Below, piece by piece: positions 1-64,000 of a stretch of DNA of 64,000 nt. This DNA is from an uncultured virus (IMG/VR IMGVR_UViG_3300020305_000266). Taxonomy: Duplodnaviria; Heunggongvirae; Uroviricota; Caudoviricetes. Position 1 is the first letter of the stretch, and each line of letters begins with the position of its first letter. The notes below the pieces were generated by a model that was not told the DNA's origin, searched no databases, and saw only the letters and a program-made list of their open reading frames with translations. A program made the translations under genes and the position numbers. The stretch is taken from IMG/VR virus record IMGVR_UViG_3300020305_000266. One strand, 5' to 3'.

Positions 1-6
1 GCAAGA

Positions 7-267
7 ATGGCGACAGACCGTCTATGGATATACACAGCATTGGCAGGGTCTTTATTTGGTGCGGCATTTTTGTTTTGGTTTAAAGATACAAGAATGGCTA
101 TATGGGCAGTTTCTAAATTTGATAGTACATTAGAGCACCTAGCAAATCGCTGGGGTTGGACATGGTTACAGAATGATCCAAATGCTTGGCGTGTAAAATA
201 TCCTAAAATCACAAGTAAGATAGATGATTTAGAAGCACGTATTAAAAAATTAGAAAAGAAGAAATAA
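7..267 (+). CDS. small membrane protein with C-terminal coiled coil
   Basis: N-terminal hydrophobic helix (WIYTALAGSLFGAAFLFWF); C-terminal IDDLEARIKKLE. Confidence 0.6.
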   Translation: MATDRLWIYTALAGSLFGAAFLFWFKDTRMAIWAVSKFDSTLEHLANRWGWTWLQNDPNAWRVKYPKITSKIDDLEARIKKLEKKK

Positions 268-268
268 A

Positions 269-721
269 ATGTTTGACCAATTAGGAATGGAACTAACAGA
301 CTTATTAGCACCTTGGATTGCTATTTTGATATCCTTGTCAGCAGTATTTTGGTTTAAGGATTTTGCTGTAAATTTAATGAGCGGATTGAAGTTTAAATTT
401 AATCCTGCTTTTAACGAAGGCGATAGTATTATTCTTGACGATTGTGATGCTATAATTGTTAAAATTGGCTTAAGAGAATCTGTGTTTGGTGTGTATAGTG
501 ATAAAGGTTATGTTTGGCAATATATCTCAAACGATAGAATTAAATTACATAAGTTAGAAAAAATTATCAATAAAAATCTTCATTTAGATAGTCCCGCAGA
601 AAAGGGACGTCGCATACAATCTATGATTGATAAGGCACAAGATGAGGACATTGATCACAACAAAAACGATATAGCAAAAAATAAAAGAGAAATCGAAGAT
701 ATCAAAAGAGGGAGAAAATAA
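269..721 (+). CDS. MscS-like (mechanosensitive channel beta-domain) membrane protein
   Basis: TM helix followed by FNEGDSIILD...IVKIGLRES, resembling the MscS middle beta-domain. Confidence 0.55.
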   Translation: MFDQLGMELTDLLAPWIAILISLSAVFWFKDFAVNLMSGLKFKFNPAFNEGDSIILDDCDAIIVKIGLRESVFGVYSDKGYVWQYISNDRIKLHKLEKIINKNLHLDSPAEKGRRIQSMIDKAQDEDIDHNKNDIAKNKREIEDIKRGRK

Positions 722-1086
722 TGCCAAGAAAGAAGCCTGAAGAGCTAGAAGTAAAAAAGCCAGAAGCAGATGCTGAAGTAGTAGTTCCTGCCTCAAAAGA
801 AGGTGTAAGTAAAAAAGTAAAATTAGATCTTGAAGTAGACACTACTGTAAAAGATTTAGGACCAAATCCGTATGTAAAAATTATTCATATGGCAAGAGCT
901 GTAGATGCTTGGAGAATATTTCCAAGAGTTTTTATTACCACATACATATATCTATTATATAAGGTTGTTTTGTGGTACATGGCTTTACCAAGTCCAACTA
1001 TGGAACAATCAGGACTAGTTTCTATTGTAGTAGGTGCTGGTGCGGCTTGGTTTGGCTTATATACTGGTTCTAGAAGTAAAAAATAA
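721..1086 (+). CDS. two-TM phage membrane protein
   Basis: DAWRIFPR followed by two hydrophobic helices; TAATG coupling with the upstream gene. Confidence 0.6.
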   Translation: MPRKKPEELEVKKPEADAEVVVPASKEGVSKKVKLDLEVDTTVKDLGPNPYVKIIHMARAVDAWRIFPRVFITTYIYLLYKVVLWYMALPSPTMEQSGLVSIVVGAGAAWFGLYTGSRSKK

Positions 1087-1088
1087 AC

Positions 1089-1117
1089 TTGACAAATATA
1101 AGAGAAAGTATTATAAT
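1089..1117 (+). promoter_or_regulatory. sigma70-type promoter
   Basis: TTGACA-17 nt-TATAAT; ATG 6 nt downstream. Confidence 0.8.
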
Positions 1118-1123
1118 TAAGCT

Positions 1124-2209
1124 ATGAGATTTAGAGATATAAAAATTATAGAATCTAATAAAGGATCTAATGTAGTTAGGTATAACACAGAACTAGCTAT
1201 GCTTACTGCCTTTAGTGGCGGAACAACACCAAACGACATACCAGACGATGCTCTTGTAAATCCCAAAGAAACTAGATCAGAAATAAAAAAAGTAGCAAAG
1301 TATTTTGATCAGAAAAAATTTGATCAATGGATGTCTATCAGTAATACTTACAAAGATAAAATACTTTCTCATAGCGGGTCATTACCTCAAAAATATGATT
1401 GGGTTGGTGGAAGTAATATAGGACCTGTAGCTGATTTAGTATTTAAAGATCATCCAGCTAGTGGAATAAGCATAAAAGACGCCTCTGGAATCACCCTAGC
1501 AAACTTAACTCCTAAAGCATTAGGACTAGAACCGTTAAAGGGCAAAGACGTATTTCAAACCTACGCAGATAAAGAATTTAAAAAATTTAAAATAAGAGTC
1601 TTTAACCTTATGATGGATGAAGCAGAAAATGCTCCTGGAACAATAATACACCCAAGACCAAGTGGAAAAGAAAGAAGCTTGATGTTCGACGAAGAAAGTA
1701 AAAAGTTTGTAATTAAATATGACAAAGGTGTGCTAAATCTTGACCGAAGTGAAGTAATAAGAACTTCACCAAAAAATGCACTATGGCAAAGGGTATTTGG
1801 TGACTGGTATCAATCAAATTTTCAAAAATACAAAGATATTATGCGACCGCTTGTAAAAACAATTTCGAGAAGCTTTAAAGAAATAATGGGCAATGCTCTT
1901 GCTGATAGTGACAAACTAAAAAAACTTTTACAGTTTGAAAACAAACCTTACTATTATGCTACTCCAAAAAAGATGTACTATGTACCGTCAGCGGATGCCG
2001 CTGGTGACTTAGAACTTAAAGCAATTGACTATGACGATCCTGATGGAACAAGTCAATTATTTAAAGCGAAGATTGGAAACGTTAACAGTGATGACGGAGC
2101 AGTCATAGATATCTATATACGTTTCGCAAATGGATTATTTGCTACAAATTCAACAGCCCGAGTACAAAGTATTAAGAACCCTGAACTGATAGCTTGGGAC
2201 CTCATTTAA
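1124..2209 (+). CDS. putative PD-(D/E)XK-like nuclease with capsid-targeting-like N-terminus
   Basis: PVADLVF...GISIK motif; N-terminus MRFRDIKIIE. Confidence 0.45.
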   Translation: MRFRDIKIIESNKGSNVVRYNTELAMLTAFSGGTTPNDIPDDALVNPKETRSEIKKVAKYFDQKKFDQWMSISNTYKDKILSHSGSLPQKYDWVGGSNIGPVADLVFKDHPASGISIKDASGITLANLTPKALGLEPLKGKDVFQTYADKEFKKFKIRVFNLMMDEAENAPGTIIHPRPSGKERSLMFDEESKKFVIKYDKGVLNLDRSEVIRTSPKNALWQRVFGDWYQSNFQKYKDIMRPLVKTISRSFKEIMGNALADSDKLKKLLQFENKPYYYATPKKMYYVPSADAAGDLELKAIDYDDPDGTSQLFKAKIGNVNSDDGAVIDIYIRFANGLFATNSTARVQSIKNPELIAWDLI

Positions 2210-2222
2210 AATAAGTAACTGC

Positions 2223-3068
2223 ATGGACTATTACGATCTTCTAGGCGTACGGAAACAAGCCACCGATAAAGACTTAAAAGATGCTTTCAAAAATAAAGCA
2301 AGAGAACACCATCCTGACAAAGGTGGTGATCCAGAAAAGTTCAAACAAATTAACGAGGCTTACCAAAATCTATCTGATCCGCAAAAGCGGCAAATGTATG
2401 ATCAATTCGGTACTGTTGATCCACAACAGCAAATGCCTAGAGGTGGACAAACTTTCCATTTTACAGGAGATGGATTTGGCGGTGGTATTAATATTAATGA
2501 TATAATGAATCAATTTGGTATGGGTGGCTTTGGACAAAGACAAATGGCAAATCAGGATATCACGATCGGCTGTCGCATTACCTTAAATGAAGTATATACT
2601 GGTAAGAATGTTATTGCTAATTATAGACTTAATAATGGACAAGAACAAACTGTAGACATAAAAATTCCACCTGGAATATCTCCTGGAGACAAGATTAAAT
2701 ATTCAGGTATGGGCCAAAAAGACATAAATGGTATTCCGCCGGGAGACCTCTATGTTCAGATACAGGTCTTAGGAGACAGAGATTGGTCTATTAACGGATT
2801 AGATTTACTAGTCCAAAAGAAAGTGAGTGTTTTAGATTTAATGACTGGAACTACTTTTAATTTAGATACTCCAGAAGGCACAAGTATAAGGCTAACTATT
2901 CCAAAAGGCACACAACCCAACACCGTGTTCAATGTTACAGGCAAAGGATTACCTAATAGAAAAATAGGTACACAAGGAAATATCCATGTCAAGATTATAG
3001 GCACAGTTCCTAAAAATTTAGACGAAGAAGATGTAACGGCAATTGAGCAGATACGAAGGAAAAATTAG
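2223..3068 (+). CDS. dnaJ: DnaJ/CbpA-type co-chaperone (no zinc finger)
   Basis: J-domain DYYDLLGV...HHPDKGG, G/F-rich linker, DnaJ_C motif GDLYV. Confidence 0.92.
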   Translation: MDYYDLLGVRKQATDKDLKDAFKNKAREHHPDKGGDPEKFKQINEAYQNLSDPQKRQMYDQFGTVDPQQQMPRGGQTFHFTGDGFGGGININDIMNQFGMGGFGQRQMANQDITIGCRITLNEVYTGKNVIANYRLNNGQEQTVDIKIPPGISPGDKIKYSGMGQKDINGIPPGDLYVQIQVLGDRDWSINGLDLLVQKKVSVLDLMTGTTFNLDTPEGTSIRLTIPKGTQPNTVFNVTGKGLPNRKIGTQGNIHVKIIGTVPKNLDEEDVTAIEQIRRKN

Positions 3069-3097
3069 TTGACAAAATTGTACAAAAAATGTATAAT
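3069..3097 (+). promoter_or_regulatory. sigma70-type promoter
   Basis: TTGACA-17 nt-TATAAT upstream of clpA; AGGAG SD follows. Confidence 0.8.
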
Positions 3098-3123
3098 AAA
3101 TAAAAAATTAGGAGTGAAAACGA

Positions 3124-5385
3124 ATGGTTGAACCATCTGAAGAATTACAGGTAGTTTTTGAAAAAGCAAATAACGATGCTAAAAAGTTAAAGCATGAATA
3201 TGTAACTTTAGAGCATTTGTTCTTTGCCATGTGTTGTAGTGACAACTTCATGAAAATATTAGAAGGATATGGAGTAGAAATCGCAAAACTTAAAGACGAG
3301 CTACATGAATATCTTCAAAATAAGTTAGACGATATTAAGCTAGATATAGACAAGCCTTATAAGCCAAAGAAAACACAAACTGTTGAAAGAGTAATGAATA
3401 GAGCTTTCACACAAGTATTGTTTAGTGGTAGACAACATATAGACATTACAGATGTATTTTTATCAATGCTTAACGAGAAAAAGTCTTTTAGCACATATAT
3501 TGCTACTGCTAATGGTGTTAACAAAGATAAGTTTAACGAATATATTAACGCAGAATATGTAAGTACCATTGAAGACGAAGAACTAGCCGGTGTTGCTCAA
3601 AGAGCGTTACGAGCATTTACAACCAATCTTAATACTAAAGTTAGTCAAGGAAAAATTGATCCTGTAATAGGTAGACAAGAAGAGCTAGAAACTATTTGTT
3701 TAAGCCTGGGTAGACGTTTAAAAAATAATGTACTACTTGTAGGTGATCCTGGAGTAGGTAAGACTGCTATCGCAGAAGGATTGGCATATAGAATCGTAAA
3801 CAAAGTTGTACCTAAGTTCTTAGAAGAATATAGTGTTTATAACTTAGACATAGGTTCGATGTTAGCCGGTTCTAAATATAGAGGAGACTTTGAAGAACGT
3901 TTCAAATTAGTCATGTCGGCTATTAAGAAACAAGGTAAAACAATAGTATTCATCGACGAAGCACATATGATGAACGGTGCTGGTGCTGGTGGTGGCAATA
4001 GTTCAAATGATTTGGCTAATATGTTAAAGCCTGCTTTAGGTAAAGGTGATATCAAAGTTGTTGCGTCAACTACTTGGGACGAATATAGAAAATACTTTGA
4101 AAAGGATCGTGCTTTAATGCGTAGATTCCAACGTGTCAGTGTAGACGAACCTGATAAGAAAACATCTGAAGATATATTAAAAGGCATTAAAAAATACTAT
4201 GAAGAGTTTCATAATGTTGTTATAACTGATGAAGCAATTGATGAAGCTATTAAATTAAGTGTAAAATATATGACTGATAAGAAACTACCAGATAAAGCAA
4301 TAGATCTTATAGACCTAGCTTGTTCTAGATTTAATTTAAAAGAAGAAATTCCAGAAGAGAAAATTGTATCTCCAGAAGAAATTAAATTTGAATTAGCTAA
4401 GGTAGTTAACTTGCCTCCTGAACAAATTCAACAAAAAGAGACAAACAACCTAAATCAACTTAACAAAAATCTTAAATTAAACGTGTATGGTCAAGACAAT
4501 GCTATAGATGAAATTGTAGATAAAATTTTAGTAGCACAAGCGGGGCTTAAATCTGAAGACAAGCCTATTGGCTCTTTTGTATTCATGGGTCCTACAGGCG
4601 TAGGTAAAACTGAATTAGCAAAACAGTTAGCTAAACATTTAAGTATAAATTTAGCAAGATTTGATATGAGTGAATATCAGGAAAAACATTCTGTATCTAA
4701 ACTAATTGGTTCACCTCCAGGATATGTTGGGCATGACGAACACTCAGGACAGTTAATTAACAAGCTACAAGAACATCCGAATTGTGTGTTACTACTAGAT
4801 GAAATCGAAAAAGCACATCCTGATGTTTCACAGATTCTTTTACAACTTATGGATAACGGTAAAGTAACAGGAAGTGACGGTAAAGAAGCAGATGCTAGAA
4901 ACTGTATTTTAATTCTTACAACAAATCTTGGTGCTGAACAGGCAGAAAAAAATACTATTGGATTTAGTCAAGACATGGACTTGGATTATGGTGATGATGA
5001 ATTCAAAAGATTCTTTGCTCCAGAATTTAGAAATAGATTAGACGGTGTTGTAGTATTTGGCAAACTTGATAAACCTATTATGTTAAAAATTGTTGGTAAG
5101 TTTCTTGTAGAACTAAGAAACATGTTAACAGATAAAAACGTAAAATGTGAAATATCCGACTCTGCTTTAGATCATCTAGTAGACAATGGATTTGATAATA
5201 AAATGGGTGCTAGACCTATGCAGAGATATATCGACAAAAATATTAAACGTCCTTTAAGTAAGATGTTACTGTTCGGTGATTTAAAAGAAGGCGGAACTGT
5301 TAAGATTGATGTTGAAAAAGATCAAATAAAACTTATTTCATTAGAAAAAAAGGTGAAGCATGTTACAGAAACAGAAAACAACTAG
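3124..5385 (+). CDS. clpA: ATP-dependent Clp protease ATP-binding subunit ClpA
   Basis: Clp N-domain; Walker A motifs GDPGVGKT and GPTGVGKT; IGF loop; GARP; no ClpB coiled coil. Confidence 0.93.
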   Translation: MVEPSEELQVVFEKANNDAKKLKHEYVTLEHLFFAMCCSDNFMKILEGYGVEIAKLKDELHEYLQNKLDDIKLDIDKPYKPKKTQTVERVMNRAFTQVLFSGRQHIDITDVFLSMLNEKKSFSTYIATANGVNKDKFNEYINAEYVSTIEDEELAGVAQRALRAFTTNLNTKVSQGKIDPVIGRQEELETICLSLGRRLKNNVLLVGDPGVGKTAIAEGLAYRIVNKVVPKFLEEYSVYNLDIGSMLAGSKYRGDFEERFKLVMSAIKKQGKTIVFIDEAHMMNGAGAGGGNSSNDLANMLKPALGKGDIKVVASTTWDEYRKYFEKDRALMRRFQRVSVDEPDKKTSEDILKGIKKYYEEFHNVVITDEAIDEAIKLSVKYMTDKKLPDKAIDLIDLACSRFNLKEEIPEEKIVSPEEIKFELAKVVNLPPEQIQQKETNNLNQLNKNLKLNVYGQDNAIDEIVDKILVAQAGLKSEDKPIGSFVFMGPTGVGKTELAKQLAKHLSINLARFDMSEYQEKHSVSKLIGSPPGYVGHDEHSGQLINKLQEHPNCVLLLDEIEKAHPDVSQILLQLMDNGKVTGSDGKEADARNCILILTTNLGAEQAEKNTIGFSQDMDLDYGDDEFKRFFAPEFRNRLDGVVVFGKLDKPIMLKIVGKFLVELRNMLTDKNVKCEISDSALDHLVDNGFDNKMGARPMQRYIDKNIKRPLSKMLLFGDLKEGGTVKIDVEKDQIKLISLEKKVKHVTETENN

Positions 5386-6043
5386 TCTTTTTTACAACAA
5401 ATACCTTTACAAATTAAGACTTAGAAATCCAATTGGTGCTATTTTTAGAGGAATGAATCTAAGCTATGCTAAACAAAAGCTAGATGAAATGCAAAGACAG
5501 GCTGAATCTGAATTGCCTATAAAAAGTCCTTTTAGAGTATGGCGTGGTGAAAAAGAAAACATTTCATTAGAAACTTTTATGGATAATTGTATTATCTTTA
5601 CGGCATTGGAATCAAATAAAGAAAAAGCATCAGTAAGGTGTGAAGGACAAAAGTTAGATATCTATTCAAACGAATCCAGTTGGTTACTTAAAATAGCAGA
5701 AAAAATAGGTGCCCTTGAATTCCACGAACCTGCTACTGATTCTATTGCTGATTTTTTATCAAACAATGCCATTAATACGGTAGTAACGGATAAAGAAAAC
5801 GATTGGCCATATAAAGCCTTTTTAGCAAAACAAGTAGACCGTAGATTCTCTGACTTTTGTAAACAGAATTCTAAACATATTAAAATAGGTAGTAAAGCAC
5901 TAGAAGCCGTTGAAAAACATCAATGGACACAGGGATTTTATTTTAGATGTAAGACAGAAAAGTATTTGATGTTAGCTAAGATAGCGGCAGGAACCGGAAT
6001 TACCAAAGTCATCAAATATGTGAGCGAAGACGAATTGGCATAA
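5360..6043 (+). CDS. hypothetical protein
   Basis: 227-aa ORF overlapping the clpA end. Confidence 0.7.
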   Translation: MLQKQKTTSLFYNKYLYKLRLRNPIGAIFRGMNLSYAKQKLDEMQRQAESELPIKSPFRVWRGEKENISLETFMDNCIIFTALESNKEKASVRCEGQKLDIYSNESSWLLKIAEKIGALEFHEPATDSIADFLSNNAINTVVTDKENDWPYKAFLAKQVDRRFSDFCKQNSKHIKIGSKALEAVEKHQWTQGFYFRCKTEKYLMLAKIAAGTGITKVIKYVSEDELA

Positions 6044-6046
6044 ATA
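6041..6046 (+). promoter_or_regulatory. T4-late-like promoter core TAAATA
   Basis: ATAAATA with ATG 5 nt downstream; the motif recurs at many gene starts. Confidence 0.6.
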
Positions 6047-6051
6047 GTTGC

Positions 6052-6393
6052 ATGCCGAGTAGTAGTGAAATAATTTTATCAGCAAATACACACCCTGGAG
6101 ATAGTACGACAGAAACTATCACAGGAAGCAACTTCCGTGGTGACGGTTATTATGGTAGAGCCGATGGTTTACATACAGTACAGTATGATTATAACGGTTT
6201 AACTGGCACAATTACTATACAAGGAACGTTAGCTACAAATCCAGAATCTACAGACTGGTTCGATGTTACTTCTCTTACTGTATCAACAGAGACAGCGGTT
6301 AAGTATGCGAATTTTACTGGTAACTTTGTTTACATTAGAGCCAAAGTTATATACACAGATGGTACTATAAATAGTATTAGGATGAATCATTAA
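6052..6393 (+). CDS. small beta-rich protein, possibly a virion component
   Basis: Thr/Gly-rich beta-strand pattern; late-type promoter. Confidence 0.6.
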   Translation: MPSSSEIILSANTHPGDSTTETITGSNFRGDGYYGRADGLHTVQYDYNGLTGTITIQGTLATNPESTDWFDVTSLTVSTETAVKYANFTGNFVYIRAKVIYTDGTINSIRMNH

Positions 6394-6402
6394 GGAAGTG
6401 CT

Positions 6403-6669
6403 ATGGAAAACTTTATAAACATAGTTTTTGACACAAAGCAGGAAGTAGATGACATAGTTGTCTCTGAAGTAGCAACATCAGCATCAAATGCCTTATTAGA
6501 AGAAGAAACAGGCTATGAGCTGTACGATACAAATGATGGTAAAACAGTTCTAACAGTTGAAACACATGTTCAACTAGATGAACAAGAGTCAAACAATGTG
6601 GCAGAGAAAATAGCAAATAAATTATTTGATTTAGGATATAACAACTTTGATATTGAAGTGAGTGTTTAA
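6403..6669 (+). CDS. acidic hypothetical protein
   Basis: AAGGA SD; TATAAATA at 6366-6373. Confidence 0.65.
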   Translation: MENFINIVFDTKQEVDDIVVSEVATSASNALLEEETGYELYDTNDGKTVLTVETHVQLDEQESNNVAEKIANKLFDLGYNNFDIEVSV

Positions 6670-7727
6670 TGCGTTTCCGTCAATTCAAGTTAAATGAAAA
6701 ACGTCCTGTCACAGGTTTAGACAAAGAGCGTTTAAAAAAAATTGATAGAATTACACGACAGCTACAAGGCGATCCTGAATTAGTAGATGAAATTTTTACA
6801 CAGATTAGCACAAAAGCAAAAGATATTGAAGGCAATTTTATTAATAGATTTATTGCTATGCTTGCCCCGGAAAATACAAGACCAGAAGCCGATCAAGCAT
6901 TTTCAAATTTTTTAAGAAAATATGCTGAAGTTATTTCCGAAGTTGAAAGTACAACAGAAGAAAAATTTGCTTTTATAGGTAATTTAGGAAAGAAAAGCTA
7001 CGTAGACTCAGGCAAACTTCTAAAGCCAGGAAAGTCTAGCTGGGACGATTGGTTATCTAATGATGATTTTGCTAGAAAATTATTTGACCATGCGTTTGGC
7101 GATCCAAGACTTACTACTGACAACAAGGGTCCAGGTGAAGCGGCCCTGGCTATTCTTTCTCCAGAGATAAAATTATCATTGGGTGGAAGTGGAGACATAG
7201 AAGTAAAAAATACACCTGTGGAAGTTAAGGCGGCGGCAGGTAGCAGTACAGGAGCAGGCAGACTTACTCCTACAAAAAATACACTAGGTATGTACAATTC
7301 TAAACAAGTAGCTAAGATGCTATTTCCGAATGATCAAACAAAACAAGACGCTTTGGTCCAAGGATATCCTAACTGTTCAGCTAACATATTTGGTAAATTT
7401 GTTGATGACTTCCAACTAGAAACTGCTCAAATACAAAACTTACTAGCAAACATTTTTAAAGAAGAATCCATACAAGATATGATTAGCAAGGTTGCCGAAA
7501 AAGGCAAGAATATTACTGGTAAAGATCTTTTACAATTAAGTATATACAATTACGGAAGATCACAGAATGATGAACATTTCCTAATTCTTGTGAAATCTAC
7601 AAGATCTAGCTTATACTTCCAGATTGATAATTGGGATCAACCAGGATTACAGTTTAGTTTAAATATATTTGGCAATGATCTACGTACAGTAGGACAAACA
7701 CAAATAGGTATCCTAAAAAGAGCTTAG
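6669..7727 (+). CDS. putative PD-(D/E)XK nuclease with capsid-targeting-like N-terminus
   Basis: GPGEAAL...GDIEV...VEVK motif; N-terminus MRFRQFKLNE. Confidence 0.55.
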   Translation: MRFRQFKLNEKRPVTGLDKERLKKIDRITRQLQGDPELVDEIFTQISTKAKDIEGNFINRFIAMLAPENTRPEADQAFSNFLRKYAEVISEVESTTEEKFAFIGNLGKKSYVDSGKLLKPGKSSWDDWLSNDDFARKLFDHAFGDPRLTTDNKGPGEAALAILSPEIKLSLGGSGDIEVKNTPVEVKAAAGSSTGAGRLTPTKNTLGMYNSKQVAKMLFPNDQTKQDALVQGYPNCSANIFGKFVDDFQLETAQIQNLLANIFKEESIQDMISKVAEKGKNITGKDLLQLSIYNYGRSQNDEHFLILVKSTRSSLYFQIDNWDQPGLQFSLNIFGNDLRTVGQTQIGILKRA

Positions 7728-8075
7728 ACTAGTTTCTCTATCTAAAAATTTATAATCAATATTCAACGGAGCAAAGGGTTTTAACGAATCAAATACCACT
7801 TGTTTACTAAGATTGCTACAAGTATAAACATCTAATTGTACTAAAGCAGGAGTACATTCGTCCCAAACATGTATGACAACGTGGCTTGTTTCTATTGCTG
7901 TAATACAAGTAATGCCTCTATTACCTTCCATATCACAATACTTGGCATAAGGACCAAGCATTATCTTCATTCCAACTGATTCTATTAATTGTTTAGTCCA
8001 CTCTACTATTTGCTGTTCGTTATTAGGTGGATTGTTTACTTCTGCCCTAACTATTAGATGCTTGTGCTGTAACAT
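7713..8075 (-). CDS. speD: S-adenosylmethionine decarboxylase proenzyme
   Basis: HKHLIV...IETSHVVIHVWDE...LDVYTC, matching the short prokaryotic AdoMetDC type; AAAAGGA SD and TAAGTA upstream. Confidence 0.85.
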   Translation of the reverse strand: MLQHKHLIVRAEVNNPPNNEQQIVEWTKQLIESVGMKIMLGPYAKYCDMEGNRGITCITAIETSHVVIHVWDECTPALVQLDVYTCSNLSKQVVFDSLKPFAPLNIDYKFLDRETSLSSF

Positions 8076-8135
8076 AAGCGTGTCCTTTTTAGGTTTTACT
8101 TATCTCAATCTAACTTTTGTATTAGCATATATTGA

Positions 8136-8141
8136 TAAATA
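8136..8141 (+). promoter_or_regulatory. T4-late-like promoter core TAAATA (divergent TAAGTA on - strand at 8097-8102)
   Basis: GATAAATA in a divergent intergenic region. Confidence 0.6.
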
Positions 8142-8170
8142 CTTTATATTACAACATACAAGGTGGTATC

Positions 8171-9535
8171 ATGGGAAAAACATTTAAAGATTACTTATTA
8201 GAAGTAACAAACGAAAATGCTTTAGATCCAACTCTAGATGATCAAGGCAGATATAACCCACACTGGAATAGACCAAATCCAATGGGAGCAATAGATAGTG
8301 ATAAGAAAAAACAAAAAGCACAGGTTAAAAAGAAACCTGTAAAAAAACCCAAAGATACCGCATATGATAAAGCCTGGAAAAAAGCACAAGACTCAGCCTT
8401 TCAAGACTATATGAATAGGCCCATGCCTAGATCACCTAGTGGAAAATATGGTGAAGCAAGTGTGTCGGAAAACATTAAAGTTACAGACAAAATGCGTGGA
8501 GAAATCCAACAGTGGAATGAAAAGTTCAGCAGATATACAGGTATGAACGGAGACGATTTACCAAATGGACTTATCCAAGCAGGATTAAATTCAGGTATCT
8601 TAACTGACATGTACGAAAAAGGCGAAGTTGCTAAATTTAACAAAATGAAAGGTTATAAAGGACCAGGAGACAGTGATTGGGTAGAAGGAGATCACGGAGA
8701 GTTTCAGGATACTATGCCTATCACAGGAGGAATGCTTTCAATGATAGCTGACATCACAGGTGAAATAGGCTTTGATGAAAATGCTCAGGTCGTCGACGAT
8801 GTACTTCACGGCGATGATCCAGAATATTTCGATCCGCAAGAAGCAACAACAGAGGCTGATATGCAACGTGGTTTGGGAAGTTTAGATAAATTTAGAGAAT
8901 TATATAGAAAAGGTATTGGTTCAGATGATGATGAAGTAGTTTTACGCGAATTAATAGAAGAAATTAATGATGATGCTTTACAAGATGATTTTCCAAAACT
9001 TAAATCTTTTATAAGTGCATCAGAGTATGACGACTCCGATATAGTGGTAGCAAAAGATGTACCTGGAAATAGTGCTGATGAAAAAATTATGTCACTTATA
9101 AAAGCAATTGGTGATGATTCATGGGTAGAAGGTTTTGCTCAAAGGTTAACAAAAGATTTTAGCATGAGTGATAACGAAGAACTTGATAGAATTAAAGAAC
9201 TTGCTGGAGCAAGTATTGACGAAACCTACGACGGTAATGGCTTTGATGAAGCATATGGTGACATGTGGTATAACGAAGATGAAGACCTAGACGAAGCTGA
9301 GTATCAAGGACGTAAAGTTAAACTTGGTAAACCTATGCGAGGAGATGTCAAAAAATTTAAAGTTTATGTAAAAGACCCAAAAACAAAGAATGTTAAAAAA
9401 GTAAACTTTGGTGACCCTGATATGAAAATTAAAAAATCAAATCCAGCACGTAGAAGAAGTTTTCGTGCTAGACACAACTGTGACAATCCAGGACCTAGAA
9501 CGAAGGCACGTTATTGGTCATGTAGGAAATGGTAA
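8171..9535 (+). CDS. modular probable internal head protein with C-terminal basic Cys module
   Basis: N-terminus MGKTFKDYLLE resembles T4 internal-protein targeting peptides; LDRIKELAG; terminal AEYQGRKV...RARHNC...YWSCRKW; start placed at the ATG with AAGGTGG SD. Confidence 0.65.
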   Translation: MGKTFKDYLLEVTNENALDPTLDDQGRYNPHWNRPNPMGAIDSDKKKQKAQVKKKPVKKPKDTAYDKAWKKAQDSAFQDYMNRPMPRSPSGKYGEASVSENIKVTDKMRGEIQQWNEKFSRYTGMNGDDLPNGLIQAGLNSGILTDMYEKGEVAKFNKMKGYKGPGDSDWVEGDHGEFQDTMPITGGMLSMIADITGEIGFDENAQVVDDVLHGDDPEYFDPQEATTEADMQRGLGSLDKFRELYRKGIGSDDDEVVLRELIEEINDDALQDDFPKLKSFISASEYDDSDIVVAKDVPGNSADEKIMSLIKAIGDDSWVEGFAQRLTKDFSMSDNEELDRIKELAGASIDETYDGNGFDEAYGDMWYNEDEDLDEAEYQGRKVKLGKPMRGDVKKFKVYVKDPKTKNVKKVNFGDPDMKIKKSNPARRRSFRARHNCDNPGPRTKARYWSCRKW

Positions 9536-9889
9536 ATGAGAATAGACGAAATACATAATCCGATAGAAGATAAATTGCCATTTGATGTTGTAGATGATGT
9601 ACATTTCCATCTATTAAATGATGACATGTTTTATAGAAAATATTATCTTCCTTGTATGGAAAAAATAAGAGCGGAAAAAAATGAAAAAGTGATTCAAGGT
9701 CATATGGATCCAATGATCCATAAAGGAATCAATCATTACGTGATCAAATATAATATTAACAAAACACCTACAGATTTAATGACTCCCGAAGATGTGAAGT
9801 CATTGAAGGACAGAGTTTTAGATCACGAAAAAAATCCTCCAAGGGAGATATCAAGTGCACCTGAGACAATTATTCGAAGCTCAAATTAA
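9536..9889 (+). CDS. hypothetical protein (MRIDEI N-terminus)
   Basis: ORF abutting the upstream gene; shares the N-terminal motif. Confidence 0.65.
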   Translation: MRIDEIHNPIEDKLPFDVVDDVHFHLLNDDMFYRKYYLPCMEKIRAEKNEKVIQGHMDPMIHKGINHYVIKYNINKTPTDLMTPEDVKSLKDRVLDHEKNPPREISSAPETIIRSSN

Positions 9890-10799
9890 GACAGCAGTAA
9901 TTGGTTATGGTAGGATGAATCCTCCTACTATAGGACATGCGGTTTTAGTCAATGCTATAAATGCAAAAGCAAAACAATATGATGGTGATCCAATGTTGTT
10001 TTTAAGCATGACGCAATCTCCTTTTTTGACACCAAAAGGTAAAACAAACAAACATTTTAAAACAGCAAATATTAAAAATCCATTAGATTGGAAAACAAAA
10101 CTTGGATATGTTAATAAGTTTTTTGATATTCCTGTTAGCACAGATCCAAGCCTTAACACCATTATGAGTGTTATGAAATACTTAGAAAACAAAGGCTATG
10201 AAAAAGTAGTGCTTGTTTGTGGATCTGATAGAGTCAAAGAATTTGAAACACAAATATTACCTTACAACAACACACCAGATAAATCAGGAAATATTGCTTA
10301 CAATATAAAAGAAGTTACTGTTGAACAAGGTGGATTTAGAGACGAAGAAGCAACCGATGCTAGTGGTATGAGTGCAAGTAAAATGCGTGAAGCGGCCGCA
10401 CAAGGCGACTTTGAAAGTTTTAAACAAGGTGTTCCAGATCAAAGTGTAGCACAAAGAATGTTTGATGATGTACGCCGTGGACTTGGCTTCGAACATCAAG
10501 ACGAAAGTTTAGACGAATACGAAGTAAAGCAACAAAAACCAAAGATTGAAGTTTTAAATAATATTGCCGCAAGGAAAGATGGAACAGCTTTTCCTTTAAG
10601 TTGGAATGCTGGCAAAGGTGAAATTAAAGTAGGCGGAAAAATGTACGTTGACCCTATAACTGCTAACAAGTTTGTGAATTTCTTTGATACAAATAAAGAC
10701 AAACAAGATGCTATGACACAGGCATTGCGAAGTGCAACTACTACAGCTAAACTATTTGATGTATTAGGGTTTGATTATACTCTACGAATGGACAAGTAA
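9855..10799 (+). CDS. cytidyltransferase-like (HIGH-fold) protein
   Basis: GRMNPPTIGH, GSDR and MSASKMR motifs; GTG start with AAGGGAG SD. Confidence 0.8.
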   Translation: MHLRQLFEAQIKTAVIGYGRMNPPTIGHAVLVNAINAKAKQYDGDPMLFLSMTQSPFLTPKGKTNKHFKTANIKNPLDWKTKLGYVNKFFDIPVSTDPSLNTIMSVMKYLENKGYEKVVLVCGSDRVKEFETQILPYNNTPDKSGNIAYNIKEVTVEQGGFRDEEATDASGMSASKMREAAAQGDFESFKQGVPDQSVAQRMFDDVRRGLGFEHQDESLDEYEVKQQKPKIEVLNNIAARKDGTAFPLSWNAGKGEIKVGGKMYVDPITANKFVNFFDTNKDKQDAMTQALRSATTTAKLFDVLGFDYTLRMDK

Positions 10800-11011
10800 T
10801 GGATATTAAAACTCTTCAGAAACTTGCGGGTATAAATGAATTCAAAGGATATGAACCAGTCAGTTTAGAAAACCTTAGTCATACAGCAAACGCCCTAAAA
10901 CAAAAAGAAAAGAAACTTGGTGTAAAGCCTGGTGATCCAGATTGGTTTAAACTATGGTTTACATTACCATATATGACAGGGCCTGCTCAGTTTAGAGGTA
11001 GAAAAAAGTGA
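10799..11011 (+). CDS. small hypothetical protein
   Basis: LQKLAGINE motif; PGDPDWFKLWF; coupled to both neighbours. Confidence 0.65.
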   Translation: MDIKTLQKLAGINEFKGYEPVSLENLSHTANALKQKEKKLGVKPGDPDWFKLWFTLPYMTGPAQFRGRKK

Positions 11012-14000
11012 AATTTGGTCATATAAAAAGTATTGAAAATAAAGTTCCTAAGCAGGGTAGTTTTAAACACTATCTTAGAAACGAAGAAGCCGCAGGCGTT
11101 GGTATTGTAACAAAACAAAACGCAACAGCTGACGTTCCTGTTGGTGGCGAATACATGAATGTAAAGAAACTTGGCTTAGGTAAAGGCAAGCCAAAAAAGC
11201 ATCCAAAAAAAGTCCGTGGTTCTAAAACCAATGTGCTATTCAACTTGGGTATGGCCGAATCAATTGATGAAGTTACAGCCAAAGAACTAGGTAGTGAATC
11301 AGAAATATACGTTGATATGGACGGTGTTTTAGCAGACTTCTTTGGTGCTTGGAAAACATTGGTTGGTACAGACTGGCGAGAAATAAAAGACTTAGATAGT
11401 GCTTTACAAAAAATTAGGGACAAGGATGATTTTTGGTTAAACATTCCTATAACAAAAAACGCTATGAACTTACTTGGTTTAATTAAAGAATTAAAAGGCA
11501 AGTATAATATTTTAAGTGCTCCTTTACCAAACGATCCTAATTCAGAACCACACAAACGAGAATGGATTAAAAAGAATCTATCTGCTTTTCCTCCTAGCAA
11601 AGTTATTATTACATCTAACAAAGCAGTACATGCCACACAACCAGACGGTACACCAAACATACTGATTGATGATTTTGGAAAAAATGTAGAAAAATGGGAA
11701 GCGGCAGGCGGTGTTGGATTTAAACACAAGGATCACAAGTTTGAAAGGACTGTAAAAAATTTAAAAGCACATATGAATAACCCTGTAGAAGAAGCAGAGA
11801 TGAGTAAAAGCTCTATTAAAAGTATACACAAGACAGCTGACAAAATTAAAGATAAGCCCAAGGCTAAAAAGTCTATAGGAAACTGGGCAAAAGAAAGAGG
11901 AATGGATCCTGAAGGAGCAATTTACGCTATTGCTACAAATATGAAAAAGCGTAAACAAGGTAAGAAGATTACTGGCTTAGGTAAAGAATCATATAGTAGA
12001 GACGAGCTTCCGCAAATCGGAAAAAAACATTTAAAGAATATACCACACAACATGGAAACTATTGACGTAGAAAATTTAGTTCCAATACAAAAAGAAAGAT
12101 TAAAAGAAAATCATACAGATCAGTTACTAAAAATATTGGAAGGAAGATTTAATCCTATAGTAGTAGACTGCTACAATAGAATAGTAAACGGTCATCACAG
12201 ATATGACATAGTAAAAATGTTAAAAATGGAAAGCATTACAGTTGCTAAACTTCCATTCACATTAGAATTTTTACTAGAAATAACTAGAAGAGACTTCTTA
12301 ACAAAAGCAGGAAAAGTTGGAGCAGGACTAGGAGCGGCCGCATTGTATTCTGCTTTACCTACGCCAGTAAAAGCAATGACTAAAGATTCAAAACCTAAAA
12401 TTATTATGCACACGAGCATTGGTCGCGAGTTTGATTTATCTGACCGTGCAGATCCTGCAAAAGCAATTCTAGATCTGTATGCAAAAATAGAAAAAATATA
12501 TGCTGATAGAGGAGAAACAATCCCTCAAGTTTGGGTTACACTAGACGGCAAACAAGTTTGGGCACCTGCTGGTAGTATTCCTAATGCTAATAAAACTCTT
12601 TGGACTAAGGACAAAGCTAAAAAGTCGAATGATAGAGAAGACAAAATTAACAAAGCGGCCCGAGACGCATGGGATAATGGAGAGAGATTAAGTACGGAAT
12701 ACAAAATGCATTTGATTAGATTTCGACATAGGTATAAGAAAAGCACACAAGAAAGCGTTGAAGAAGGCAATCTCATAGCAAATCCACAACGATCCGTTTT
12801 GGTTAGAAAAAAAGACGGATATGATCATTATAAAATATCAACCAACATGGCAAATATTAAAAACGTATCGCCAGAGGTTGCTAGAAGAAATAAGCCTGAT
12901 ATAATGATACAATTTTATGGTGGAGAAAAAGAAAAAAAATACATGATGAAGAATCTTAAAAGATTAGGTTATGATGTACAAGACGCTGACGGTTATCGAG
13001 ATACACATTTTGACGAGAACATAGAAGGATCTTACATGCTTAGAGTACGTGAGAACTTTGCTGATGGTAAGAAAAAAGGTAAAAGCAGACCCGGTCGTGT
13101 AAAAAAATCTGGTGCTAGTTGTAAAGGATCAGTCACTAGTTTGAGAGCAAAAGCTAAAAAAGCATCAGGAGAACGTGCTAAGATGTATCACTGGTGTGCT
13201 AACATGAAGGGTGGTAAAAAGAAAACAGAATCTTTATATACTGAACAAGAATTTTTACAAATCTTAAATGAAAGTACTCCTCAACAATTACAAGAAGGTA
13301 TAAAAGATACATTACAGAAACTTCCAAAAAATTTATTATCAAAAGTAACACCCATAATTAAAAAGATTCCAAAGACTGCAAAAAATTTAACATTAATGGC
13401 AGTACTGCTGGGCACTATGGTAAACGCTGTAGCGGCCGGAGACATGGCAAAGGTAAACACTCCGCTTGATAAACTTAATAACATGACTACAATGAGTACT
13501 ACAATGGACACAGGTACTGACGTTGGGCCTGGACATACAATGCCCGACAATATCAAGGTATTGAAAATGCCAGCACCTCCACCAGCACCAGGCGCAGATA
13601 CTCCAGATGGCACAGCAGACAATGGTACAAACACACAAACAGATAAAAACGGTAACCGTACTGTATCAAGTGGAGCAGGTACATATACATTTTCACCAGA
13701 TGGCAAATTATTAAAGTATGAAACTCCTAAAATAAAAGGTTATCAACAAATACATGATCTAGTTAAAAAAACAGTTACAGTTGATGCTAATACATCTGTA
13801 ACAATGGACAAAGATTATGGTAACTTATCCAAAGCAGATAGAGAAATACTAAAAAAGAATGATCCTAATTTTGATAAAAGTACATCCGTAATAGATACAA
13901 AAGCAACTTATGACATGAGCGGTAAACTTATAAGCAAAGATCATACTGGTATGAAGTCTGGAGGAATGTCTATAGGTATTGATGGAGATGGTAGTAAAAA

Positions 14001-14148
14001 TATTAAATATAATGCTGGAGGAGGCAAAGTATATAAGGCAAGTACTGCTGATATGCCAGCCGCAAAGGATACTTTGAAGAAAATGCAGAAAGATTTTAAC
14101 ATAGCAAATAGCCAAACAGGCGCATCGGTTGCTAATAAGAAAGGGTAA
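11008..14148 (+). CDS. multi-module protein: HAD 5'(3')-nucleotidase-like domain, ParB/Srx-like domain, internal Tat-signal segment, basic Cys module, Thr/Gly-rich C-terminal domain
   Basis: YVDMDGVLADF...LIDD; IVNGHHRY; ITRRDFL; ENFADGKKKG...HWCAN. Confidence 0.7.
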   Translation: MKFGHIKSIENKVPKQGSFKHYLRNEEAAGVGIVTKQNATADVPVGGEYMNVKKLGLGKGKPKKHPKKVRGSKTNVLFNLGMAESIDEVTAKELGSESEIYVDMDGVLADFFGAWKTLVGTDWREIKDLDSALQKIRDKDDFWLNIPITKNAMNLLGLIKELKGKYNILSAPLPNDPNSEPHKREWIKKNLSAFPPSKVIITSNKAVHATQPDGTPNILIDDFGKNVEKWEAAGGVGFKHKDHKFERTVKNLKAHMNNPVEEAEMSKSSIKSIHKTADKIKDKPKAKKSIGNWAKERGMDPEGAIYAIATNMKKRKQGKKITGLGKESYSRDELPQIGKKHLKNIPHNMETIDVENLVPIQKERLKENHTDQLLKILEGRFNPIVVDCYNRIVNGHHRYDIVKMLKMESITVAKLPFTLEFLLEITRRDFLTKAGKVGAGLGAAALYSALPTPVKAMTKDSKPKIIMHTSIGREFDLSDRADPAKAILDLYAKIEKIYADRGETIPQVWVTLDGKQVWAPAGSIPNANKTLWTKDKAKKSNDREDKINKAARDAWDNGERLSTEYKMHLIRFRHRYKKSTQESVEEGNLIANPQRSVLVRKKDGYDHYKISTNMANIKNVSPEVARRNKPDIMIQFYGGEKEKKYMMKNLKRLGYDVQDADGYRDTHFDENIEGSYMLRVRENFADGKKKGKSRPGRVKKSGASCKGSVTSLRAKAKKASGERAKMYHWCANMKGGKKKTESLYTEQEFLQILNESTPQQLQEGIKDTLQKLPKNLLSKVTPIIKKIPKTAKNLTLMAVLLGTMVNAVAAGDMAKVNTPLDKLNNMTTMSTTMDTGTDVGPGHTMPDNIKVLKMPAPPPAPGADTPDGTADNGTNTQTDKNGNRTVSSGAGTYTFSPDGKLLKYETPKIKGYQQIHDLVKKTVTVDANTSVTMDKDYGNLSKADREILKKNDPNFDKSTSVIDTKATYDMSGKLISKDHTGMKSGGMSIGIDGDGSKNIKYNAGGGKVYKASTADMPAAKDTLKKMQKDFNIANSQTGASVANKKG

Positions 14149-14156
14149 ATAGTATT

Positions 14157-14375
14157 ATGCGTATAAGAGAACTAATAACTGAATATACTACTGCTACAAC
14201 AACACAGGCAGGTAATATTGCATGTTTACCTAATCCAGTAATGGCGCACGGCCATAGACCTAAGGGAAAAAACGGATTACCGCAGGCTCCTCAAAAGAAA
14301 AATAAAGATGGCACAGCTAAAAACGCACTTGACATCAGTAACAATTTGATGGGTGGCAAAGCCATAAAGAGATAA
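14157..14375 (+). CDS. small probable internal virion protein
   Basis: MRIRELITE N-terminus; TAAATA 5 nt upstream. Confidence 0.6.
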   Translation: MRIRELITEYTTATTTQAGNIACLPNPVMAHGHRPKGKNGLPQAPQKKNKDGTAKNALDISNNLMGGKAIKR

Positions 14376-14395
14376 ATACTTAAAAGGACACGACA

Positions 14396-15415
14396 ATGAG
14401 AGAAAAGGACTTAAAAGAAGATTTAGCAACATTAGCTTACAAAGCCGAAGCTGATCATGAAGTTCAGATGGCTAGAGCTGATCTATACAAACTTGCCAAA
14501 TATTCTATTAAATTACACGAAATGATGAAGGGTGTAACTGAGCAAGAAGGCTTAGAAGGTTGGGTCCAATCTAAAATTACTAAAGCGGCAGACTACATAG
14601 GGTCTGTATATCATTATCTAGATTATGAAACAAAATTTGATGAAATGACCGAAGCTAAAAAGAAAATGGTCAAAGATCCTAAAACGGGTAAAATGGTTCC
14701 TAACTATGCTATAGACGGCAAAGGTAAAGACGACCTAACGAAGAAAAAAGTAAGTGAAAACAAAATTATGGATCCAGAAACTAAAAAAATGGTTCCAGAA
14801 AAAGATTACGTCATGAAATATGTAATGGCAAAACATCCGCAAGAAACAAAAAAATTATTACAAAGTCAGGATCTAATGGACATATATGATACTGATTTAT
14901 ATATGGCTTTATTTGATTACTTTTCAGAAGATATGCCATATGGTACACAAAAAGGCAGAGATGGTGATCCTGTACAATATATGCAAGACGAATTAGATAT
15001 GATGGGTATGTTTGATGGACGTGAAGGACCATTTGACATTTACAACAAGACGCCTACTATGAAAGTATCACAGCCTGATAAGGATTTAAACACACCTGCT
15101 TTTCAAAGAATGAAAGCGGGAGATCCTCGTTACACAGACGATACAAACAAAGAACAATATATTGAATCACTAAAAACAAAACTTGAAGATAATTTAAAGT
15201 CAAAAAAAAAATCTGAAGGTTCATTAGTACTAGAAGACTTTGTAGGAAAGTCTATTACTGAGGAACAATTTGACGAAGCGGCAGGGAAAAAAGATGCTTG
15301 TTATCACAAAGTTAAATCCAGATACAAAGTTTGGCCAAGTGCTTATGCGTCTGGTGCTCTAGTTCAGTGCCGTAAGAAAGGCGCAAAAAACTGGGGTAGT
15401 AAAAGTGCATCTTAG
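14396..15415 (+). CDS. modular probable internal head protein
   Basis: DHEVQMA...WVQSKITKA module, repeated DP(K/E)T(G/K)KMVP, terminal KDACYHKVK...WPSAYASG module; TAAATA and SD upstream. Confidence 0.65.
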   Translation: MREKDLKEDLATLAYKAEADHEVQMARADLYKLAKYSIKLHEMMKGVTEQEGLEGWVQSKITKAADYIGSVYHYLDYETKFDEMTEAKKKMVKDPKTGKMVPNYAIDGKGKDDLTKKKVSENKIMDPETKKMVPEKDYVMKYVMAKHPQETKKLLQSQDLMDIYDTDLYMALFDYFSEDMPYGTQKGRDGDPVQYMQDELDMMGMFDGREGPFDIYNKTPTMKVSQPDKDLNTPAFQRMKAGDPRYTDDTNKEQYIESLKTKLEDNLKSKKKSEGSLVLEDFVGKSITEEQFDEAAGKKDACYHKVKSRYKVWPSAYASGALVQCRKKGAKNWGSKSAS

Positions 15416-16337
15416 AGAACTCATAAAAATAGTAGAACAGGCGGATACTCCTAGTTACGACAACTGGGATCATGACGAAGCTATATCATATTCACAGTAT
15501 TTAGAAAAACATTTTGGTTCACCAGATGAATTTACTAATGAACAAGCTGTTTGGCATAACATAGACGGGTTCAAGAGAGTAGTTTGCCGAGATGAATATA
15601 TTTTACATAGTTCACCTGCTCCACATTATGACTTTGTATATTCTTACATTGACTTAGAAGTTGACGAAGATCTTTCAGACGAGTTAGCAAAATGTTCAGG
15701 TAGCATATTAATCGATCATTTGAAAAATGAAGTTGGTGCTAGATGCGGATCTCTTACAGCAAACGCTGTCACACTTAATTTTTGTTTAGATGTAGTATCA
15801 GGTAGAGTAGATCCTGTAAAAGATCAATACGAAGCACGTATTCTTGCTATGAAAGACATGTTTAAAAAGGGTGAAACATACAATTTAGATTGGTGGCCAG
15901 ACACAGCAGGCGATGCTGATCCAGAAAATGAATACTATAAGGAACATTACGATCTAACAACAGAAGGCACACGTTGTTGGAAAGGTTATAAGAAACATGG
16001 CATGAAGACAATGTTTGGTAAACGTGTACCTGACTGTAGAAAAAATGAACATGTTGATTATTGTGTGAACTGTGGAGATCTTGTTTTTTCAGAAGACATG
16101 GACTTACATGAAGATCTAAAAAAATGGTTCAAACAAAAATGGGTTCGCTTTGGTCCAGACGGAAAAGTTCGTGGATCTTGCGGAGGAAAAAGTGAAGGTG
16201 AAGGAAAGCCAAAGTGTTTACCAGCCAGCAAGGCTTATGCTATGGGAAAGAAGAAAAGAAAAACTTCAGCATCTCGTAAGCGAAGAAAAGATCCCAATGC
16301 AGATAGACGTGGTAAGGCAAAAAACGTAAAAACTTAG
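15405..16337 (+). CDS. modular probable internal head protein
   Basis: MHLRELIKIVE N-terminus; RCWKGY...VPDC and EDLKKWFKQKW...PKCLP basic modules. Confidence 0.65.
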   Translation: MHLRELIKIVEQADTPSYDNWDHDEAISYSQYLEKHFGSPDEFTNEQAVWHNIDGFKRVVCRDEYILHSSPAPHYDFVYSYIDLEVDEDLSDELAKCSGSILIDHLKNEVGARCGSLTANAVTLNFCLDVVSGRVDPVKDQYEARILAMKDMFKKGETYNLDWWPDTAGDADPENEYYKEHYDLTTEGTRCWKGYKKHGMKTMFGKRVPDCRKNEHVDYCVNCGDLVFSEDMDLHEDLKKWFKQKWVRFGPDGKVRGSCGGKSEGEGKPKCLPASKAYAMGKKKRKTSASRKRRKDPNADRRGKAKNVKT

Positions 16338-16346
16338 GAGAATACC

Positions 16347-16457
16347 ATGGAAAACTGTAAATGCGAAAAATGTAATCATACATGTCATTGTGATACAGAG
16401 TGCAAAGAGTGTGTTAATGATATATGTACTGGTTGTGTATGCCATCACTGTAAATAG
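16347..16457 (+). CDS. 36-aa Cys/His-rich metallothionein-like peptide (absent from ORF track)
   Basis: AGGAG SD at 16336-16340; translates MENCKCEKCNHTCHCDTECKECVNDICTGCVCHHCK (11 Cys, 4 His). Confidence 0.75.
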   Translation: MENCKCEKCNHTCHCDTECKECVNDICTGCVCHHCK

Positions 16458-16490
16458 CTCATAAAATAATATCAGATAAATACATTTGAT

Positions 16491-17132
16491 ATGTCATTCT
16501 TAGTTCACAACACCCCTATTATACCAGTATTTGTAAAAAAAGAGTATCTATATGATCTAGAAAAAGGACATGGAGAACTAACTCCTGGGCTTTGGATCAC
16601 TGTAAAAAGCACTATGGGTAAGGCTTTGTATTTTGAAACATTACTCACAGACTACGGTGCTTTATTTGATAAACTTCCTATATCAGCTTTTGTATGGAAA
16701 GAAGATTACGACAAAGATAATCAGCTTCCTTTAGATGTATTACAAATATGGGATTGTTTTGACTATGATATTACTGTAACAAAGAAATCTATGCTGAGTA
16801 ATTGTGAATTCTTTGGCAAAGATAAAAAAATGCATAAAGGCGAATATATTTTTACAGTTGATAACGCACACAGAGACAAGAGCTTAATAGACACAAACTT
16901 TTCTGAACACGATCCTGAACATAAGTCTTTTAATATAATTAAATTAGACAACGGACAGTTTGCCGCACAACCTAATAACAGAGTTATTTTCACAGATCAA
17001 AGTTTAGTACCTTCAAACAGAAAGCAACCTGACTTTAAGGTTTGTACCCAAAACTATACTGTAGAAAACACACCTAAATGGTCAGTAGGACATACCGACG
17101 AATGGCAATACAAGACGGAAGACGAAACCTAG
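16491..17132 (+). CDS. hypothetical phage protein
   Basis: 213-aa ORF; TAAATA at 16477-16482. Confidence 0.7.
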   Translation: MSFLVHNTPIIPVFVKKEYLYDLEKGHGELTPGLWITVKSTMGKALYFETLLTDYGALFDKLPISAFVWKEDYDKDNQLPLDVLQIWDCFDYDITVTKKSMLSNCEFFGKDKKMHKGEYIFTVDNAHRDKSLIDTNFSEHDPEHKSFNIIKLDNGQFAAQPNNRVIFTDQSLVPSNRKQPDFKVCTQNYTVENTPKWSVGHTDEWQYKTEDET

Positions 17133-17740
17133 ACAAGCAATATCCTGATCATCCTGAGGATATTTTATGGCGAACAATTGATCCAGACGAATTGTGGGTA
17201 TTAGATAAGCTAATACTTTCAAGAAAGATGGGTTATATTTGTGGACCTACGGGAATGGATGTTCCAAAGCCTGATTGGTATATAGTTCGTCCATGTGTAA
17301 ACGCAATGGGCTTGGGCTTAGGTGCTCAAAAAGTTTGGCTGGAAGAAGAAACCATGCATCTTCCGTTAGGATATTTTTGGTGTGAATGGTTTGACGGACG
17401 TCACTATTCTGTAGATTACAAATGGGGTAATCAAGTATTATGTGTTGAAGGATTTAAAGCAGAAGATACATTTACACATTGGGATAAATGGCTCAGAATT
17501 CACAAACATATTCCTGCTCCTGATGTTGTGTTAAATACTTTTATAAACAAAGAAAATTTAAACTGCGAATACATAGGTGACAAATTGATCGAAGTACATT
17601 TAAGACAAAATACTGATTTTGATAATAATATTAACGAGTTTATTCCAGTATGGGAAGGACAAGATACAAAGCCTCCGAAAGGATATAGGTATATTGATTA
17701 CCCAGATATCCACGGAAGGATTGGCGCCTTTGTAAAATGA
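17078..17740 (+). CDS. ATP-grasp-like protein (start uncertain, possibly 17102)
   Basis: IVRPCVN.MGLGLG, WCEWFDG.HYSVD and NCEYIG..LIEVHLR patterns. Confidence 0.55.
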   Translation: MVSRTYRRMAIQDGRRNLDKQYPDHPEDILWRTIDPDELWVLDKLILSRKMGYICGPTGMDVPKPDWYIVRPCVNAMGLGLGAQKVWLEEETMHLPLGYFWCEWFDGRHYSVDYKWGNQVLCVEGFKAEDTFTHWDKWLRIHKHIPAPDVVLNTFINKENLNCEYIGDKLIEVHLRQNTDFDNNINEFIPVWEGQDTKPPKGYRYIDYPDIHGRIGAFVK

Positions 17741-17937
17741 GTGGTCCCTCACATAAGGAGGCCTGCGAGATGTTTTGGATAGTAAAAGGACATTTAAATA
17801 CCTCCGATGAAACCATTTATAGTTGTTATGATTCTTACTTTAAGAGAATGTGGTGTAATTTACAAGGAGCAAGTGTCCAAGACTTAGGATATTTGGATGG
17901 TTTTGAAGAAGCATACGCAAATAAATTGGCAAAATAA
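17737..17937 (+). CDS. hypothetical protein
   Basis: ATGA-coupled 66-aa ORF. Confidence 0.55.
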   Translation: MSGPSHKEACEMFWIVKGHLNTSDETIYSCYDSYFKRMWCNLQGASVQDLGYLDGFEEAYANKLAK

Positions 17938-17940
17938 CAC

Positions 17941-17969
17941 TTGACAAATAAACAAAAATACATTATAAT
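17941..17969 (+). promoter_or_regulatory. sigma70-type promoter
   Basis: TTGACA-17 nt-TATAAT. Confidence 0.8.
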
Positions 17970-17991
17970 TAGGCAACACTAGGAGAATATT

Positions 17992-18252
17992 ATGAGTGAT
18001 AGAGTTTATGGACAAGATGAAAAGGCAAAACTAGAAAGACTAGTAAATGAAGGCGCACAGGTTCTACAAGAAGTAGCTGACCTACAAGAAGGTTTGAAGG
18101 AAACTGTAAAAGCAGTTGCTGAAGAACTTAATGTTAAGACAGCAACAATCAATAAGGCAATTAAGGTAGCACACAAAGGTGATTGGCATAAAGTTGCTGA
18201 TGAATTTGAAGACCTTGAAACTCTTGTTGCTACTGTTGGAAAAGACAAGTAA
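17992..18252 (+). CDS. T4 DsbA/GapR-like dsDNA-binding protein
   Basis: 86-aa helical protein with LKETVKAVAEEL.V....INKAIK pattern; AGGAG SD. Confidence 0.6.
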   Translation: MSDRVYGQDEKAKLERLVNEGAQVLQEVADLQEGLKETVKAVAEELNVKTATINKAIKVAHKGDWHKVADEFEDLETLVATVGKDK

Positions 18253-18331
18253 GTAAATATAATTATACGCCCTATACCAATTGGTGGGCATGTAGCAAGG
18301 TTTGGTTGGCCACAAGCAACTAGGAGAACAA

Positions 18332-21004
18332 ATGAGTTACGTAGACGCATATTTTGACAGGGACTCTGATATTATCAGGGTAGTTGAAAGAAAAGAAGGT
18401 AAGAGACTTTATACTGAATACCCGGTCAAATATACATTTTATTATGATGACCCTAGAGGTAAACATAAAAGCATATACGGTGATCCTATAAGCCGTATAG
18501 TAAGTAAAAGCACAAAAGACTTCCGCAAAGAATTAGCAATAAACAACAAACGTAAGTTATTTGAATCCGACATTAATCCTATATTCCAATGTCTAAGTGA
18601 AAACTATCTTAATCAAGATGCTCCTAAACCAAATGTAGCATTTTTTGATATTGAAACTGACTTTGATCCTGAACGTGGATTCGCAGACCCAAGCGATCCG
18701 TTTATGCCAATTACTGCTATTACTGTACACTTACAGTGGCTTGATGCTTTGATCACACTAGCAGTTCCGCCTAAAACACTTACAATGGAACAGGCTAAAG
18801 AAGAATGTAAAGAATGGGGACAAGACGTTATCCTTTTTGAAAAAGAAGGAGATATGTTACAATCGTTCTTAGATATAATTGAAGATAGTGATATTCTTAC
18901 TGGTTGGAACAGTGAAGGTTATGATATTCCTTATACTGTAAACAGAGTAAAACGTGTATTAAGCAAAGATGATACAAGACGTTTTTGTTTATGGAAACAA
19001 CTTCCTAAGAAACGTGAGTATGAGAAGTATGGTAAATCAGCGGAAACCTATGACCTAGTAGGTAGAGTACATTTAGATAGTTTAGAATTATATCGTAAAT
19101 ACACATATGAAGAAAGACATACTTACAGACTTGATGCCATTGGAGAACTTGAAGTTGGCGAAAAGAAGACTGTTTATGAAGGTACCCTCGATCAACTTTA
19201 TAACAATGACTTCCGAACGTTCATTGAATACAACAGACAAGATGTTGCACTACTGGACAAGCTGGACAAAAAACTAAGGTTTATAGATCTTAGTAACGAA
19301 CTTGCTCATGCGAATACTGTTTTGCTACAGACCACTATGGGTGCTGTCGCAGTTACAGAACAAGCTATAGTTAACGAAGCACATAGACGTGGTATGCGAG
19401 TGCCAAACAGGCCTAAACGTGATCCTGAATCTTCGACGGCGGCTGGTGCTTATGTTGCTTTTCCTAAAAAAGGATTACATAAATGGATTGGATCAATGGA
19501 CTTGAATTCACTGTATCCGTCCGTCATTAGAGCACTTAACATGGATCCAGCAACCATTGTCGGACAACTCCGTCCAACACTTACTGAAGAATACTTAAAT
19601 GAAGCAATGAATTTACAGAAAAAATCATTTGCTGGAGCATGGGAAGGAAAGTTTGGAACTTTAGAATATGAAGCAGTGATGGCAGAAAAACGTGATGTTG
19701 CTATTACATTAGACTGGGAAAATGGAAAAGAAGACATTCTTAGTGGTGCTGAAATATATAAGATGATCTTCGAAAGTAATAAGCCTTGGATGCTATCGTC
19801 TAATGGTACAATTTTTACTACAGAGCATGAAGGTATAATTCCTGGACTACTTAAACGTTGGTATAGTGAACGTAAAGAGCTACAAGGTCAGCTTAAGAAA
19901 GCAAAAGATGCCGATAACAAGATTGAAGTAGAATATTGGGACAAGCGACAACTTGTTAAAAAAATTAACCTAAATAGTTTGTATGGTGCTATACTTAATC
20001 CAGGCTGTAGATTCTTTGATAAACGTATCGGACAGTCTACTACACTATCAGGTAGAACTATTGTTAAACACATGTCAGCAGAAGTGAATAAAGTTATTAC
20101 TGGTACTTATGATCACGTTGGTGATGCTGTCATATACGGAGATACTGACTCTGTATATTTTAGTGCTTATCCAATTCTTAAAAAAGATATTGACGCTGGT
20201 AAGATTCCTTGGTCAAAAGAAAACGTAATTACATTATATGATCAAGTAGCTGAAGCGGCAAATTCAACATTTGATAAGTTTATGGCTGAAGCATTTCATT
20301 GTCCTAAAAGTAGAGCAGAAGTTATTGCGGCAGGTAGAGAAATTGTTGCTGAAAGCGGATTGTATATTACTAAGAAACGTTATGCGGCATTGGTTTATGA
20401 TTTGGAAGGTTTTAGAACAGACACAGAAGGTAAGCCTGGAAAAGTAAAAGCAATGGGCTTAGACTTGCGTAGATCAGATACTCCAGTGTTCATGCAAGAC
20501 TTCTTAAGTGAACTTTTATTAATGGTGTTAACAGATAAAACTGAAAAAGAAATACTGAATAGAATTACAGAATTTAGAGCTGACTTTAAGCAACGTCCGG
20601 GATACGAGAAAGGATCTCCTAAGAGAGCAAATAAAGTTGGACACTATAGAAGGTTAGAAGAAAAACAAGGCAAGGCAAATATGCCCGGACATGTTAGAGC
20701 AAGTATCAATTGGAATACACTAAAACGTATGAACGGGGACAAGTATTGCCAAGAAATAGTTGACGGTATGAAGGTTATCGTTTGTAAACTGAAACAAAAT
20801 CCACTAGGATATACAAGTGTTGCTTATCCAACTGATGAATTACGAATACCAGATTGGTTTAAAGCACTTCCTTTTGATAATGACGCAATGGAGGAAACAA
20901 TTATAGATAATAAATTAGATAATCTTATTGGTGTTCTCAATTATCATTTAGAAGATACTAAACAACACAATACTTTCAACACACTTTTTGACTTTGGAGA
21001 ATGA
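18332..21004 (+). CDS. family B DNA polymerase (gp43-like)
   Basis: ExoI FDIETD; DLNSLYPS; KINLNSLYG; YGDTDS; KKRY; ATG at 18332 with AGGAG SD. Confidence 0.96.
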   Translation: MSYVDAYFDRDSDIIRVVERKEGKRLYTEYPVKYTFYYDDPRGKHKSIYGDPISRIVSKSTKDFRKELAINNKRKLFESDINPIFQCLSENYLNQDAPKPNVAFFDIETDFDPERGFADPSDPFMPITAITVHLQWLDALITLAVPPKTLTMEQAKEECKEWGQDVILFEKEGDMLQSFLDIIEDSDILTGWNSEGYDIPYTVNRVKRVLSKDDTRRFCLWKQLPKKREYEKYGKSAETYDLVGRVHLDSLELYRKYTYEERHTYRLDAIGELEVGEKKTVYEGTLDQLYNNDFRTFIEYNRQDVALLDKLDKKLRFIDLSNELAHANTVLLQTTMGAVAVTEQAIVNEAHRRGMRVPNRPKRDPESSTAAGAYVAFPKKGLHKWIGSMDLNSLYPSVIRALNMDPATIVGQLRPTLTEEYLNEAMNLQKKSFAGAWEGKFGTLEYEAVMAEKRDVAITLDWENGKEDILSGAEIYKMIFESNKPWMLSSNGTIFTTEHEGIIPGLLKRWYSERKELQGQLKKAKDADNKIEVEYWDKRQLVKKINLNSLYGAILNPGCRFFDKRIGQSTTLSGRTIVKHMSAEVNKVITGTYDHVGDAVIYGDTDSVYFSAYPILKKDIDAGKIPWSKENVITLYDQVAEAANSTFDKFMAEAFHCPKSRAEVIAAGREIVAESGLYITKKRYAALVYDLEGFRTDTEGKPGKVKAMGLDLRRSDTPVFMQDFLSELLLMVLTDKTEKEILNRITEFRADFKQRPGYEKGSPKRANKVGHYRRLEEKQGKANMPGHVRASINWNTLKRMNGDKYCQEIVDGMKVIVCKLKQNPLGYTSVAYPTDELRIPDWFKALPFDNDAMEETIIDNKLDNLIGVLNYHLEDTKQHNTFNTLFDFGE

Positions 21005-21005
21005 T

Positions 21006-21218
21006 ATGATACACACAATACAACAATTAATGGACAAAGTAAGTGCTATGCATGGCTTGGCTGTACAAGCACATAGGGAAAAATATAAAACACATACAAA
21101 AGAATATGATGTTGATCTTGTAACACATTTAGTTGAACAAATTCAAGCTATGGCTGGAGACATTTATAACGATAGAACTCCACACCCTAAGCTACAAGCA
21201 AAGAAGGAGAAGAAATAA
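21006..21218 (+). CDS. hypothetical protein
   Basis: GGAG SD, ATG at 21006. Confidence 0.6.
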   Translation: MIHTIQQLMDKVSAMHGLAVQAHREKYKTHTKEYDVDLVTHLVEQIQAMAGDIYNDRTPHPKLQAKKEKK

Positions 21219-21219
21219 A

Positions 21220-21642
21220 TTGAATATATTTGCTAAAATTAGTGAACGATTGCCAGAGTTTTGTCTGAGCCATTGGTTACTGAGAATACCACTAGCAATA
21301 GTTTTTATTCAGCAGGGATTAGATAAAATTCCAGTTGATATAGACACAGCTGATTCATTTGGATTGCCTTATCTAGTATGGTGGGTAGTTGCTTATGGTG
21401 AATTAGGAGCGGGTATAGGATTACTTGCGGGCGGACTTATGGCAAACAAGTGGTTAGAAAATTGGCCATGGATGGGTGATACCGTTACTAGATTCAGTGG
21501 TATTACAATCAGTTGTATTATGACCGGAGTGATTTGGGTAGGAGAACCTGAAAGTTTTTGGGACGTAATTTTATACGACAATCTACATGTATTTTTATGG
21601 GTAGGTGGTGTATTTTTTGCTTTAAGGGGAAATAGAACATGA
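21220..21642 (+). CDS. DoxX family membrane protein
   Basis: LLRIPLAIVFIQQGLDK and ELGAGIGLLAG; TTG start after AAGGAG. Confidence 0.75.
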   Translation: MNIFAKISERLPEFCLSHWLLRIPLAIVFIQQGLDKIPVDIDTADSFGLPYLVWWVVAYGELGAGIGLLAGGLMANKWLENWPWMGDTVTRFSGITISCIMTGVIWVGEPESFWDVILYDNLHVFLWVGGVFFALRGNRT

Positions 21643-21920
21643 GTGATCCGAATCAACCATACCATAACAAAGGCTTTGGAATATCCTTCATGTGGATAAT
21701 TTTAGTTGTCTTTATTTTTCCTTTAGTCGCTATGATGAGCATGGACGATACATGGAGTAGATTTTTAAAAAAGTACGGAGATCCTATTACAACAAATTGT
21801 TGGGAAAATAGCAAACATGAAAAAGTTTGTTCAGTACCTACTGAAGGTGCTAAATTGGCAGACTGTAAGTTTTTAAGGAACTTTTGTATAGAAGAAGTAT
21901 ATAGATGGAGAGCGAAATGA
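21639..21920 (+). CDS. membrane protein with Cys-containing C-terminus
   Basis: one TM helix; ATGA coupling. Confidence 0.6.
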   Translation: MSDPNQPYHNKGFGISFMWIILVVFIFPLVAMMSMDDTWSRFLKKYGDPITTNCWENSKHEKVCSVPTEGAKLADCKFLRNFCIEEVYRWRAK

Positions 21921-22003
21921 TTATATCAGACGCAGAAACAATGTTATTAACATTAGTACTAGGTGGACTATTTTATGCTTACCTATGTTGGAGAAATTTA
22001 TGA
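21917..22003 (+). CDS. 28-aa single-TM peptide (absent from ORF track)
   Basis: MIISDAETMLLTLVLGGLFYAYLCWRNL; GGAG SD; ATGA overlaps at both ends. Confidence 0.6.
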   Translation: MIISDAETMLLTLVLGGLFYAYLCWRNL

Positions 22004-22770
22004 AACTTACTTTAATTGGATTCGGTTTTGTAGGTAAAGCAGTACATAATTTATTACAAGATCATTATGATGTAAAGGTAGTAGATCCACAATATAATAA
22101 TAATGTTATTACAGAAGATTCAGATGGCTATATTGTTTGTGTTCCAACACCAAGCTCACCTAATCTTAATGCTTGTGACATGAGCATAGTTTGGGACGTC
22201 ATAAAAAAATGTCCTGACGATAAACCTATATTAATTAAAAGTACTATAAGCCTTGAAGGTTATCAAGAAATTAAGTCTTGGAACAAACGAATTACATTTA
22301 GTCCTGAATTTTTGACAGCCGCGAATGCTAACGAAGACTTTAAGAATCAAACCAATATGTTATTTGGAGGTTATGATACAGACTTTTGGTATGATATATT
22401 CATTTTAGTCAAAGGATTTAAACCTGTATATGGAACTGTTGAAGAACTTATAATGGCAAAATATTTAAGAAATAGTTTTTTAGCTACCAAAGTTGCGTTC
22501 TTTAATGAAGTTTATGATTTCTGTAAATCAACAAATATTGAATATGAGAATGTTGCTGATTTAGTAGGCATTGATGATAGAATTACGAAAAGCCATATGA
22601 TGATTCCTGGACCAGATGGTAGCAGAGGATTTGGCGGTGCTTGTTTCCCAAAAGATACAAAAGCCCTTTTACATACTTTTTCAAGTTATAATAAACCGTT
22701 TACTATATTAAAAGAGGTAGTAGACTCAAACGAAAGGACAATCAATGAACATTCTGATAACAGGTCATGA
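22000..22770 (+). CDS. UDP-glucose/GDP-mannose dehydrogenase family (short form)
   Basis: GFGFVG, CVPTP, IKST, SPEFL and GFGGACFPKD motifs. Confidence 0.88.
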   Translation: MKLTLIGFGFVGKAVHNLLQDHYDVKVVDPQYNNNVITEDSDGYIVCVPTPSSPNLNACDMSIVWDVIKKCPDDKPILIKSTISLEGYQEIKSWNKRITFSPEFLTAANANEDFKNQTNMLFGGYDTDFWYDIFILVKGFKPVYGTVEELIMAKYLRNSFLATKVAFFNEVYDFCKSTNIEYENVADLVGIDDRITKSHMMIPGPDGSRGFGGACFPKDTKALLHTFSSYNKPFTILKEVVDSNERTINEHSDNRS

Positions 22771-23461
22771 GGGATTTATAGGCACAGAATTATGGAAAAG
22801 ATTATCTACTAAACATGATTTAATGGGATTAGATATAAAAAGTGGAGACGATATACTTACATGTGAGCTTCCACACCCTAGTGTAGTAGAAATGGTAATA
22901 CATTTAGCAGGTATAGGTGGAGTCAGAGAAAGTCTTGCTGATCCTCAAAAGTATTGGAATAACAATGTTGAAGGCACAAAAAGACTTCTTAATTATTATC
23001 CTAATGCTAGAATTTGTGTGGCAGGATCTAGTTCACAGTACGAACCTCACCTAAATCCATATGCGGCAAGTAAAAATATTATAGAATATATACCTCACGA
23101 TAATTGCTGTTTTATGAGATTCCATACAGTTTATGGACCTATTCCTAGAGCTAATATGTTTTTCGATAAACTATTAAACAACAAACTAGAGTATGTTACA
23201 AATCATAAAAGAGACTTTATACACATTGAAGATCTTTGTGAAGCAATTGAAATAATAATGAATAGTAAAACCGTAGGTTCGTTAGATGTTGGTACAGGAG
23301 TTTGTGTAAGTATTCACAACATTAGACCTGACTTACCTGTAAAACTAAATACTGTTGGTGAAAGAAAGATCACACAGGCAAATACAAAAAAACTTAGAGA
23401 TTTAGGTTTTACACATAAGCATACCGTAGAAGGCTTTTTAAAAGAAAGAGGCATTAAATGA
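22745..23461 (+). CDS. NAD-dependent epimerase/dehydratase
   Basis: ITGHEGFIG, HLAG, YAASK and RDFIHIED motifs. Confidence 0.88.
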   Translation: MNILITGHEGFIGTELWKRLSTKHDLMGLDIKSGDDILTCELPHPSVVEMVIHLAGIGGVRESLADPQKYWNNNVEGTKRLLNYYPNARICVAGSSSQYEPHLNPYAASKNIIEYIPHDNCCFMRFHTVYGPIPRANMFFDKLLNNKLEYVTNHKRDFIHIEDLCEAIEIIMNSKTVGSLDVGTGVCVSIHNIRPDLPVKLNTVGERKITQANTKKLRDLGFTHKHTVEGFLKERGIK

Positions 23462-23865
23462 AAATAGGCTTTACTTGTTCTACATTTGACTTACTACATG
23501 CCGGCCATGTAGTTATGTTAAGAGAAGCAAAAGAACAATGCGACTATCTAATTTGCGGTCTTCAGGTTGATCCTAGCTTAGACAGAAAAGATAAGAATTC
23601 CCCAGTACAAACTTTAGTAGAAAGATACAGCCAATTACATGCTTGTAAGTATGTAAATGAAATTGTCCCATATCAAACCGAAACAGATTTAGAAGATATA
23701 TTGGAAATGTTCAATATAAATGTAAGAATATTGGGTGAAGAATATCGAGAAAAGGATTTTACAGGTAAAGATATCTGTGAGAAAAGAGGTATACAACTAT
23801 ACTTCAATACAAGAGATCACCGTTTTAGCAGTAGTGATCTAAGAAAAAGAGTAAAAAACTGTTGA
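23458..23865 (+). CDS. glycerol-3-phosphate cytidylyltransferase-like
   Basis: FDLLHAGH (HIGH) and FSSSDLR motifs. Confidence 0.85.
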   Translation: MKIGFTCSTFDLLHAGHVVMLREAKEQCDYLICGLQVDPSLDRKDKNSPVQTLVERYSQLHACKYVNEIVPYQTETDLEDILEMFNINVRILGEEYREKDFTGKDICEKRGIQLYFNTRDHRFSSSDLRKRVKNC

Positions 23866-23890
23866 CAAATAATGACAAATATCGTATACT
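23862..23890 (+). promoter_or_regulatory. sigma70-type promoter
   Basis: TTGACA-17 nt-TATACT. Confidence 0.75.
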
Positions 23891-23909
23891 ATAAAATAGG
23901 AGAAGCAAT

Positions 23910-24644
23910 ATGAAAGATATTTTACAAGACGTAGTCGCAAAAACACATGCCCTTGGGTTTTTAAACTTGGTAAAGGTTACAGGTGATGAAACGTCTACAA
24001 CAATCGAATCAATGGCTGAAGATAGAAGTGTAATTCTGACAGCCAATACAAAAGACAAAGTAGAAGAGTTTGGTGCTAATGTATTTGGCATGCCAAACAT
24101 GGATAAGTTGGCATTACATTTAAAAAATCCAGAATATCAAAAGAATAGTAAATTAACAATTACTAAAGCACAAAGGAATGGAGTTGAAGTTCCTACAGGT
24201 ATTCATTTTGAAAACGAAGCAGGAGACTTTCAAAACGATTTTAGATTTATGGTAGCAGAAATCATAAACGAAAAACTTAAAAGTGTTAAATTTAAAGGTG
24301 CGTCTTGGGACGTTAACTTTACTCCATCTCTAGCATCTATTACTAGAATGAAACTACAAAGTGCCGCACACACAGAAGAAACTGTTTTTACTGTCAAAGT
24401 TGAAGACAAGGACTTAATGTTTTACTTTGGTGATGCTAATACACACGCAGGTAAGTTTGTATTTCAAAATGCTATTGAAGGAGACCTAAAGCATACTTGG
24501 GCTTATCCAGTAGCACAGGTACAAGCTATACTTAACCTGGATGGAACAATAACAATGTCACTCAGTGATCAAGGAGCAATGCAGATCGCAGTTGACAGTG
24601 GAATGGCAACTTATAATTACATTTTGCCAGCACAAAGCAAATAG
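23910..24644 (+). CDS. DNA sliding clamp (gp45/PCNA-like)
   Basis: 244 aa with a PCNA-like alpha/beta pattern ending YNYILPA; located in the replication arm. Confidence 0.6.
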   Translation: MKDILQDVVAKTHALGFLNLVKVTGDETSTTIESMAEDRSVILTANTKDKVEEFGANVFGMPNMDKLALHLKNPEYQKNSKLTITKAQRNGVEVPTGIHFENEAGDFQNDFRFMVAEIINEKLKSVKFKGASWDVNFTPSLASITRMKLQSAAHTEETVFTVKVEDKDLMFYFGDANTHAGKFVFQNAIEGDLKHTWAYPVAQVQAILNLDGTITMSLSDQGAMQIAVDSGMATYNYILPAQSK

Positions 24645-24651
24645 GAGTTTT

Positions 24652-24846
24652 ATGACCGATGATAGATCAGAAGACGCAACATATGAAAATGAGAATAGCA
24701 CAGTAACAATACCTCTTAAGGAGTACGACAAGTTGAGAGAAAAGCAAAAGTATATTACAGATAAAGATATGATTTCTGTAGTAGATAAAATTGAAGAACT
24801 TGTTAGAGCTTTAAGGAAACACATTGTAAGGACGGACTTAGATTGA
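24652..24846 (+). CDS. hypothetical protein
   Basis: AGGAG SD; VTIPLKEYDKL. Confidence 0.65.
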   Translation: MTDDRSEDATYENENSTVTIPLKEYDKLREKQKYITDKDMISVVDKIEELVRALRKHIVRTDLD

Positions 24847-26303
24847 ACACAAACCTAACTAACGAACAAAAGGATTACGCAATATTTTTGCCAGCTTTAA
24901 GCGGCTTCTATGCTACCTTTGTTGGCAAACAACGTAGAGAGGAATATGTTGAGAAAACACGTATTCCTAAATGCTTTCCTAATGAAGTAGAAAGTTTGAA
25001 CTGGCTAAATCCAAATAAGTCTATGTTTAACTATCATTGGAGTTTATATTCGGCAGGACATGCTGACTTAGATGTTAATAAAGATGCTCCTAAGGAAGAT
25101 ATGGTAAGAGATAGAGATCATAAAAATAGTTGGCTTTTAGGCGATAGTGGTGGTTTTCAAATAGGTAAAGGTGTTTGGGAAGGCGACTGGAAGGATCCTA
25201 ATTGTCCTAAAGCAATGAAGAAACGTACACAAGTTCTTACGTGGATGGATGCTTATATGGACTATGGAATGATACTTGATATTCCTGCTTGGGTGTCAAG
25301 ATCAGAAGCAGGACAAAAGGCAACAGGCATAACAACTTATCAAGAAGCAGTAAATGCCACACGTATTAATAACGATTACTTTATGAAAAATCGTAATGGT
25401 AACTGTAAGTTCTTAAATGTATTACAAGGTGAGAATCATGCTGACGCAGAAGATTGGTATCAGCAAATGAAAGATTACTGTGATCCTGTTAAGTATCCTG
25501 ACACACACTTTAATGGATGGTCGATGGGTGGTCAGAACATGTGTGATATCCATCTAGTCTTAAAAAGATTGGTAGCATTACGTTTTGATGGATTACTTGA
25601 AAAAGGTGTACATGACTTTATGCACTTCTTAGGTACAAGTAAATTAGAATGGGCAACGTTACTAACTGATATACAAAGAGCAGTTCGAAAATATCACAAT
25701 GAAAATTTTACAATTACATTTGATTGTGCTTCTCCTTTTCTTGCTACTGCTAATGGACAACTGTATATACAAACTGAAACTGAAGACAGAACTAAATGGG
25801 TATACAGAATGGTACCAAGCATTGATGATAAGAAGTATGCTACTGATACACGTAACTTTAGAGATGCTGTTTTACAAGATGGAATATTCAAAAACTTTAC
25901 AGATAGTCCAATAACAAAGAATTTAGAAGTAAAAGATATTTGTATATATGCTCCAGGAGATTTAAATAAAATAGGCAAAGAAGGAAAAACTAGTTGGGAT
26001 AGCTTTTCTTATGCTATACAGATGGCTCACAATGTTTGGAGCCACATTAATGCCGTACAAGAAGCAAACAGAAAATATGATTCAGGAACAACTCCCGCAA
26101 TGCTTGTTGATGAATCATTTGACAGAATTCTATTTAGAGATGTTATTGAAGCAATCTTCGCAACATCAAATAGAGATGAAGCAGAAGCAGTTATAGAAGA
26201 ATTTAATAAATTTTGGTTATCTATTATAGGTACACGTGGTGCCGTAGGTAAAAAGACAGTTAATGCTTCAACACAATTTGGAAACCTATTCGAGGAGGTA
26301 TAA
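24843..26303 (+). CDS. TGT/DpdA-like guanine transglycosylase
   Basis: DSGGFQ, MILDIP, VLQG, HFLG and FDCAS motifs (both catalytic Asp positions present); no CxCxxC zinc site; TTG start. Confidence 0.8.
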   Translation: MNTNLTNEQKDYAIFLPALSGFYATFVGKQRREEYVEKTRIPKCFPNEVESLNWLNPNKSMFNYHWSLYSAGHADLDVNKDAPKEDMVRDRDHKNSWLLGDSGGFQIGKGVWEGDWKDPNCPKAMKKRTQVLTWMDAYMDYGMILDIPAWVSRSEAGQKATGITTYQEAVNATRINNDYFMKNRNGNCKFLNVLQGENHADAEDWYQQMKDYCDPVKYPDTHFNGWSMGGQNMCDIHLVLKRLVALRFDGLLEKGVHDFMHFLGTSKLEWATLLTDIQRAVRKYHNENFTITFDCASPFLATANGQLYIQTETEDRTKWVYRMVPSIDDKKYATDTRNFRDAVLQDGIFKNFTDSPITKNLEVKDICIYAPGDLNKIGKEGKTSWDSFSYAIQMAHNVWSHINAVQEANRKYDSGTTPAMLVDESFDRILFRDVIEAIFATSNRDEAEAVIEEFNKFWLSIIGTRGAVGKKTVNASTQFGNLFEEV

Positions 26304-26304
26304 T

Positions 26305-26487
26305 ATGGGAACAGGTAGAGCAAGTAAAAAAAGTAAAAAACTTTTGAACTTACACAATTATCTACACAATAAGGTGGAAGAAGTTGAAGTTGAAAGAAAC
26401 GGCGATAGAACATGGCAGACAAAAGAACATTTAATCAGACTTAAGAAACAAAAGTTGGCAATAAAGGACAGGTTAAAAAATGAATAG
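26305..26487 (+). CDS. DUF465/YdcH-like coiled-coil protein
   Basis: LKKQKLAIKD motif; GGAGG SD. Confidence 0.55.
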   Translation: MGTGRASKKSKKLLNLHNYLHNKVEEVEVERNGDRTWQTKEHLIRLKKQKLAIKDRLKNE

Positions 26488-27025
26488 AGATTATAACAAC
26501 GGTCGACAAGAGAATATAGATTACTTTGTTGGCAAAGAAGTAGAAAAGACTCCGGCATTTGATAAAGATACGTTATTTGTAGTAGGTATCAAACCTGTTA
26601 AGGACATAATAAAATTAGCAACAAGAAATAACTGTGATCATATTTACTTAGGAGCCAATCAAAGTTTTCATGTTACAGGAGACACTGGAACCGAAGAAGA
26701 AAGTCAAAGCTGGGATGAAATGGTTACAGAACTTTTAAAAGCAGGTCTTTGGGTTACATTAGACTATGATGTAAGATACCATGAATATGTTATTGAAAGT
26801 GGATATAACGAACACGATAATTTTATAAGTATGATTTCAGTAAAATTGCCTTATGTTAAACAATTAAACTATAACGCATGTATTAAGGTTGACGACAATA
26901 CATTTAAAGGTACTAATCCTGGAGTTTGGGTATCCTATGTACAAGAACATTTGGATAGAAATAAGTTTACAGATTGGGAAAAATATACCCAAGATAAGCC
27001 AATTAAGGTTGACAGTGAGCATTAA
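26480..27025 (+). CDS. hypothetical protein in the deazaguanine cluster
   Basis: 181-aa ORF, HIYLGANQSF; lies between the TGT-like and QueD-like genes. Confidence 0.7.
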   Translation: MNRDYNNGRQENIDYFVGKEVEKTPAFDKDTLFVVGIKPVKDIIKLATRNNCDHIYLGANQSFHVTGDTGTEEESQSWDEMVTELLKAGLWVTLDYDVRYHEYVIESGYNEHDNFISMISVKLPYVKQLNYNACIKVDDNTFKGTNPGVWVSYVQEHLDRNKFTDWEKYTQDKPIKVDSEH

Positions 27026-27037
27026 AGGTAGTATACT
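27009..27037 (+). promoter_or_regulatory. sigma70-type promoter
   Basis: TTGACA-17 nt-TATACT. Confidence 0.65.
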
Positions 27038-27118
27038 ATGTTTGGGAATGTTGAACAAGATGAAGAGCCAGTTAGATATTACGACTGGATGCTTTGGAAA
27101 ATGAGGAAAGAGGCAAAT

Positions 27119-27502
27119 ATGAAAACAGAAGCAAAAAGAATGATTTGGGTAACTTTTACTAAAGAAGGTATCCATAAGTATCCTGCGGCACTGGATGATC
27201 CAAGTCTTGCTACAGGTGATGAATATGACGTAAGTTTTTTAGGTTACCCACACAGACACATATTCCATTTTAAGGTAGCAATATCTGTTACACATAATGA
27301 TAGAGATATTGAATTTATACAATTTAAACGTTGGTTAATGAAACTATATGAAGGTGAATTAAATGTAGATTACAAGAGTTGTGAAATGATGTCCGATGAT
27401 TTGTATGATAAGATTACAGAAAAATATCCTAACAGAGAAGTACATATTGATATTTCAGAGGACGGTGAGAACGGTGCTCACATTGAATACCCTAGCTACT
27501 AA
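27119..27502 (+). CDS. QueD-like T-fold protein with LxxxHRHxF motif (DpdL-like); ORF open from 27038
   Basis: EGIH...LGYPHRHIFHF...DIEF...SCE...EDGENGA; lacks the QueD CxxxHGH motif. Confidence 0.75.
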   Translation: MKTEAKRMIWVTFTKEGIHKYPAALDDPSLATGDEYDVSFLGYPHRHIFHFKVAISVTHNDRDIEFIQFKRWLMKLYEGELNVDYKSCEMMSDDLYDKITEKYPNREVHIDISEDGENGAHIEYPSY

Positions 27503-27513
27503 GGAGAAATAAA

Positions 27514-27771
27514 GTGAAAAAGGGTCAATACTTTAACCAGAATCCAAAGATTGTACAAATCTTTGACGATTTAGAACAATACAAAAAGTTTTGCCAGACT
27601 GCGTTTGGTTATGGCCATGATGGTTATGTTTATAACGAAAAAGATCTTTATAATGACAAGAGTCGTGCTTGGCGTGCCTTTTGTAATTTTAAGAAAGGTA
27701 AAAAACGTCCATACTTTAAAAAGTTTGATAAGAAGTTTCAAGGACGTTACTATAGTAAAAGGAGACACTAA
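27514..27771 (+). CDS. basic hypothetical protein
   Basis: AAGGAG SD, GTG start. Confidence 0.65.
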   Translation: MKKGQYFNQNPKIVQIFDDLEQYKKFCQTAFGYGHDGYVYNEKDLYNDKSRAWRAFCNFKKGKKRPYFKKFDKKFQGRYYSKRRH

Positions 27772-28838
27772 TGGCGATTTATATCGTAGATATTGAAGCA
27801 GTAGATACACGTTACACAAAGCAATGGAAAGAGTTTCTTCCAAAGCAACTAAGACATGCTACAAATCACGATGTGAAAGTTATAAGTGGAGGAGATACTC
27901 CCCAGGCAACAACACCCGGGGCGTTTCTTAACTTTGGTGGTACTAACGTTTACAAAAGTAAGCAGTTAGAACAAATAGGCGAGATGTTCTGTAATGGAAA
28001 AGTTAAAAATGGCGATTATTTTCTCTATACCGATGCTTGGAATCCTACAGTTATTCAACTACGGTATATGGCAGAACTATTGGGTGTTGACATTCGCATT
28101 GGTGGGTTGTGGCATGCTGGTAGTTATGATCCACAAGATTTTTTAGGTAGACTAATAGGTGATAAACCGTGGGTAAGACATGCTGAAAGAAGTATGTATG
28201 CTTGTTATGATCATAACTTTTTTGCTACACAATTCCATATTGATATGTTTCTTGATACATTTAAACACAAAGGCAGTGATCTACAATGGATACAGGTTGA
28301 TGAATCTAAAGTTAAAAGAGTAGGTTGGCCGATGGAATACTTAAAAGGCAGTTTGACATCCTATAAGAAGATGGAAAAAATTAATTCAATTGTTTTCCCT
28401 CACAGGCTTGCTCCAGAAAAACAATTAGACATATTTAAAGATTTAAGAGACAGCTTACCAGAGTATGAATTTGTAATCTGTCAGGAAAGACAACTTACAA
28501 AGAATGAATATCATAATATATTAGGTGAAGCTAAGATAGTGTTTAGTGCTAACTTACAAGAGACATTAGGTATAAGCTGGTACGAAGGAGCATTAGTTGG
28601 TGCTCTTCCTTTGGTTCCTGATAGATTAAGTTATAGTGAAATGGCAATTCCAGATTTTAAGTATCCTAGTATATGGACAAAGAACTTTGATCAATATCAA
28701 AGATACAAACCACAATTGATTGCTAAGATTAAAGATCTAATGGAATACTATGATGAATACTTACAACCATTAGAAAAACAAATATTTCAATTGAAACAAT
28801 TCTTTCACGGAGAAAGATTGTATGAGAGTATAAAATAA
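27771..28838 (+). CDS. GT-B fold glycosyltransferase
   Basis: HRLAPEK and QETLGISWYEG (E-x7-E) motifs. Confidence 0.8.
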   Translation: MAIYIVDIEAVDTRYTKQWKEFLPKQLRHATNHDVKVISGGDTPQATTPGAFLNFGGTNVYKSKQLEQIGEMFCNGKVKNGDYFLYTDAWNPTVIQLRYMAELLGVDIRIGGLWHAGSYDPQDFLGRLIGDKPWVRHAERSMYACYDHNFFATQFHIDMFLDTFKHKGSDLQWIQVDESKVKRVGWPMEYLKGSLTSYKKMEKINSIVFPHRLAPEKQLDIFKDLRDSLPEYEFVICQERQLTKNEYHNILGEAKIVFSANLQETLGISWYEGALVGALPLVPDRLSYSEMAIPDFKYPSIWTKNFDQYQRYKPQLIAKIKDLMEYYDEYLQPLEKQIFQLKQFFHGERLYESIK

Positions 28839-29179
28839 TGGATGATGAAAATAAAATTACTATAGATATTACAAAGCCAGATGATAATTATACTACTCAT
28901 ATAGGAGGAATGACAATTAGTCCTTGTCCTTCTATGTATACTACAGATTTAAATGATACCGGTACTGAGTTCGCTTATAATACTACGTATACAAGCACTG
29001 ACGGTTATACAATTACTCTTCCAGGCCTAGATGACAGTTTACAAGATACTTGGCCCGCTGAATATAGGGTAAAAGAAATGATAGAAAAGTATCCTGCTTT
29101 AAAAATACAGTATGAAAAATTTATTGAGATTTATAATTTGATAAAAGATGATCATAAGGATGATTTGGATGTTATCTAA
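28838..29179 (+). CDS. hypothetical protein
   Basis: Thr-rich N-terminus; KYPALK...YNL. Confidence 0.65.
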   Translation: MDDENKITIDITKPDDNYTTHIGGMTISPCPSMYTTDLNDTGTEFAYNTTYTSTDGYTITLPGLDDSLQDTWPAEYRVKEMIEKYPALKIQYEKFIEIYNLIKDDHKDDLDVI

Positions 29180-29672
29180 GTTGTTTGAAAAATTAGGAAG
29201 AAAAAGGGTTATCACAGATAGAAGTGGTACAATACCTTATCTCATACGTTATTATGTATTTTTAAAGGAAAGAAAGAATTTTCCGTTTAACATTACACTT
29301 CATAAGGTACTTGTAAGTGACGAACCTGTATTACATGATCATCCTTGGAACTGGGGAGCAGTAATTTTAAAAGGTGGTTATTGGGAACATATTCCAATCA
29401 TTTCACAGGAAGGAGCAGTAGTAGGTAGCACAAAGGAGTGGCGTGGTCCTGGACACATTAGATTTAGAAAGGCGGAAGACTTACACTGGTTAGAATTAGA
29501 AAAAGACAAAAACGGAAAAGAGATTCCTTGTTGGAGTTTATTCTTAATGGGTAAGAAAAGAACCGAATGGGGATTTGTAGATTGGGTACCAGCAACAAAA
29601 GATAATTGGAGAGAAGCAGGATATAAATGGGTACACAACGAAACATATTTGAAGGAAAAACAAAATGGTTAA
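29169..29672 (+). CDS. cupin-like protein
   Basis: LHDHPW...GGYWE...HWLEL metal-binding pattern. Confidence 0.6.
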   Translation: MLSKLFEKLGRKRVITDRSGTIPYLIRYYVFLKERKNFPFNITLHKVLVSDEPVLHDHPWNWGAVILKGGYWEHIPIISQEGAVVGSTKEWRGPGHIRFRKAEDLHWLELEKDKNGKEIPCWSLFLMGKKRTEWGFVDWVPATKDNWREAGYKWVHNETYLKEKQNG

Positions 29673-30198
29673 AAAGCATTATTATTCGTGGAAAGATGTT
29701 GAACGTAGTTGTGTAAGCATAGTAAACCAAATGTATACAGATCAGTGGAGACCTGATTATATTGTAGGTATCACCAGAGGTGGTAATATTCCTGCTACTA
29801 TTATAAGCAACATGACTGGAATACCTTGCGAAGCCATAAAAGTAAGTTTAAGAGACGACAGTAAACTTGAAAGCAATACCTGGATGGCTGAAGATGCGTT
29901 TGGAAAATTCCAACAAGGACAACCAAGGAACGAGTCAAAAAATATATTAATAGTAGATGACATTAATGATACAGGAGCAACATTCAATTGGATTGTTGAC
30001 GACTGGCAAAAAAGTTGTAACCCAGAGGATACTGGCTGGCGTGATGTGTGGTGTGAAAATGTACGTTTCGCAGTACTGACAGATAATTCAGCAAGTGATT
30101 TTAAATTTATGGTAAACTATTCAACCCACGAGGTTAACAAAGCAGAAGAAGATGTTTGGTTAGTATATCCTTGGGAAAGAGTAGGTACATATGATTGA
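29665..30198 (+). CDS. type I purine phosphoribosyltransferase-like (XGPRT-like)
   Basis: GITRGG, ILIVDDINDTGAT and WLVYPWE motifs. Confidence 0.88.
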   Translation: MVKKHYYSWKDVERSCVSIVNQMYTDQWRPDYIVGITRGGNIPATIISNMTGIPCEAIKVSLRDDSKLESNTWMAEDAFGKFQQGQPRNESKNILIVDDINDTGATFNWIVDDWQKSCNPEDTGWRDVWCENVRFAVLTDNSASDFKFMVNYSTHEVNKAEEDVWLVYPWERVGTYD

Positions 30199-30775
30199 CG
30201 CACAATTAATTTTTCCTACGAAAGTATATAGATCCAAGTTTGAAGATTCACAAGAGTTACAAAAAGATATTGTCCCTTTGTTGCTAGATCAAGAAAAGAA
30301 GGATACATCTCCTGTAAGGTATTCTGCTAACGGTTATACTTCTTATGGTGCTAACACAAATATATTAAGTTTACCACAATTAAGCAAATTAAAAGATTTT
30401 ATAAATGAAATAGTTTTAAAATGCCATGATGAAACTATGCTAGAAGGTACTCCTGTTCTTGAGTCCAGTTGGTATAGTATTATGAGAAAGCATACATACC
30501 ACGAAGAACATCATCACTTACCTAGTGTATGGAGCGGTGTTTACTATGTACAAGCTGATCAGACTCACCCCGGACTGACATTTGTAAATCGTAATCAAAA
30601 AGGACATTGGCCAAGAACAGGTGTAAAAGGATTGACAGAATTTAATTCTCCTGAAGTAACTTGTTCAGCTGAAACAGGAAGTGTAATTATATTTCCTAGT
30701 CATGTACTACATAAAGTACACCAACAAACTATTGACAAAGATAGGATAATGATAAGTTTTAATTATGGAATATAA
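30191..30775 (+). CDS. phage 2OG-Fe(II) oxygenase
   Basis: HHH...WSGVYYV...IFPSHVLHKV...RIMISFN. Confidence 0.8.
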   Translation: MIDAQLIFPTKVYRSKFEDSQELQKDIVPLLLDQEKKDTSPVRYSANGYTSYGANTNILSLPQLSKLKDFINEIVLKCHDETMLEGTPVLESSWYSIMRKHTYHEEHHHLPSVWSGVYYVQADQTHPGLTFVNRNQKGHWPRTGVKGLTEFNSPEVTCSAETGSVIIFPSHVLHKVHQQTIDKDRIMISFNYGI

Positions 30776-31124
30776 AGACATACCTTGGACAGACATATTG
30801 ATTGATTCAAAAGAATTTACAGTTTTTAGAGACGGATATCCAGTAACAGAAGGACACATTCTTTTTGTACCTAAAGGTAATAGTTGGGAATCTCTCGTAA
30901 AGTGTTTCGAAGCCGCATACAAATGGGGCTACGATTGGGTTGAACGTGGATATTGTGATGCGTTCAACATAGGACAAAATGTGGGCAAAGAAGCAGGTCA
31001 AACTGTTATGTATCCACACGTTCATTTAATTCCCAGACGTGAAGGCGATATGGGAGATCCACGCGGCGGCGTTAGACACGTGATACCTAGTAAGGGAAAC
31101 TACAGGAAGGAAAAGCAAGTATGA
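30765..31124 (+). CDS. HIT family hydrolase
   Basis: YPVTEGH and AGQTV.YPHVHLIPR motifs. Confidence 0.88.
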   Translation: MEYKDIPWTDILIDSKEFTVFRDGYPVTEGHILFVPKGNSWESLVKCFEAAYKWGYDWVERGYCDAFNIGQNVGKEAGQTVMYPHVHLIPRREGDMGDPRGGVRHVIPSKGNYRKEKQV

Positions 31125-31330
31125 AGGTTGGTGAAGCTATAATTAATGCGGCTAAGAAACAAGCAGAAGGCGAAGTTGCTGTGCATTTGGCTAACATTGA
31201 AGTTTATAAAACAATGCCAGCAGGTATTGGTGAACATTCAGATGTTACTGAGGCAGTTATCGCAGAGCTTGATAAATTAGCGGCCGCACAAGACAGACTT
31301 GACATGATTGAAAAATATTTTAATGGCTAG
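31121..31330 (+). CDS. hypothetical protein
   Basis: PAGIGEHSD motif; coupled ORF. Confidence 0.65.
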   Translation: MKVGEAIINAAKKQAEGEVAVHLANIEVYKTMPAGIGEHSDVTEAVIAELDKLAAAQDRLDMIEKYFNG

Positions 31331-32150
31331 AACATTATTCATTGGCGATAGTCATTCGCATGGTTATTTCGAAATGGGTGGTAAAATTCATTCATGGGAA
31401 AGTAATAATTATGCTGAGATTTATGCTAATGATAATAACAAACAAACTGTAATATACAGTATGCCAGGCGGGTGTAATAGAAAATATCCCGCCTGGCTAA
31501 AAACAATGCTTGATAGATATGATGATATTGATGAAGTCTTCATACAATCAACATATTGGAACAGATTTTTATTATCATGCTCCAAGAATCTAGGAGTAGG
31601 AGAAGAGACAGATTCTAGCCTATACTTAGACAACGACCAACCTAAAGATAGTTTAATTGATAGATATACTGATCATAGAATTACAGATGACTATATAGAA
31701 ATGATCGAACAGACTAGAAAAGAAAATTACGAAGAATTTAAAGGTTTTGCCTTTAATGATATGAAAGTAGGATATGACTTTCAACCATTTCATGAAAAAT
31801 ATTCATATACAAAACTATGGCACGAACTTGTAAGTCCTTTACAATACAAAGATTATTGTATAGACCTGTTAGCTATAGATACTATGTGTAAAAATAAAAA
31901 TATTAAATGGTACTTGTGGAGTATAAATGATAGAGTGTTTATACCACAAAATATAGACTATTACGGAAAACTATCTTGTGTAAGAGCTCCTATGAGTGCT
32001 GAAGCTTTCTTTAAAAGTAAAATGGATATAGATATTGAAACAGATCACTATCGATTAGATAGCGAACATTACATAAGAGAGATACACAATAAGATAGCAA
32101 GACAATATTTTGGCTATGTGAAGGATACCAATAATGAAAATAACACTTGA
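31323..32150 (+). CDS. SGNH/GDSL hydrolase-like protein
   Basis: FIGDSH near the N-terminus; DSEH near the C-terminus. Confidence 0.55.
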   Translation: MARTLFIGDSHSHGYFEMGGKIHSWESNNYAEIYANDNNKQTVIYSMPGGCNRKYPAWLKTMLDRYDDIDEVFIQSTYWNRFLLSCSKNLGVGEETDSSLYLDNDQPKDSLIDRYTDHRITDDYIEMIEQTRKENYEEFKGFAFNDMKVGYDFQPFHEKYSYTKLWHELVSPLQYKDYCIDLLAIDTMCKNKNIKWYLWSINDRVFIPQNIDYYGKLSCVRAPMSAEAFFKSKMDIDIETDHYRLDSEHYIREIHNKIARQYFGYVKDTNNENNT

Positions 32151-32175
32151 CAAAAACCTAAATAACATATATAAT
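32147..32175 (+). promoter_or_regulatory. sigma70-type promoter with embedded TAAATA
   Basis: TTGACA-17 nt-TATAAT upstream of folE. Confidence 0.8.
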
Positions 32176-32185
32176 AAACAGAAAA

Positions 32186-32214
32186 AGTGGCAATCCACTG
32201 CCTTAACATCGGAG
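32186..32214 (+). ncRNA. candidate riboswitch-like mini-pseudoknot in the folE 5' UTR
   Basis: GGCA/TGCC stem; loop TCC complementary to SD GGA; competing AGTGG/CCACT hairpin. Confidence 0.4.
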
Positions 32215-32220
32215 AAGAAA

Positions 32221-32907
32221 TTGAGTAAAAGTGATCAAATTGTAGAAAAACTAAAAAAATCAGGTATTAGATACTGGGCGGGTGATAACATCAGTCAAAT
32301 ATTAGAGCCCGGTGATAAAGAAGAACTTATTGAAGAACTAACACCAAAGTTTGAAGCAGTACTAGATAGTCTAGTTATTGATCGGTTTAATGATCCTAAC
32401 AGTATGGACACTGGTAGACGACTAGCAAAAATGTATATAAATGAAATTATGAGTGGCAGGTATGAACCTATGCCTAATGCTACTGCTTTTCCTAATCATG
32501 TAGATGATGGTTATAAAGGTATGTTAGTTGTGCGTTCAGAAATTAAAAGTATGTGTTCGCATCATCATCAGCCAGTTTCAGGTGTAGCATACATAGGTAT
32601 TATCGCCGCAGAAACACTTATAGGACTTTCTAAATATACACGTATCGCACAATGGTGTGCCAGAAGAGGTACATTACAAGAAGAACTTAATAATGTAATT
32701 GCTAATGAAATACAAAAAGCAACAGGTAGTGGGAACATAGGCGTTTACTTACAAGCAACACACGGTTGTTGTGAGAATAGAGGAATAGGTGCTCATAGTA
32801 GTTTAACACAAACCACTGTACTAAGAGGAGCATTTAACGAGGATCCAGGAACTAAAAAGGAGTTTATGGATAATATTAAATTACAACAGGAGTTCGCTCC
32901 TAGGTAG
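32221..32907 (+). CDS. folE: GTP cyclohydrolase I
   Basis: SMCSHH, GLSKYTR, LQEEL and HGCC...RG motifs; TTG start after GGAG. Confidence 0.95.
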   Translation: MSKSDQIVEKLKKSGIRYWAGDNISQILEPGDKEELIEELTPKFEAVLDSLVIDRFNDPNSMDTGRRLAKMYINEIMSGRYEPMPNATAFPNHVDDGYKGMLVVRSEIKSMCSHHHQPVSGVAYIGIIAAETLIGLSKYTRIAQWCARRGTLQEELNNVIANEIQKATGSGNIGVYLQATHGCCENRGIGAHSSLTQTTVLRGAFNEDPGTKKEFMDNIKLQQEFAPR

Positions 32908-32917
32908 AAAGGTAGAT

Positions 32918-33124
32918 ATGAATTTAAATCATTTTTCAGTTAGTATAGTTAAAAGTATTTTTAGAATCGTAGCAGGTGGATTACTATCCTATGGAGGCTA
33001 CGTTTTTTGGTCGGCAAATATGTACAGTGATATCTTTATAGCAGAGTCAGGTTTTGTTATAATGTTATCAGGTGGAGCATTTGTCATAGCAGAAGCATTA
33101 GGAATAATTGAGGAGATAGTCTAA
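32918..33124 (+). CDS. small two-TM membrane protein
   Basis: HFSVSIVKS.FRI...AEALGIIEE. Confidence 0.65.
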   Translation: MNLNHFSVSIVKSIFRIVAGGLLSYGGYVFWSANMYSDIFIAESGFVIMLSGGAFVIAEALGIIEEIV

Positions 33125-33237
33125 TGAAGTTAAGTGAATTTAGAAAAAAGTTTGGTGAAGGTACAGATTTCGACCTTGACTATGGTAAACTTTTTATTAT
33201 TGCTATTTGTATCTATATAGCTTTTCAGGTTAGTTAG
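33124..33237 (+). CDS. 37-aa membrane peptide (absent from ORF track)
   Basis: MKLSEFRKKFGEGTDFDLDYGKLFIIAICIYIAFQVS; GAGGAG SD; TAATG coupling; fills the gap to queE. Confidence 0.6.
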   Translation: MKLSEFRKKFGEGTDFDLDYGKLFIIAICIYIAFQVS

Positions 33238-33239
33238 AT

Positions 33240-34142
33240 ATGGAAAAAGCAGAAAAGAAAGTATATTACAGTGAAATATTTCACTCTATACAAGGAGAAG
33301 GACATTATACAGGTGTGCCTACTGCTTGGATACGTTTCTTTCTGTGTAATTTACAATGTAGTGGCTTTGGACAAATAGATCCTACTAATCCAGAAACATA
33401 TGATCTTCCGTTTTTAGATTACGATGTAAGTCAAGTAAAGAGAGTTGAAGACTTGCCTGTGTGGGAAAAAGGTTGTGATAGTTCATATACTTGGGCAAAA
33501 AAGTATAAACACTTAATGGGGCATGAAGTTCCTAGTACATTAGCAAATAGGATTGTAGATATACTAAGAACAGATTCTAATCCAGAAGGTTTGTTTTTAC
33601 ATCCTGTTAGTAAACAAAGACAACATCTATGTTTTACAGGCGGTGAGCCTTTAATGATAACAGGACAGACAGCAAGTATTGGTATATATGAAGAATTAGA
33701 AAAACAAGGTAACTTGCCTAGTTCGATGACTTTTGAAACTAACGGTACACAAAAGTTGAGAGATCCTTTTAAAGATTGGGTGAAAAGGATAGATGAAGAA
33801 GTGTTCTTTAGTTGTAGTCCTAAGTTATGGACAGTAGCAGGCGAGGAGGCTAAAAAAGCAATCATACCAGAGGTAGTAGGTGAGTATGCTGAACTATCTA
33901 AAGCAGGGCAACTAAAATTTGTCGTTGGTAGTGAACAACAACAATGGGATGAAATGGAATCTGTTGTAGAACAATTTAAAGCACAAGGTGTTGATTGGCC
34001 TATATGGGTGATGCCTGTAGGAGCAAGAGAAGAAGAACAGAGTGCGACAGCAGGTGATGTAGCAAAAATGGCATTTCAAAGAGGATATAATGTGGCGGCA
34101 AGAGTACATGTTTATCTATTTGGAAACGCAATAGGAACGTAA
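33240..34142 (+). CDS. queE: 7-carboxy-7-deazaguanine synthase (radical SAM)
   Basis: EIFHSIQGEG, CNLQC...GCDS, FTGGEP, ETNGT, SPKL and RVH motifs. Confidence 0.9.
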   Translation: MEKAEKKVYYSEIFHSIQGEGHYTGVPTAWIRFFLCNLQCSGFGQIDPTNPETYDLPFLDYDVSQVKRVEDLPVWEKGCDSSYTWAKKYKHLMGHEVPSTLANRIVDILRTDSNPEGLFLHPVSKQRQHLCFTGGEPLMITGQTASIGIYEELEKQGNLPSSMTFETNGTQKLRDPFKDWVKRIDEEVFFSCSPKLWTVAGEEAKKAIIPEVVGEYAELSKAGQLKFVVGSEQQQWDEMESVVEQFKAQGVDWPIWVMPVGAREEEQSATAGDVAKMAFQRGYNVAARVHVYLFGNAIGT

Positions 34143-34152
34143 AGGAGGTGAT

Positions 34153-34542
34153 ATGAAAGATATCATTAATAAGATAAAAGGTCTTGGTAAAAAGAAAGAG
34201 GAAGTTAAAAAACCTCTCAGTGCTGAAGAAGAAAGAAGAGCAGTACTAGCCAAAGAAAAAGAAGCGGCATCTAAGGATGGTAAACCTTGGGTTGGTGTTT
34301 TAGATACAAAAGTAAATCCAGATAATATTAAGAATGGATTTTTTGAACTTGATTGGAACAATGAATTCATAGAACAGTTACTTGATGCTGGATATACTGG
34401 TGAATCAAATGAACAAATTGTTGATGCTTGGTTTAAAACTATAGCTAGACAAGTTCTTGAAGAAGGTGGAGAAGATCCCGAAAGAGGTTCAGGATTTATA
34501 GATACTACCAAAATTGATGAAGAAAAAACAAAAGTTTCTTGA
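34153..34542 (+). CDS. hypothetical protein
   Basis: AAGGAGG SD; GFFELDWN. Confidence 0.7.
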   Translation: MKDIINKIKGLGKKKEEVKKPLSAEEERRAVLAKEKEAASKDGKPWVGVLDTKVNPDNIKNGFFELDWNNEFIEQLLDAGYTGESNEQIVDAWFKTIARQVLEEGGEDPERGSGFIDTTKIDEEKTKVS

Positions 34543-34567
34543 CAAATTAACTTTTAGAAAGTATAGT
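34539..34567 (+). promoter_or_regulatory. sigma70-type promoter
   Basis: TTGACA-17 nt-TATAGT; ATG 6 nt downstream. Confidence 0.7.
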
Positions 34568-34573
34568 AATACT

Positions 34574-35560
34574 ATGACTTATATACTTGTAGATACAGCG
34601 AATACATTTTTCCGTGCTAGACATGTGATCCGAGGAGACTTAGAAACAAAGATTGGCATGGCATTACATATCACATTAGGCGGCATAAGAAAGGCATATC
34701 AAGACTTTGATGGTGCTCATGTTGTCTTTTGTTTAGAAGGACGTAGTTGGCGTAAAGATTATTACGAGCCTTATAAAAGAAACAGAAGTGATGCTCGTGC
34801 GGCACAGACAGAAAGAGAACAAGAAGAAGATAAAGTATTCTGGGAAATATTTGATGAATTTAATAAATTTGTACATAACAAAACAAATTGTTCTGTTTTA
34901 CACAATCCGCAATTAGAGGCAGATGATCTTATTGCTGGTTGGGTTCAAGCACACCCTAACGATAATCATGTTATTATTTCTACTGATGGGGACTTTGCTC
35001 AATTGATAGCTAGTAATGTAAGCCAATATAACGGAGTATCTAATACTATTATTACACACGAAGGATACTTTGATGACAAGAAAAGATTGCCTGTTATTGA
35101 TAAGAAGACAGGCAAAGAAAAGCCTGCTCCTGATCCGGAATGGTTATTGTTTGAAAAGTGTATGAGAGGTGATACAAGTGATAACGTGTTCAGTGCTTAC
35201 CCTGGCGTAAGAACAAAAGGTACTAAAAACAAAGTAGGACTTATGGAAGCCTACGCAGATAGGAAAAGCAAAGGCTTTAATTGGAATAACTTAATGTTAC
35301 AACGTTGGATGGATCATAAAGGCGATGAACATAGAGTACTTGATGATTACAATAGAAACGTTGTGTTATGTGACTTATCAGCACAACCTGGTAATATTAG
35401 ATCAATTATAAATGATGTTGTTGAAGATGCTATAGAAAAACCTAAGAGCATATCACAGGTAGGATTACATCTTATGAAGTTTTGTGCTAAACATGATTTA
35501 CAAAAGATAGCAGATAACGTTCAACAATATGCTGAACCACTACAGGCAAAATATTCATAA
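34574..35560 (+). CDS. T4 RNase H-like 5'-3' exonuclease/flap endonuclease
   Basis: ILVD.AN, SWRK..Y..YK.NR, EADD, STDGDF.QL and GDTSDN motifs. Confidence 0.9.
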   Translation: MTYILVDTANTFFRARHVIRGDLETKIGMALHITLGGIRKAYQDFDGAHVVFCLEGRSWRKDYYEPYKRNRSDARAAQTEREQEEDKVFWEIFDEFNKFVHNKTNCSVLHNPQLEADDLIAGWVQAHPNDNHVIISTDGDFAQLIASNVSQYNGVSNTIITHEGYFDDKKRLPVIDKKTGKEKPAPDPEWLLFEKCMRGDTSDNVFSAYPGVRTKGTKNKVGLMEAYADRKSKGFNWNNLMLQRWMDHKGDEHRVLDDYNRNVVLCDLSAQPGNIRSIINDVVEDAIEKPKSISQVGLHLMKFCAKHDLQKIADNVQQYAEPLQAKYS

Positions 35561-35570
35561 GGAGGTATAA

Positions 35571-36050
35571 ATGACAATAAAAGCAAAACCAATATTAAAA
35601 AATAAGTTTTGGATTATTGAAAACAACGGACAAAGAATAGGCACACTTTCTAAACAGGAAGATAAAAGATACATGTATAGTTGTGCTACAGGTACTGAAT
35701 ACTTTACTGACACAAAGAGCTTTAATAGTTATATAGGCGGAGTAAGTTGGGATAAAACAAGTATTTCAGATGCTGGAAGTATTTCAAAAGAAATACATGG
35801 ATTTTCAACTTCGACTAAACCACATAATGTAGTTTACAATGTACAAAAGAAACTTCCACTTTTTACAAAGAGTAAAAAGTCAAAAAGTTTATATTGTGCT
35901 GGTTACTATGTAATTAAATTTGACAAAGGCTGGGTAAGAAGTTTTTGTCCTAAGTTAGTAACTCTTGAAACATATGACTATAAGGGTCCTTTCAAGACTG
36001 AATTTACTATGAGAGAGGAACTTAAAAATGCAAACAAAAGAAGCAATTAA
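35571..36050 (+). CDS. hypothetical protein
   Basis: AAGGAGG SD; 159-aa ORF. Confidence 0.7.
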   Translation: MTIKAKPILKNKFWIIENNGQRIGTLSKQEDKRYMYSCATGTEYFTDTKSFNSYIGGVSWDKTSISDAGSISKEIHGFSTSTKPHNVVYNVQKKLPLFTKSKKSKSLYCAGYYVIKFDKGWVRSFCPKLVTLETYDYKGPFKTEFTMREELKNANKRSN

Positions 36051-36273
36051 TACTATTCCTATACAAAAGTTTATTCAACAAGTAAAAATTGCTGATTCAG
36101 GTCAGCACAAAGAAATAAAAATGAATATTCAAGAAGCAAAAAATCTTATGTATTCATTAAGCATTCTAGTTGCTAATAATCAAGGTCGATTAGAACAGTT
36201 GATTGTAGATAACAAATCTACAGGAGAAGAGACTGTAACTATAGCAATGGATGGTGGTACTAATTGGAAGTAA
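36028..36273 (+). CDS. hypothetical protein
   Basis: GAGG SD; 81-aa ORF. Confidence 0.65.
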   Translation: MQTKEAINTIPIQKFIQQVKIADSGQHKEIKMNIQEAKNLMYSLSILVANNQGRLEQLIVDNKSTGEETVTIAMDGGTNWK

Positions 36274-36298
36274 ACCGATAGTATAACCTAAAAAGAGA

Positions 36299-36335
36299 TA
36301 AATATATACGTATATAATTTTAAGGATACGTATAT
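36299..36335 (+). promoter_or_regulatory. late promoter core plus start-codon-occluding inverted repeat
   Basis: TAAATA at 36299; ATATACGTAT (36304-36313) is complementary to ATACGTATAT (36326-36335). Confidence 0.55.
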
Positions 36336-36624
36336 GAGTAGACCAAAACCAACAGTAATATTAGAGAACATTGATAAGAATAATTATAAATGTGAACAAA
36401 TATTAAAGGCTGATGCGATATGGGCCGTCTTTTTTAAAAAGGCACCATTCAACCTAAAAACCTCTAATGCTTTAACAAATTATCCTGGACCCAAATATAA
36501 AAAGGTGTCCTTCTCCAATCCAGGACATGCTCATAATCTAGCTAAAAAGCTGAATGAGATGTTCAAATGTGAAGATTTTTCCGTTTATAAATTAACTGAC
36601 GGAGAAGTGGTTACGGATGAATGA
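36334..36624 (+). CDS. hypothetical protein
   Basis: MSRPKP...SFSNPGHA. Confidence 0.7.
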   Translation: MSRPKPTVILENIDKNNYKCEQILKADAIWAVFFKKAPFNLKTSNALTNYPGPKYKKVSFSNPGHAHNLAKKLNEMFKCEDFSVYKLTDGEVVTDE

Positions 36625-37004
36625 ACTGGAAAGAAACATACACTAAGATCTTCCTAAAACAGGCTGATATTGCTATTAGTGAAACTTCGCTAAAACAATA
36701 CATGCCTACTTGGTGGCAAAATACTAGAGGAAAAGAGACTGGCGGATTACGACTTACCGACGACGGTTTTGATTTTTTGGTTGAAAAAATAGATCTACAA
36801 ATGTATGAAATTCCTTTTCCAAAAGATTTCACAATGACAACACAAACTGTGATATTCTTGGATCAATTTATTAATTGTCCTTATTATCTTTCCCCAAGAA
36901 GTATATTTGTAACGGACGAAAAGAAGTCTATGGAACTACATCTTTTCTCCGGAGACCTCCGAAAATATGGATTAGTAAAAGCAATTCAACGCCAAAAAAA
37001 ATAA
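36621..37004 (+). CDS. hypothetical protein
   Basis: ATGA coupling; GGLRLT..G. Confidence 0.7.
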   Translation: MNWKETYTKIFLKQADIAISETSLKQYMPTWWQNTRGKETGGLRLTDDGFDFLVEKIDLQMYEIPFPKDFTMTTQTVIFLDQFINCPYYLSPRSIFVTDEKKSMELHLFSGDLRKYGLVKAIQRQKK

Positions 37005-37023
37005 TATTTTGGTAAAAAAGAGG

Positions 37024-37051
37024 TTGACTTTTATTTGTTCTGTGCTATAAT
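37024..37051 (+). promoter_or_regulatory. sigma70-type promoter with extended -10
   Basis: TTGACT-16 nt-TATAAT with TG one base before the -10. Confidence 0.7.
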
Positions 37052-37097
37052 GTATACATAGTTAGAAATTAGGCACTGACAAATAAAGGAGTACAAT

Positions 37098-38186
37098 ATG
37101 GACAATATAGCATTAAGAACAGTATCACCCAACGGAGCAAAAAGAAGTATCCGTAGGGCATTCAAAAAGAAAAGACCACTTTTTATTTGGGGACCTCCAG
37201 GCATTGGTAAGTCTGAAGTAGTTCATCAAATAGGTGACGAATATAAAAAAGCATTAGTAATTGATATAAGACTTTCATTATGGGAACCTACAGACATCAA
37301 AGGTATTCCTTATTTTGATAGCAATGCCGGTACAATGGTATGGGCACCACCTTCAGAACTTCCTGATGCGGAAACCGCTAAGAAGTATGAAATAGTCATT
37401 TTATTTATGGACGAAATGAACTCTGCTCCTCCGGCTGTACAGGCGGCGGCTTATCAGCTTATTCTTAACAGACGTGTAGGCACTTATCATTTGCCAGAGA
37501 ACGTTGTTATTGTAGCGGCTGGTAACAGAGATGCTGACAAAGGTGTTACTTATAGAATGCCTGCTCCGTTGGCAAACAGGTTCATTCACTTAGAAATGAA
37601 AGTAGACTTTGATGATTGGTTTCAGTGGGCGGCTGAGCATAAACTTCATCAAGACGTCGTAGGTTATTTAAATTTTAGCAAGAAGGACTTGTATGACTTT
37701 GATCCAAAAAGCCCAAGTCGTTCATTTGCTACACCGCGTTCTTGGTCATTTGTTTCCGAGCTTATCGAAGACGATGATGATGAGAATACCACTACCGATT
37801 TGGTAAGTGGTGCCGTAGGCGAAGGACTTGCCGTTAAGTTCATGGCGCATCGTAAGGTTGCTTCAAAACTTCCTAAACCCACTGACATCCTAGATGGCAA
37901 GGTTAAGGATTTAGAGACTAAAGAAATCAGTGCCATGTATTCCTTGACAGTCTCTTTATGCTATGAACTGAAAGAAGCCTGTGATAAAAAGGATAAAAAG
38001 TTTGATACGAAAGTTAATAACTTCCTTAGATTCGCAATGGACAACTTTGATACAGAATTGGTTGTTATGGGTATAAAGTTAGCCCTCACACAATACTCAC
38101 TTCCAATAGACCCAGATGAGGTCGACTGTTTCGATGAATTCCATAACAGGTTTGGTAAGTACGTAACTGCGGCTCAAAGTGCTTAA
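37098..38186 (+). CDS. MoxR-like AAA+ ATPase
   Basis: GPPGIGKS, FMDE, AAGN, LANRF and TPRSW motifs. Confidence 0.9.
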   Translation: MDNIALRTVSPNGAKRSIRRAFKKKRPLFIWGPPGIGKSEVVHQIGDEYKKALVIDIRLSLWEPTDIKGIPYFDSNAGTMVWAPPSELPDAETAKKYEIVILFMDEMNSAPPAVQAAAYQLILNRRVGTYHLPENVVIVAAGNRDADKGVTYRMPAPLANRFIHLEMKVDFDDWFQWAAEHKLHQDVVGYLNFSKKDLYDFDPKSPSRSFATPRSWSFVSELIEDDDDENTTTDLVSGAVGEGLAVKFMAHRKVASKLPKPTDILDGKVKDLETKEISAMYSLTVSLCYELKEACDKKDKKFDTKVNNFLRFAMDNFDTELVVMGIKLALTQYSLPIDPDEVDCFDEFHNRFGKYVTAAQSA

Positions 38187-38200
38187 TAGCACTAGGAGTT

Positions 38201-38232
38201 TGGGCGTCTCCTTTAAAAAACGCCCATTTTTT
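38201..38232 (+). terminator. intrinsic terminator candidate (could also form a pseudoknot)
   Basis: TGGGCGT/ACGCCCA stem followed by T6. Confidence 0.6.
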
Positions 38233-38235
38233 CAC

Positions 38236-38264
38236 TTGACAAATGATGAAAAATGTTGTATATT
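38236..38264 (+). promoter_or_regulatory. sigma70-type promoter
   Basis: TTGACA-17 nt-TATATT. Confidence 0.7.
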
Positions 38265-38295
38265 AAATATATAATAAGGCAATACGGAGAGGCAC

Positions 38296-39564
38296 ATGAC
38301 TATAGATACTAAAGGATTTGAACCAAAAGAGCTTACAGTAGATGAGCTTAAAGCAATGAGAGAAGACGTTGCTGATAGAATAATTGTAGCAAGAGTAGGA
38401 TTACTACTTAGACACCCATTCTTTGGTAACATGGCTACAAGACTTATTGTTAAAAACTGTGATGACTGGTGTCCTACTGCCGCAACAGACGGTAAACATT
38501 TATTTTATAATACACAATTCTTTAATGCTTTATCTAATAAAGAGATAGAGTTTGTTATAGCACATGAGATACTTCATTGTGTTTTTGACCATATTATTAG
38601 ACGTGAAGAAAGAGATCCAGAAATTTATAATATCGCTTGTGACTATATTGTAAATAATACATTGGTAAGAGATAAAATTGGTGATCCAGTAAAAATGATT
38701 CCTATTTTTCAAGACTGGAAATATGATGGTTGGCAATCAGAAGCAGTATATGATGACATATACGAGAAGGCTAAAGAGAACGGTAAGCAATTCTTAAAAC
38801 AATTAGGCGAACTTTTAGACGAGCATATTGACTGGGAGAAAAAACCAGGGCAAAGTAAAAAAGGTAATGGTTCTAAAAACGGACAACGTCCGCATTATAC
38901 AAAAGATGAAATGAAAAAAATTAGAGATCAAATAAAAGAAAACATGATCTCTGCGGCACAATCCGCTGGTGCTGGTAATGTTCCTGCTGAAATAGAAAGA
39001 ATGATAAAGGAACTTACTGAACCTAAAATGAATTGGAAAGAAATACTAAGACAACAAATTCAGGCAACTGTAAGGAATGATTATACATTTAGTAGACCTA
39101 GTAGAAAAGGTTGGCATAGTGGTGTTGTTTTACCAGGTATGAATTTTGATCAACAGATAGATTGTGCTATTGGCTTTGATATGTCAGGTTCTATTGGAGA
39201 CGATCAAGCTAAATTATTCCTATCTGAAGTAAAAGGTATAATGGATGAATTTAAAGAATACAATTTAAAACTATGGTGTTTTGATACTAATGTATATGCT
39301 GAAAAAGATTATTCTAGTTCAGATGGAGAAGACTTTTCTAAGTATCAACCAGTAGGAGGTGGCGGTACTGACTTTATGGTTAATTGGGAATATATGAAAG
39401 AACACGATATACAACCTAAGAAGTTTATTATGTTTACAGACGGTTATCCATTTGGTAGTTGGGGTGATGAAGATTATTGTGATACTGTATTTGTTATACA
39501 TGGACATCACGATAGAAACTTTGTAGCACCGTTTGGAATAACTGCTCATTACGAGGATGCCTAA
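38296..39564 (+). CDS. metallopeptidase-like + VWA domain protein (DUF2201-like), MoxR partner
   Basis: TAATDG, HEILH (HExxH), DMSGS (MIDAS), GGGGTDF and FTDG motifs. Confidence 0.88.
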   Translation: MTIDTKGFEPKELTVDELKAMREDVADRIIVARVGLLLRHPFFGNMATRLIVKNCDDWCPTAATDGKHLFYNTQFFNALSNKEIEFVIAHEILHCVFDHIIRREERDPEIYNIACDYIVNNTLVRDKIGDPVKMIPIFQDWKYDGWQSEAVYDDIYEKAKENGKQFLKQLGELLDEHIDWEKKPGQSKKGNGSKNGQRPHYTKDEMKKIRDQIKENMISAAQSAGAGNVPAEIERMIKELTEPKMNWKEILRQQIQATVRNDYTFSRPSRKGWHSGVVLPGMNFDQQIDCAIGFDMSGSIGDDQAKLFLSEVKGIMDEFKEYNLKLWCFDTNVYAEKDYSSSDGEDFSKYQPVGGGGTDFMVNWEYMKEHDIQPKKFIMFTDGYPFGSWGDEDYCDTVFVIHGHHDRNFVAPFGITAHYEDA

Positions 39565-39570
39565 TAATAT

Positions 39571-39852
39571 ATGAAACTAAAGCATAAATTATCCCCTCAA
39601 GACTATTTTAGGTTTAGAAGATTAAAACATCAGCCTCCCCATTTGGCTATAATAGATTTACCTGTGAAATATAATATCCAAAATGCTATTGAAAATTGGA
39701 TAGACAGCAACTTAAAGAACAGGTATTTTATTGGAAAATCTATAGGATTAACCAAGGATAATAATGTGGATCAAGTACTAAGAGTAGGATTTGAAGATCC
39801 AAAAGAGCTGTCATTTTTCGTTTTAGCTTGTCCACTTTTGAAGTACAAGTAA
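39571..39852 (+). CDS. hypothetical protein
   Basis: 93-aa ORF; VGFEDPKELSFF. Confidence 0.65.
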   Translation: MKLKHKLSPQDYFRFRRLKHQPPHLAIIDLPVKYNIQNAIENWIDSNLKNRYFIGKSIGLTKDNNVDQVLRVGFEDPKELSFFVLACPLLKYK

Positions 39853-39892
39853 ATACTGAGCAGATAATTACTATATAGAAGGAGTATAAAAT

Positions 39893-40186
39893 ATGTCTGA
39901 AAACACAACTGTACCAGGTACAAACCCCGCAGAAGCACCTGCTGGAGCACCAGCTCAAGGCACACCGCCAACTGGAGCCCCTGTAGAACTAACTGTACAA
40001 GATCTTGGAGTAATTAAATCCATTATCGATGTTGCTTCACAGAGGGGTGCTTTTAGAGCAAATGAAATGGAAGCCGTTGGCAAAACTTTTAACAAACTTG
40101 ACTCATTCCTTTCAACTGTTCAAAAGGCAGAAGAAGAAGCAAAAAAAGCCAACGAAGGAAAAGAAGAGTCTAAAGGAGACAAATAA
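39893..40186 (+). CDS. hypothetical protein
   Basis: TAAATA at 39850; AAGGAG SD; LTVQDL...RGAF. Confidence 0.7.
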   Translation: MSENTTVPGTNPAEAPAGAPAQGTPPTGAPVELTVQDLGVIKSIIDVASQRGAFRANEMEAVGKTFNKLDSFLSTVQKAEEEAKKANEGKEESKGDK

Positions 40187-40842
40187 TGGCTGATATAAAA
40201 CACGTAGGTAGACTTAAAGCCAACCAGAGAAAGGTTGTTGTCGCTTACAAAGTCATCCCAAATGAAGATCCAGCAGTAAGTGCATTAGTGATTGATACGG
40301 CAACATTAGAAGATGCTGATCACGATGCTTTAATTAATACTGTCCAAGGTAACGCAGGCCAATCGGCATTTGAATTTGCTGAAGTAATGGCAAGAAGCAC
40401 ATTACCAGATGGTTCGAACATGTTAGCTAGATTCCATGCTACTGGAAAATTAGTTAAGGTTCCGCACACTTCAATTGAAATGATGCCTAATCCAAACGCA
40501 ACTGTAGGATTAGATGAACTGGTTAAAATTATTGCTGAACAAAGAGGCACAACTGTAGCAGGTTTGGCTATGAAAAATCCAAACGAATTGCCAGAAGGCA
40601 CAACTATTACAGAAGCTGGTTCAGTAAACGAGATGCCAAAGGCATCAAACGTACTAGCAGAATCACAGGCGGCAAATATTCAAGCCCCGAACAACGCGGC
40701 ATTGACAGATGAGCAATTGGCGGCAAGCTATAGATCTCAAGCTGATAGACTTTATAAAGAAGCAAAAAGTCTAAGAGAACAAGCTGAAGAGCTAGTTCCT
40801 ACTACTAAGAAAAGCAAAGCCAGTGTCAAAGCGGCTTCCTGA
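40186..40842 (+). CDS. hypothetical protein
   Basis: AAGGAG SD; TAATG coupling. Confidence 0.7.
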   Translation: MADIKHVGRLKANQRKVVVAYKVIPNEDPAVSALVIDTATLEDADHDALINTVQGNAGQSAFEFAEVMARSTLPDGSNMLARFHATGKLVKVPHTSIEMMPNPNATVGLDELVKIIAEQRGTTVAGLAMKNPNELPEGTTITEAGSVNEMPKASNVLAESQAANIQAPNNAALTDEQLAASYRSQADRLYKEAKSLREQAEELVPTTKKSKASVKAAS

Positions 40843-41140
40843 TGATGTAATTAAGCATTGGCCAGACGTTTTCAAAGATATTGATATACATACTATCCCC
40901 ATAAACTATCTTAGTTCTATAAAGGTAGAATTTAAAAAAGGTAGAGTGTGGGAGATAGATTGTAACGCAAAAAGAGAAACCGGTGCTGATCTAGACAAAA
41001 GCATATCAGATTTATTCAAAGAGTACGGAGAAGATATATTACACGTTGATTTTAGGCTTAACACGCCTAAACTTAAGAGAGATATAGAAAAACGTACTAG
41101 AGCATTCTTAAAAAACCCCAGAAAAAAGAGAACACGATAA
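40823..41140 (+). CDS. hypothetical protein
   Basis: GTG start; HWPDVF. Confidence 0.6.
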   Translation: MSKRLPDDVIKHWPDVFKDIDIHTIPINYLSSIKVEFKKGRVWEIDCNAKRETGADLDKSISDLFKEYGEDILHVDFRLNTPKLKRDIEKRTRAFLKNPRKKRTR

Positions 41141-41186
41141 TTGATTAATGTGATAAATATATACAACAACGAATTAGGAGTATTAG

Positions 41187-42284
41187 ATGGGTACTTTAAG
41201 ACTTAAAAGAGGGACTAAAGAAGCACTGCAAACCAACCCCGGTTTTACACCCGCGGAAGGTGAACTTGTTTATACAACAGACAGTAAAGAAGTATTTGTA
41301 GGTGATGGAGCCACACAAGGTGGTGTAGCAGTTTCAGTATCCACACAAAACCTAGAAGACTTAGGTAACGTTCAAGCACTAGCGGCGCAAAAAGACCAAA
41401 TTTTAGTATATACAGGGTCTCAATGGGCGGCAACAAACAATCCAGCAGTAGACATACGTGGTAACATATATGGTGATGATTCCACACTATTAGTTGATGC
41501 TATCAACGGAAAAATAGTAGGACCAGTAGAAACTTCAACAGTAGCGGCAACTACACTAACAGGAAACCTTACAGGTGATACTAACGGATCACATACAGGC
41601 GGAGTGGTTGGTGATGTTGTAGGTAATGTAGTAGGAACTATCACTGGCTCATTAACAGGTACTATGACAGGTTCAGTATTTGGTGATGACAGTTCAGGAC
41701 TACTAGTTGACGGTATTAACAATCAAATTACTGGCTCCATTAATGCTATGAATGTTTCAACATTTGATAACACAATTAACATTGGTACTAAATCAGCCAA
41801 TCCAGCTTTTAATTATAATACAACATCAACAAACGGTTCTTTTCCACAGTCAACTATACAGATTAGAAATGTACACAATGATGTAACAGCAGACGAATTA
41901 GGTATTTTCAGATCCAGAGGAGTTTTAGGAGCAAGAACAACTGTACAAGCAAATGATGTAATTGGTGGATTTGGTTGGTCAGCATATGACGGAGCATCAG
42001 TTTTAATTGGTGCGAACATGAATAGTGTTATTAATAGTGTTTCTACAAATAACCTATCAGCAGATTTAATTATTAGAACAAGAAACGGTGCTATATCAAC
42101 ATATGGCGAAGCAATGAGAATTAAAGCAGATAAAGGTGTGACAACAGCAAGTTACGTCCAGTTTGGTAGTTTGACAACTACACAAAGAGATGCTTTGACT
42201 CCTGCTAATGGGATGGTAATTTACAATTCAAGTGATAATAAATTCCAAGGCTATGAAAACGGTGCTTGGGTTAATTTAATTTAA
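41187..42284 (+). CDS. tail fibre / virion appendage protein
   Basis: Mtd-N-like LRLKRGT...EGELVYTTD...VGDG; G-x3 repeats; duplicated GDDS.LLVD.IN; C-terminal GMVIYN...FQGY; TAAATA at 41154. Confidence 0.85.
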   Translation: MGTLRLKRGTKEALQTNPGFTPAEGELVYTTDSKEVFVGDGATQGGVAVSVSTQNLEDLGNVQALAAQKDQILVYTGSQWAATNNPAVDIRGNIYGDDSTLLVDAINGKIVGPVETSTVAATTLTGNLTGDTNGSHTGGVVGDVVGNVVGTITGSLTGTMTGSVFGDDSSGLLVDGINNQITGSINAMNVSTFDNTINIGTKSANPAFNYNTTSTNGSFPQSTIQIRNVHNDVTADELGIFRSRGVLGARTTVQANDVIGGFGWSAYDGASVLIGANMNSVINSVSTNNLSADLIIRTRNGAISTYGEAMRIKADKGVTTASYVQFGSLTTTQRDALTPANGMVIYNSSDNKFQGYENGAWVNLI

Positions 42285-42855
42285 ATAACTTACCCTTATC
42301 ATACAATTCAACAATTTCGTTAAAAGGTATATCTGTACTAAATTGACAGTGGAATCTATAGTCGTTTGTTTCATTTGTAGCATTATGATACTCTAACAAA
42401 TTAAAGATTACAGCAGTATGATCTGTATAATTTATAGTTTCTTGTAATTTAAATTTAGCATTATCGTAATCACTGTATTCTCCTTCTTCTAAGGTCCAAA
42501 ACTTTGTTGGGCCAAAGCTACTTATAGTCAATGGGTATACAGGAATGCTTATAACACTTACTCTTGGAACAAAAGGATTCTTTTGGTCAACATGTATCTT
42601 TCCTATAGTAAAAGGTGTTTGTCCTAGTATTTCATAATGTACATCAACTAAAAATTTCTTGCCTATCTCATCCATTAGTTCTGTAGGAATAAGATCTCTA
42701 GGACAATACCAATTCCAGTCAGTCTTTCCATACTTGTCTGGCTTTGTGCCAGTGTAAGCGAAACTGTCTTTATGATTAAGTATATGATCTGCTAACTTAG
42801 ATCTTGTTTCTTTACTAAAAGTTAACTCTTTAATGTGCTGAAAATATGGTCTCAT
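42271..42855 (-). CDS. Fe/2OG oxygenase-like (DSBH) protein
   Basis: IHVD...YHNATN...R. Confidence 0.55.
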   Translation of the reverse strand: MRPYFQHIKELTFSKETRSKLADHILNHKDSFAYTGTKPDKYGKTDWNWYCPRDLIPTELMDEIGKKFLVDVHYEILGQTPFTIGKIHVDQKNPFVPRVSVISIPVYPLTISSFGPTKFWTLEEGEYSDYDNAKFKLQETINYTDHTAVIFNLLEYHNATNETNDYRFHCQFSTDIPFNEIVELYDKGKLFKLN

Positions 42856-43430
42856 TTATTACTCCGTAGTGGATAATTATTTTTAATTTTTTCTTTTATT
42901 TCATCAAAAGTATTATGGGTAAACCGTAACTTAAATAATATCCTATCTTGATCTTTTTGAACTGGAACACTATGATTGATACTTACATTTAACAATGCAA
43001 CATCATAGTATTCATCAGCATGTCCCTCAAAATTTATAGGAGTTTGTTCTCCTTCTAGGATAAAATTTATAGCACATAAAGTGCCTACATCAGTATGTAC
43101 AGGCACTTCAGAACCTTGTGTCTGCGTTAAAAAGTTTGCTTTGATTGTATCAGTTTCACAAATCTTTTTGAATAAAGATGTTAATCGTCTACTCTCTGAG
43201 AGATCAAATTCTGTGACTTTAGGTTCTCTTGAAGCATTCCACGACCTTTGCTCTGTCCACCATTTGTTATTTTTTTCAATAAATGACATATCGTCATTGT
43301 AATCCAATCCTTCATTATATATCCATGTCAAGGTATCTTTATTAATTGGTTGGTACTGAAATACCTTAGACTCTTCTAACAGCTTTTTCTTATCATGATC
43401 TACTACAAATTTAAAAATACAATCTTCCAT
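42852..43430 (-). CDS. Fe/2OG oxygenase-like (DSBH) protein
   Basis: VHTD...CAINF...HSV...RILFK. Confidence 0.6.
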   Translation of the reverse strand: MEDCIFKFVVDHDKKKLLEESKVFQYQPINKDTLTWIYNEGLDYNDDMSFIEKNNKWWTEQRSWNASREPKVTEFDLSESRRLTSLFKKICETDTIKANFLTQTQGSEVPVHTDVGTLCAINFILEGEQTPINFEGHADEYYDVALLNVSINHSVPVQKDQDRILFKLRFTHNTFDEIKEKIKNNYPLRSNK

Positions 43431-43431
43431 T

Positions 43432-44133
43432 TTAATTTTTCCTACCTAAGTAATACATCCTATTACCCATATCTAAAGCTACTATATCTCCAGTCGCAAA
43501 CCAGTCATCATATATACTTGTTGATCCTTTCACATGTAACTCATGATCAATTATCTTCCAATCACAATAATATGTATCTCCTAAAATTGTATATCCTTCG
43601 AAACATCTTTCCTTTACATAGTTAACTTTATCTATACTATCAAATTCTATGTTAATTGTTATAGGACCTATTTCACTCATTCCCCAGTTAGGTTGTACAA
43701 TAGCTCCTTTAGAAACAAAAGCTTCTATCATATCCCAAGATACAGGATCACTGCCGCCTAATATTCTTTTACCTGTCAAATCACAATCTTTAAATCCTTT
43801 AGTATTCATTACTGCTGTCATTTGTGCTGGTGCTAAAAATGTATGGGTATAATTTTTAAAAATGTCTAAAAACTTAAATGGATTAAATTTCATTGCTGTC
43901 ACTTCTGCGTTTACACTAAAAGCCGGTAAACTTTGTGCTAATAATCCGCCAGCATGGGTCATACGTGTCACTGTAAGTATCTTACTTGTTACTGATATCT
44001 TTTGGGCATCAACTGCTATACGATTTGCTTCTTTAAGGTTTTCTGGTGTTCTAAAAATGTCCTTGGACGGGCCTGTTGTCCCACTACTAGAAATGGTTAC
44101 ACCATTTTCTAATACGTGCTGAAAATCAACCAT
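43432..44133 (-). CDS. minimal AMP-binding (adenylate-forming) enzyme
   Basis: SSGTTGPSK, WGMSE, FATGD and LGR motifs; ends before the C-terminal subdomain. Confidence 0.75.
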   Translation of the reverse strand: MVDFQHVLENGVTISSSGTTGPSKDIFRTPENLKEANRIAVDAQKISVTSKILTVTRMTHAGGLLAQSLPAFSVNAEVTAMKFNPFKFLDIFKNYTHTFLAPAQMTAVMNTKGFKDCDLTGKRILGGSDPVSWDMIEAFVSKGAIVQPNWGMSEIGPITINIEFDSIDKVNYVKERCFEGYTILGDTYYCDWKIIDHELHVKGSTSIYDDWFATGDIVALDMGNRMYYLGRKN

Positions 44134-45166
44134 TTTCGTATTTCTCCAAGCTATTATTAATTTGATTTTTGACTTTAATGAACGTACAAAGCTCATATAA
44201 GCGGTTTATATGCTCTGCGCCTACATACGTACAAGTACTCCGTAAACCCCCTTGTAACTGCTTTAAAATGCGTTTAATAGGCCCTTTACAGGGTATTAAT
44301 AGGTCTCTGCCTTCGTTAGGTTTGTAATCCATTTCGTCTGGATTTGTTCTGTCATACATTTTGGTACTTCCTAGCCCATACAAGTTTACAAACCGTTTTC
44401 CGTCAATTTCAATTACATTATCACACTCGTCACTTCCACTAACCATGCCTGCTATCATAACTATTTTAGCTCCCGCTCCAATTGCTTTGGCTACGTCTCC
44501 TGGAGTTACACACCCTCCATCAGAAATAATATCTAACCCAAACTTTGTTGCTTCAGGATAACAATCCATAATAGCACTTAATTGTGGTACTCCTACTCCT
44601 ACTTCAGATCTTGTCTTACAAGCGGCTCCACTACCTACACCTACTTTTATTAAATTTGCTCCTGCCATTGCTAATTTTTTAATTACTTCGGGCGTAGCTA
44701 TGTTTCCCGCACAGATTTTAATGTGCGGAAATTTTTTTCTAAACTGTGTAATAGTTTCTAACATACCTTCTACATTAGCATACACATTAGCAATGTCAAT
44801 ATTGATTAGTCCAATGTCGGGAAACTGTGAAATAATTTCTATAGTCTTTTCCCTGTCTTTAAGACGAACACCACTTGTAATAGCAATGTATCTTCTATCA
44901 CTTATTGATCGTAAGTGTTTTAGATGTTCTTCTAACTTATATTCTTTGTGTATGAAAGTAAAAAATCTCATCGGTGTAAGTATGTTTGCTATCTTATAGG
45001 TACCTGTGCTTGTCATATTAGCAACAGCTATAGGATGTACAGTGGTATCCAACCAATCTATTTCTATTTGTATATCTTTTCTCGTAAGAGATTTTGTTGC
45101 TTCTTTAGGCTCTATTAAAACATCTTTAAAATCTAATTTTATTTCTTCTTTAACTTTAGTATTCAT
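44126..45166 (-). CDS. guaC: GMP reductase (IMPDH/GMPR family)
   Basis: KLDFKDVLI.P, CAGNI, KVGVGSGAACKTR, SDGG and GGLRSTCTYVGA motifs. Confidence 0.85.
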   Translation of the reverse strand: MNTKVKEEIKLDFKDVLIEPKEATKSLTRKDIQIEIDWLDTTVHPIAVANMTSTGTYKIANILTPMRFFTFIHKEYKLEEHLKHLRSISDRRYIAITSGVRLKDREKTIEIISQFPDIGLINIDIANVYANVEGMLETITQFRKKFPHIKICAGNIATPEVIKKLAMAGANLIKVGVGSGAACKTRSEVGVGVPQLSAIMDCYPEATKFGLDIISDGGCVTPGDVAKAIGAGAKIVMIAGMVSGSDECDNVIEIDGKRFVNLYGLGSTKMYDRTNPDEMDYKPNEGRDLLIPCKGPIKRILKQLQGGLRSTCTYVGAEHINRLYELCTFIKVKNQINNSLEKYENG

Positions 45167-46088
45167 TTTCGTTTAATTTCACATGTTCGTAAAAAGGAGC
45201 TAACTTCCAATCTTTTGTAATTCTGCCTCTACGAATACTTCCAGGGTCAGGAATACCTACTTCATTATCTGTATCCCAATCTGTTATTTTTACCCATTGC
45301 CCTTTATATCTTTCTTTGTTAGTTGGATCTAAAGGAAATTCTATTGTTCCAGGTTCTACTACATTACTATATCTATGGGGCTTGCCGTAATGACTCCAAA
45401 TGTAATCTTCTGTATGACCTAGTTGGTCAGCACATAGTTTGACCATGTCAGCCATCTTTAAATTTTCATCTGCTTCTTTTTGATACCTTCCAAGTTGTCC
45501 TACATTCTTAAAACGCAAAGTTATATCAGGAACTTTTTCTCTAGTAATTAACTCAAGAGCCGCCGCTGGTGCTTGTTCATTTATACCTTTAACTAAAATT
45601 ATTCCTGCGTTCATGTTAAATTTATCTTTACAATTTTTAAATGCTTTAATTTTTTTTGTAGCACATCTCATTTCGTCTATTTGCTCGTACCAGTCATCAT
45701 TTTCTATTCCGTTTAGACTCATATAAACATGCTTTAATCCAGTAGCTTCTATCTTGTTAACAAAGGATTCACTTGACATTCTAAGTCCATTTGTAATTAA
45801 AATACAGTTATGTCCGTGTTTGAATCCAATGTTTATAAAATCTATTAGTTGTGGATGGAGTGTTGGTTCGGCTCCTACTATACGTATCATAATTGGGTTA
45901 GGAAGTTTGGCAATAAATTCTTCATATGGTTTAATTTCCATATCTGGTATGAATCTGTTTGGAACGTAGCAGTTTTTACATTCCATATTACAGCGATGAG
46001 TGATATCGGCCACAACATCAAAAAAAGAATTATTCTCCGGCTCGATCTCATAATAATTTAGGTTATCAAGATTTATCTGTTTTGTCAT
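45156..46088 (-). CDS. radical SAM protein
   Basis: CNMECKNC; GAEPTLH; TNG. Confidence 0.88.
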   Translation of the reverse strand: MTKQINLDNLNYYEIEPENNSFFDVVADITHRCNMECKNCYVPNRFIPDMEIKPYEEFIAKLPNPIMIRIVGAEPTLHPQLIDFINIGFKHGHNCILITNGLRMSSESFVNKIEATGLKHVYMSLNGIENDDWYEQIDEMRCATKKIKAFKNCKDKFNMNAGIILVKGINEQAPAAALELITREKVPDITLRFKNVGQLGRYQKEADENLKMADMVKLCADQLGHTEDYIWSHYGKPHRYSNVVEPGTIEFPLDPTNKERYKGQWVKITDWDTDNEVGIPDPGSIRRGRITKDWKLAPFYEHVKLNENEY

Positions 46089-46108
46089 ATAGGCACTCTT
46101 TTACAAAG

Positions 46109-46127
46109 TATTTATAGGATATAAATA
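46109..46127. promoter_or_regulatory. back-to-back late-type promoters
   Basis: ATAAATA on the - strand (46109-46115) and TATAAATA on the + strand (46120-46127). Confidence 0.65.
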
Positions 46128-46132
46128 TACGT

Positions 46133-46828
46133 ATGTATGATGTGAACAAATGGCAAGAATTATATACTCCGCACACCGACTATCAAAAAAGTCAGCATAG
46201 TGTAGTCAGTTTACCTGACAAGTATGATATAGACTTGAAAGAAATAGATAAAGGAATTGATACTGTATTAAGTAATTATGAAATGGTTGCTTATACTGTA
46301 GACACACCGGTAGGAAAAATACAAGTTCCAGGATACTACGGACTTTGCTTTAAAACTAAACCTAAATCAAATGACCCTTTAGGTGAAGGATTGACAAGTA
46401 ATATCCATTCTCACTCTAATATGAATCATCCAGTAGATATCGAATATACTGAAAAAAGTCCAGCTTGGTTTCCCTATTTAGATGAAATAACAAAAAAGTT
46501 TAGAGGACAAGTTACGCAGATTAGACTTATAAAATTGGAAGCAGGACATGACTTGTTAAGTAGAGAAAAAACTTCCCACATTGACTATCCATGGTATAGA
46601 GGTATAAGAATTCATATTTGTCTAACACCTGATGTTGATTATGTATGGAGAGTTTTAGATAAAGATTATCATTTTCAAAGATCTAGCAAAATGAATTATT
46701 TAGATACAGGTAAACCTCACGGTGCCGTAAATAATCATAATGACAAAGATAGATATGTTTTAAATATAAATTTAGCACCAAAATTAGATTTACATATTGA
46801 CGAGCAAATAGAAAAACAAATTATTTAA
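46133..46828 (+). CDS. Asp/Asn beta-hydroxylase-like oxygenase
   Basis: HID...RIHI...DTGKPHGAVN...R. Confidence 0.65.
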   Translation: MYDVNKWQELYTPHTDYQKSQHSVVSLPDKYDIDLKEIDKGIDTVLSNYEMVAYTVDTPVGKIQVPGYYGLCFKTKPKSNDPLGEGLTSNIHSHSNMNHPVDIEYTEKSPAWFPYLDEITKKFRGQVTQIRLIKLEAGHDLLSREKTSHIDYPWYRGIRIHICLTPDVDYVWRVLDKDYHFQRSSKMNYLDTGKPHGAVNNHNDKDRYVLNINLAPKLDLHIDEQIEKQII

Positions 46829-48329
46829 AAATATTTAATTTTCTTTGTTTATATTCTTCTATTCTATCTCTGTTTGTTTGACTATACTTCCTTTTTATAT
46901 ACATCTCGTCTAAACTTAAACTTAAAAGTTCATCAGTATCTTCAAATTTTCCTATATATTCCGTGATATCAAAGTTAGAAATTTTTTGCTTGAAAAAATA
47001 ATCTTTGTGATACATTTCTCCAAACTCTGAAGCCTCTTTAAAGTTGGTTATATCACTTTCCCAAATTAACGCCCTATTATCAAGTTTGTTATTAAGCCTA
47101 CCCATAGGATCTGCTTTAAACGGAACGTTGTATCCTTTTTTTATTGACCAATCAATTATCTCTTTATTTTTAGTCGGAAAGTATCCAAATTTTTGTGCGT
47201 CTACACTAAAGTCACTGTGTGTCTTTGTATCTGGGTCGTCACTAATATGTAAGCCCCAATAAAAGAAACTATCCCAATTTTTATCTAACCAGTCTAAGCT
47301 ATCATACCAAGACTTAACAGGCTCATTAGGCAATCCAGCTATCATTCCAATTGTGCCTCTATATAAACCTAACCTAGCATTAAACTCATCTCTTATCCAT
47401 AGTAAACCTTCTTTTATCTTATCGGGATGCATTCCTTTTCCTATAGCTTTTGCCGCTTCTGGATGAAATGTTTCTATTCCATAAAAATGTCCCCAACATC
47501 TTGCTCTCACTAACAATGCGATTTGTTGTGGTCTTGAAATCACTAAATCTAATCTAATAAAACAAGTAAAGTTAGGCTCAAAGGGTAAACGTTCTACAGC
47601 TAAAGCTAGTTTTTCTATCTTACTATCTCTATCATTAAACGTATCGTCACTAATAATATAGTTGGTTGTTCCCCATTTCTCATAATTGTGCATCATTTCA
47701 TTATACAAATCATCCTGTGTCCTACTATAGTCTTCTTTCACCCCTAAGAAGGCGTAATTACAATACTTACATTTGAATCTACATCCTCTACTTGTTTCTA
47801 ATGTAAGAGCTTCATGGGGTTCTATGAAATCATTTGGATGGTACACACAATCATATTTGTCTATGTCTAATCCTTTATAATGATGATTAGCATCTATCAA
47901 TAGACTATTAGGTGCCCAATCAGGATATTTTCCTATAGGTTTAGGTCCATTGTTAAACATCCATTCTAACACAGGAGTAATACTATGTTCGCTATAACCA
48001 AATACCATACAGTCTGCTCCATAATCCATTTGGTAAGGTTTAGGACCTCCCATTAAGATTTTGGCCTTAGGGTATTCTTTTTTTAAAAAAGTAATTTTAT
48101 CGTTGACCATTTCGTCCATCATCCATAAATTACCAAAGGCAAGTAAATCAACTTCGTAAGGCAACGAGTCAATAAATTGTTTCACTTCTTTGTTTGACCA
48201 TCTAGACAGCCAATCTATTACTTCGACAGTCCATCCTTGAGAACGCATCATATCGGCAATTTTATACGCACCCATGGTACGTCTAATTATATCGTCACCA
48301 CTTTCATTAAAAATTACTGCGTAATTCAT
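46821..48329 (-). CDS. cobalamin-binding-type radical SAM protein
   Basis: N-terminal domain ending ILMGG; ETSRGCRFKCKYC; DDTFN; GIET; AGLP. Confidence 0.82.
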   Translation of the reverse strand: MNYAVIFNESGDDIIRRTMGAYKIADMMRSQGWTVEVIDWLSRWSNKEVKQFIDSLPYEVDLLAFGNLWMMDEMVNDKITFLKKEYPKAKILMGGPKPYQMDYGADCMVFGYSEHSITPVLEWMFNNGPKPIGKYPDWAPNSLLIDANHHYKGLDIDKYDCVYHPNDFIEPHEALTLETSRGCRFKCKYCNYAFLGVKEDYSRTQDDLYNEMMHNYEKWGTTNYIISDDTFNDRDSKIEKLALAVERLPFEPNFTCFIRLDLVISRPQQIALLVRARCWGHFYGIETFHPEAAKAIGKGMHPDKIKEGLLWIRDEFNARLGLYRGTIGMIAGLPNEPVKSWYDSLDWLDKNWDSFFYWGLHISDDPDTKTHSDFSVDAQKFGYFPTKNKEIIDWSIKKGYNVPFKADPMGRLNNKLDNRALIWESDITNFKEASEFGEMYHKDYFFKQKISNFDITEYIGKFEDTDELLSLSLDEMYIKRKYSQTNRDRIEEYKQRKLNIFK

Positions 48330-48949
48330 TTTACCTTTGCTACCATATTCCAACATGGGTAAGCCCAATAATCGCTGAAAGATGGTAATGTTTCCTTTTC
48401 TAATAATACAATATTAAAATTTTTAAAAGTATTTAATAAATCTTGTTCTTCTAATTGCGGAGGAGTATATTCAACACTTCCTAATTTATTTTCTAATCTA
48501 CCTGATTGATTACAGTAAACTCCGTTTTTCATTAAAACCTTTTGTACTATATTTGCGTACTGTTCTCTATATTCGTGTGGTACAAAATGATATAATCCAA
48601 AATCTATTATTACATCATATTTGTTCTCTGTGTTTAATTCAAATAAATCAATACATTGAAATACACAATCACTTTGTTTTTTCTTAGCATTATCTATTGC
48701 TTTGTCAGAAATATCAATTCCATGTACTTCATATCCCATTTTGCTTAAAGGTATGCTATTACGACCTTCTCCGCAACCTAAATCTAAAATTTTACTTTCC
48801 TTAGGAAAATAACTTATGAACTTTTCCAACACACTTGCTGGTGCTTTCCCCCATGCTGGATTTCCTGCTTCATAAATAGTGTTCCAAAAATTAGGTAACT
48901 TAATCTCATAGTCTTCGAGATGCTTGTTAACAGGATATTGTGTTGACAT
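48326..48949 (-). CDS. class I SAM-dependent methyltransferase
   Basis: ILDLGCGEGRN and GIDIS motifs. Confidence 0.88.
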   Translation of the reverse strand: MSTQYPVNKHLEDYEIKLPNFWNTIYEAGNPAWGKAPASVLEKFISYFPKESKILDLGCGEGRNSIPLSKMGYEVHGIDISDKAIDNAKKKQSDCVFQCIDLFELNTENKYDVIIDFGLYHFVPHEYREQYANIVQKVLMKNGVYCNQSGRLENKLGSVEYTPPQLEEQDLLNTFKNFNIVLLEKETLPSFSDYWAYPCWNMVAKVK

Positions 48950-49518
48950 CAGGTAAGGTCCGCAACTGCCTCTGCGTATGGCGCTTCATATGCCCAACTA
49001 AAGATTACCCTCATTGAATCAGTAGTGTTTATTATTTGATGTGGCATTTTAGTATTAATTAGAGTGGGCATTACAGTGACATGTTCACAGGCAAGTTCCG
49101 CATTTTCAACATAAGTTAACCATTCGTTAGATTGCCATATACCTTTTTTATCGCCAAATTGATCATAAATTGATTCTGCTATATCTCCGTTTTTAAAAAA
49201 CTTTGTAATCTTTGAGCTGTCGCAGTTGTGAACAGGTATACTTATTGCTGAACTCCTGTGTGCGTCAATGTGTATAGGCCAAGAACCTTTACTACACTTC
49301 ATTAGCTTTATAAAACTTTTTAATTTAGGATATTTTGCTCGTATTCCGCTCAGATATTCGTCTGCTTCAACATCAACAACTTTTACATCTGTGTATAATG
49401 CTAATGCTTCAACATCTGATAAGCTCTTCCATTCATCGGTAAGCATGTCATCTGCTATACCTTTCATGTAATCTAAATCTACAAATCCGGGTAGCTCTGT
49501 TAAATATGGTTCTTTCAT
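48949..49518 (-). CDS. Fe/2OG oxygenase-like (DSBH) protein
   Basis: IHID...NTKMPHQIIN...R. Confidence 0.6.
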   Translation of the reverse strand: MKEPYLTELPGFVDLDYMKGIADDMLTDEWKSLSDVEALALYTDVKVVDVEADEYLSGIRAKYPKLKSFIKLMKCSKGSWPIHIDAHRSSAISIPVHNCDSSKITKFFKNGDIAESIYDQFGDKKGIWQSNEWLTYVENAELACEHVTVMPTLINTKMPHQIINTTDSMRVIFSWAYEAPYAEAVADLT

Positions 49519-50042
49519 AATGTTTTACCTTTCAATTTTTTTTCAAATATTTGGCAAACATCTTCGTACGTTTCTTCAAAGCACAACTGAAACACTATTC
49601 TTGTATCGTTGTTCTCTGTGAAGTAAACATTATGATAATGTCCCCCAGTATTTAATATTGCTCCGTACCCTTCATAATTGATACTGGCTACTTTATTTAG
49701 TGACTCGTCATAGAACCAAGTTTCACCACAATTTTCTGTTAAAGGAAAACTAATTACTGTCTGTCGGGGGATATATGTTCCTTCAAATTCATTATGTCTA
49801 TTTTTATCTTTATGGATTTTACTTCCTGATTCATTTACTTTTAGTAGCTGACAAACACAATTTAATCCTGTTTTGTTGAACTTTTGTATTGTACTAGGAA
49901 ATTTGAAGAAACTTATTTTGTAACTTATATCTACAAAAGCATCAGGCTTTAAAGCTATAGCTAATAATTCGTTTTTAGTCTGTTCACTAATAATGTTAGG
50001 AATAACTCTATAATACGGATCATAACTTTGTAGCATATTCAT
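49515..50042 (-). CDS. Fe/2OG oxygenase-like (DSBH) protein
   Basis: IHKD...HYHNV...RIVFQ. Confidence 0.55.
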   Translation of the reverse strand: MNMLQSYDPYYRVIPNIISEQTKNELLAIALKPDAFVDISYKISFFKFPSTIQKFNKTGLNCVCQLLKVNESGSKIHKDKNRHNEFEGTYIPRQTVISFPLTENCGETWFYDESLNKVASINYEGYGAILNTGGHYHNVYFTENNDTRIVFQLCFEETYEDVCQIFEKKLKGKTL

Positions 50043-50859
50043 CTTTTTTAATTTCGTATTTGCTTATAAGTAAGTCAGTGACAGATCCTGTAATCGTTGT
50101 AGGAGTCACACCGCCACTTGAACTAGTAATAAAAACCTCATCTGCTGACAAAAATAGTTCTGTAGTTATAGGCATTCTTTGAAAATTTATATCTTGTTCA
50201 TTTGCTATATCCTCAACTACACTCATTGTAATACCTTTTAGAACATTTTTGTTAGAAGTCATTATGACTTTATCTTTTACAATACCTACATTGAACCCAG
50301 GGCCTTCAGTAACTAGTCCGTCAGTATCTACTAACACAGTCGTATCAAATCCGGTTGGACAATTCATTTGACTCATTGTTAATTCTATCCAAGCCATGTT
50401 CTTATATTGTTGTCCGTAGTAATCGTCGTTTACTCTGTGTGTTTTTTTATCCAAGTATAATTTAACCATCGGTGTTGATGCTATAGGATAACTAGGTTTA
50501 ATATACATGGCAAAATTTATAGGACAATTTTCTAAATCTCTTGGATTTCCACTAGAAGGATATCCACGCCAAATTATAAACCATACAAATGCATTCTCAA
50601 TAGGATTACGTTTAGCAAGTTCTTTAATTACTTCTAAAGTATCTACATTTGGAATAGTTAGTCCGTAACGTTTAGCACTATTCTGAAATCTTTTTAAGTG
50701 CCTTTCATAACAAAATGCTTTTCCTTTATACACAGGCATTACATCATAAGTAGCATCACAATGGATAAAACCAAAATCTAATATGCTAGGTCCTATATCT
50801 TTTAACGGCAGGAATTCACCGTTTTTATATGCTATTAAGTCTAATACATTATTCATCAA
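50020..50859 (-). CDS. class IV PLP aminotransferase (BCAT/DAAT-like)
   Basis: HLKRF.NS, YKN, TEGPGFN, LKGIT and ADEVFITSS motifs. Confidence 0.88.
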   Translation of the reverse strand: MMNNVLDLIAYKNGEFLPLKDIGPSILDFGFIHCDATYDVMPVYKGKAFCYERHLKRFQNSAKRYGLTIPNVDTLEVIKELAKRNPIENAFVWFIIWRGYPSSGNPRDLENCPINFAMYIKPSYPIASTPMVKLYLDKKTHRVNDDYYGQQYKNMAWIELTMSQMNCPTGFDTTVLVDTDGLVTEGPGFNVGIVKDKVIMTSNKNVLKGITMSVVEDIANEQDINFQRMPITTELFLSADEVFITSSSGGVTPTTITGSVTDLLISKYEIKKDEYATKL

Positions 50860-51106
50860 AATTTACCTTTTTAAGTTGCGGATCGTCAGGCAATTTTTTC
50901 TTAAGTTCCTTTAATCTATTAATTCGCCATTCTAATAATTTAAAATCAAGAACCCAAGGAAAAATAGCGTGAATAAGACTACCGATTGTTACTCCAAGTA
51001 GAAAAAAGAATTCAGCTATGGCTAATTTAAAGTGCCACCAATACCCTGCATCTTCTCTACCTGCTTTTGCTTTTGCTTCTTGTAAGTGTTTAGGATTGTA
51101 CCACAT
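50849..51106 (-). CDS. small hypothetical protein
   Basis: KHL...YWWHF...IHAIFP. Confidence 0.6.
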   Translation of the reverse strand: MWYNPKHLQEAKAKAGREDAGYWWHFKLAIAEFFFLLGVTIGSLIHAIFPWVLDFKLLEWRINRLKELKKKLPDDPQLKKVNFDE

Positions 51107-51650
51107 AATTTCCTTTCAACAAACTTCTACGTCTATTATACTCATTTATATTTAAATGCCAAATTGTTTGCTCACAGTTATATAATTCCATATCGCAATG
51201 TTTATCAAGTATTCCTTGCCTTGCTAATAGACCCATTAATCTATGATTGCGGGCCGCTTTACCGTTTGAATGTTCTCGGTAAATGTTTGTAGTAATATAT
51301 AGCTTGTCTGTAGGACAATAATCTATAAAGCGAGGAATAAATTCTCTTTGAGTAACGCTGTTCCAATCACCCTTTCCTAATCCTTTGAAGTTACTATCAT
51401 GAGGTAGTTCACAACCTCTAAATAAAATTCTCCAAGCATCTTCGCCTACTTCCGGCAACGGATGACATCCGGCTACTGCTATTATATTTCCATTTTTTAA
51501 AGCACAAAAATATTCTCCCCATTCTTTTGTTTTTTCAAATCTCATTTCTTTCAGACTACTGTTATTAACATAGCCTAATTCTTTTGCTTTTTCACAAAAG
51601 GTTTCTAACTTAGAGATGAGATCATCAGTGATTATTTTTACTTCAATCAT
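51090..51650 (-). CDS. GNAT-like acetyltransferase
   Basis: IIAVAGCH...RILFRG...FKGLG pattern. Confidence 0.45.
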   Translation of the reverse strand: MIEVKIITDDLISKLETFCEKAKELGYVNNSSLKEMRFEKTKEWGEYFCALKNGNIIAVAGCHPLPEVGEDAWRILFRGCELPHDSNFKGLGKGDWNSVTQREFIPRFIDYCPTDKLYITTNIYREHSNGKAARNHRLMGLLARQGILDKHCDMELYNCEQTIWHLNINEYNRRRSLLKGNYVVQS

Positions 51651-52264
51651 AGTGGCATTAAATTTGTTACTATTTCTTCTGCTGTTTTTTTATTAAGTTC
51701 AAGATTAACAACTAACCAATAACTATCTTCATTTGTACTATTAAATAATTGATGTACCTTTGCTGTATTTAAAAAGTACAAATGACCTAAACGCCAATTT
51801 AAAATTTTATCTTCTAGTATAAATGTACAAGGATTTTTCATTGGACATATTAATCTACAACTATCTAAATTAAGATGCCTAAAATCTCTATGGGTAGGAA
51901 AATATCCGCCAGGGGCTAATTTTAAAATATGTGTCCTAAAAAAATTACCTTCAAATGGTTTTAAAAAATCTTTTATACTGTTACTTTTCGTATACGCATC
52001 TGTATACACATTAAAATCTTGCTCTTCATAATTTGTATTATTTTCTTGATTGTATTCGTGTAAACTATCTAGATCTGGTATTCCAGATAACCCGCCGTCT
52101 AAACTGGTTAGGCTTAATCCGTATCTAGCAATAGGTTTTCTAGGATTGTATTTGACATAGTCAAAGTTTTCTTCTGTCCATTTTATGTATGCTCTGCTAT
52201 CAAAATTGAAACCTAGCCTAATAAAATCACCATATTGTGTTATTGTTTGATACAAGCCAGACAA
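51647..52264 (-). CDS. Asp/Asn beta-hydroxylase-like oxygenase
   Basis: PGGYFPTHRD...NTAKVHQLFN; TTG start placed after GGAGG (ORF open from 52276). Confidence 0.65.
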   Translation of the reverse strand: MSGLYQTITQYGDFIRLGFNFDSRAYIKWTEENFDYVKYNPRKPIARYGLSLTSLDGGLSGIPDLDSLHEYNQENNTNYEEQDFNVYTDAYTKSNSIKDFLKPFEGNFFRTHILKLAPGGYFPTHRDFRHLNLDSCRLICPMKNPCTFILEDKILNWRLGHLYFLNTAKVHQLFNSTNEDSYWLVVNLELNKKTAEEIVTNLMPL

Positions 52265-52286
52265 GATATCCTCCAAATTCTATTCA

Positions 52287-52299
52287 TATAAATATTTAT
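52287..52299. promoter_or_regulatory. palindromic bidirectional late-type promoter
   Basis: ATAAATATTTAT (52288-52299) gives TAAATA on both strands between divergent genes. Confidence 0.6.
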
Positions 52300-52326
52300 T
52301 GAACGTATGTAAAGGTTTTAGTCAAT

Positions 52327-53205
52327 ATGAATAGACAAACTCAGCTAGAAAATCAAATAAAATTTATGAATTATGACCGTAGTAAAAACATGGACGTAAT
52401 TCGTAACATGCAAAAATGTCAAAGGAATTGGGACTACTCTAAAAAAATATGGGACGAAATAGTCGAATATTTACTATGGATTGCAGAAAATAGTCCTTCC
52501 AAACAATGGGAAGCCTATTACGATGTGTATTGGAGTGCTGACAGGAAAGTAGTACAAGAAATATCCAGGTATACCTGGGGGTGTACACATAGCAGAAATC
52601 CTCCTAGCACATGGAGAAATGCTCAAGCTAATGCTAATATGTATATGTTATTTGTTGCCAAAGAGCCTGAAACGCAAGAGAATTGTAACCCCGACGGAAC
52701 TTTAAAATCTAACACTAAAAATTCTAGATGGGAAAATGCTTATGTCAGTATAGGTATAGCAATGGGGCTTGTTATGCATGCCGCTCATAAATTAGATATG
52801 GTTACAGGTTGTAATAAGAGTCACGGTGATATAAATGGCGACATGTTCTGGGAAAAAAGGCTTGGAATCTTGGATGATGTAAAAGCAGGCAGGAAAAAGA
52901 TTGCTTATGGCATAGGCATAGGATATCCACAAGCAGACAAAGAAAGATGGCAAACAGATGAGACAGAATTAGCAATAGGTGCTGGCAACGGAGATACATT
53001 AACAACTTTAAATGAAAAAGATCCTAATTGGGTAGATAAACATATTGATACAGGAAAAACCGTCAGGAAAATTAAGATAGTAAACATAAAAGAAAACTCA
53101 GAAGCAGTTGACCCTTATGGCAATTTACATCCACTACCTCTTACAAGTGATATTAAAATTAACACACAAAAAATACGCAAAATTAATGTGACGGAGATTA
53201 AATGA
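52327..53205 (+). CDS. nitroreductase-like protein
   Basis: CQRNWD, SPSKQ, SIGIAMG...AA and GIGIGYP patterns. Confidence 0.65.
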   Translation: MNRQTQLENQIKFMNYDRSKNMDVIRNMQKCQRNWDYSKKIWDEIVEYLLWIAENSPSKQWEAYYDVYWSADRKVVQEISRYTWGCTHSRNPPSTWRNAQANANMYMLFVAKEPETQENCNPDGTLKSNTKNSRWENAYVSIGIAMGLVMHAAHKLDMVTGCNKSHGDINGDMFWEKRLGILDDVKAGRKKIAYGIGIGYPQADKERWQTDETELAIGAGNGDTLTTLNEKDPNWVDKHIDTGKTVRKIKIVNIKENSEAVDPYGNLHPLPLTSDIKINTQKIRKINVTEIK

Positions 53206-54086
53206 TAAACATAGTTGTTACAAGCAAACCTTGTGATGGTTTGTTTTACTATAGTTACGAATACAAATCAGCTTTAAAAAGTATAGGTATGCCTGTACAA
53301 GTTATAGTAATTACACATAGAAAATTTAAGGAACAAGATTATTTAGACAGCATAAATGAAAAATATATTCATTGTGAAGATTTATTTTTCAACGATTTTA
53401 ATCCTGAAGAAAATGACACAACTTTAATCATGGGTAGAAGCATGATGACATTAGGTTATCAGGATTTCAAAGAATATACGGAATCTCAACAGGAAACTTT
53501 GAAAAAAGTTTTTAGTAAAAATCTAATAGCTGTATATTCCGAAAATCATCCTACTAGATATCATCAAGCTATCGGATTTTTTAATCCTGCGAAAATAATA
53601 GATTTATGCGACACTGATGTGTATCCAGAAGGGCCTACAGAATTACATTTTGAGAAACATATTAATTTTACAATTCACAAAGATATAATAGATGATATTA
53701 AGTTTGATCATTTGTTTTTAGGAACTAACGACAAATACTATGCTACTATAAATTCAATAATTAAAGACTATCCTGATCATGGAATTATTACATACGATGA
53801 AGATTATATAAATGAAAACAATAATAATGTTTTTGCTCCAGTCAAAAATATTATGGGAATGTTTAAAACTTATGTATATACTAAGGATACTTTTGATCCA
53901 GCACCAAGAATATTTCAAGAATGTAGATATTTTGGTAAGGAAGTAATTTATCAAAGAGATAAAAGTATAAAAGATGGAGGTAGTGTGTATTGGGATAGAG
54001 GCTTGAAAGATCCTGATATATCTAATATAGCAACAGCAATACAGCAATTTGCGGGTCAACGAAATGTGCCTGTAAAGAAGGGATAG
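53202..54086 (+). CDS. hypothetical protein, possibly glycosyltransferase-like
   Basis: 294-aa ORF; DPAPRIFQEC. Confidence 0.6.
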   Translation: MINIVVTSKPCDGLFYYSYEYKSALKSIGMPVQVIVITHRKFKEQDYLDSINEKYIHCEDLFFNDFNPEENDTTLIMGRSMMTLGYQDFKEYTESQQETLKKVFSKNLIAVYSENHPTRYHQAIGFFNPAKIIDLCDTDVYPEGPTELHFEKHINFTIHKDIIDDIKFDHLFLGTNDKYYATINSIIKDYPDHGIITYDEDYINENNNNVFAPVKNIMGMFKTYVYTKDTFDPAPRIFQECRYFGKEVIYQRDKSIKDGGSVYWDRGLKDPDISNIATAIQQFAGQRNVPVKKG

Positions 54087-54088
54087 TA

Positions 54089-55162
54089 ATGATATCATAC
54101 GACGGATGGGATAGAGAGTACCAAAAAAATAGATCAGCGTACCTAGACATATTTGAAAGTTTTATGTCGCAACTTAATTATGAAAACGCAGAAGATTTCG
54201 AAAAACAAATAGCAGAATACGTAGGTAGGAAACATGTCGTATCCGTAGCTTGTGCTACTGATGCCTTAGGCTTTTCTTTAATGAGTCACGGTATAGGTCC
54301 AGGTGACGAAGTTTTGGTAACAGACTTCAGCTGGATTTCGACATCTTCATGTATAAGTATGACCGGTGCCACTCCTGTTTTCTGTGATATAGATTTAGAT
54401 TCGTATCATATGAGTTTTGAAAGTATAAAACGCATGGTAAGTCCTAAGACAAAAGCAATAGTATATACACATCTATTTGGAAACATGGTTGATGTCACTG
54501 AAATAATAGAATTTTGTACGGAGAAAAAAATATTCTTTATTGAAGATGCCGCACAATCGTTAGGTTCTAGTTACAATAAAGTAAAAGCAGGTAGCATAGG
54601 ACATTGTAGTTCCTTTAGTTTTAACACAAATAAAGTGATCGCAGGCATAAACGGTGGTGGTGTGTTTATGACTGATAATGAAGATATAGCTAATATTGTT
54701 AGAAAACTAAGAAGACACGGAAAAGACAAGGATTTTGAAATGATTGGTTACAATTCTAGATTGTATGTTTTCAATTCTATGATTATAAAACAAAGAATGA
54801 AAAATATTGTTGAAACGCAAAAAACGAGACAAGAAATAGCCCAAAGATATAATGATGCTTTTAAAGACTTACCTGTAATTACACAAAAGCCTAGTGGCAT
54901 ATTAGATCATAATTTTCACAAATATACTGTAAGATTTGAAAATAAAGAAATTAGAAAAAAAGTTAAAAAGGAACTGAGTTTATCCATACACTACGAACGT
55001 CCTTTATCAGAAAACTCTATGTATGAACATTTAAAATATAGAAAAGACGATTGTAAAAATGCTAAATTAGTAGCAGATACTATTGTATCACTTCCAATAC
55101 ATGCTTGGTTAAAAGAAGAAGAAATAAATCAAATTATAGATAAAGTAAAATCAAGTTTCTAG
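54089..55162 (+). CDS. DegT/DnrJ/EryC1/StrS sugar aminotransferase
   Basis: GPGDEV, GATPVFCD, IEDAAQS, SFSFNTNK and SLPIH motifs. Confidence 0.92.
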   Translation: MISYDGWDREYQKNRSAYLDIFESFMSQLNYENAEDFEKQIAEYVGRKHVVSVACATDALGFSLMSHGIGPGDEVLVTDFSWISTSSCISMTGATPVFCDIDLDSYHMSFESIKRMVSPKTKAIVYTHLFGNMVDVTEIIEFCTEKKIFFIEDAAQSLGSSYNKVKAGSIGHCSSFSFNTNKVIAGINGGGVFMTDNEDIANIVRKLRRHGKDKDFEMIGYNSRLYVFNSMIIKQRMKNIVETQKTRQEIAQRYNDAFKDLPVITQKPSGILDHNFHKYTVRFENKEIRKKVKKELSLSIHYERPLSENSMYEHLKYRKDDCKNAKLVADTIVSLPIHAWLKEEEINQIIDKVKSSF

Positions 55163-55849
55163 TTTAATAAATGATAAGATATCTCTTGCGGCTACCATGT
55201 GAGATCCACGTCCTGGATGTAGGTTGTCTAACGCTATGTCAATAAAAAAAGATTTGTTTTTCAGCCTCATTAAATTTACATTATTCCAAGAATAATCTAA
55301 ATCTTTGTAATTGTTTTCGCACGTCACATGATAATTTTTTATTCCGATTCTATCTAAATGATATTTTGCCATATTCATTCTTACAATAGAATCATAAGCA
55401 GTATCTACATCTGTATGAAATTTTTCATAGTATAATAATGTATCTTCTAGGTTGGTTCCATTTGGCGCTCTTCTGCTTGTTCCTATTTTTTCAACGTCCA
55501 TTGGCATAAATCTTTGAATTGCTCCGCCTCTCCAATCCTGTCTTTCTTTTTCTAAAAATACACAGTACCGATCAAAGTAACTCCACATTACTACAACTAT
55601 ATCACCTTTTACATATTTTGTATGTAGAATGATGTCTAATATATGTTTATTAGATGCTCCTGGCACAGCAAAATTTACACATTTTCGTCCTAAATCATCT
55701 GACACTAGTCTAGGCCAAGCGTATTTACTAGGTTTTTGTCCGTGTGATCCTTTTTGCTTCATGGTAGGTTGTCCATTTTTGTCTACCCAACAATCAGTAA
55801 GTCCTTCACCATACGTGTTACTACAACCAAATGCTACTAATCTGTTCAT
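55151..55849 (-). CDS. SGNH-like protein
   Basis: AFGCSNTYG, PGASN and DNLHPG motifs. Confidence 0.6.
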   Translation of the reverse strand: MNRLVAFGCSNTYGEGLTDCWVDKNGQPTMKQKGSHGQKPSKYAWPRLVSDDLGRKCVNFAVPGASNKHILDIILHTKYVKGDIVVVMWSYFDRYCVFLEKERQDWRGGAIQRFMPMDVEKIGTSRRAPNGTNLEDTLLYYEKFHTDVDTAYDSIVRMNMAKYHLDRIGIKNYHVTCENNYKDLDYSWNNVNLMRLKNKSFFIDIALDNLHPGRGSHMVAARDILSFIKLET

Positions 55850-55919
55850 GCTTATATTTACCTGCCAGGCTTTAATGTATTTTATTTTGCGAATAATAAA
55901 TATTCAAGTAAGAGTGTAA

Positions 55920-56765
55920 ATGAGAAAACCTATATCATTAAAAGAACTTAAAGGTTCACAATACAGAACAGTGGATTTTTATCTTTCAAAATCCTGTAAT
56001 AAATCGTGCCACTACTGTACTGCTTGGACTCTTGAAATGAGATACCTACACACAAATATGGATTTGGTGCGTACTATCCTAAAAGGATTATCTCCTTACA
56101 AAACAAGAATATGTTTACTTGGAGGAGAACCAGGGCTTATAAAAAATCTTGACGAAATAATAGCAGAGATAAAGAAACATGACAATTTGATACCACAGGT
56201 ATTATCAAATAGTCTAGTTAGAAAATTTTATCCACACATACTTGAAGACCCTGAAATCATTTATATAGAACATTTAGTATTAGACTTTTATGAAGATAAA
56301 ATAGAAAAACTAGGCAACTGGCCGTTTTTGCCAAGAAATGATAAAAACAATTATAATTTAATAATAGAAACTCCTGGTTATTTCAAATACAGAGATAGAT
56401 TTGATCTTACAGAAATAGATCACGAAAATACAGAATTTAAAGAATATAATTCTAGATCACCTGACTTCCATAGTGATCACGATATAATACAAGCACCAGA
56501 GATAGAACGGAGAATATGTGCTAAATTTCCGCAGGTTCCTGTTTTTGATTTTGAAATACAAAAGATCAGGCACTGCAGTAGGAAAGCAATTGACGGTTCT
56601 AGAGAATTTGATATAACTGTAGAAAATATACAAAAAATGATGGAATATAAATTATTTGACTTTGAAAAATATTGTACTACTTGTATGGATATTATTCCTC
56701 CTAGACCAGAGGCTAGGAGATTAGAAATACTAGAAAAATTAGCATTGGAAAAAACACCAGCATGA
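55920..56765 (+). CDS. radical SAM protein
   Basis: CNKSCHYC; GGEPG; C-terminal Cys residues. Confidence 0.85.
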   Translation: MRKPISLKELKGSQYRTVDFYLSKSCNKSCHYCTAWTLEMRYLHTNMDLVRTILKGLSPYKTRICLLGGEPGLIKNLDEIIAEIKKHDNLIPQVLSNSLVRKFYPHILEDPEIIYIEHLVLDFYEDKIEKLGNWPFLPRNDKNNYNLIIETPGYFKYRDRFDLTEIDHENTEFKEYNSRSPDFHSDHDIIQAPEIERRICAKFPQVPVFDFEIQKIRHCSRKAIDGSREFDITVENIQKMMEYKLFDFEKYCTTCMDIIPPRPEARRLEILEKLALEKTPA

Positions 56766-58276
56766 ACATATATTCAGTAGCTTTAAATATTCATGACCAT
56801 AATACATACGACGGAACATTTCACAACCAAGTTGAGAGACATAACAGGATTAAACATAATCTAAATTATGAATGGTCACATGACCCTAGTCCTAGTAAAA
56901 AATTTTTTAATGAACATGTATTAGACAAATTTAAAAGTAGAGACGAAAATAATATATTTGCATTCACAGTATCTAACTTAGGCCAAGAATTTGTAACAGA
57001 TTTAATTGATGAAAACTTTCCAAATAAAGACTTTTTAAAATTTAAACCCAAAAGTTTATGGGAACCATTTCATAACGAGTTTGTTTACTACATTGACCAT
57101 CATCAATCACATGCTACCTATGCCTTTCTTACTTCGGGATATCCAGAATCTGATATACTTGCTATAGATGGAAGAGGTTGGCAATTTAATTGTATTTTTA
57201 TAGGAAAAGATGGTATTATAAAAGACCTATCAAAAAAGATTCCTATTGGAGGACTATGGAATAGATTAGCTCAAGACATAGGGTTTAAGTATCTTGACGC
57301 AGGCAAAGTAATGGGATTAGCAGGATACGGAAAGTATAATTATCAGACAGATGCTATGATTGAAACTTATTTAATGAATCCTAATCATACACTACCTAGT
57401 TTTGCTACTGAAGTAATTAAAAATAATAAAAGAGAAGATATAGCTTATACATTACAGTTTAAAACTATAGAACTTATAAAAAAGTACGTGTATCCACTTA
57501 AGACTTGTGATAATATTTGTGTAGCGGGCGGAGTAGCATACAATGGTTACATGAACGAAGAACTGACAAAGCACTATAAAAATGTACACATTCCTCCAGC
57601 TATAGGAGATGAAGGTCAGGCCTTAGGCACTTATATGCATGCCGACTATTATCTAAATGATAATATACATAAGCCTAGTGTGTTTTCTGGCAAGGAACAT
57701 GTTATAGATACAAATCTGTTTACAGGAATGAGCTTTGAAAAATGGCCATTTGAAAAATTAGTAAGTATGGTAGCAGAAGAAATTGCTAACGGTAAAATAG
57801 TAGGATGGTATCAAGGAAAATCTGAAAGTGGAAATAGAGCTTTAGGTAATAGAAGCATACTAGCCGATCCACGCAATCCTAATATAAAAGATATCATAAA
57901 CAGTAAAATTAAGAAACGCGAAGACTTTAGACCATTTGCTCCTAGTGTTTTAGAAGAACATTATCAAGAATATTTTGACACCAGTCAACCTAGTCCATAC
58001 ATGTCTAGAATTATGCCAGTCAAAGTAGATACAGTACCTGGAATTACACATGTAGATGGTACTGCTAGAATACAAACAGTGAATAGATCATTCAATAAAC
58101 GATATTATGACTTAATTACTGCTTTTTATAAACATACAGGAATACCTATGCTTTTGAACACCAGTTTTAATTGCCAGGAACCTATAGTAGAAACACCAGC
58201 AGATGCTTTACGTACTTTTAAAAATTGTGGTTTAGACTTATTAGTATTAGGAGATTATTTAATATGGAAGTTATAA
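56762..58276 (+). CDS. carbamoyltransferase (NodU/CmcH family)
   Basis: HHQSHA, DGRG, GKVMGLAGYG, GGVAYN, RALGNRS, FRPFAP and LNTSFN motifs. Confidence 0.92.
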   Translation: MNIYSVALNIHDHNTYDGTFHNQVERHNRIKHNLNYEWSHDPSPSKKFFNEHVLDKFKSRDENNIFAFTVSNLGQEFVTDLIDENFPNKDFLKFKPKSLWEPFHNEFVYYIDHHQSHATYAFLTSGYPESDILAIDGRGWQFNCIFIGKDGIIKDLSKKIPIGGLWNRLAQDIGFKYLDAGKVMGLAGYGKYNYQTDAMIETYLMNPNHTLPSFATEVIKNNKREDIAYTLQFKTIELIKKYVYPLKTCDNICVAGGVAYNGYMNEELTKHYKNVHIPPAIGDEGQALGTYMHADYYLNDNIHKPSVFSGKEHVIDTNLFTGMSFEKWPFEKLVSMVAEEIANGKIVGWYQGKSESGNRALGNRSILADPRNPNIKDIINSKIKKREDFRPFAPSVLEEHYQEYFDTSQPSPYMSRIMPVKVDTVPGITHVDGTARIQTVNRSFNKRYYDLITAFYKHTGIPMLLNTSFNCQEPIVETPADALRTFKNCGLDLLVLGDYLIWKL

Positions 58277-58908
58277 ATGAAAACTATTGGAAAGTATGGT
58301 GGGAAGCTATACAACACAGTCATGAGATAAAAGATATACTTTACAGCGTTGGTCCTGATCAAATGGATTCAAAAGTTCATCTTGTTGATAGTATTCCGTT
58401 AGATGAAATGAAAAAGTTTAACGATTTAAAAATACACTTATATGGTGGTTGGTATGGATATCCTCTAATTAATCTTTTACTTAATAAATTTTTAAATATA
58501 GAACATATAACAAATATAGACTTAGACGAAAAAGCATTAGATCTATCAAGAAAATACACCCACGCTATGAGCTTAGAGAACAAAGTCTTTTTTAAACACA
58601 GAGATGTTAAAGATAAAATAGAAACATCTTACTATAAAGACAAAGATGTAAGATTAGTTATTAATACATCAAGCGAACACATGGCAGATCTGCCTGATTT
58701 AATAGCAAATAAAGATTACACTCCTAATTGTGTATTTGCTTTACAAAGTAATAATATGTTTCATGTAAAAGATCAACATATAAACTGTTCAAATAATTTA
58801 GATGAATTCGTAAGTAAAACTGGGCTTACTAAGATATGGTTTGCTGACACTTACAAAATGTCAAACGGATATGAAAGATATACTGTTATTGGCAATCATC
58901 GAACTTAG
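58264..58908 (+). CDS. methyltransferase-like protein
   Basis: GGWYG, NIDLD, INTSSEHM and LQSNN patterns. Confidence 0.55.
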   Translation: MEVINENYWKVWWEAIQHSHEIKDILYSVGPDQMDSKVHLVDSIPLDEMKKFNDLKIHLYGGWYGYPLINLLLNKFLNIEHITNIDLDEKALDLSRKYTHAMSLENKVFFKHRDVKDKIETSYYKDKDVRLVINTSSEHMADLPDLIANKDYTPNCVFALQSNNMFHVKDQHINCSNNLDEFVSKTGLTKIWFADTYKMSNGYERYTVIGNHRT

Positions 58909-59575
58909 ATTTTAACCAATCAAAATCATTTATTAACCGAAGATCAGACCCCCTAGAAAAGCCAAACTCCATACCAGCATTAGCACCTCGAATCGCATCT
59001 TCACGAAATCTTCCATTACCTGTTGTGGTCCATACTTTAAGTCTTTCATTAGTTTCTCCTTCTTGTTGTCTATCTATCACTTTACTACTTAATTTAGCAC
59101 ATTCTCTAAAAGCACTTTTCCATGTATTAAATGAATCAGTATCGAAAGCTGTTATGTTACTTACTTGATCAAATACAATGAAGTTGTCTGAAATGCTTGT
59201 TGTCATATCATAACTGTTTACATCCATATTCTTTGTTAAGTTTGTTGGAAGTAACTTGACTCCACCGTAACCATAAGTAAGATTGTTTACAGGATTCATA
59301 CTTTTGTATACATGAACAATATTTTCAATTTTTGAAGTTACAAAATAATTAAACATAAAGTCTTCTGTAATTACTGCGTCACCATCTACTACAAAAAAAT
59401 ATCTTGTATTAGCTTTTTTAGCCGCTTCTATATGAGCTTTGTGTATTCCTTTAACCCCGTCTATCCTTTTAACTCTATCTCCAAAAACTCCTGACGTATT
59501 AAATCTATTATACAAATCATTATAATTTTTATCTGCGTGAGGCTCGTTATAACTTATAAAAACTATATCATGCAT
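58886..59575 (-). CDS. GT-A glycosyltransferase-like protein
   Basis: DIVFISYNEP, VVDGD, YGYGGVK and AFREC; paralog of 60929-61828. Confidence 0.65.
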   Translation of the reverse strand: MHDIVFISYNEPHADKNYNDLYNRFNTSGVFGDRVKRIDGVKGIHKAHIEAAKKANTRYFFVVDGDAVITEDFMFNYFVTSKIENIVHVYKSMNPVNNLTYGYGGVKLLPTNLTKNMDVNSYDMTTSISDNFIVFDQVSNITAFDTDSFNTWKSAFRECAKLSSKVIDRQQEGETNERLKVWTTTGNGRFREDAIRGANAGMEFGFSRGSDLRLINDFDWLKSKFDDCQ

Positions 59576-60932
59576 TTTTTATTTCCTTGTAAAATTCTTT
59601 GTATTCTGGAAATGTTTTTACAAAATTTAGATCTCTTCTTTTGTCATATTCATTAACAAATTTGTAAAACAACTTTTGTGATTGTCTTTGCTCTTCTTTA
59701 AATTCTTTGTTTTTAAATCTATACAAAACGTCAGCTATAATTCTTTTTAGCTTGGCTGTTTCTATATCTCCAAAGCCACCAAGATTAGTATTTTCAATCA
59801 TAAAATCTACTGCTGGAATTAAATGTGTTTTAACCAATTCTTCACTTGCTACTTTTACATCTAAAAATCCAGGATTACGCACATACGGAATATCAACCTT
59901 TATTCTATGATCTTCTCGGTGTTTCCTATAATATGTAGTTTTAAGATGTAATATCCAGATTAAAAAATTTTTAAATGTTGGTAAACTTAAAATATTAAAG
60001 GCACTCATAAAGCTGATTCTACTGTTTGTATTCCTAGCAAAATATTCAATATTATCCTTAAACAAATACCAATCCATACCATAACGACTATATTCTGCTT
60101 GAGCTCCACTGCTTTCCGCACTTGTAAATAACGTAAACTGTTTAATACTTTTTTTATTTTCTAATTCATTAATACTTTTAGTAAATTTTTTCCATAAATC
60201 TTTTGGAGGACATCCATTAGAATTAATAGCAAAATCCAAATGCGGTTGTGGATTTTCAATCAAATAATTAATAACCTTTTGTGTATGCTTACTCAACAAT
60301 GGTTCACCACCTGTGATCCTAAAAACTTTCATATGTTTTACTGCTTCAGGAAACCATTTCCAAAATGCTTCTATATAAGGATTGTGTTCTCTTTCGAGTA
60401 TTTGTACTTCTTCAGGATCTATAGCATTATATTTCCATATTCCTAAATCGTAATGTCCTTCTTGTTTTACTTCTTCTGCCCATTTACTGCTAAAGGCAGG
60501 CCCACAGTAAGAACATTTAAAATTACATACATTGCTAAAACTTATTTCAACATATCTAGGATAAAAGTCTTCATGACCTGTTGAGTTAGAGATACTATCA
60601 AAATCATCCCAACTAAAGTGATCAGCACTTTTGTATATTCTATCACTAAATTTATCGGTGTTATCTTCAATTCTCCAACAGTAATCACATTCCTCAGGAC
60701 GTTCATTATTGAGCATTCTACGTCTTGTATTTTTTTTAAACTCTGTATTATGTAAAACGTTTGGATTATTTTTTAAATCATCTAAAGGAATCTTGTGAGC
60801 TTTGACATGATGACAACTATGGTTTATTCCTGACCCTAAGTGTATGGTTACCTGTGTCCATTTTGCTAAACAAAATCCACAACCTACTTCATTAAGTTTA
60901 TCTTTTACTTCAGCCGGATTAGCTCTTATCAT
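59568..60932 (-). CDS. radical SAM protein with N-terminal Cys (twitch/SPASM-like) domain
   Basis: CLAKW...SCHH...CDYCW; CNFKCSYC; TGGEPL. Confidence 0.88.
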   Translation of the reverse strand: MIRANPAEVKDKLNEVGCGFCLAKWTQVTIHLGSGINHSCHHVKAHKIPLDDLKNNPNVLHNTEFKKNTRRRMLNNERPEECDYCWRIEDNTDKFSDRIYKSADHFSWDDFDSISNSTGHEDFYPRYVEISFSNVCNFKCSYCGPAFSSKWAEEVKQEGHYDLGIWKYNAIDPEEVQILEREHNPYIEAFWKWFPEAVKHMKVFRITGGEPLLSKHTQKVINYLIENPQPHLDFAINSNGCPPKDLWKKFTKSINELENKKSIKQFTLFTSAESSGAQAEYSRYGMDWYLFKDNIEYFARNTNSRISFMSAFNILSLPTFKNFLIWILHLKTTYYRKHREDHRIKVDIPYVRNPGFLDVKVASEELVKTHLIPAVDFMIENTNLGGFGDIETAKLKRIIADVLYRFKNKEFKEEQRQSQKLFYKFVNEYDKRRDLNFVKTFPEYKEFYKEIKNA

Positions 60933-61828
60933 GATATAAATGATCTACCATAATTTTGATTGACAGTTTTAAAAAATGTGCTTTGTTCTTCGTTTAACTG
61001 TAATACAGAAATAGGTAGCTGTAGTTGATTTATCAATTCAGTTCCTAAATTCCATATTTCGTTGTGTAGAATATCACCAGGTAACTCATCTCGGTTACCC
61101 CAAATTTCTTCTAAATGGTCGAAGTCTCTTACATTTATATAATCCCAGTCTGTGAGTAATGTCATTTGTAAGCCTTCTCTTGCTCCGTATATTGCCCAAT
61201 CTCCGTTTTCAACATCACTACCAACCATAGTCCAGATGTAAAGCATGTTTAAGTTCTTTGGATGACCTTGTAAAAATTGTTCATGTGTAGGTCTTACTCC
61301 TCTATCTGTAGCTAATTTTACTCCTTCTCTAAATCCTGCTCTCCATGCTTGTTTAGGAGTAGTGTTGTTATGTGTCAAACTAAAACAGCTATTCTGTTGG
61401 ATATATCGTGCGTCCCAACAAAAATCTACCTTAGCATGGATATTATCAGGATCAGCATTTTCATGTGTTTTCATGTTTAGAACATATTCTTTAGGCCAGC
61501 ACTTTAGACCTCCGTTTCCATACATCAGTCCATTAATAACATTTTTGCCACACCAGCTTATAACACTATTAGACAAGTTTTCATTCTCTTCAAGGTCTAT
61601 TACTTGATCTAAAAATTCTTGCTTTATAGTATTATCGCCATCTACAGTTATAAATCTATCAGTTTCACTTAATTTAGCACAGGCTTTATGTGCCGCATCG
61701 GACCCTTTTATCCCATGTACACGTTTGGCCCAAGGAACCTTGGTCAATAAGTCTGCGTAATTTTTTTCAGCATTTGGTTCATCATAACTTAAAAAAATTA
61801 TATCTAGTTCTGCTATTTTAATTTTCAT
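60929..61828 (-). CDS. GT-A glycosyltransferase-like protein
   Basis: DIIFLSYDEP, TVDGD, YGNGGLK and GFREG motifs. Confidence 0.65.
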   Translation of the reverse strand: MKIKIAELDIIFLSYDEPNAEKNYADLLTKVPWAKRVHGIKGSDAAHKACAKLSETDRFITVDGDNTIKQEFLDQVIDLEENENLSNSVISWCGKNVINGLMYGNGGLKCWPKEYVLNMKTHENADPDNIHAKVDFCWDARYIQQNSCFSLTHNNTTPKQAWRAGFREGVKLATDRGVRPTHEQFLQGHPKNLNMLYIWTMVGSDVENGDWAIYGAREGLQMTLLTDWDYINVRDFDHLEEIWGNRDELPGDILHNEIWNLGTELINQLQLPISVLQLNEEQSTFFKTVNQNYGRSFIS

Positions 61829-61995
61829 AAATCACCTCTTATCACACTATCTCCAAACATTAAATATATTAACGTTTCGTATTTTTCGTCTATTTCAACC
61901 CATAATTCTCCTACGAATTCATTTGTAAAAGCTCTACAAGGAAATGCTTTTTGAATTCCGTAATATGGTCCAAGATGTTTACAAATAATTTTCAT
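61825..61995 (-). CDS. 56-aa hypothetical protein (absent from ORF track)
   Basis: MKIICKHLGPYYG...VIRGDL; fills the gap exactly and has an ATGA overlap with the next gene. Confidence 0.55.
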   Translation of the reverse strand: MKIICKHLGPYYGIQKAFPCRAFTNEFVGELWVEIDEKYETLIYLMFGDSVIRGDL

Positions 61996-62506
61996 TAGTT
62001 TCTCTGGTTACACAATCAGCGAATACATTTTTTGTATATACGCTGTAAGTTTCAATGTTATTGAAAGGAAACATTTCTTTTGATCCTATCTTAAAAGTAA
62101 AAGTATTTAACAAGTAATGTGGGTCTCCTTTTTTTGTAACATAAAAAGTTATTTCATTTAAGTTCTTTGGTGTGTCTAATGTTTTAACATAACACTTGTT
62201 CCTACTTCTATCAACAACAAATTCTATGTCATGGAATTCATCTTTGGGTTTATATAATTCATTAAGCAAAAAAGTCTGTTGTTCTTGATCAACATTTTTC
62301 TTTAATTCAAAGGATTTATTTCTTTTATTATACTGGACTGCCCAATTTATAAAATTCTCTTTAAGCGTTTGAAATGGTTTAGCTTGATCATCAGTAATTT
62401 CAATATGTTCATAATTAGAATTAATATTAGGACCTATACTAAAAATTTCTCCGCTTTCCTTATTGAAGCAAACGTATTGTTGTGTTTTCACTTTGATATC
62501 AGCCAT
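61979..62506 (-). CDS. hypothetical protein
   Basis: 175-aa ORF; FYVTKKGDPHYL. Confidence 0.65.
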   Translation of the reverse strand: MADIKVKTQQYVCFNKESGEIFSIGPNINSNYEHIEITDDQAKPFQTLKENFINWAVQYNKRNKSFELKKNVDQEQQTFLLNELYKPKDEFHDIEFVVDRSRNKCYVKTLDTPKNLNEITFYVTKKGDPHYLLNTFTFKIGSKEMFPFNNIETYSVYTKNVFADCVTRETNENYL

Positions 62507-63299
62507 ATGCTTTTTCTAACCTTTCACAAAAGCTATTTTCAGTATAATGTAATATTCCATGTTGTAAATAGTTACCTATCTTAAGTTGCTTATCATTGTT
62601 AAAATAATAGGGTATAGATTCAGTCCAATCTTGTTGTGCTACTTGCCAATCCTGTACTTGCGACTTCATATGAACAAAACTTGCGGGAGCAAATATATAA
62701 TTTTCTATATTCTCGTCTAATAAAGTAATGGCATGATTAAGATCCATACTGCTAACCTTAGGAGTTAGTTTCGGAGTATATATTTTGTAATAATCTTTAT
62801 AATTTCTACAAACATGTTCTAGTTTTAAGTAATATTTCAAAGCTACATCATTTTGTTGGAAGTAATGAAAAGCACAGTATACATTAGGAATATTATTTTC
62901 AACAAATGTTTTCCTATAATAGTTGTTTGTTACTAATTTGTTTTTATATGTTCTAACATTACTTGTAAAACATACGTCATAATTACTCAAATAATTCCAC
63001 CAATGGCTAATATCGCTTAAGAATAGCATGTCCGTATCTAGTAATACTGTTTCTTTGTAAGGTGTACTGTGAAAAGCCTTCCATCTAATATCTGTTCTAT
63101 AAAAATCAACTTTATTTCTATCCGAAATTGGAATATCTATAATTTTATCAAATACATCCGTATATTCATCTGGAACCTTATCTCCAGTTAGTAGAGAAAC
63201 ATTGTTAATTGTTTGGGTATGTTTAATACTTTTAGCACAAAGGTAAGCCTGTTTTATATATTCAGTACCTGTCGCTATAATTATATAACCTTTAGACAT
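62499..63299 (-). CDS. GT-A (GT8-like) glycosyltransferase
   Basis: YIKQAYLCAKSI, TPYKETVLLDTD (DxD) and FVHMK motifs. Confidence 0.75.
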   Translation of the reverse strand: MSKGYIIIATGTEYIKQAYLCAKSIKHTQTINNVSLLTGDKVPDEYTDVFDKIIDIPISDRNKVDFYRTDIRWKAFHSTPYKETVLLDTDMLFLSDISHWWNYLSNYDVCFTSNVRTYKNKLVTNNYYRKTFVENNIPNVYCAFHYFQQNDVALKYYLKLEHVCRNYKDYYKIYTPKLTPKVSSMDLNHAITLLDENIENYIFAPASFVHMKSQVQDWQVAQQDWTESIPYYFNNDKQLKIGNYLQHGILHYTENSFCERLEKAYG

Positions 63300-63999
63300 T
63301 CAAATGTCTTTCCAAACTAAACTTATTCATCACATGAATATTCATATCTTTGACAGTAGATAGTATGTACTCATTTGTTATATTTTGTTTTTGCGTCAAA
63401 AATGTTAAAGTGTCATCTTTAATCTTATGTAATACATCTCTATCTAATGTGTAATACATTTTTCCAGGTAGTGACTTTGTCCAGGAACCTTCTTCAAATC
63501 CATTCATAATGTGTATACCTATACTAAAAAGATGATCATTTCTAAAATTGCGACTTCCTAAATCGTACACATCACTATAGTATTTCCAATTATCGTAAAG
63601 ATGTTTTAACAGATCAAAAAATATCTTGTTTTCTTTACTCTTAGTAAAATAAAAACAAGTAGCCCAATAGAAAGGAATTCCTTTATCGTTTATATAATCA
63701 AATTCACTGTAGTTTCTCCATTGGCATAAGTCTACTCCGTGTTTGTAAATCTGAAAATCATAATCTAAGTCAAAAGCATGTTTAAAATTATCATTACAAA
63801 TTATATAATCTGTATCTAATACTAATGTTTTGTCATATGGGCTTAGATAATACGCATTATGTCTTTCGTTATTTTTAAAATGTAGGCTTTGAGAATAACC
63901 AAACCCGTCATTATATCGTTTTTGATTATCCTGTGCGTCATTTATTGTTATAATTTTATCAAAGACATCGTGATACTGTAAATCTATTTTATCAAATGT
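63292..63999 (-). CDS. GT-A (GT8-like) glycosyltransferase, 5' end beyond the window
   Basis: frame is open to the window edge; SPYDKTLVLDTD, FRND and HVMNK motifs; paralog of 62499-63299. Confidence 0.75.
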   Translation of the reverse strand, partial: TFDKIDLQYHDVFDKIITINDAQDNQKRYNDGFGYSQSLHFKNNERHNAYYLSPYDKTLVLDTDYIICNDNFKHAFDLDYDFQIYKHGVDLCQWRNYSEFDYINDKGIPFYWATCFYFTKSKENKIFFDLLKHLYDNWKYYSDVYDLGSRNFRNDHLFSIGIHIMNGFEEGSWTKSLPGKMYYTLDRDVLHKIKDDTLTFLTQKQNITNEYILSTVKDMNIHVMNKFSLERHLNV

Positions 64000-64000
64000 A

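Follow-up and report, generated by a model that had tools for sequence, protein, structure and literature searches.

A conserved phage folE leader element and its possible role as a small preQ1-I-like riboswitch

How does a phage control the gene that opens a modified-purine pathway, when hardly any room is left between promoter and start codon? The question is raised by folE (GTP cyclohydrolase I) in a 64,000-nucleotide stretch of DNA from an uncultured giant marine phage of the Caudoviricetes, called the window below. A single small element fills the whole leader of this gene, as the original prediction had claimed. We put the chance at about one in two that it is a phage-only translational OFF riboswitch of ca. 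26 nt, built like the preQ1-I riboswitches.

The folE leader and its promoter

The features on which the discussion draws are the following (positions are those of the window; all lie on the plus strand):

32147..32175, plus strand: sigma-70-type promoter, with TTGACA (-35, 32147-32152), a 17-nt spacer and TATAAT (-10, 32170-32175); consensus match 12/12
32186..32199, plus strand: alternative hairpin AGUGG/CCACU (32186-32190 with 32195-32199); minimum free energy (MFE) fold in the window, not conserved
32189..32192, plus strand: 5' strand of stem P1, GGCA, pairing with 32199-32202
32193..32198, plus strand: loop AUCCAC (AUCCNC in folE-linked relatives)
32199..32202, plus strand: 3' strand of stem P1, UGCC, resting like the 5' strand on covariation and RNAalifold
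32203..32210, plus strand: linker (L3) UUAACAUC; AAC and UC invariant, both set by the search patterns
32211..32214, plus strand: Shine-Dalgarno sequence (SD) GGAG, complementary to the loop UCC
32221..32907, plus strand: folE coding sequence, from TTG (Pfam PF01227, PHROG 2197)
33240..34142, plus strand: gene for a QueE-like radical SAM protein (PHROG 2076, E 2e-53)

The promoter had been described as perfect, and its coordinates and full sigma-70 match are indeed correct, as is every position previously given for the stem, loop, linker, SD and start. Its spacer contains CCTAAATA. This promoter form is found once in the window, and the 12/12 match is unique within 31300-33300; the same form stands upstream of the leader in most relatives, and also upstream of other genes in the phage group. 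Judged from the position of the -10 hexamer, transcription is predicted to start at about 32182. In two marine RNA libraries (oligo-dT) the stretches 32069-32219 and 32116-32370 recur in identical contigs, from which start, strand and level are not readable; since these contigs cross the predicted start and may stem from DNA carry-over, we draw no conclusion from them on transcription or the 5' end.

The folE product matches the Pfam family GTP_cyclohydroI (PF01227) with an E-value of 6e-37, and NCBIfam FolE models match it with scores under their equivalog cut-offs. The TTG at 32221-32223, named as the start in the original prediction, is in frame with folE and is backed by 60 distinct leaders that have their start codon (30 TTG and 30 ATG) in this position, 56 of them with an in-frame stop within 60 nt upstream of the start. 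The SD lies 5 to 9 nt upstream of the start codon in all but one of these 60 leaders (59/60).

A covarying stem confined to folE leaders

The element is a conserved RNA of folE leaders: its stem P1 covaries, its unpaired bases are fixed (partly by the search patterns), and it is confined to this position. In the search, the pattern left the stem free and fixed the AAC and UC of the linker. Among the 120 viral matches listed, 91 lie before folE, with all four stem pairs in 82 and three of the four in 9. The 29 others, not before folE, include three with four pairs, all at loci that end just past the motif, while the rest have zero to three. Cellular genomes searched with the same pattern gave, among the 120 matches listed, none with four pairs and none before folE. 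Starting from the protein instead, we chose by similarity alone 78 folE loci with usable upstream DNA: 65 carry the element, placed 31 to 58 nt ahead of the start codon or of an upstream ORF, and about 10 have no such leader, so that any control it exerts must be dispensable. Each phage record has the element once, and invariably at folE. Our own covariance model scored 43.8 bits at the leader in the window, with the next match at 7.4 bits, and 41.6 to 48.7 bits once in each of five phage records (next matches at most 14.5 bits); in the window and these records no second copy was found before queE or other genes. Of two queD-like leaders inspected, one is short and featureless, while the other has a hairpin within some 100 nt. 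The nearest record, G001, was used for comparison. Loop and linker are fixed even where FolE is 39 to 43% identical to that of the window (loci L104, L106 and L152). Comparison with phages by blastn gave just two weak folE matches, and by tblastn FolE proteins of up to 61% identity; Rhizobium phage RHph_I1_18, Sinorhizobium phage Phosso and Vibrio phage 2.275.O lack the motif in their leaders.

In the 122 distinct leaders all four pairs of P1 change on both sides, giving 18 stem types with 98% of the cells paired. The covariation score is 0.494, as against 0.098 in shuffled alignments, none of 500 shuffles scoring as high, and RNAalifold recovers the same stem independently. P1 is present in the MFE fold of 91 of the 122 leaders, with energies of -1.9 to -6.2 kcal/mol. 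A fifth pair from the flanking bases was considered and rejected, as it forms in just 59 of 121 leaders. Stem covariation beside a fixed loop in homologous leaders, the check named in the original prediction, is thus what we find (loop AUCCNC, four of four pairs covarying).

The same prediction had feared that so short a stem might have arisen by chance, and the window taken singly would not dispel that fear: the folding energy of its leader does not stand out (z -1.2), being equalled by 18 of 200 shuffles. The comparative data, that is, covariation and the specificity of the search hits, rule chance out, together with the cellular control and the fixed loop. A feature of the DNA or of the minus strand (a palindromic operator, say, or a terminator serving the other strand) is scarcely credible either, even though the hairpin and T-run of the window score as terminator-like when read on the minus strand: the flank with the T-run lacks conservation, all neighbouring genes are on the plus strand, and a fixed, asymmetric loop and tail at a fixed distance from the start codon are properties of a plus-strand RNA. 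The minus-strand terminator was rejected on account of its unconserved flanks.

The original prediction further drew a two-state switch, in which the hairpin AGUGG/CCACU and the stem GGCA/UGCC exclude each other, the former leaving the SD free. That hairpin does exist, and in the window it is the MFE fold, practically isoenergetic with the P1 stem (-5.2 and -5.1 kcal/mol). As a family feature it fails: in the 122 leaders 45% of the cells of the alternative helix are paired, a value reached by 274 of 500 shuffles, and its outer pairs are for the most part disrupted, whereas P1 belongs to the MFE fold in the majority given above. The two-state mechanism as drawn is therefore peculiar to the window, and we regard it as very improbable as the way in which the element works.

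Loop, linker and the proposed pairing with the Shine-Dalgarno sequence

When the loop was left free in the search, all 88 folE-linked matches proved to be NUCCNC, with AUCCNC in 87 and GUCCUC in one; the first loop base is hence A rather than U, as originally noted (A in 87/88, G in 1). At the fifth position A occurs 75 times, U 41 times and C 5 times, and G never. The last base is C in all 88 and likewise in all three variant loops. Behind the stem the tail AAC(A)UCGGAG is invariant in the 122 distinct leaders, its AAC and UC being set by the search patterns; the linker within it measures 7 to 8 nt, with AAC fixed and UC at its end. Among the loci found by the promoter pattern alone, L355 has AUC in place of AAC. 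Such conservation, with a stem that varies and a loop and linker that are fixed, is by its sequence pattern like that of an aptamer.

We propose that in the loop the first A serves as L1, UCC as the anti-SD (5' strand of a second helix, P2) and the second A as a variable spacer; the final C is the candidate ligand-pairing base, and GGA of the SD would be the 3' strand of P2. With 6 nt in the loop, L1 can have no more than 1 nt and L2 no more than 2 nt. UCC and GGA are complementary in 122 of 122 leaders and invariant, partly set by the search pattern, and as this pairing never varies it lies beyond the reach of a covariation test. As a free duplex P2 would have -3.4 kcal/mol, weak alone, as expected if a stabilising partner is needed. 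The loop is pyrimidine-rich and the SD purine-rich, so that complementarity between the two arises easily. One leader, L020, combines a loop ACACAC with a normal SD, and its P2 is broken.

Two observations suggest that the loop and linker touch other parts of the same RNA. The first comes from two rare variant families, drawn from a regular-expression scan (80 further loci), which carry the tail CUAGGAG and the loops G-CCU-Y-C and U-CUC-G-C. In both, loop positions 2 to 4 could still form Watson-Crick pairs with AGG or GAG of the SD, and the loop still ends in C. The bases that would flank a ligand differ between these families, which is unusual for a single pocket. The second concerns the closing pair of P1, which is A-U in 45 leaders, C-G in 74 and G-C in 2. 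An extra A in the linker (32208 in the window) is present in all 45 A-U-closed stems and absent from all 76 closed by C-G or G-C. This linkage fits a linker that lies along P1, as in an H-type pseudoknot, and the linked change suggests a contact between linker and P1.

From this architecture a mechanism may be sketched. The leader would act as a phage-specific cis-regulatory RNA, consisting of the 4-bp P1, the 6-nt AUCCNC loop, the 7- to 8-nt linker and the SD GGAG. Pairing of the loop UCC with the SD GGA would complete a compact H-type pseudoknot that hides the ribosome-binding site, and folE would be translated less. The most likely trigger would be a guanine-like 7-deazapurine base from the pathway that folE opens, sitting between P1 and P2 and pairing with the invariant loop C beside the P1 3' strand; the outcome would be end-product feedback on the first step of the pathway. 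In sequence terms the element has the general marks of a riboswitch, being a conserved, structured leader element on a gene of the pathway supposedly sensed and overlapping its putative expression platform. That control would be exerted on translation is also indicated by the G-CCU-Y-C form, which immediately follows the QueE-like gene at its stop codon and has no promoter of its own; such an operon-internal site points to translational control rather than to a role at the 5' end of an mRNA.

Fixed unpaired bases on a covarying stem would suit a protein-binding site equally, and a position on the SD fits repression. Translational repressors of the T4 type act on specific leaders, and a phage or host RNA-binding protein might in the same manner read the fixed loop and linker and block the SD; a protein may also tolerate the differing bases around the candidate ligand site of the variant families better than a pocket would. 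We nevertheless hold such an operator to be unlikely, since no candidate regulator is linked to folE, the neighbouring genes being metabolic, and since a single gene is served per genome, whereas the known phage translational repressors act on many. The complementarity of loop positions 2 to 4 with the SD, kept in three loop families, and the linked change of closing pair and linker both argue for contacts of RNA with RNA.

It is also conceivable, if doubtful, that the element works without any ligand, as a constitutive hairpin or pseudoknot that sets folE translation low (perhaps sensitive to temperature or Mg2+) or that stabilises the mRNA. Compact H-type pseudoknots can fold without ligands, and the same could hold here; in many leaders 1 to 13 nt separate the hairpin from the predicted 5' end, and half of the starts are the weak TTG, suggesting selection for low output. 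A simple stabiliser, however, would not fix 14 unpaired positions (a count partly set by the search patterns), and where the element stands inside the operon, behind the stop codon of queE, there is no 5' end in need of protection. Both P1, in the energy range given, and the putative P2 are weak, and feedback control predicts an element confined, as this one is, to folE as the first committed step.

Likeness to preQ1-I riboswitches and the neighbouring genes

The preQ1-I riboswitches (RF00522) share with the folE leader a small H-type pseudoknot design with a short P1 (P2 being proposed for the folE leader); a pyrimidine-rich loop with an anti-SD, and an SD of GGA or AGG in P2 (again as proposed here); a C immediately 5' of the P1 3' strand, with A or U before it; translational control, which we infer for folE; and linkage to genes of 7-deazaguanine biosynthesis. 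In preQ1-I the C in question is the specificity base, preceded by A in types II and III and by U in type I (PMC11625349), and the original prediction of a loop ending in a C of the ligand-pairing kind agrees with it in position. Especially close is type III, as in the E. coli yhhQ leader (PMC10622847, PMC11625349), although its pyrimidine-rich loop runs from nucleotide 6 to 12, before AC, as compared to 6 nt in the folE leader.

The differences concern mainly the pocket. P1 has 5 bp in the solved preQ1-I examples (PMC11625349) and 4 bp in the folE leader. Where preQ1-I has a conserved L1 U after the P1 5' strand, which contacts the ligand, the folE leader has A (G or U in the rare variants); and the conserved G-C closing pair of P1 that forms the floor of the preQ1 pocket, with its G O6 binding the aminomethyl group, is not a conserved G-C here. 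The A-rich L3 of preQ1-I lies in the P1 minor groove, where an adenine reads the ligand, and the folE linker has two fixed adenines against that poly-A stretch. As both the L1 U and the G-C floor pair are absent, the ligand is, on this analogy, probably a 7-deazaguanine base other than preQ1. The folE leader, moreover, has been seen in phage contigs only, without RF00522 matches. A cmscan with all 4227 Rfam families (E<=10) of 801 nt and 55 nt around it gave noise alone (sR41, mir-103, mir-1891), with no RF00522 match in either. In the five related phage records RF00522 hits are scattered, at most 13.9 bits as against a gathering score of 39 bits, and none falls at the motif; the model put one of 14 control genomes above the cut-off. 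The original prediction had named the PreQ1 and THF-II models for an Infernal check, and neither was found at the folE leader.

A link of the leader to the 7-deazaguanine pathway is drawn because of its neighbours, namely the QueE-like gene and a nearby gene for a purine-type phosphoribosyltransferase (PRTase). The QueE-like gene, which adjoins or is near folE in relatives, is by sequence its pathway partner downstream, its product showing weak matches to NCBIfam QueE models. Neither QueC nor DpdA/TGT was found in six partial genomes of the phage group. The conserved gene set comprises FolE, the QueE-like protein, the purine-type PRTase, a cupin, a HIT protein and a 2OG oxygenase, DpdA not being found; the leader may be connected with DNA modification.

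A bolder reading follows, which we offer tentatively and at somewhat less than even odds: with an aptamer of ca. 24 to 26 nt the element would be smaller than any natural riboswitch so far known, and would represent a fourth form of preQ1-I, restricted to phages, in which the pairing C is kept while the L1 uridine and the G-C floor are gone. Its ligand would then be some 7-deazaguanine base that is not preQ1 (for instance 7-carboxy-7-deazaguanine, preQ0 or a new one), and the element would throttle the first step of a DpdA-independent route in giant marine phages, leading by way of the purine-type PRTase to a 7-deazapurine nucleotide. The aptamer so far termed smallest is the type III preQ1-I, with 30 to 36 nt (PMC10622847); if a ligand is found, the size limit of natural metabolite-sensing RNAs falls below it, and phages would prove to have RNA sensors of their own for pathways of nucleotide modification. 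Simple rules define the sequence, namely a 4-bp stem of free composition, the loop AUCCNC and the tail NNAAC(A)UC-GGAG, which makes synthesis and testing easy. In uncultured giant marine phages the element marks the conserved gene set, and the identity of its ligand would give a direct clue to the product of this set. Our full-text search of the literature, in which subscription journals are thinly covered, found no description of such a folE leader element, though one may be in print.

Two other folE leaders call for comparison. THF-II (the 'folE motif' RNA of Rfam) likewise occurs upstream of folE; it is a longer hairpin with an internal loop, and bacterial, and Infernal gave no match of it to the folE leader of the window at E<=10 in 55 or 801 nt. 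The folE leader of Flavobacterium phage immuto (L448), without a match in Rfam, belongs to a different sequence family from that of the window. By eye it resembles the latter in its hairpin, its A-rich tail and an A-preceded C beside the 3' strand of the stem, and differs in a 9-nt loop and a longer A-rich tail; this phage encodes QueD, QueE and DpdA.

The folE leader in the window and in related phages

The window belongs to a large marine phage that is uncultured; its genes include a DNA polymerase of family B, many enzymes that modify sugars and nucleotides, and matches to phage protein families. The nearest database record found is a 145.7-kb fragment, 41% complete, that has 78% of the window's sampled words in common. 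Rereading the sequence confirmed all coordinates originally given for the promoter, stem (P1), loop, linker, Shine-Dalgarno sequence (SD) and TTG codon:

32147-32175, + strand: promoter (TTGACA, 17 nt, TATAAT), the sole 12/12 promoter match in 2 kb
about 39 nt following the promoter, + strand: folE leader, from sequence
G32189-A32192 with U32199-C32202, + strand: P1 stem, from sequence and covariation
between the P1 strands, + strand: loop AUCCAC, from sequence
between the P1 3' strand and GGAG, + strand: linker UUAACAUC, from sequence
32211-14, + strand: SD GGAG, from sequence, with a 6-nt spacer to the start codon
32221, + strand: folE start TTG, in frame with folE (Pfam GTP_cyclohydroI)

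The folding energy of the window's leader is ordinary (z -1.2) and, being that of a single sequence, uninformative; the question of chance is decided by the relatives. A FolE protein-based search of IMG/VR yielded at least 599 related stretches, and among the best 80 the same leader recurs upstream of folE, with stems that differ yet stay complementary. Of these 80, 78 loci have upstream DNA that can be used, and the motif occurs in 65 of them (64 with four of four stem pairs, one with three); the strict form is absent from the other 13, comprising three variants (L018, L020, L077) and ten with nothing comparable. An unbiased IMG/VR pattern search, with loop and tail fixed and the stem free, returned at least 120 stretches. 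folE follows in 91 of the 120 matches listed, 82 of them with four of four pairs and nine with three; of the 29 without folE, three have all four pairs in loci that end 2-110 nt past the motif, and the remaining 26 are mostly GC-rich with 0-3 stem pairs. The same pattern applied to one genome per prokaryote species gave, among 120 matches listed, none with four pairs and none before folE. Such counts do not equal independent lineages, as contigs of different samples may be one phage population, and the 18 distinct stems are a better guide to independence. The leader RNA at the ribosome-binding site of folE is real, phage-specific and strongly conserved, and it is extremely improbable that its hairpin is a product of chance or a DNA-level feature.

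Stem, loop and proposed pairing with the Shine-Dalgarno sequence

In an alignment of 122 distinct folE leaders P1 is paired in 98% of cells, and in each of the four pairs both bases vary: pair 1 occurs as G-C 45, A-U 41, U-A 18 and C-G 7 times; pair 3 is A-U 57, C-G 47 and U-A 17 times; and the closing pair 4 is C-G 75, A-U 45 and G-C 2 times. Shifting the pairing by 1-3 columns leaves only 28-52% paired, and RNAalifold, given no structure, recovers the same stem. The original prediction had proposed looking for stem covariation around a constant loop, and this is what the family displays: with AUCCNC constant, the P1 covariation score is 0.494 versus 0.098 in shuffles, none of 500 shuffles scoring as high. 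The fixed positions are the unpaired ones, in part by construction, the search patterns having set them. A search with the tail only gave 88 folE-linked matches, every one with a hairpin and loop NUCCNC (first base A in 87, G in one); none of the 28 matches not linked to folE had such a hairpin. Only loop position 5 is free (A 75, U 41, C 5, G 0). The linker has an extra A in all 45 stems that close with A-U and in none of the 76 that close with C-G or G-C, both groups containing several stem types. This coupling fits a linker that would run alongside P1, the arrangement of an H-type pseudoknot; shared ancestry could be an alternative source.

A two-state switch, in which the hairpin AGUGG/CCACU competes with P1, had also been proposed. 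That hairpin exists and equals P1 in stability within the window, where it is the minimum-free-energy fold (-5.2 versus -5.1 kcal/mol for P1), but it is not conserved: family-wide its helix pairs in 45% of cells, a share equal to that in shuffles, and P1 is within the minimum-free-energy fold in 91 of the 122 leaders. The scheme is therefore no feature of the family, and we regard it as highly unlikely for the folE leader. Read on the minus strand, this hairpin and the T-run following it (32186-32202) score terminator-like; the candidate was rejected, its flank being unconserved and no minus-strand gene being found nearby.

The second helix of the proposed pseudoknot, P2, would pair loop UCC (32194-96) with GGA (32211-13) of the SD. 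The two are complementary in all aligned leaders and both are constant; covariation is silent on P2 because neither varies. Rare variants end the tail with CUAGGAG in place of CUCGGAG. Two variant loops, G-CCU-Y-C (as GCCUUC and GCCUCC) and U-CUC-G-C (on at least three contigs), retain C as last base, and their positions 2-4 match a shifted SD triplet (AGG or GAG) by Watson-Crick complementarity, for which a random triplet has a chance of about 3/64. As the loops are pyrimidine-rich in any case, these variants are suggestive of P2 rather than proof of it, and one variant locus, L020, is a counterexample, with loop ACACAC and a normal SD. Calculated energies are low for P2 as a free duplex (-3.4 kcal/mol) and for P1 (-1.9 to -6.2 kcal/mol), so that pseudoknot formation would need help. 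As explanation of the element we favour a miniature preQ1-I-like translational OFF riboswitch, at a probability of about 0.5; a ligand-independent attenuator or stabiliser is possible, if unlikely.

Probable site of action at the folE start

The 60 distinct leaders compared start folE with TTG (30) or ATG (30) at the same place, GGAG lies 5-9 nt from the start in 59, and 56 have an in-frame stop at most 60 nt upstream. This spacing and these stops put the start at TTG 32221, as originally predicted, rather than at 32134, where an in-frame ATG also occurs. A covariance model made from 121 leaders recognises a single site in the window, at 43.8 bits against 7.4 for the next match, and a single one per record in five related records, at 41.6-48.7 bits with the next match at 14.5 or below. 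The promoter form TTGACA-N4-CCTAAATA-N5/6-TATAAT occurs once in the 64-kb window (32147-32164) and is not folE-specific: among relatives it is also found ahead of genes without such a leader, both QueE-like and others, including one whose product starts MSDRTYG..EEKAKLERL (loci L325-L444). The G-CCU-Y-C variant, in turn, stands without a promoter immediately after the stop codon of a QueE-like gene. Together these cases tie the element to the folE ribosome-binding site, not to the promoter or mRNA 5' end. A protein-bound operator at this site is possible, if unlikely.

On a few contigs the motif lies ahead of an ORF of about 132 aa that abuts or overlaps folE (L069 2444-2842; L070, L126, L134, L159), for which no Pfam or PHROG family was found; the adjoining folE has an N-terminal extension. 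Many relatives (L021, L047, L050, L076, L038, L037, L049, L040) have an inverted repeat of 9-11 bp within the 60-90 nt before folE: the folE promoter's -10 box serves as its 5' arm, and the 3' arm is in the leader. By eye, the arms vary by contig yet remain complementary, and a T-run follows in some. This repeat is absent from the window.

Relation to preQ1-I riboswitches and pathway context

In preQ1-I riboswitches, as described in PMC11625349, an H-type pseudoknot holds the ligand between P1 and P2. There the ligand pairs with a cytosine that directly precedes the P1 3' strand and itself follows a U in type I or an A in types II and III; the L1 U and L3 A also read the ligand, beneath which lies a conserved G-C closing pair with an O6 that binds the aminomethyl group. 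In type III, which at 30-36 nt is called the smallest natural aptamer (PMC10622847), a short loop rich in pyrimidines pairs with the SD (PMC11625349, PMC10622847). Set beside these riboswitches, the phage element is alike in its proposed overall design, pyrimidine-rich anti-SD loop, gene link, and a cytosine with an A or U neighbour; it differs in that its loop has 6 nt and its P1 4 bp, that the base after P1 is A and not U, and that a conserved G-C floor is lacking. The Rfam PreQ1 model RF00522 gave no match at the motif in the window or related records, though it is insensitive to short variants, the more canonical-looking folE leader of Flavobacterium phage vB_FspM_immuto_2-6A being likewise unmatched. 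Because of these four differences and the missing match we do not file the element in RF00522, yet it may work like a member. One may speculate that the loss of the floor guanine goes with a ligand without the aminomethyl group. No description of the element was found in the literature searched, the coverage of which was incomplete.

The immuto leader (L448 ~2320-2378), which resembles the canonical preQ1-I aptamer, has a larger hairpin, a 9-nt loop ending in AC and an A-rich tail, and no Rfam family matched it; the phage, a cultured one, encodes QueD, QueE, PRTase and DpdA. A different motif occurs in the folE leader of Sinorhizobium phage Phosso (469 kb; L203 2860-2947): a promoter with CTAAATA beside the -10 box, then GUGG and CCAC paired as a hairpin of 4 bp around a loop of 13 nt, and a long tail, rich in A, that ends in UAGGAG.

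The neighbourhood kept around folE (window 29148-34142; loci L008-L075) consists of a QueE-like radical SAM protein, a purine-type phosphoribosyltransferase (among NCBIfam models most like xanthine PRTase), a cupin (phrog_4786), a HIT protein and a 2OG-Fe(II) oxygenase. A search of six partial genomes, 41-67% complete and as fragments unable to prove absence, gave no TGT/DpdA and at most one marginal QueC match (23 bits); PTPS/QueD is present in two of five, distant from folE. This gene set suggests a 7-deazapurine made as free base and then as nucleotide, rather than by DpdA base exchange, and the neighbourhood may represent an unusual route to a 7-deazapurine nucleotide. In G002, a related giant phage, the leader of the QueD-like (PTPS) gene is about 100 nt long and contains a clear hairpin (L446 ~1230-1452); in G003 (L445) that gene's leader is short and plain.
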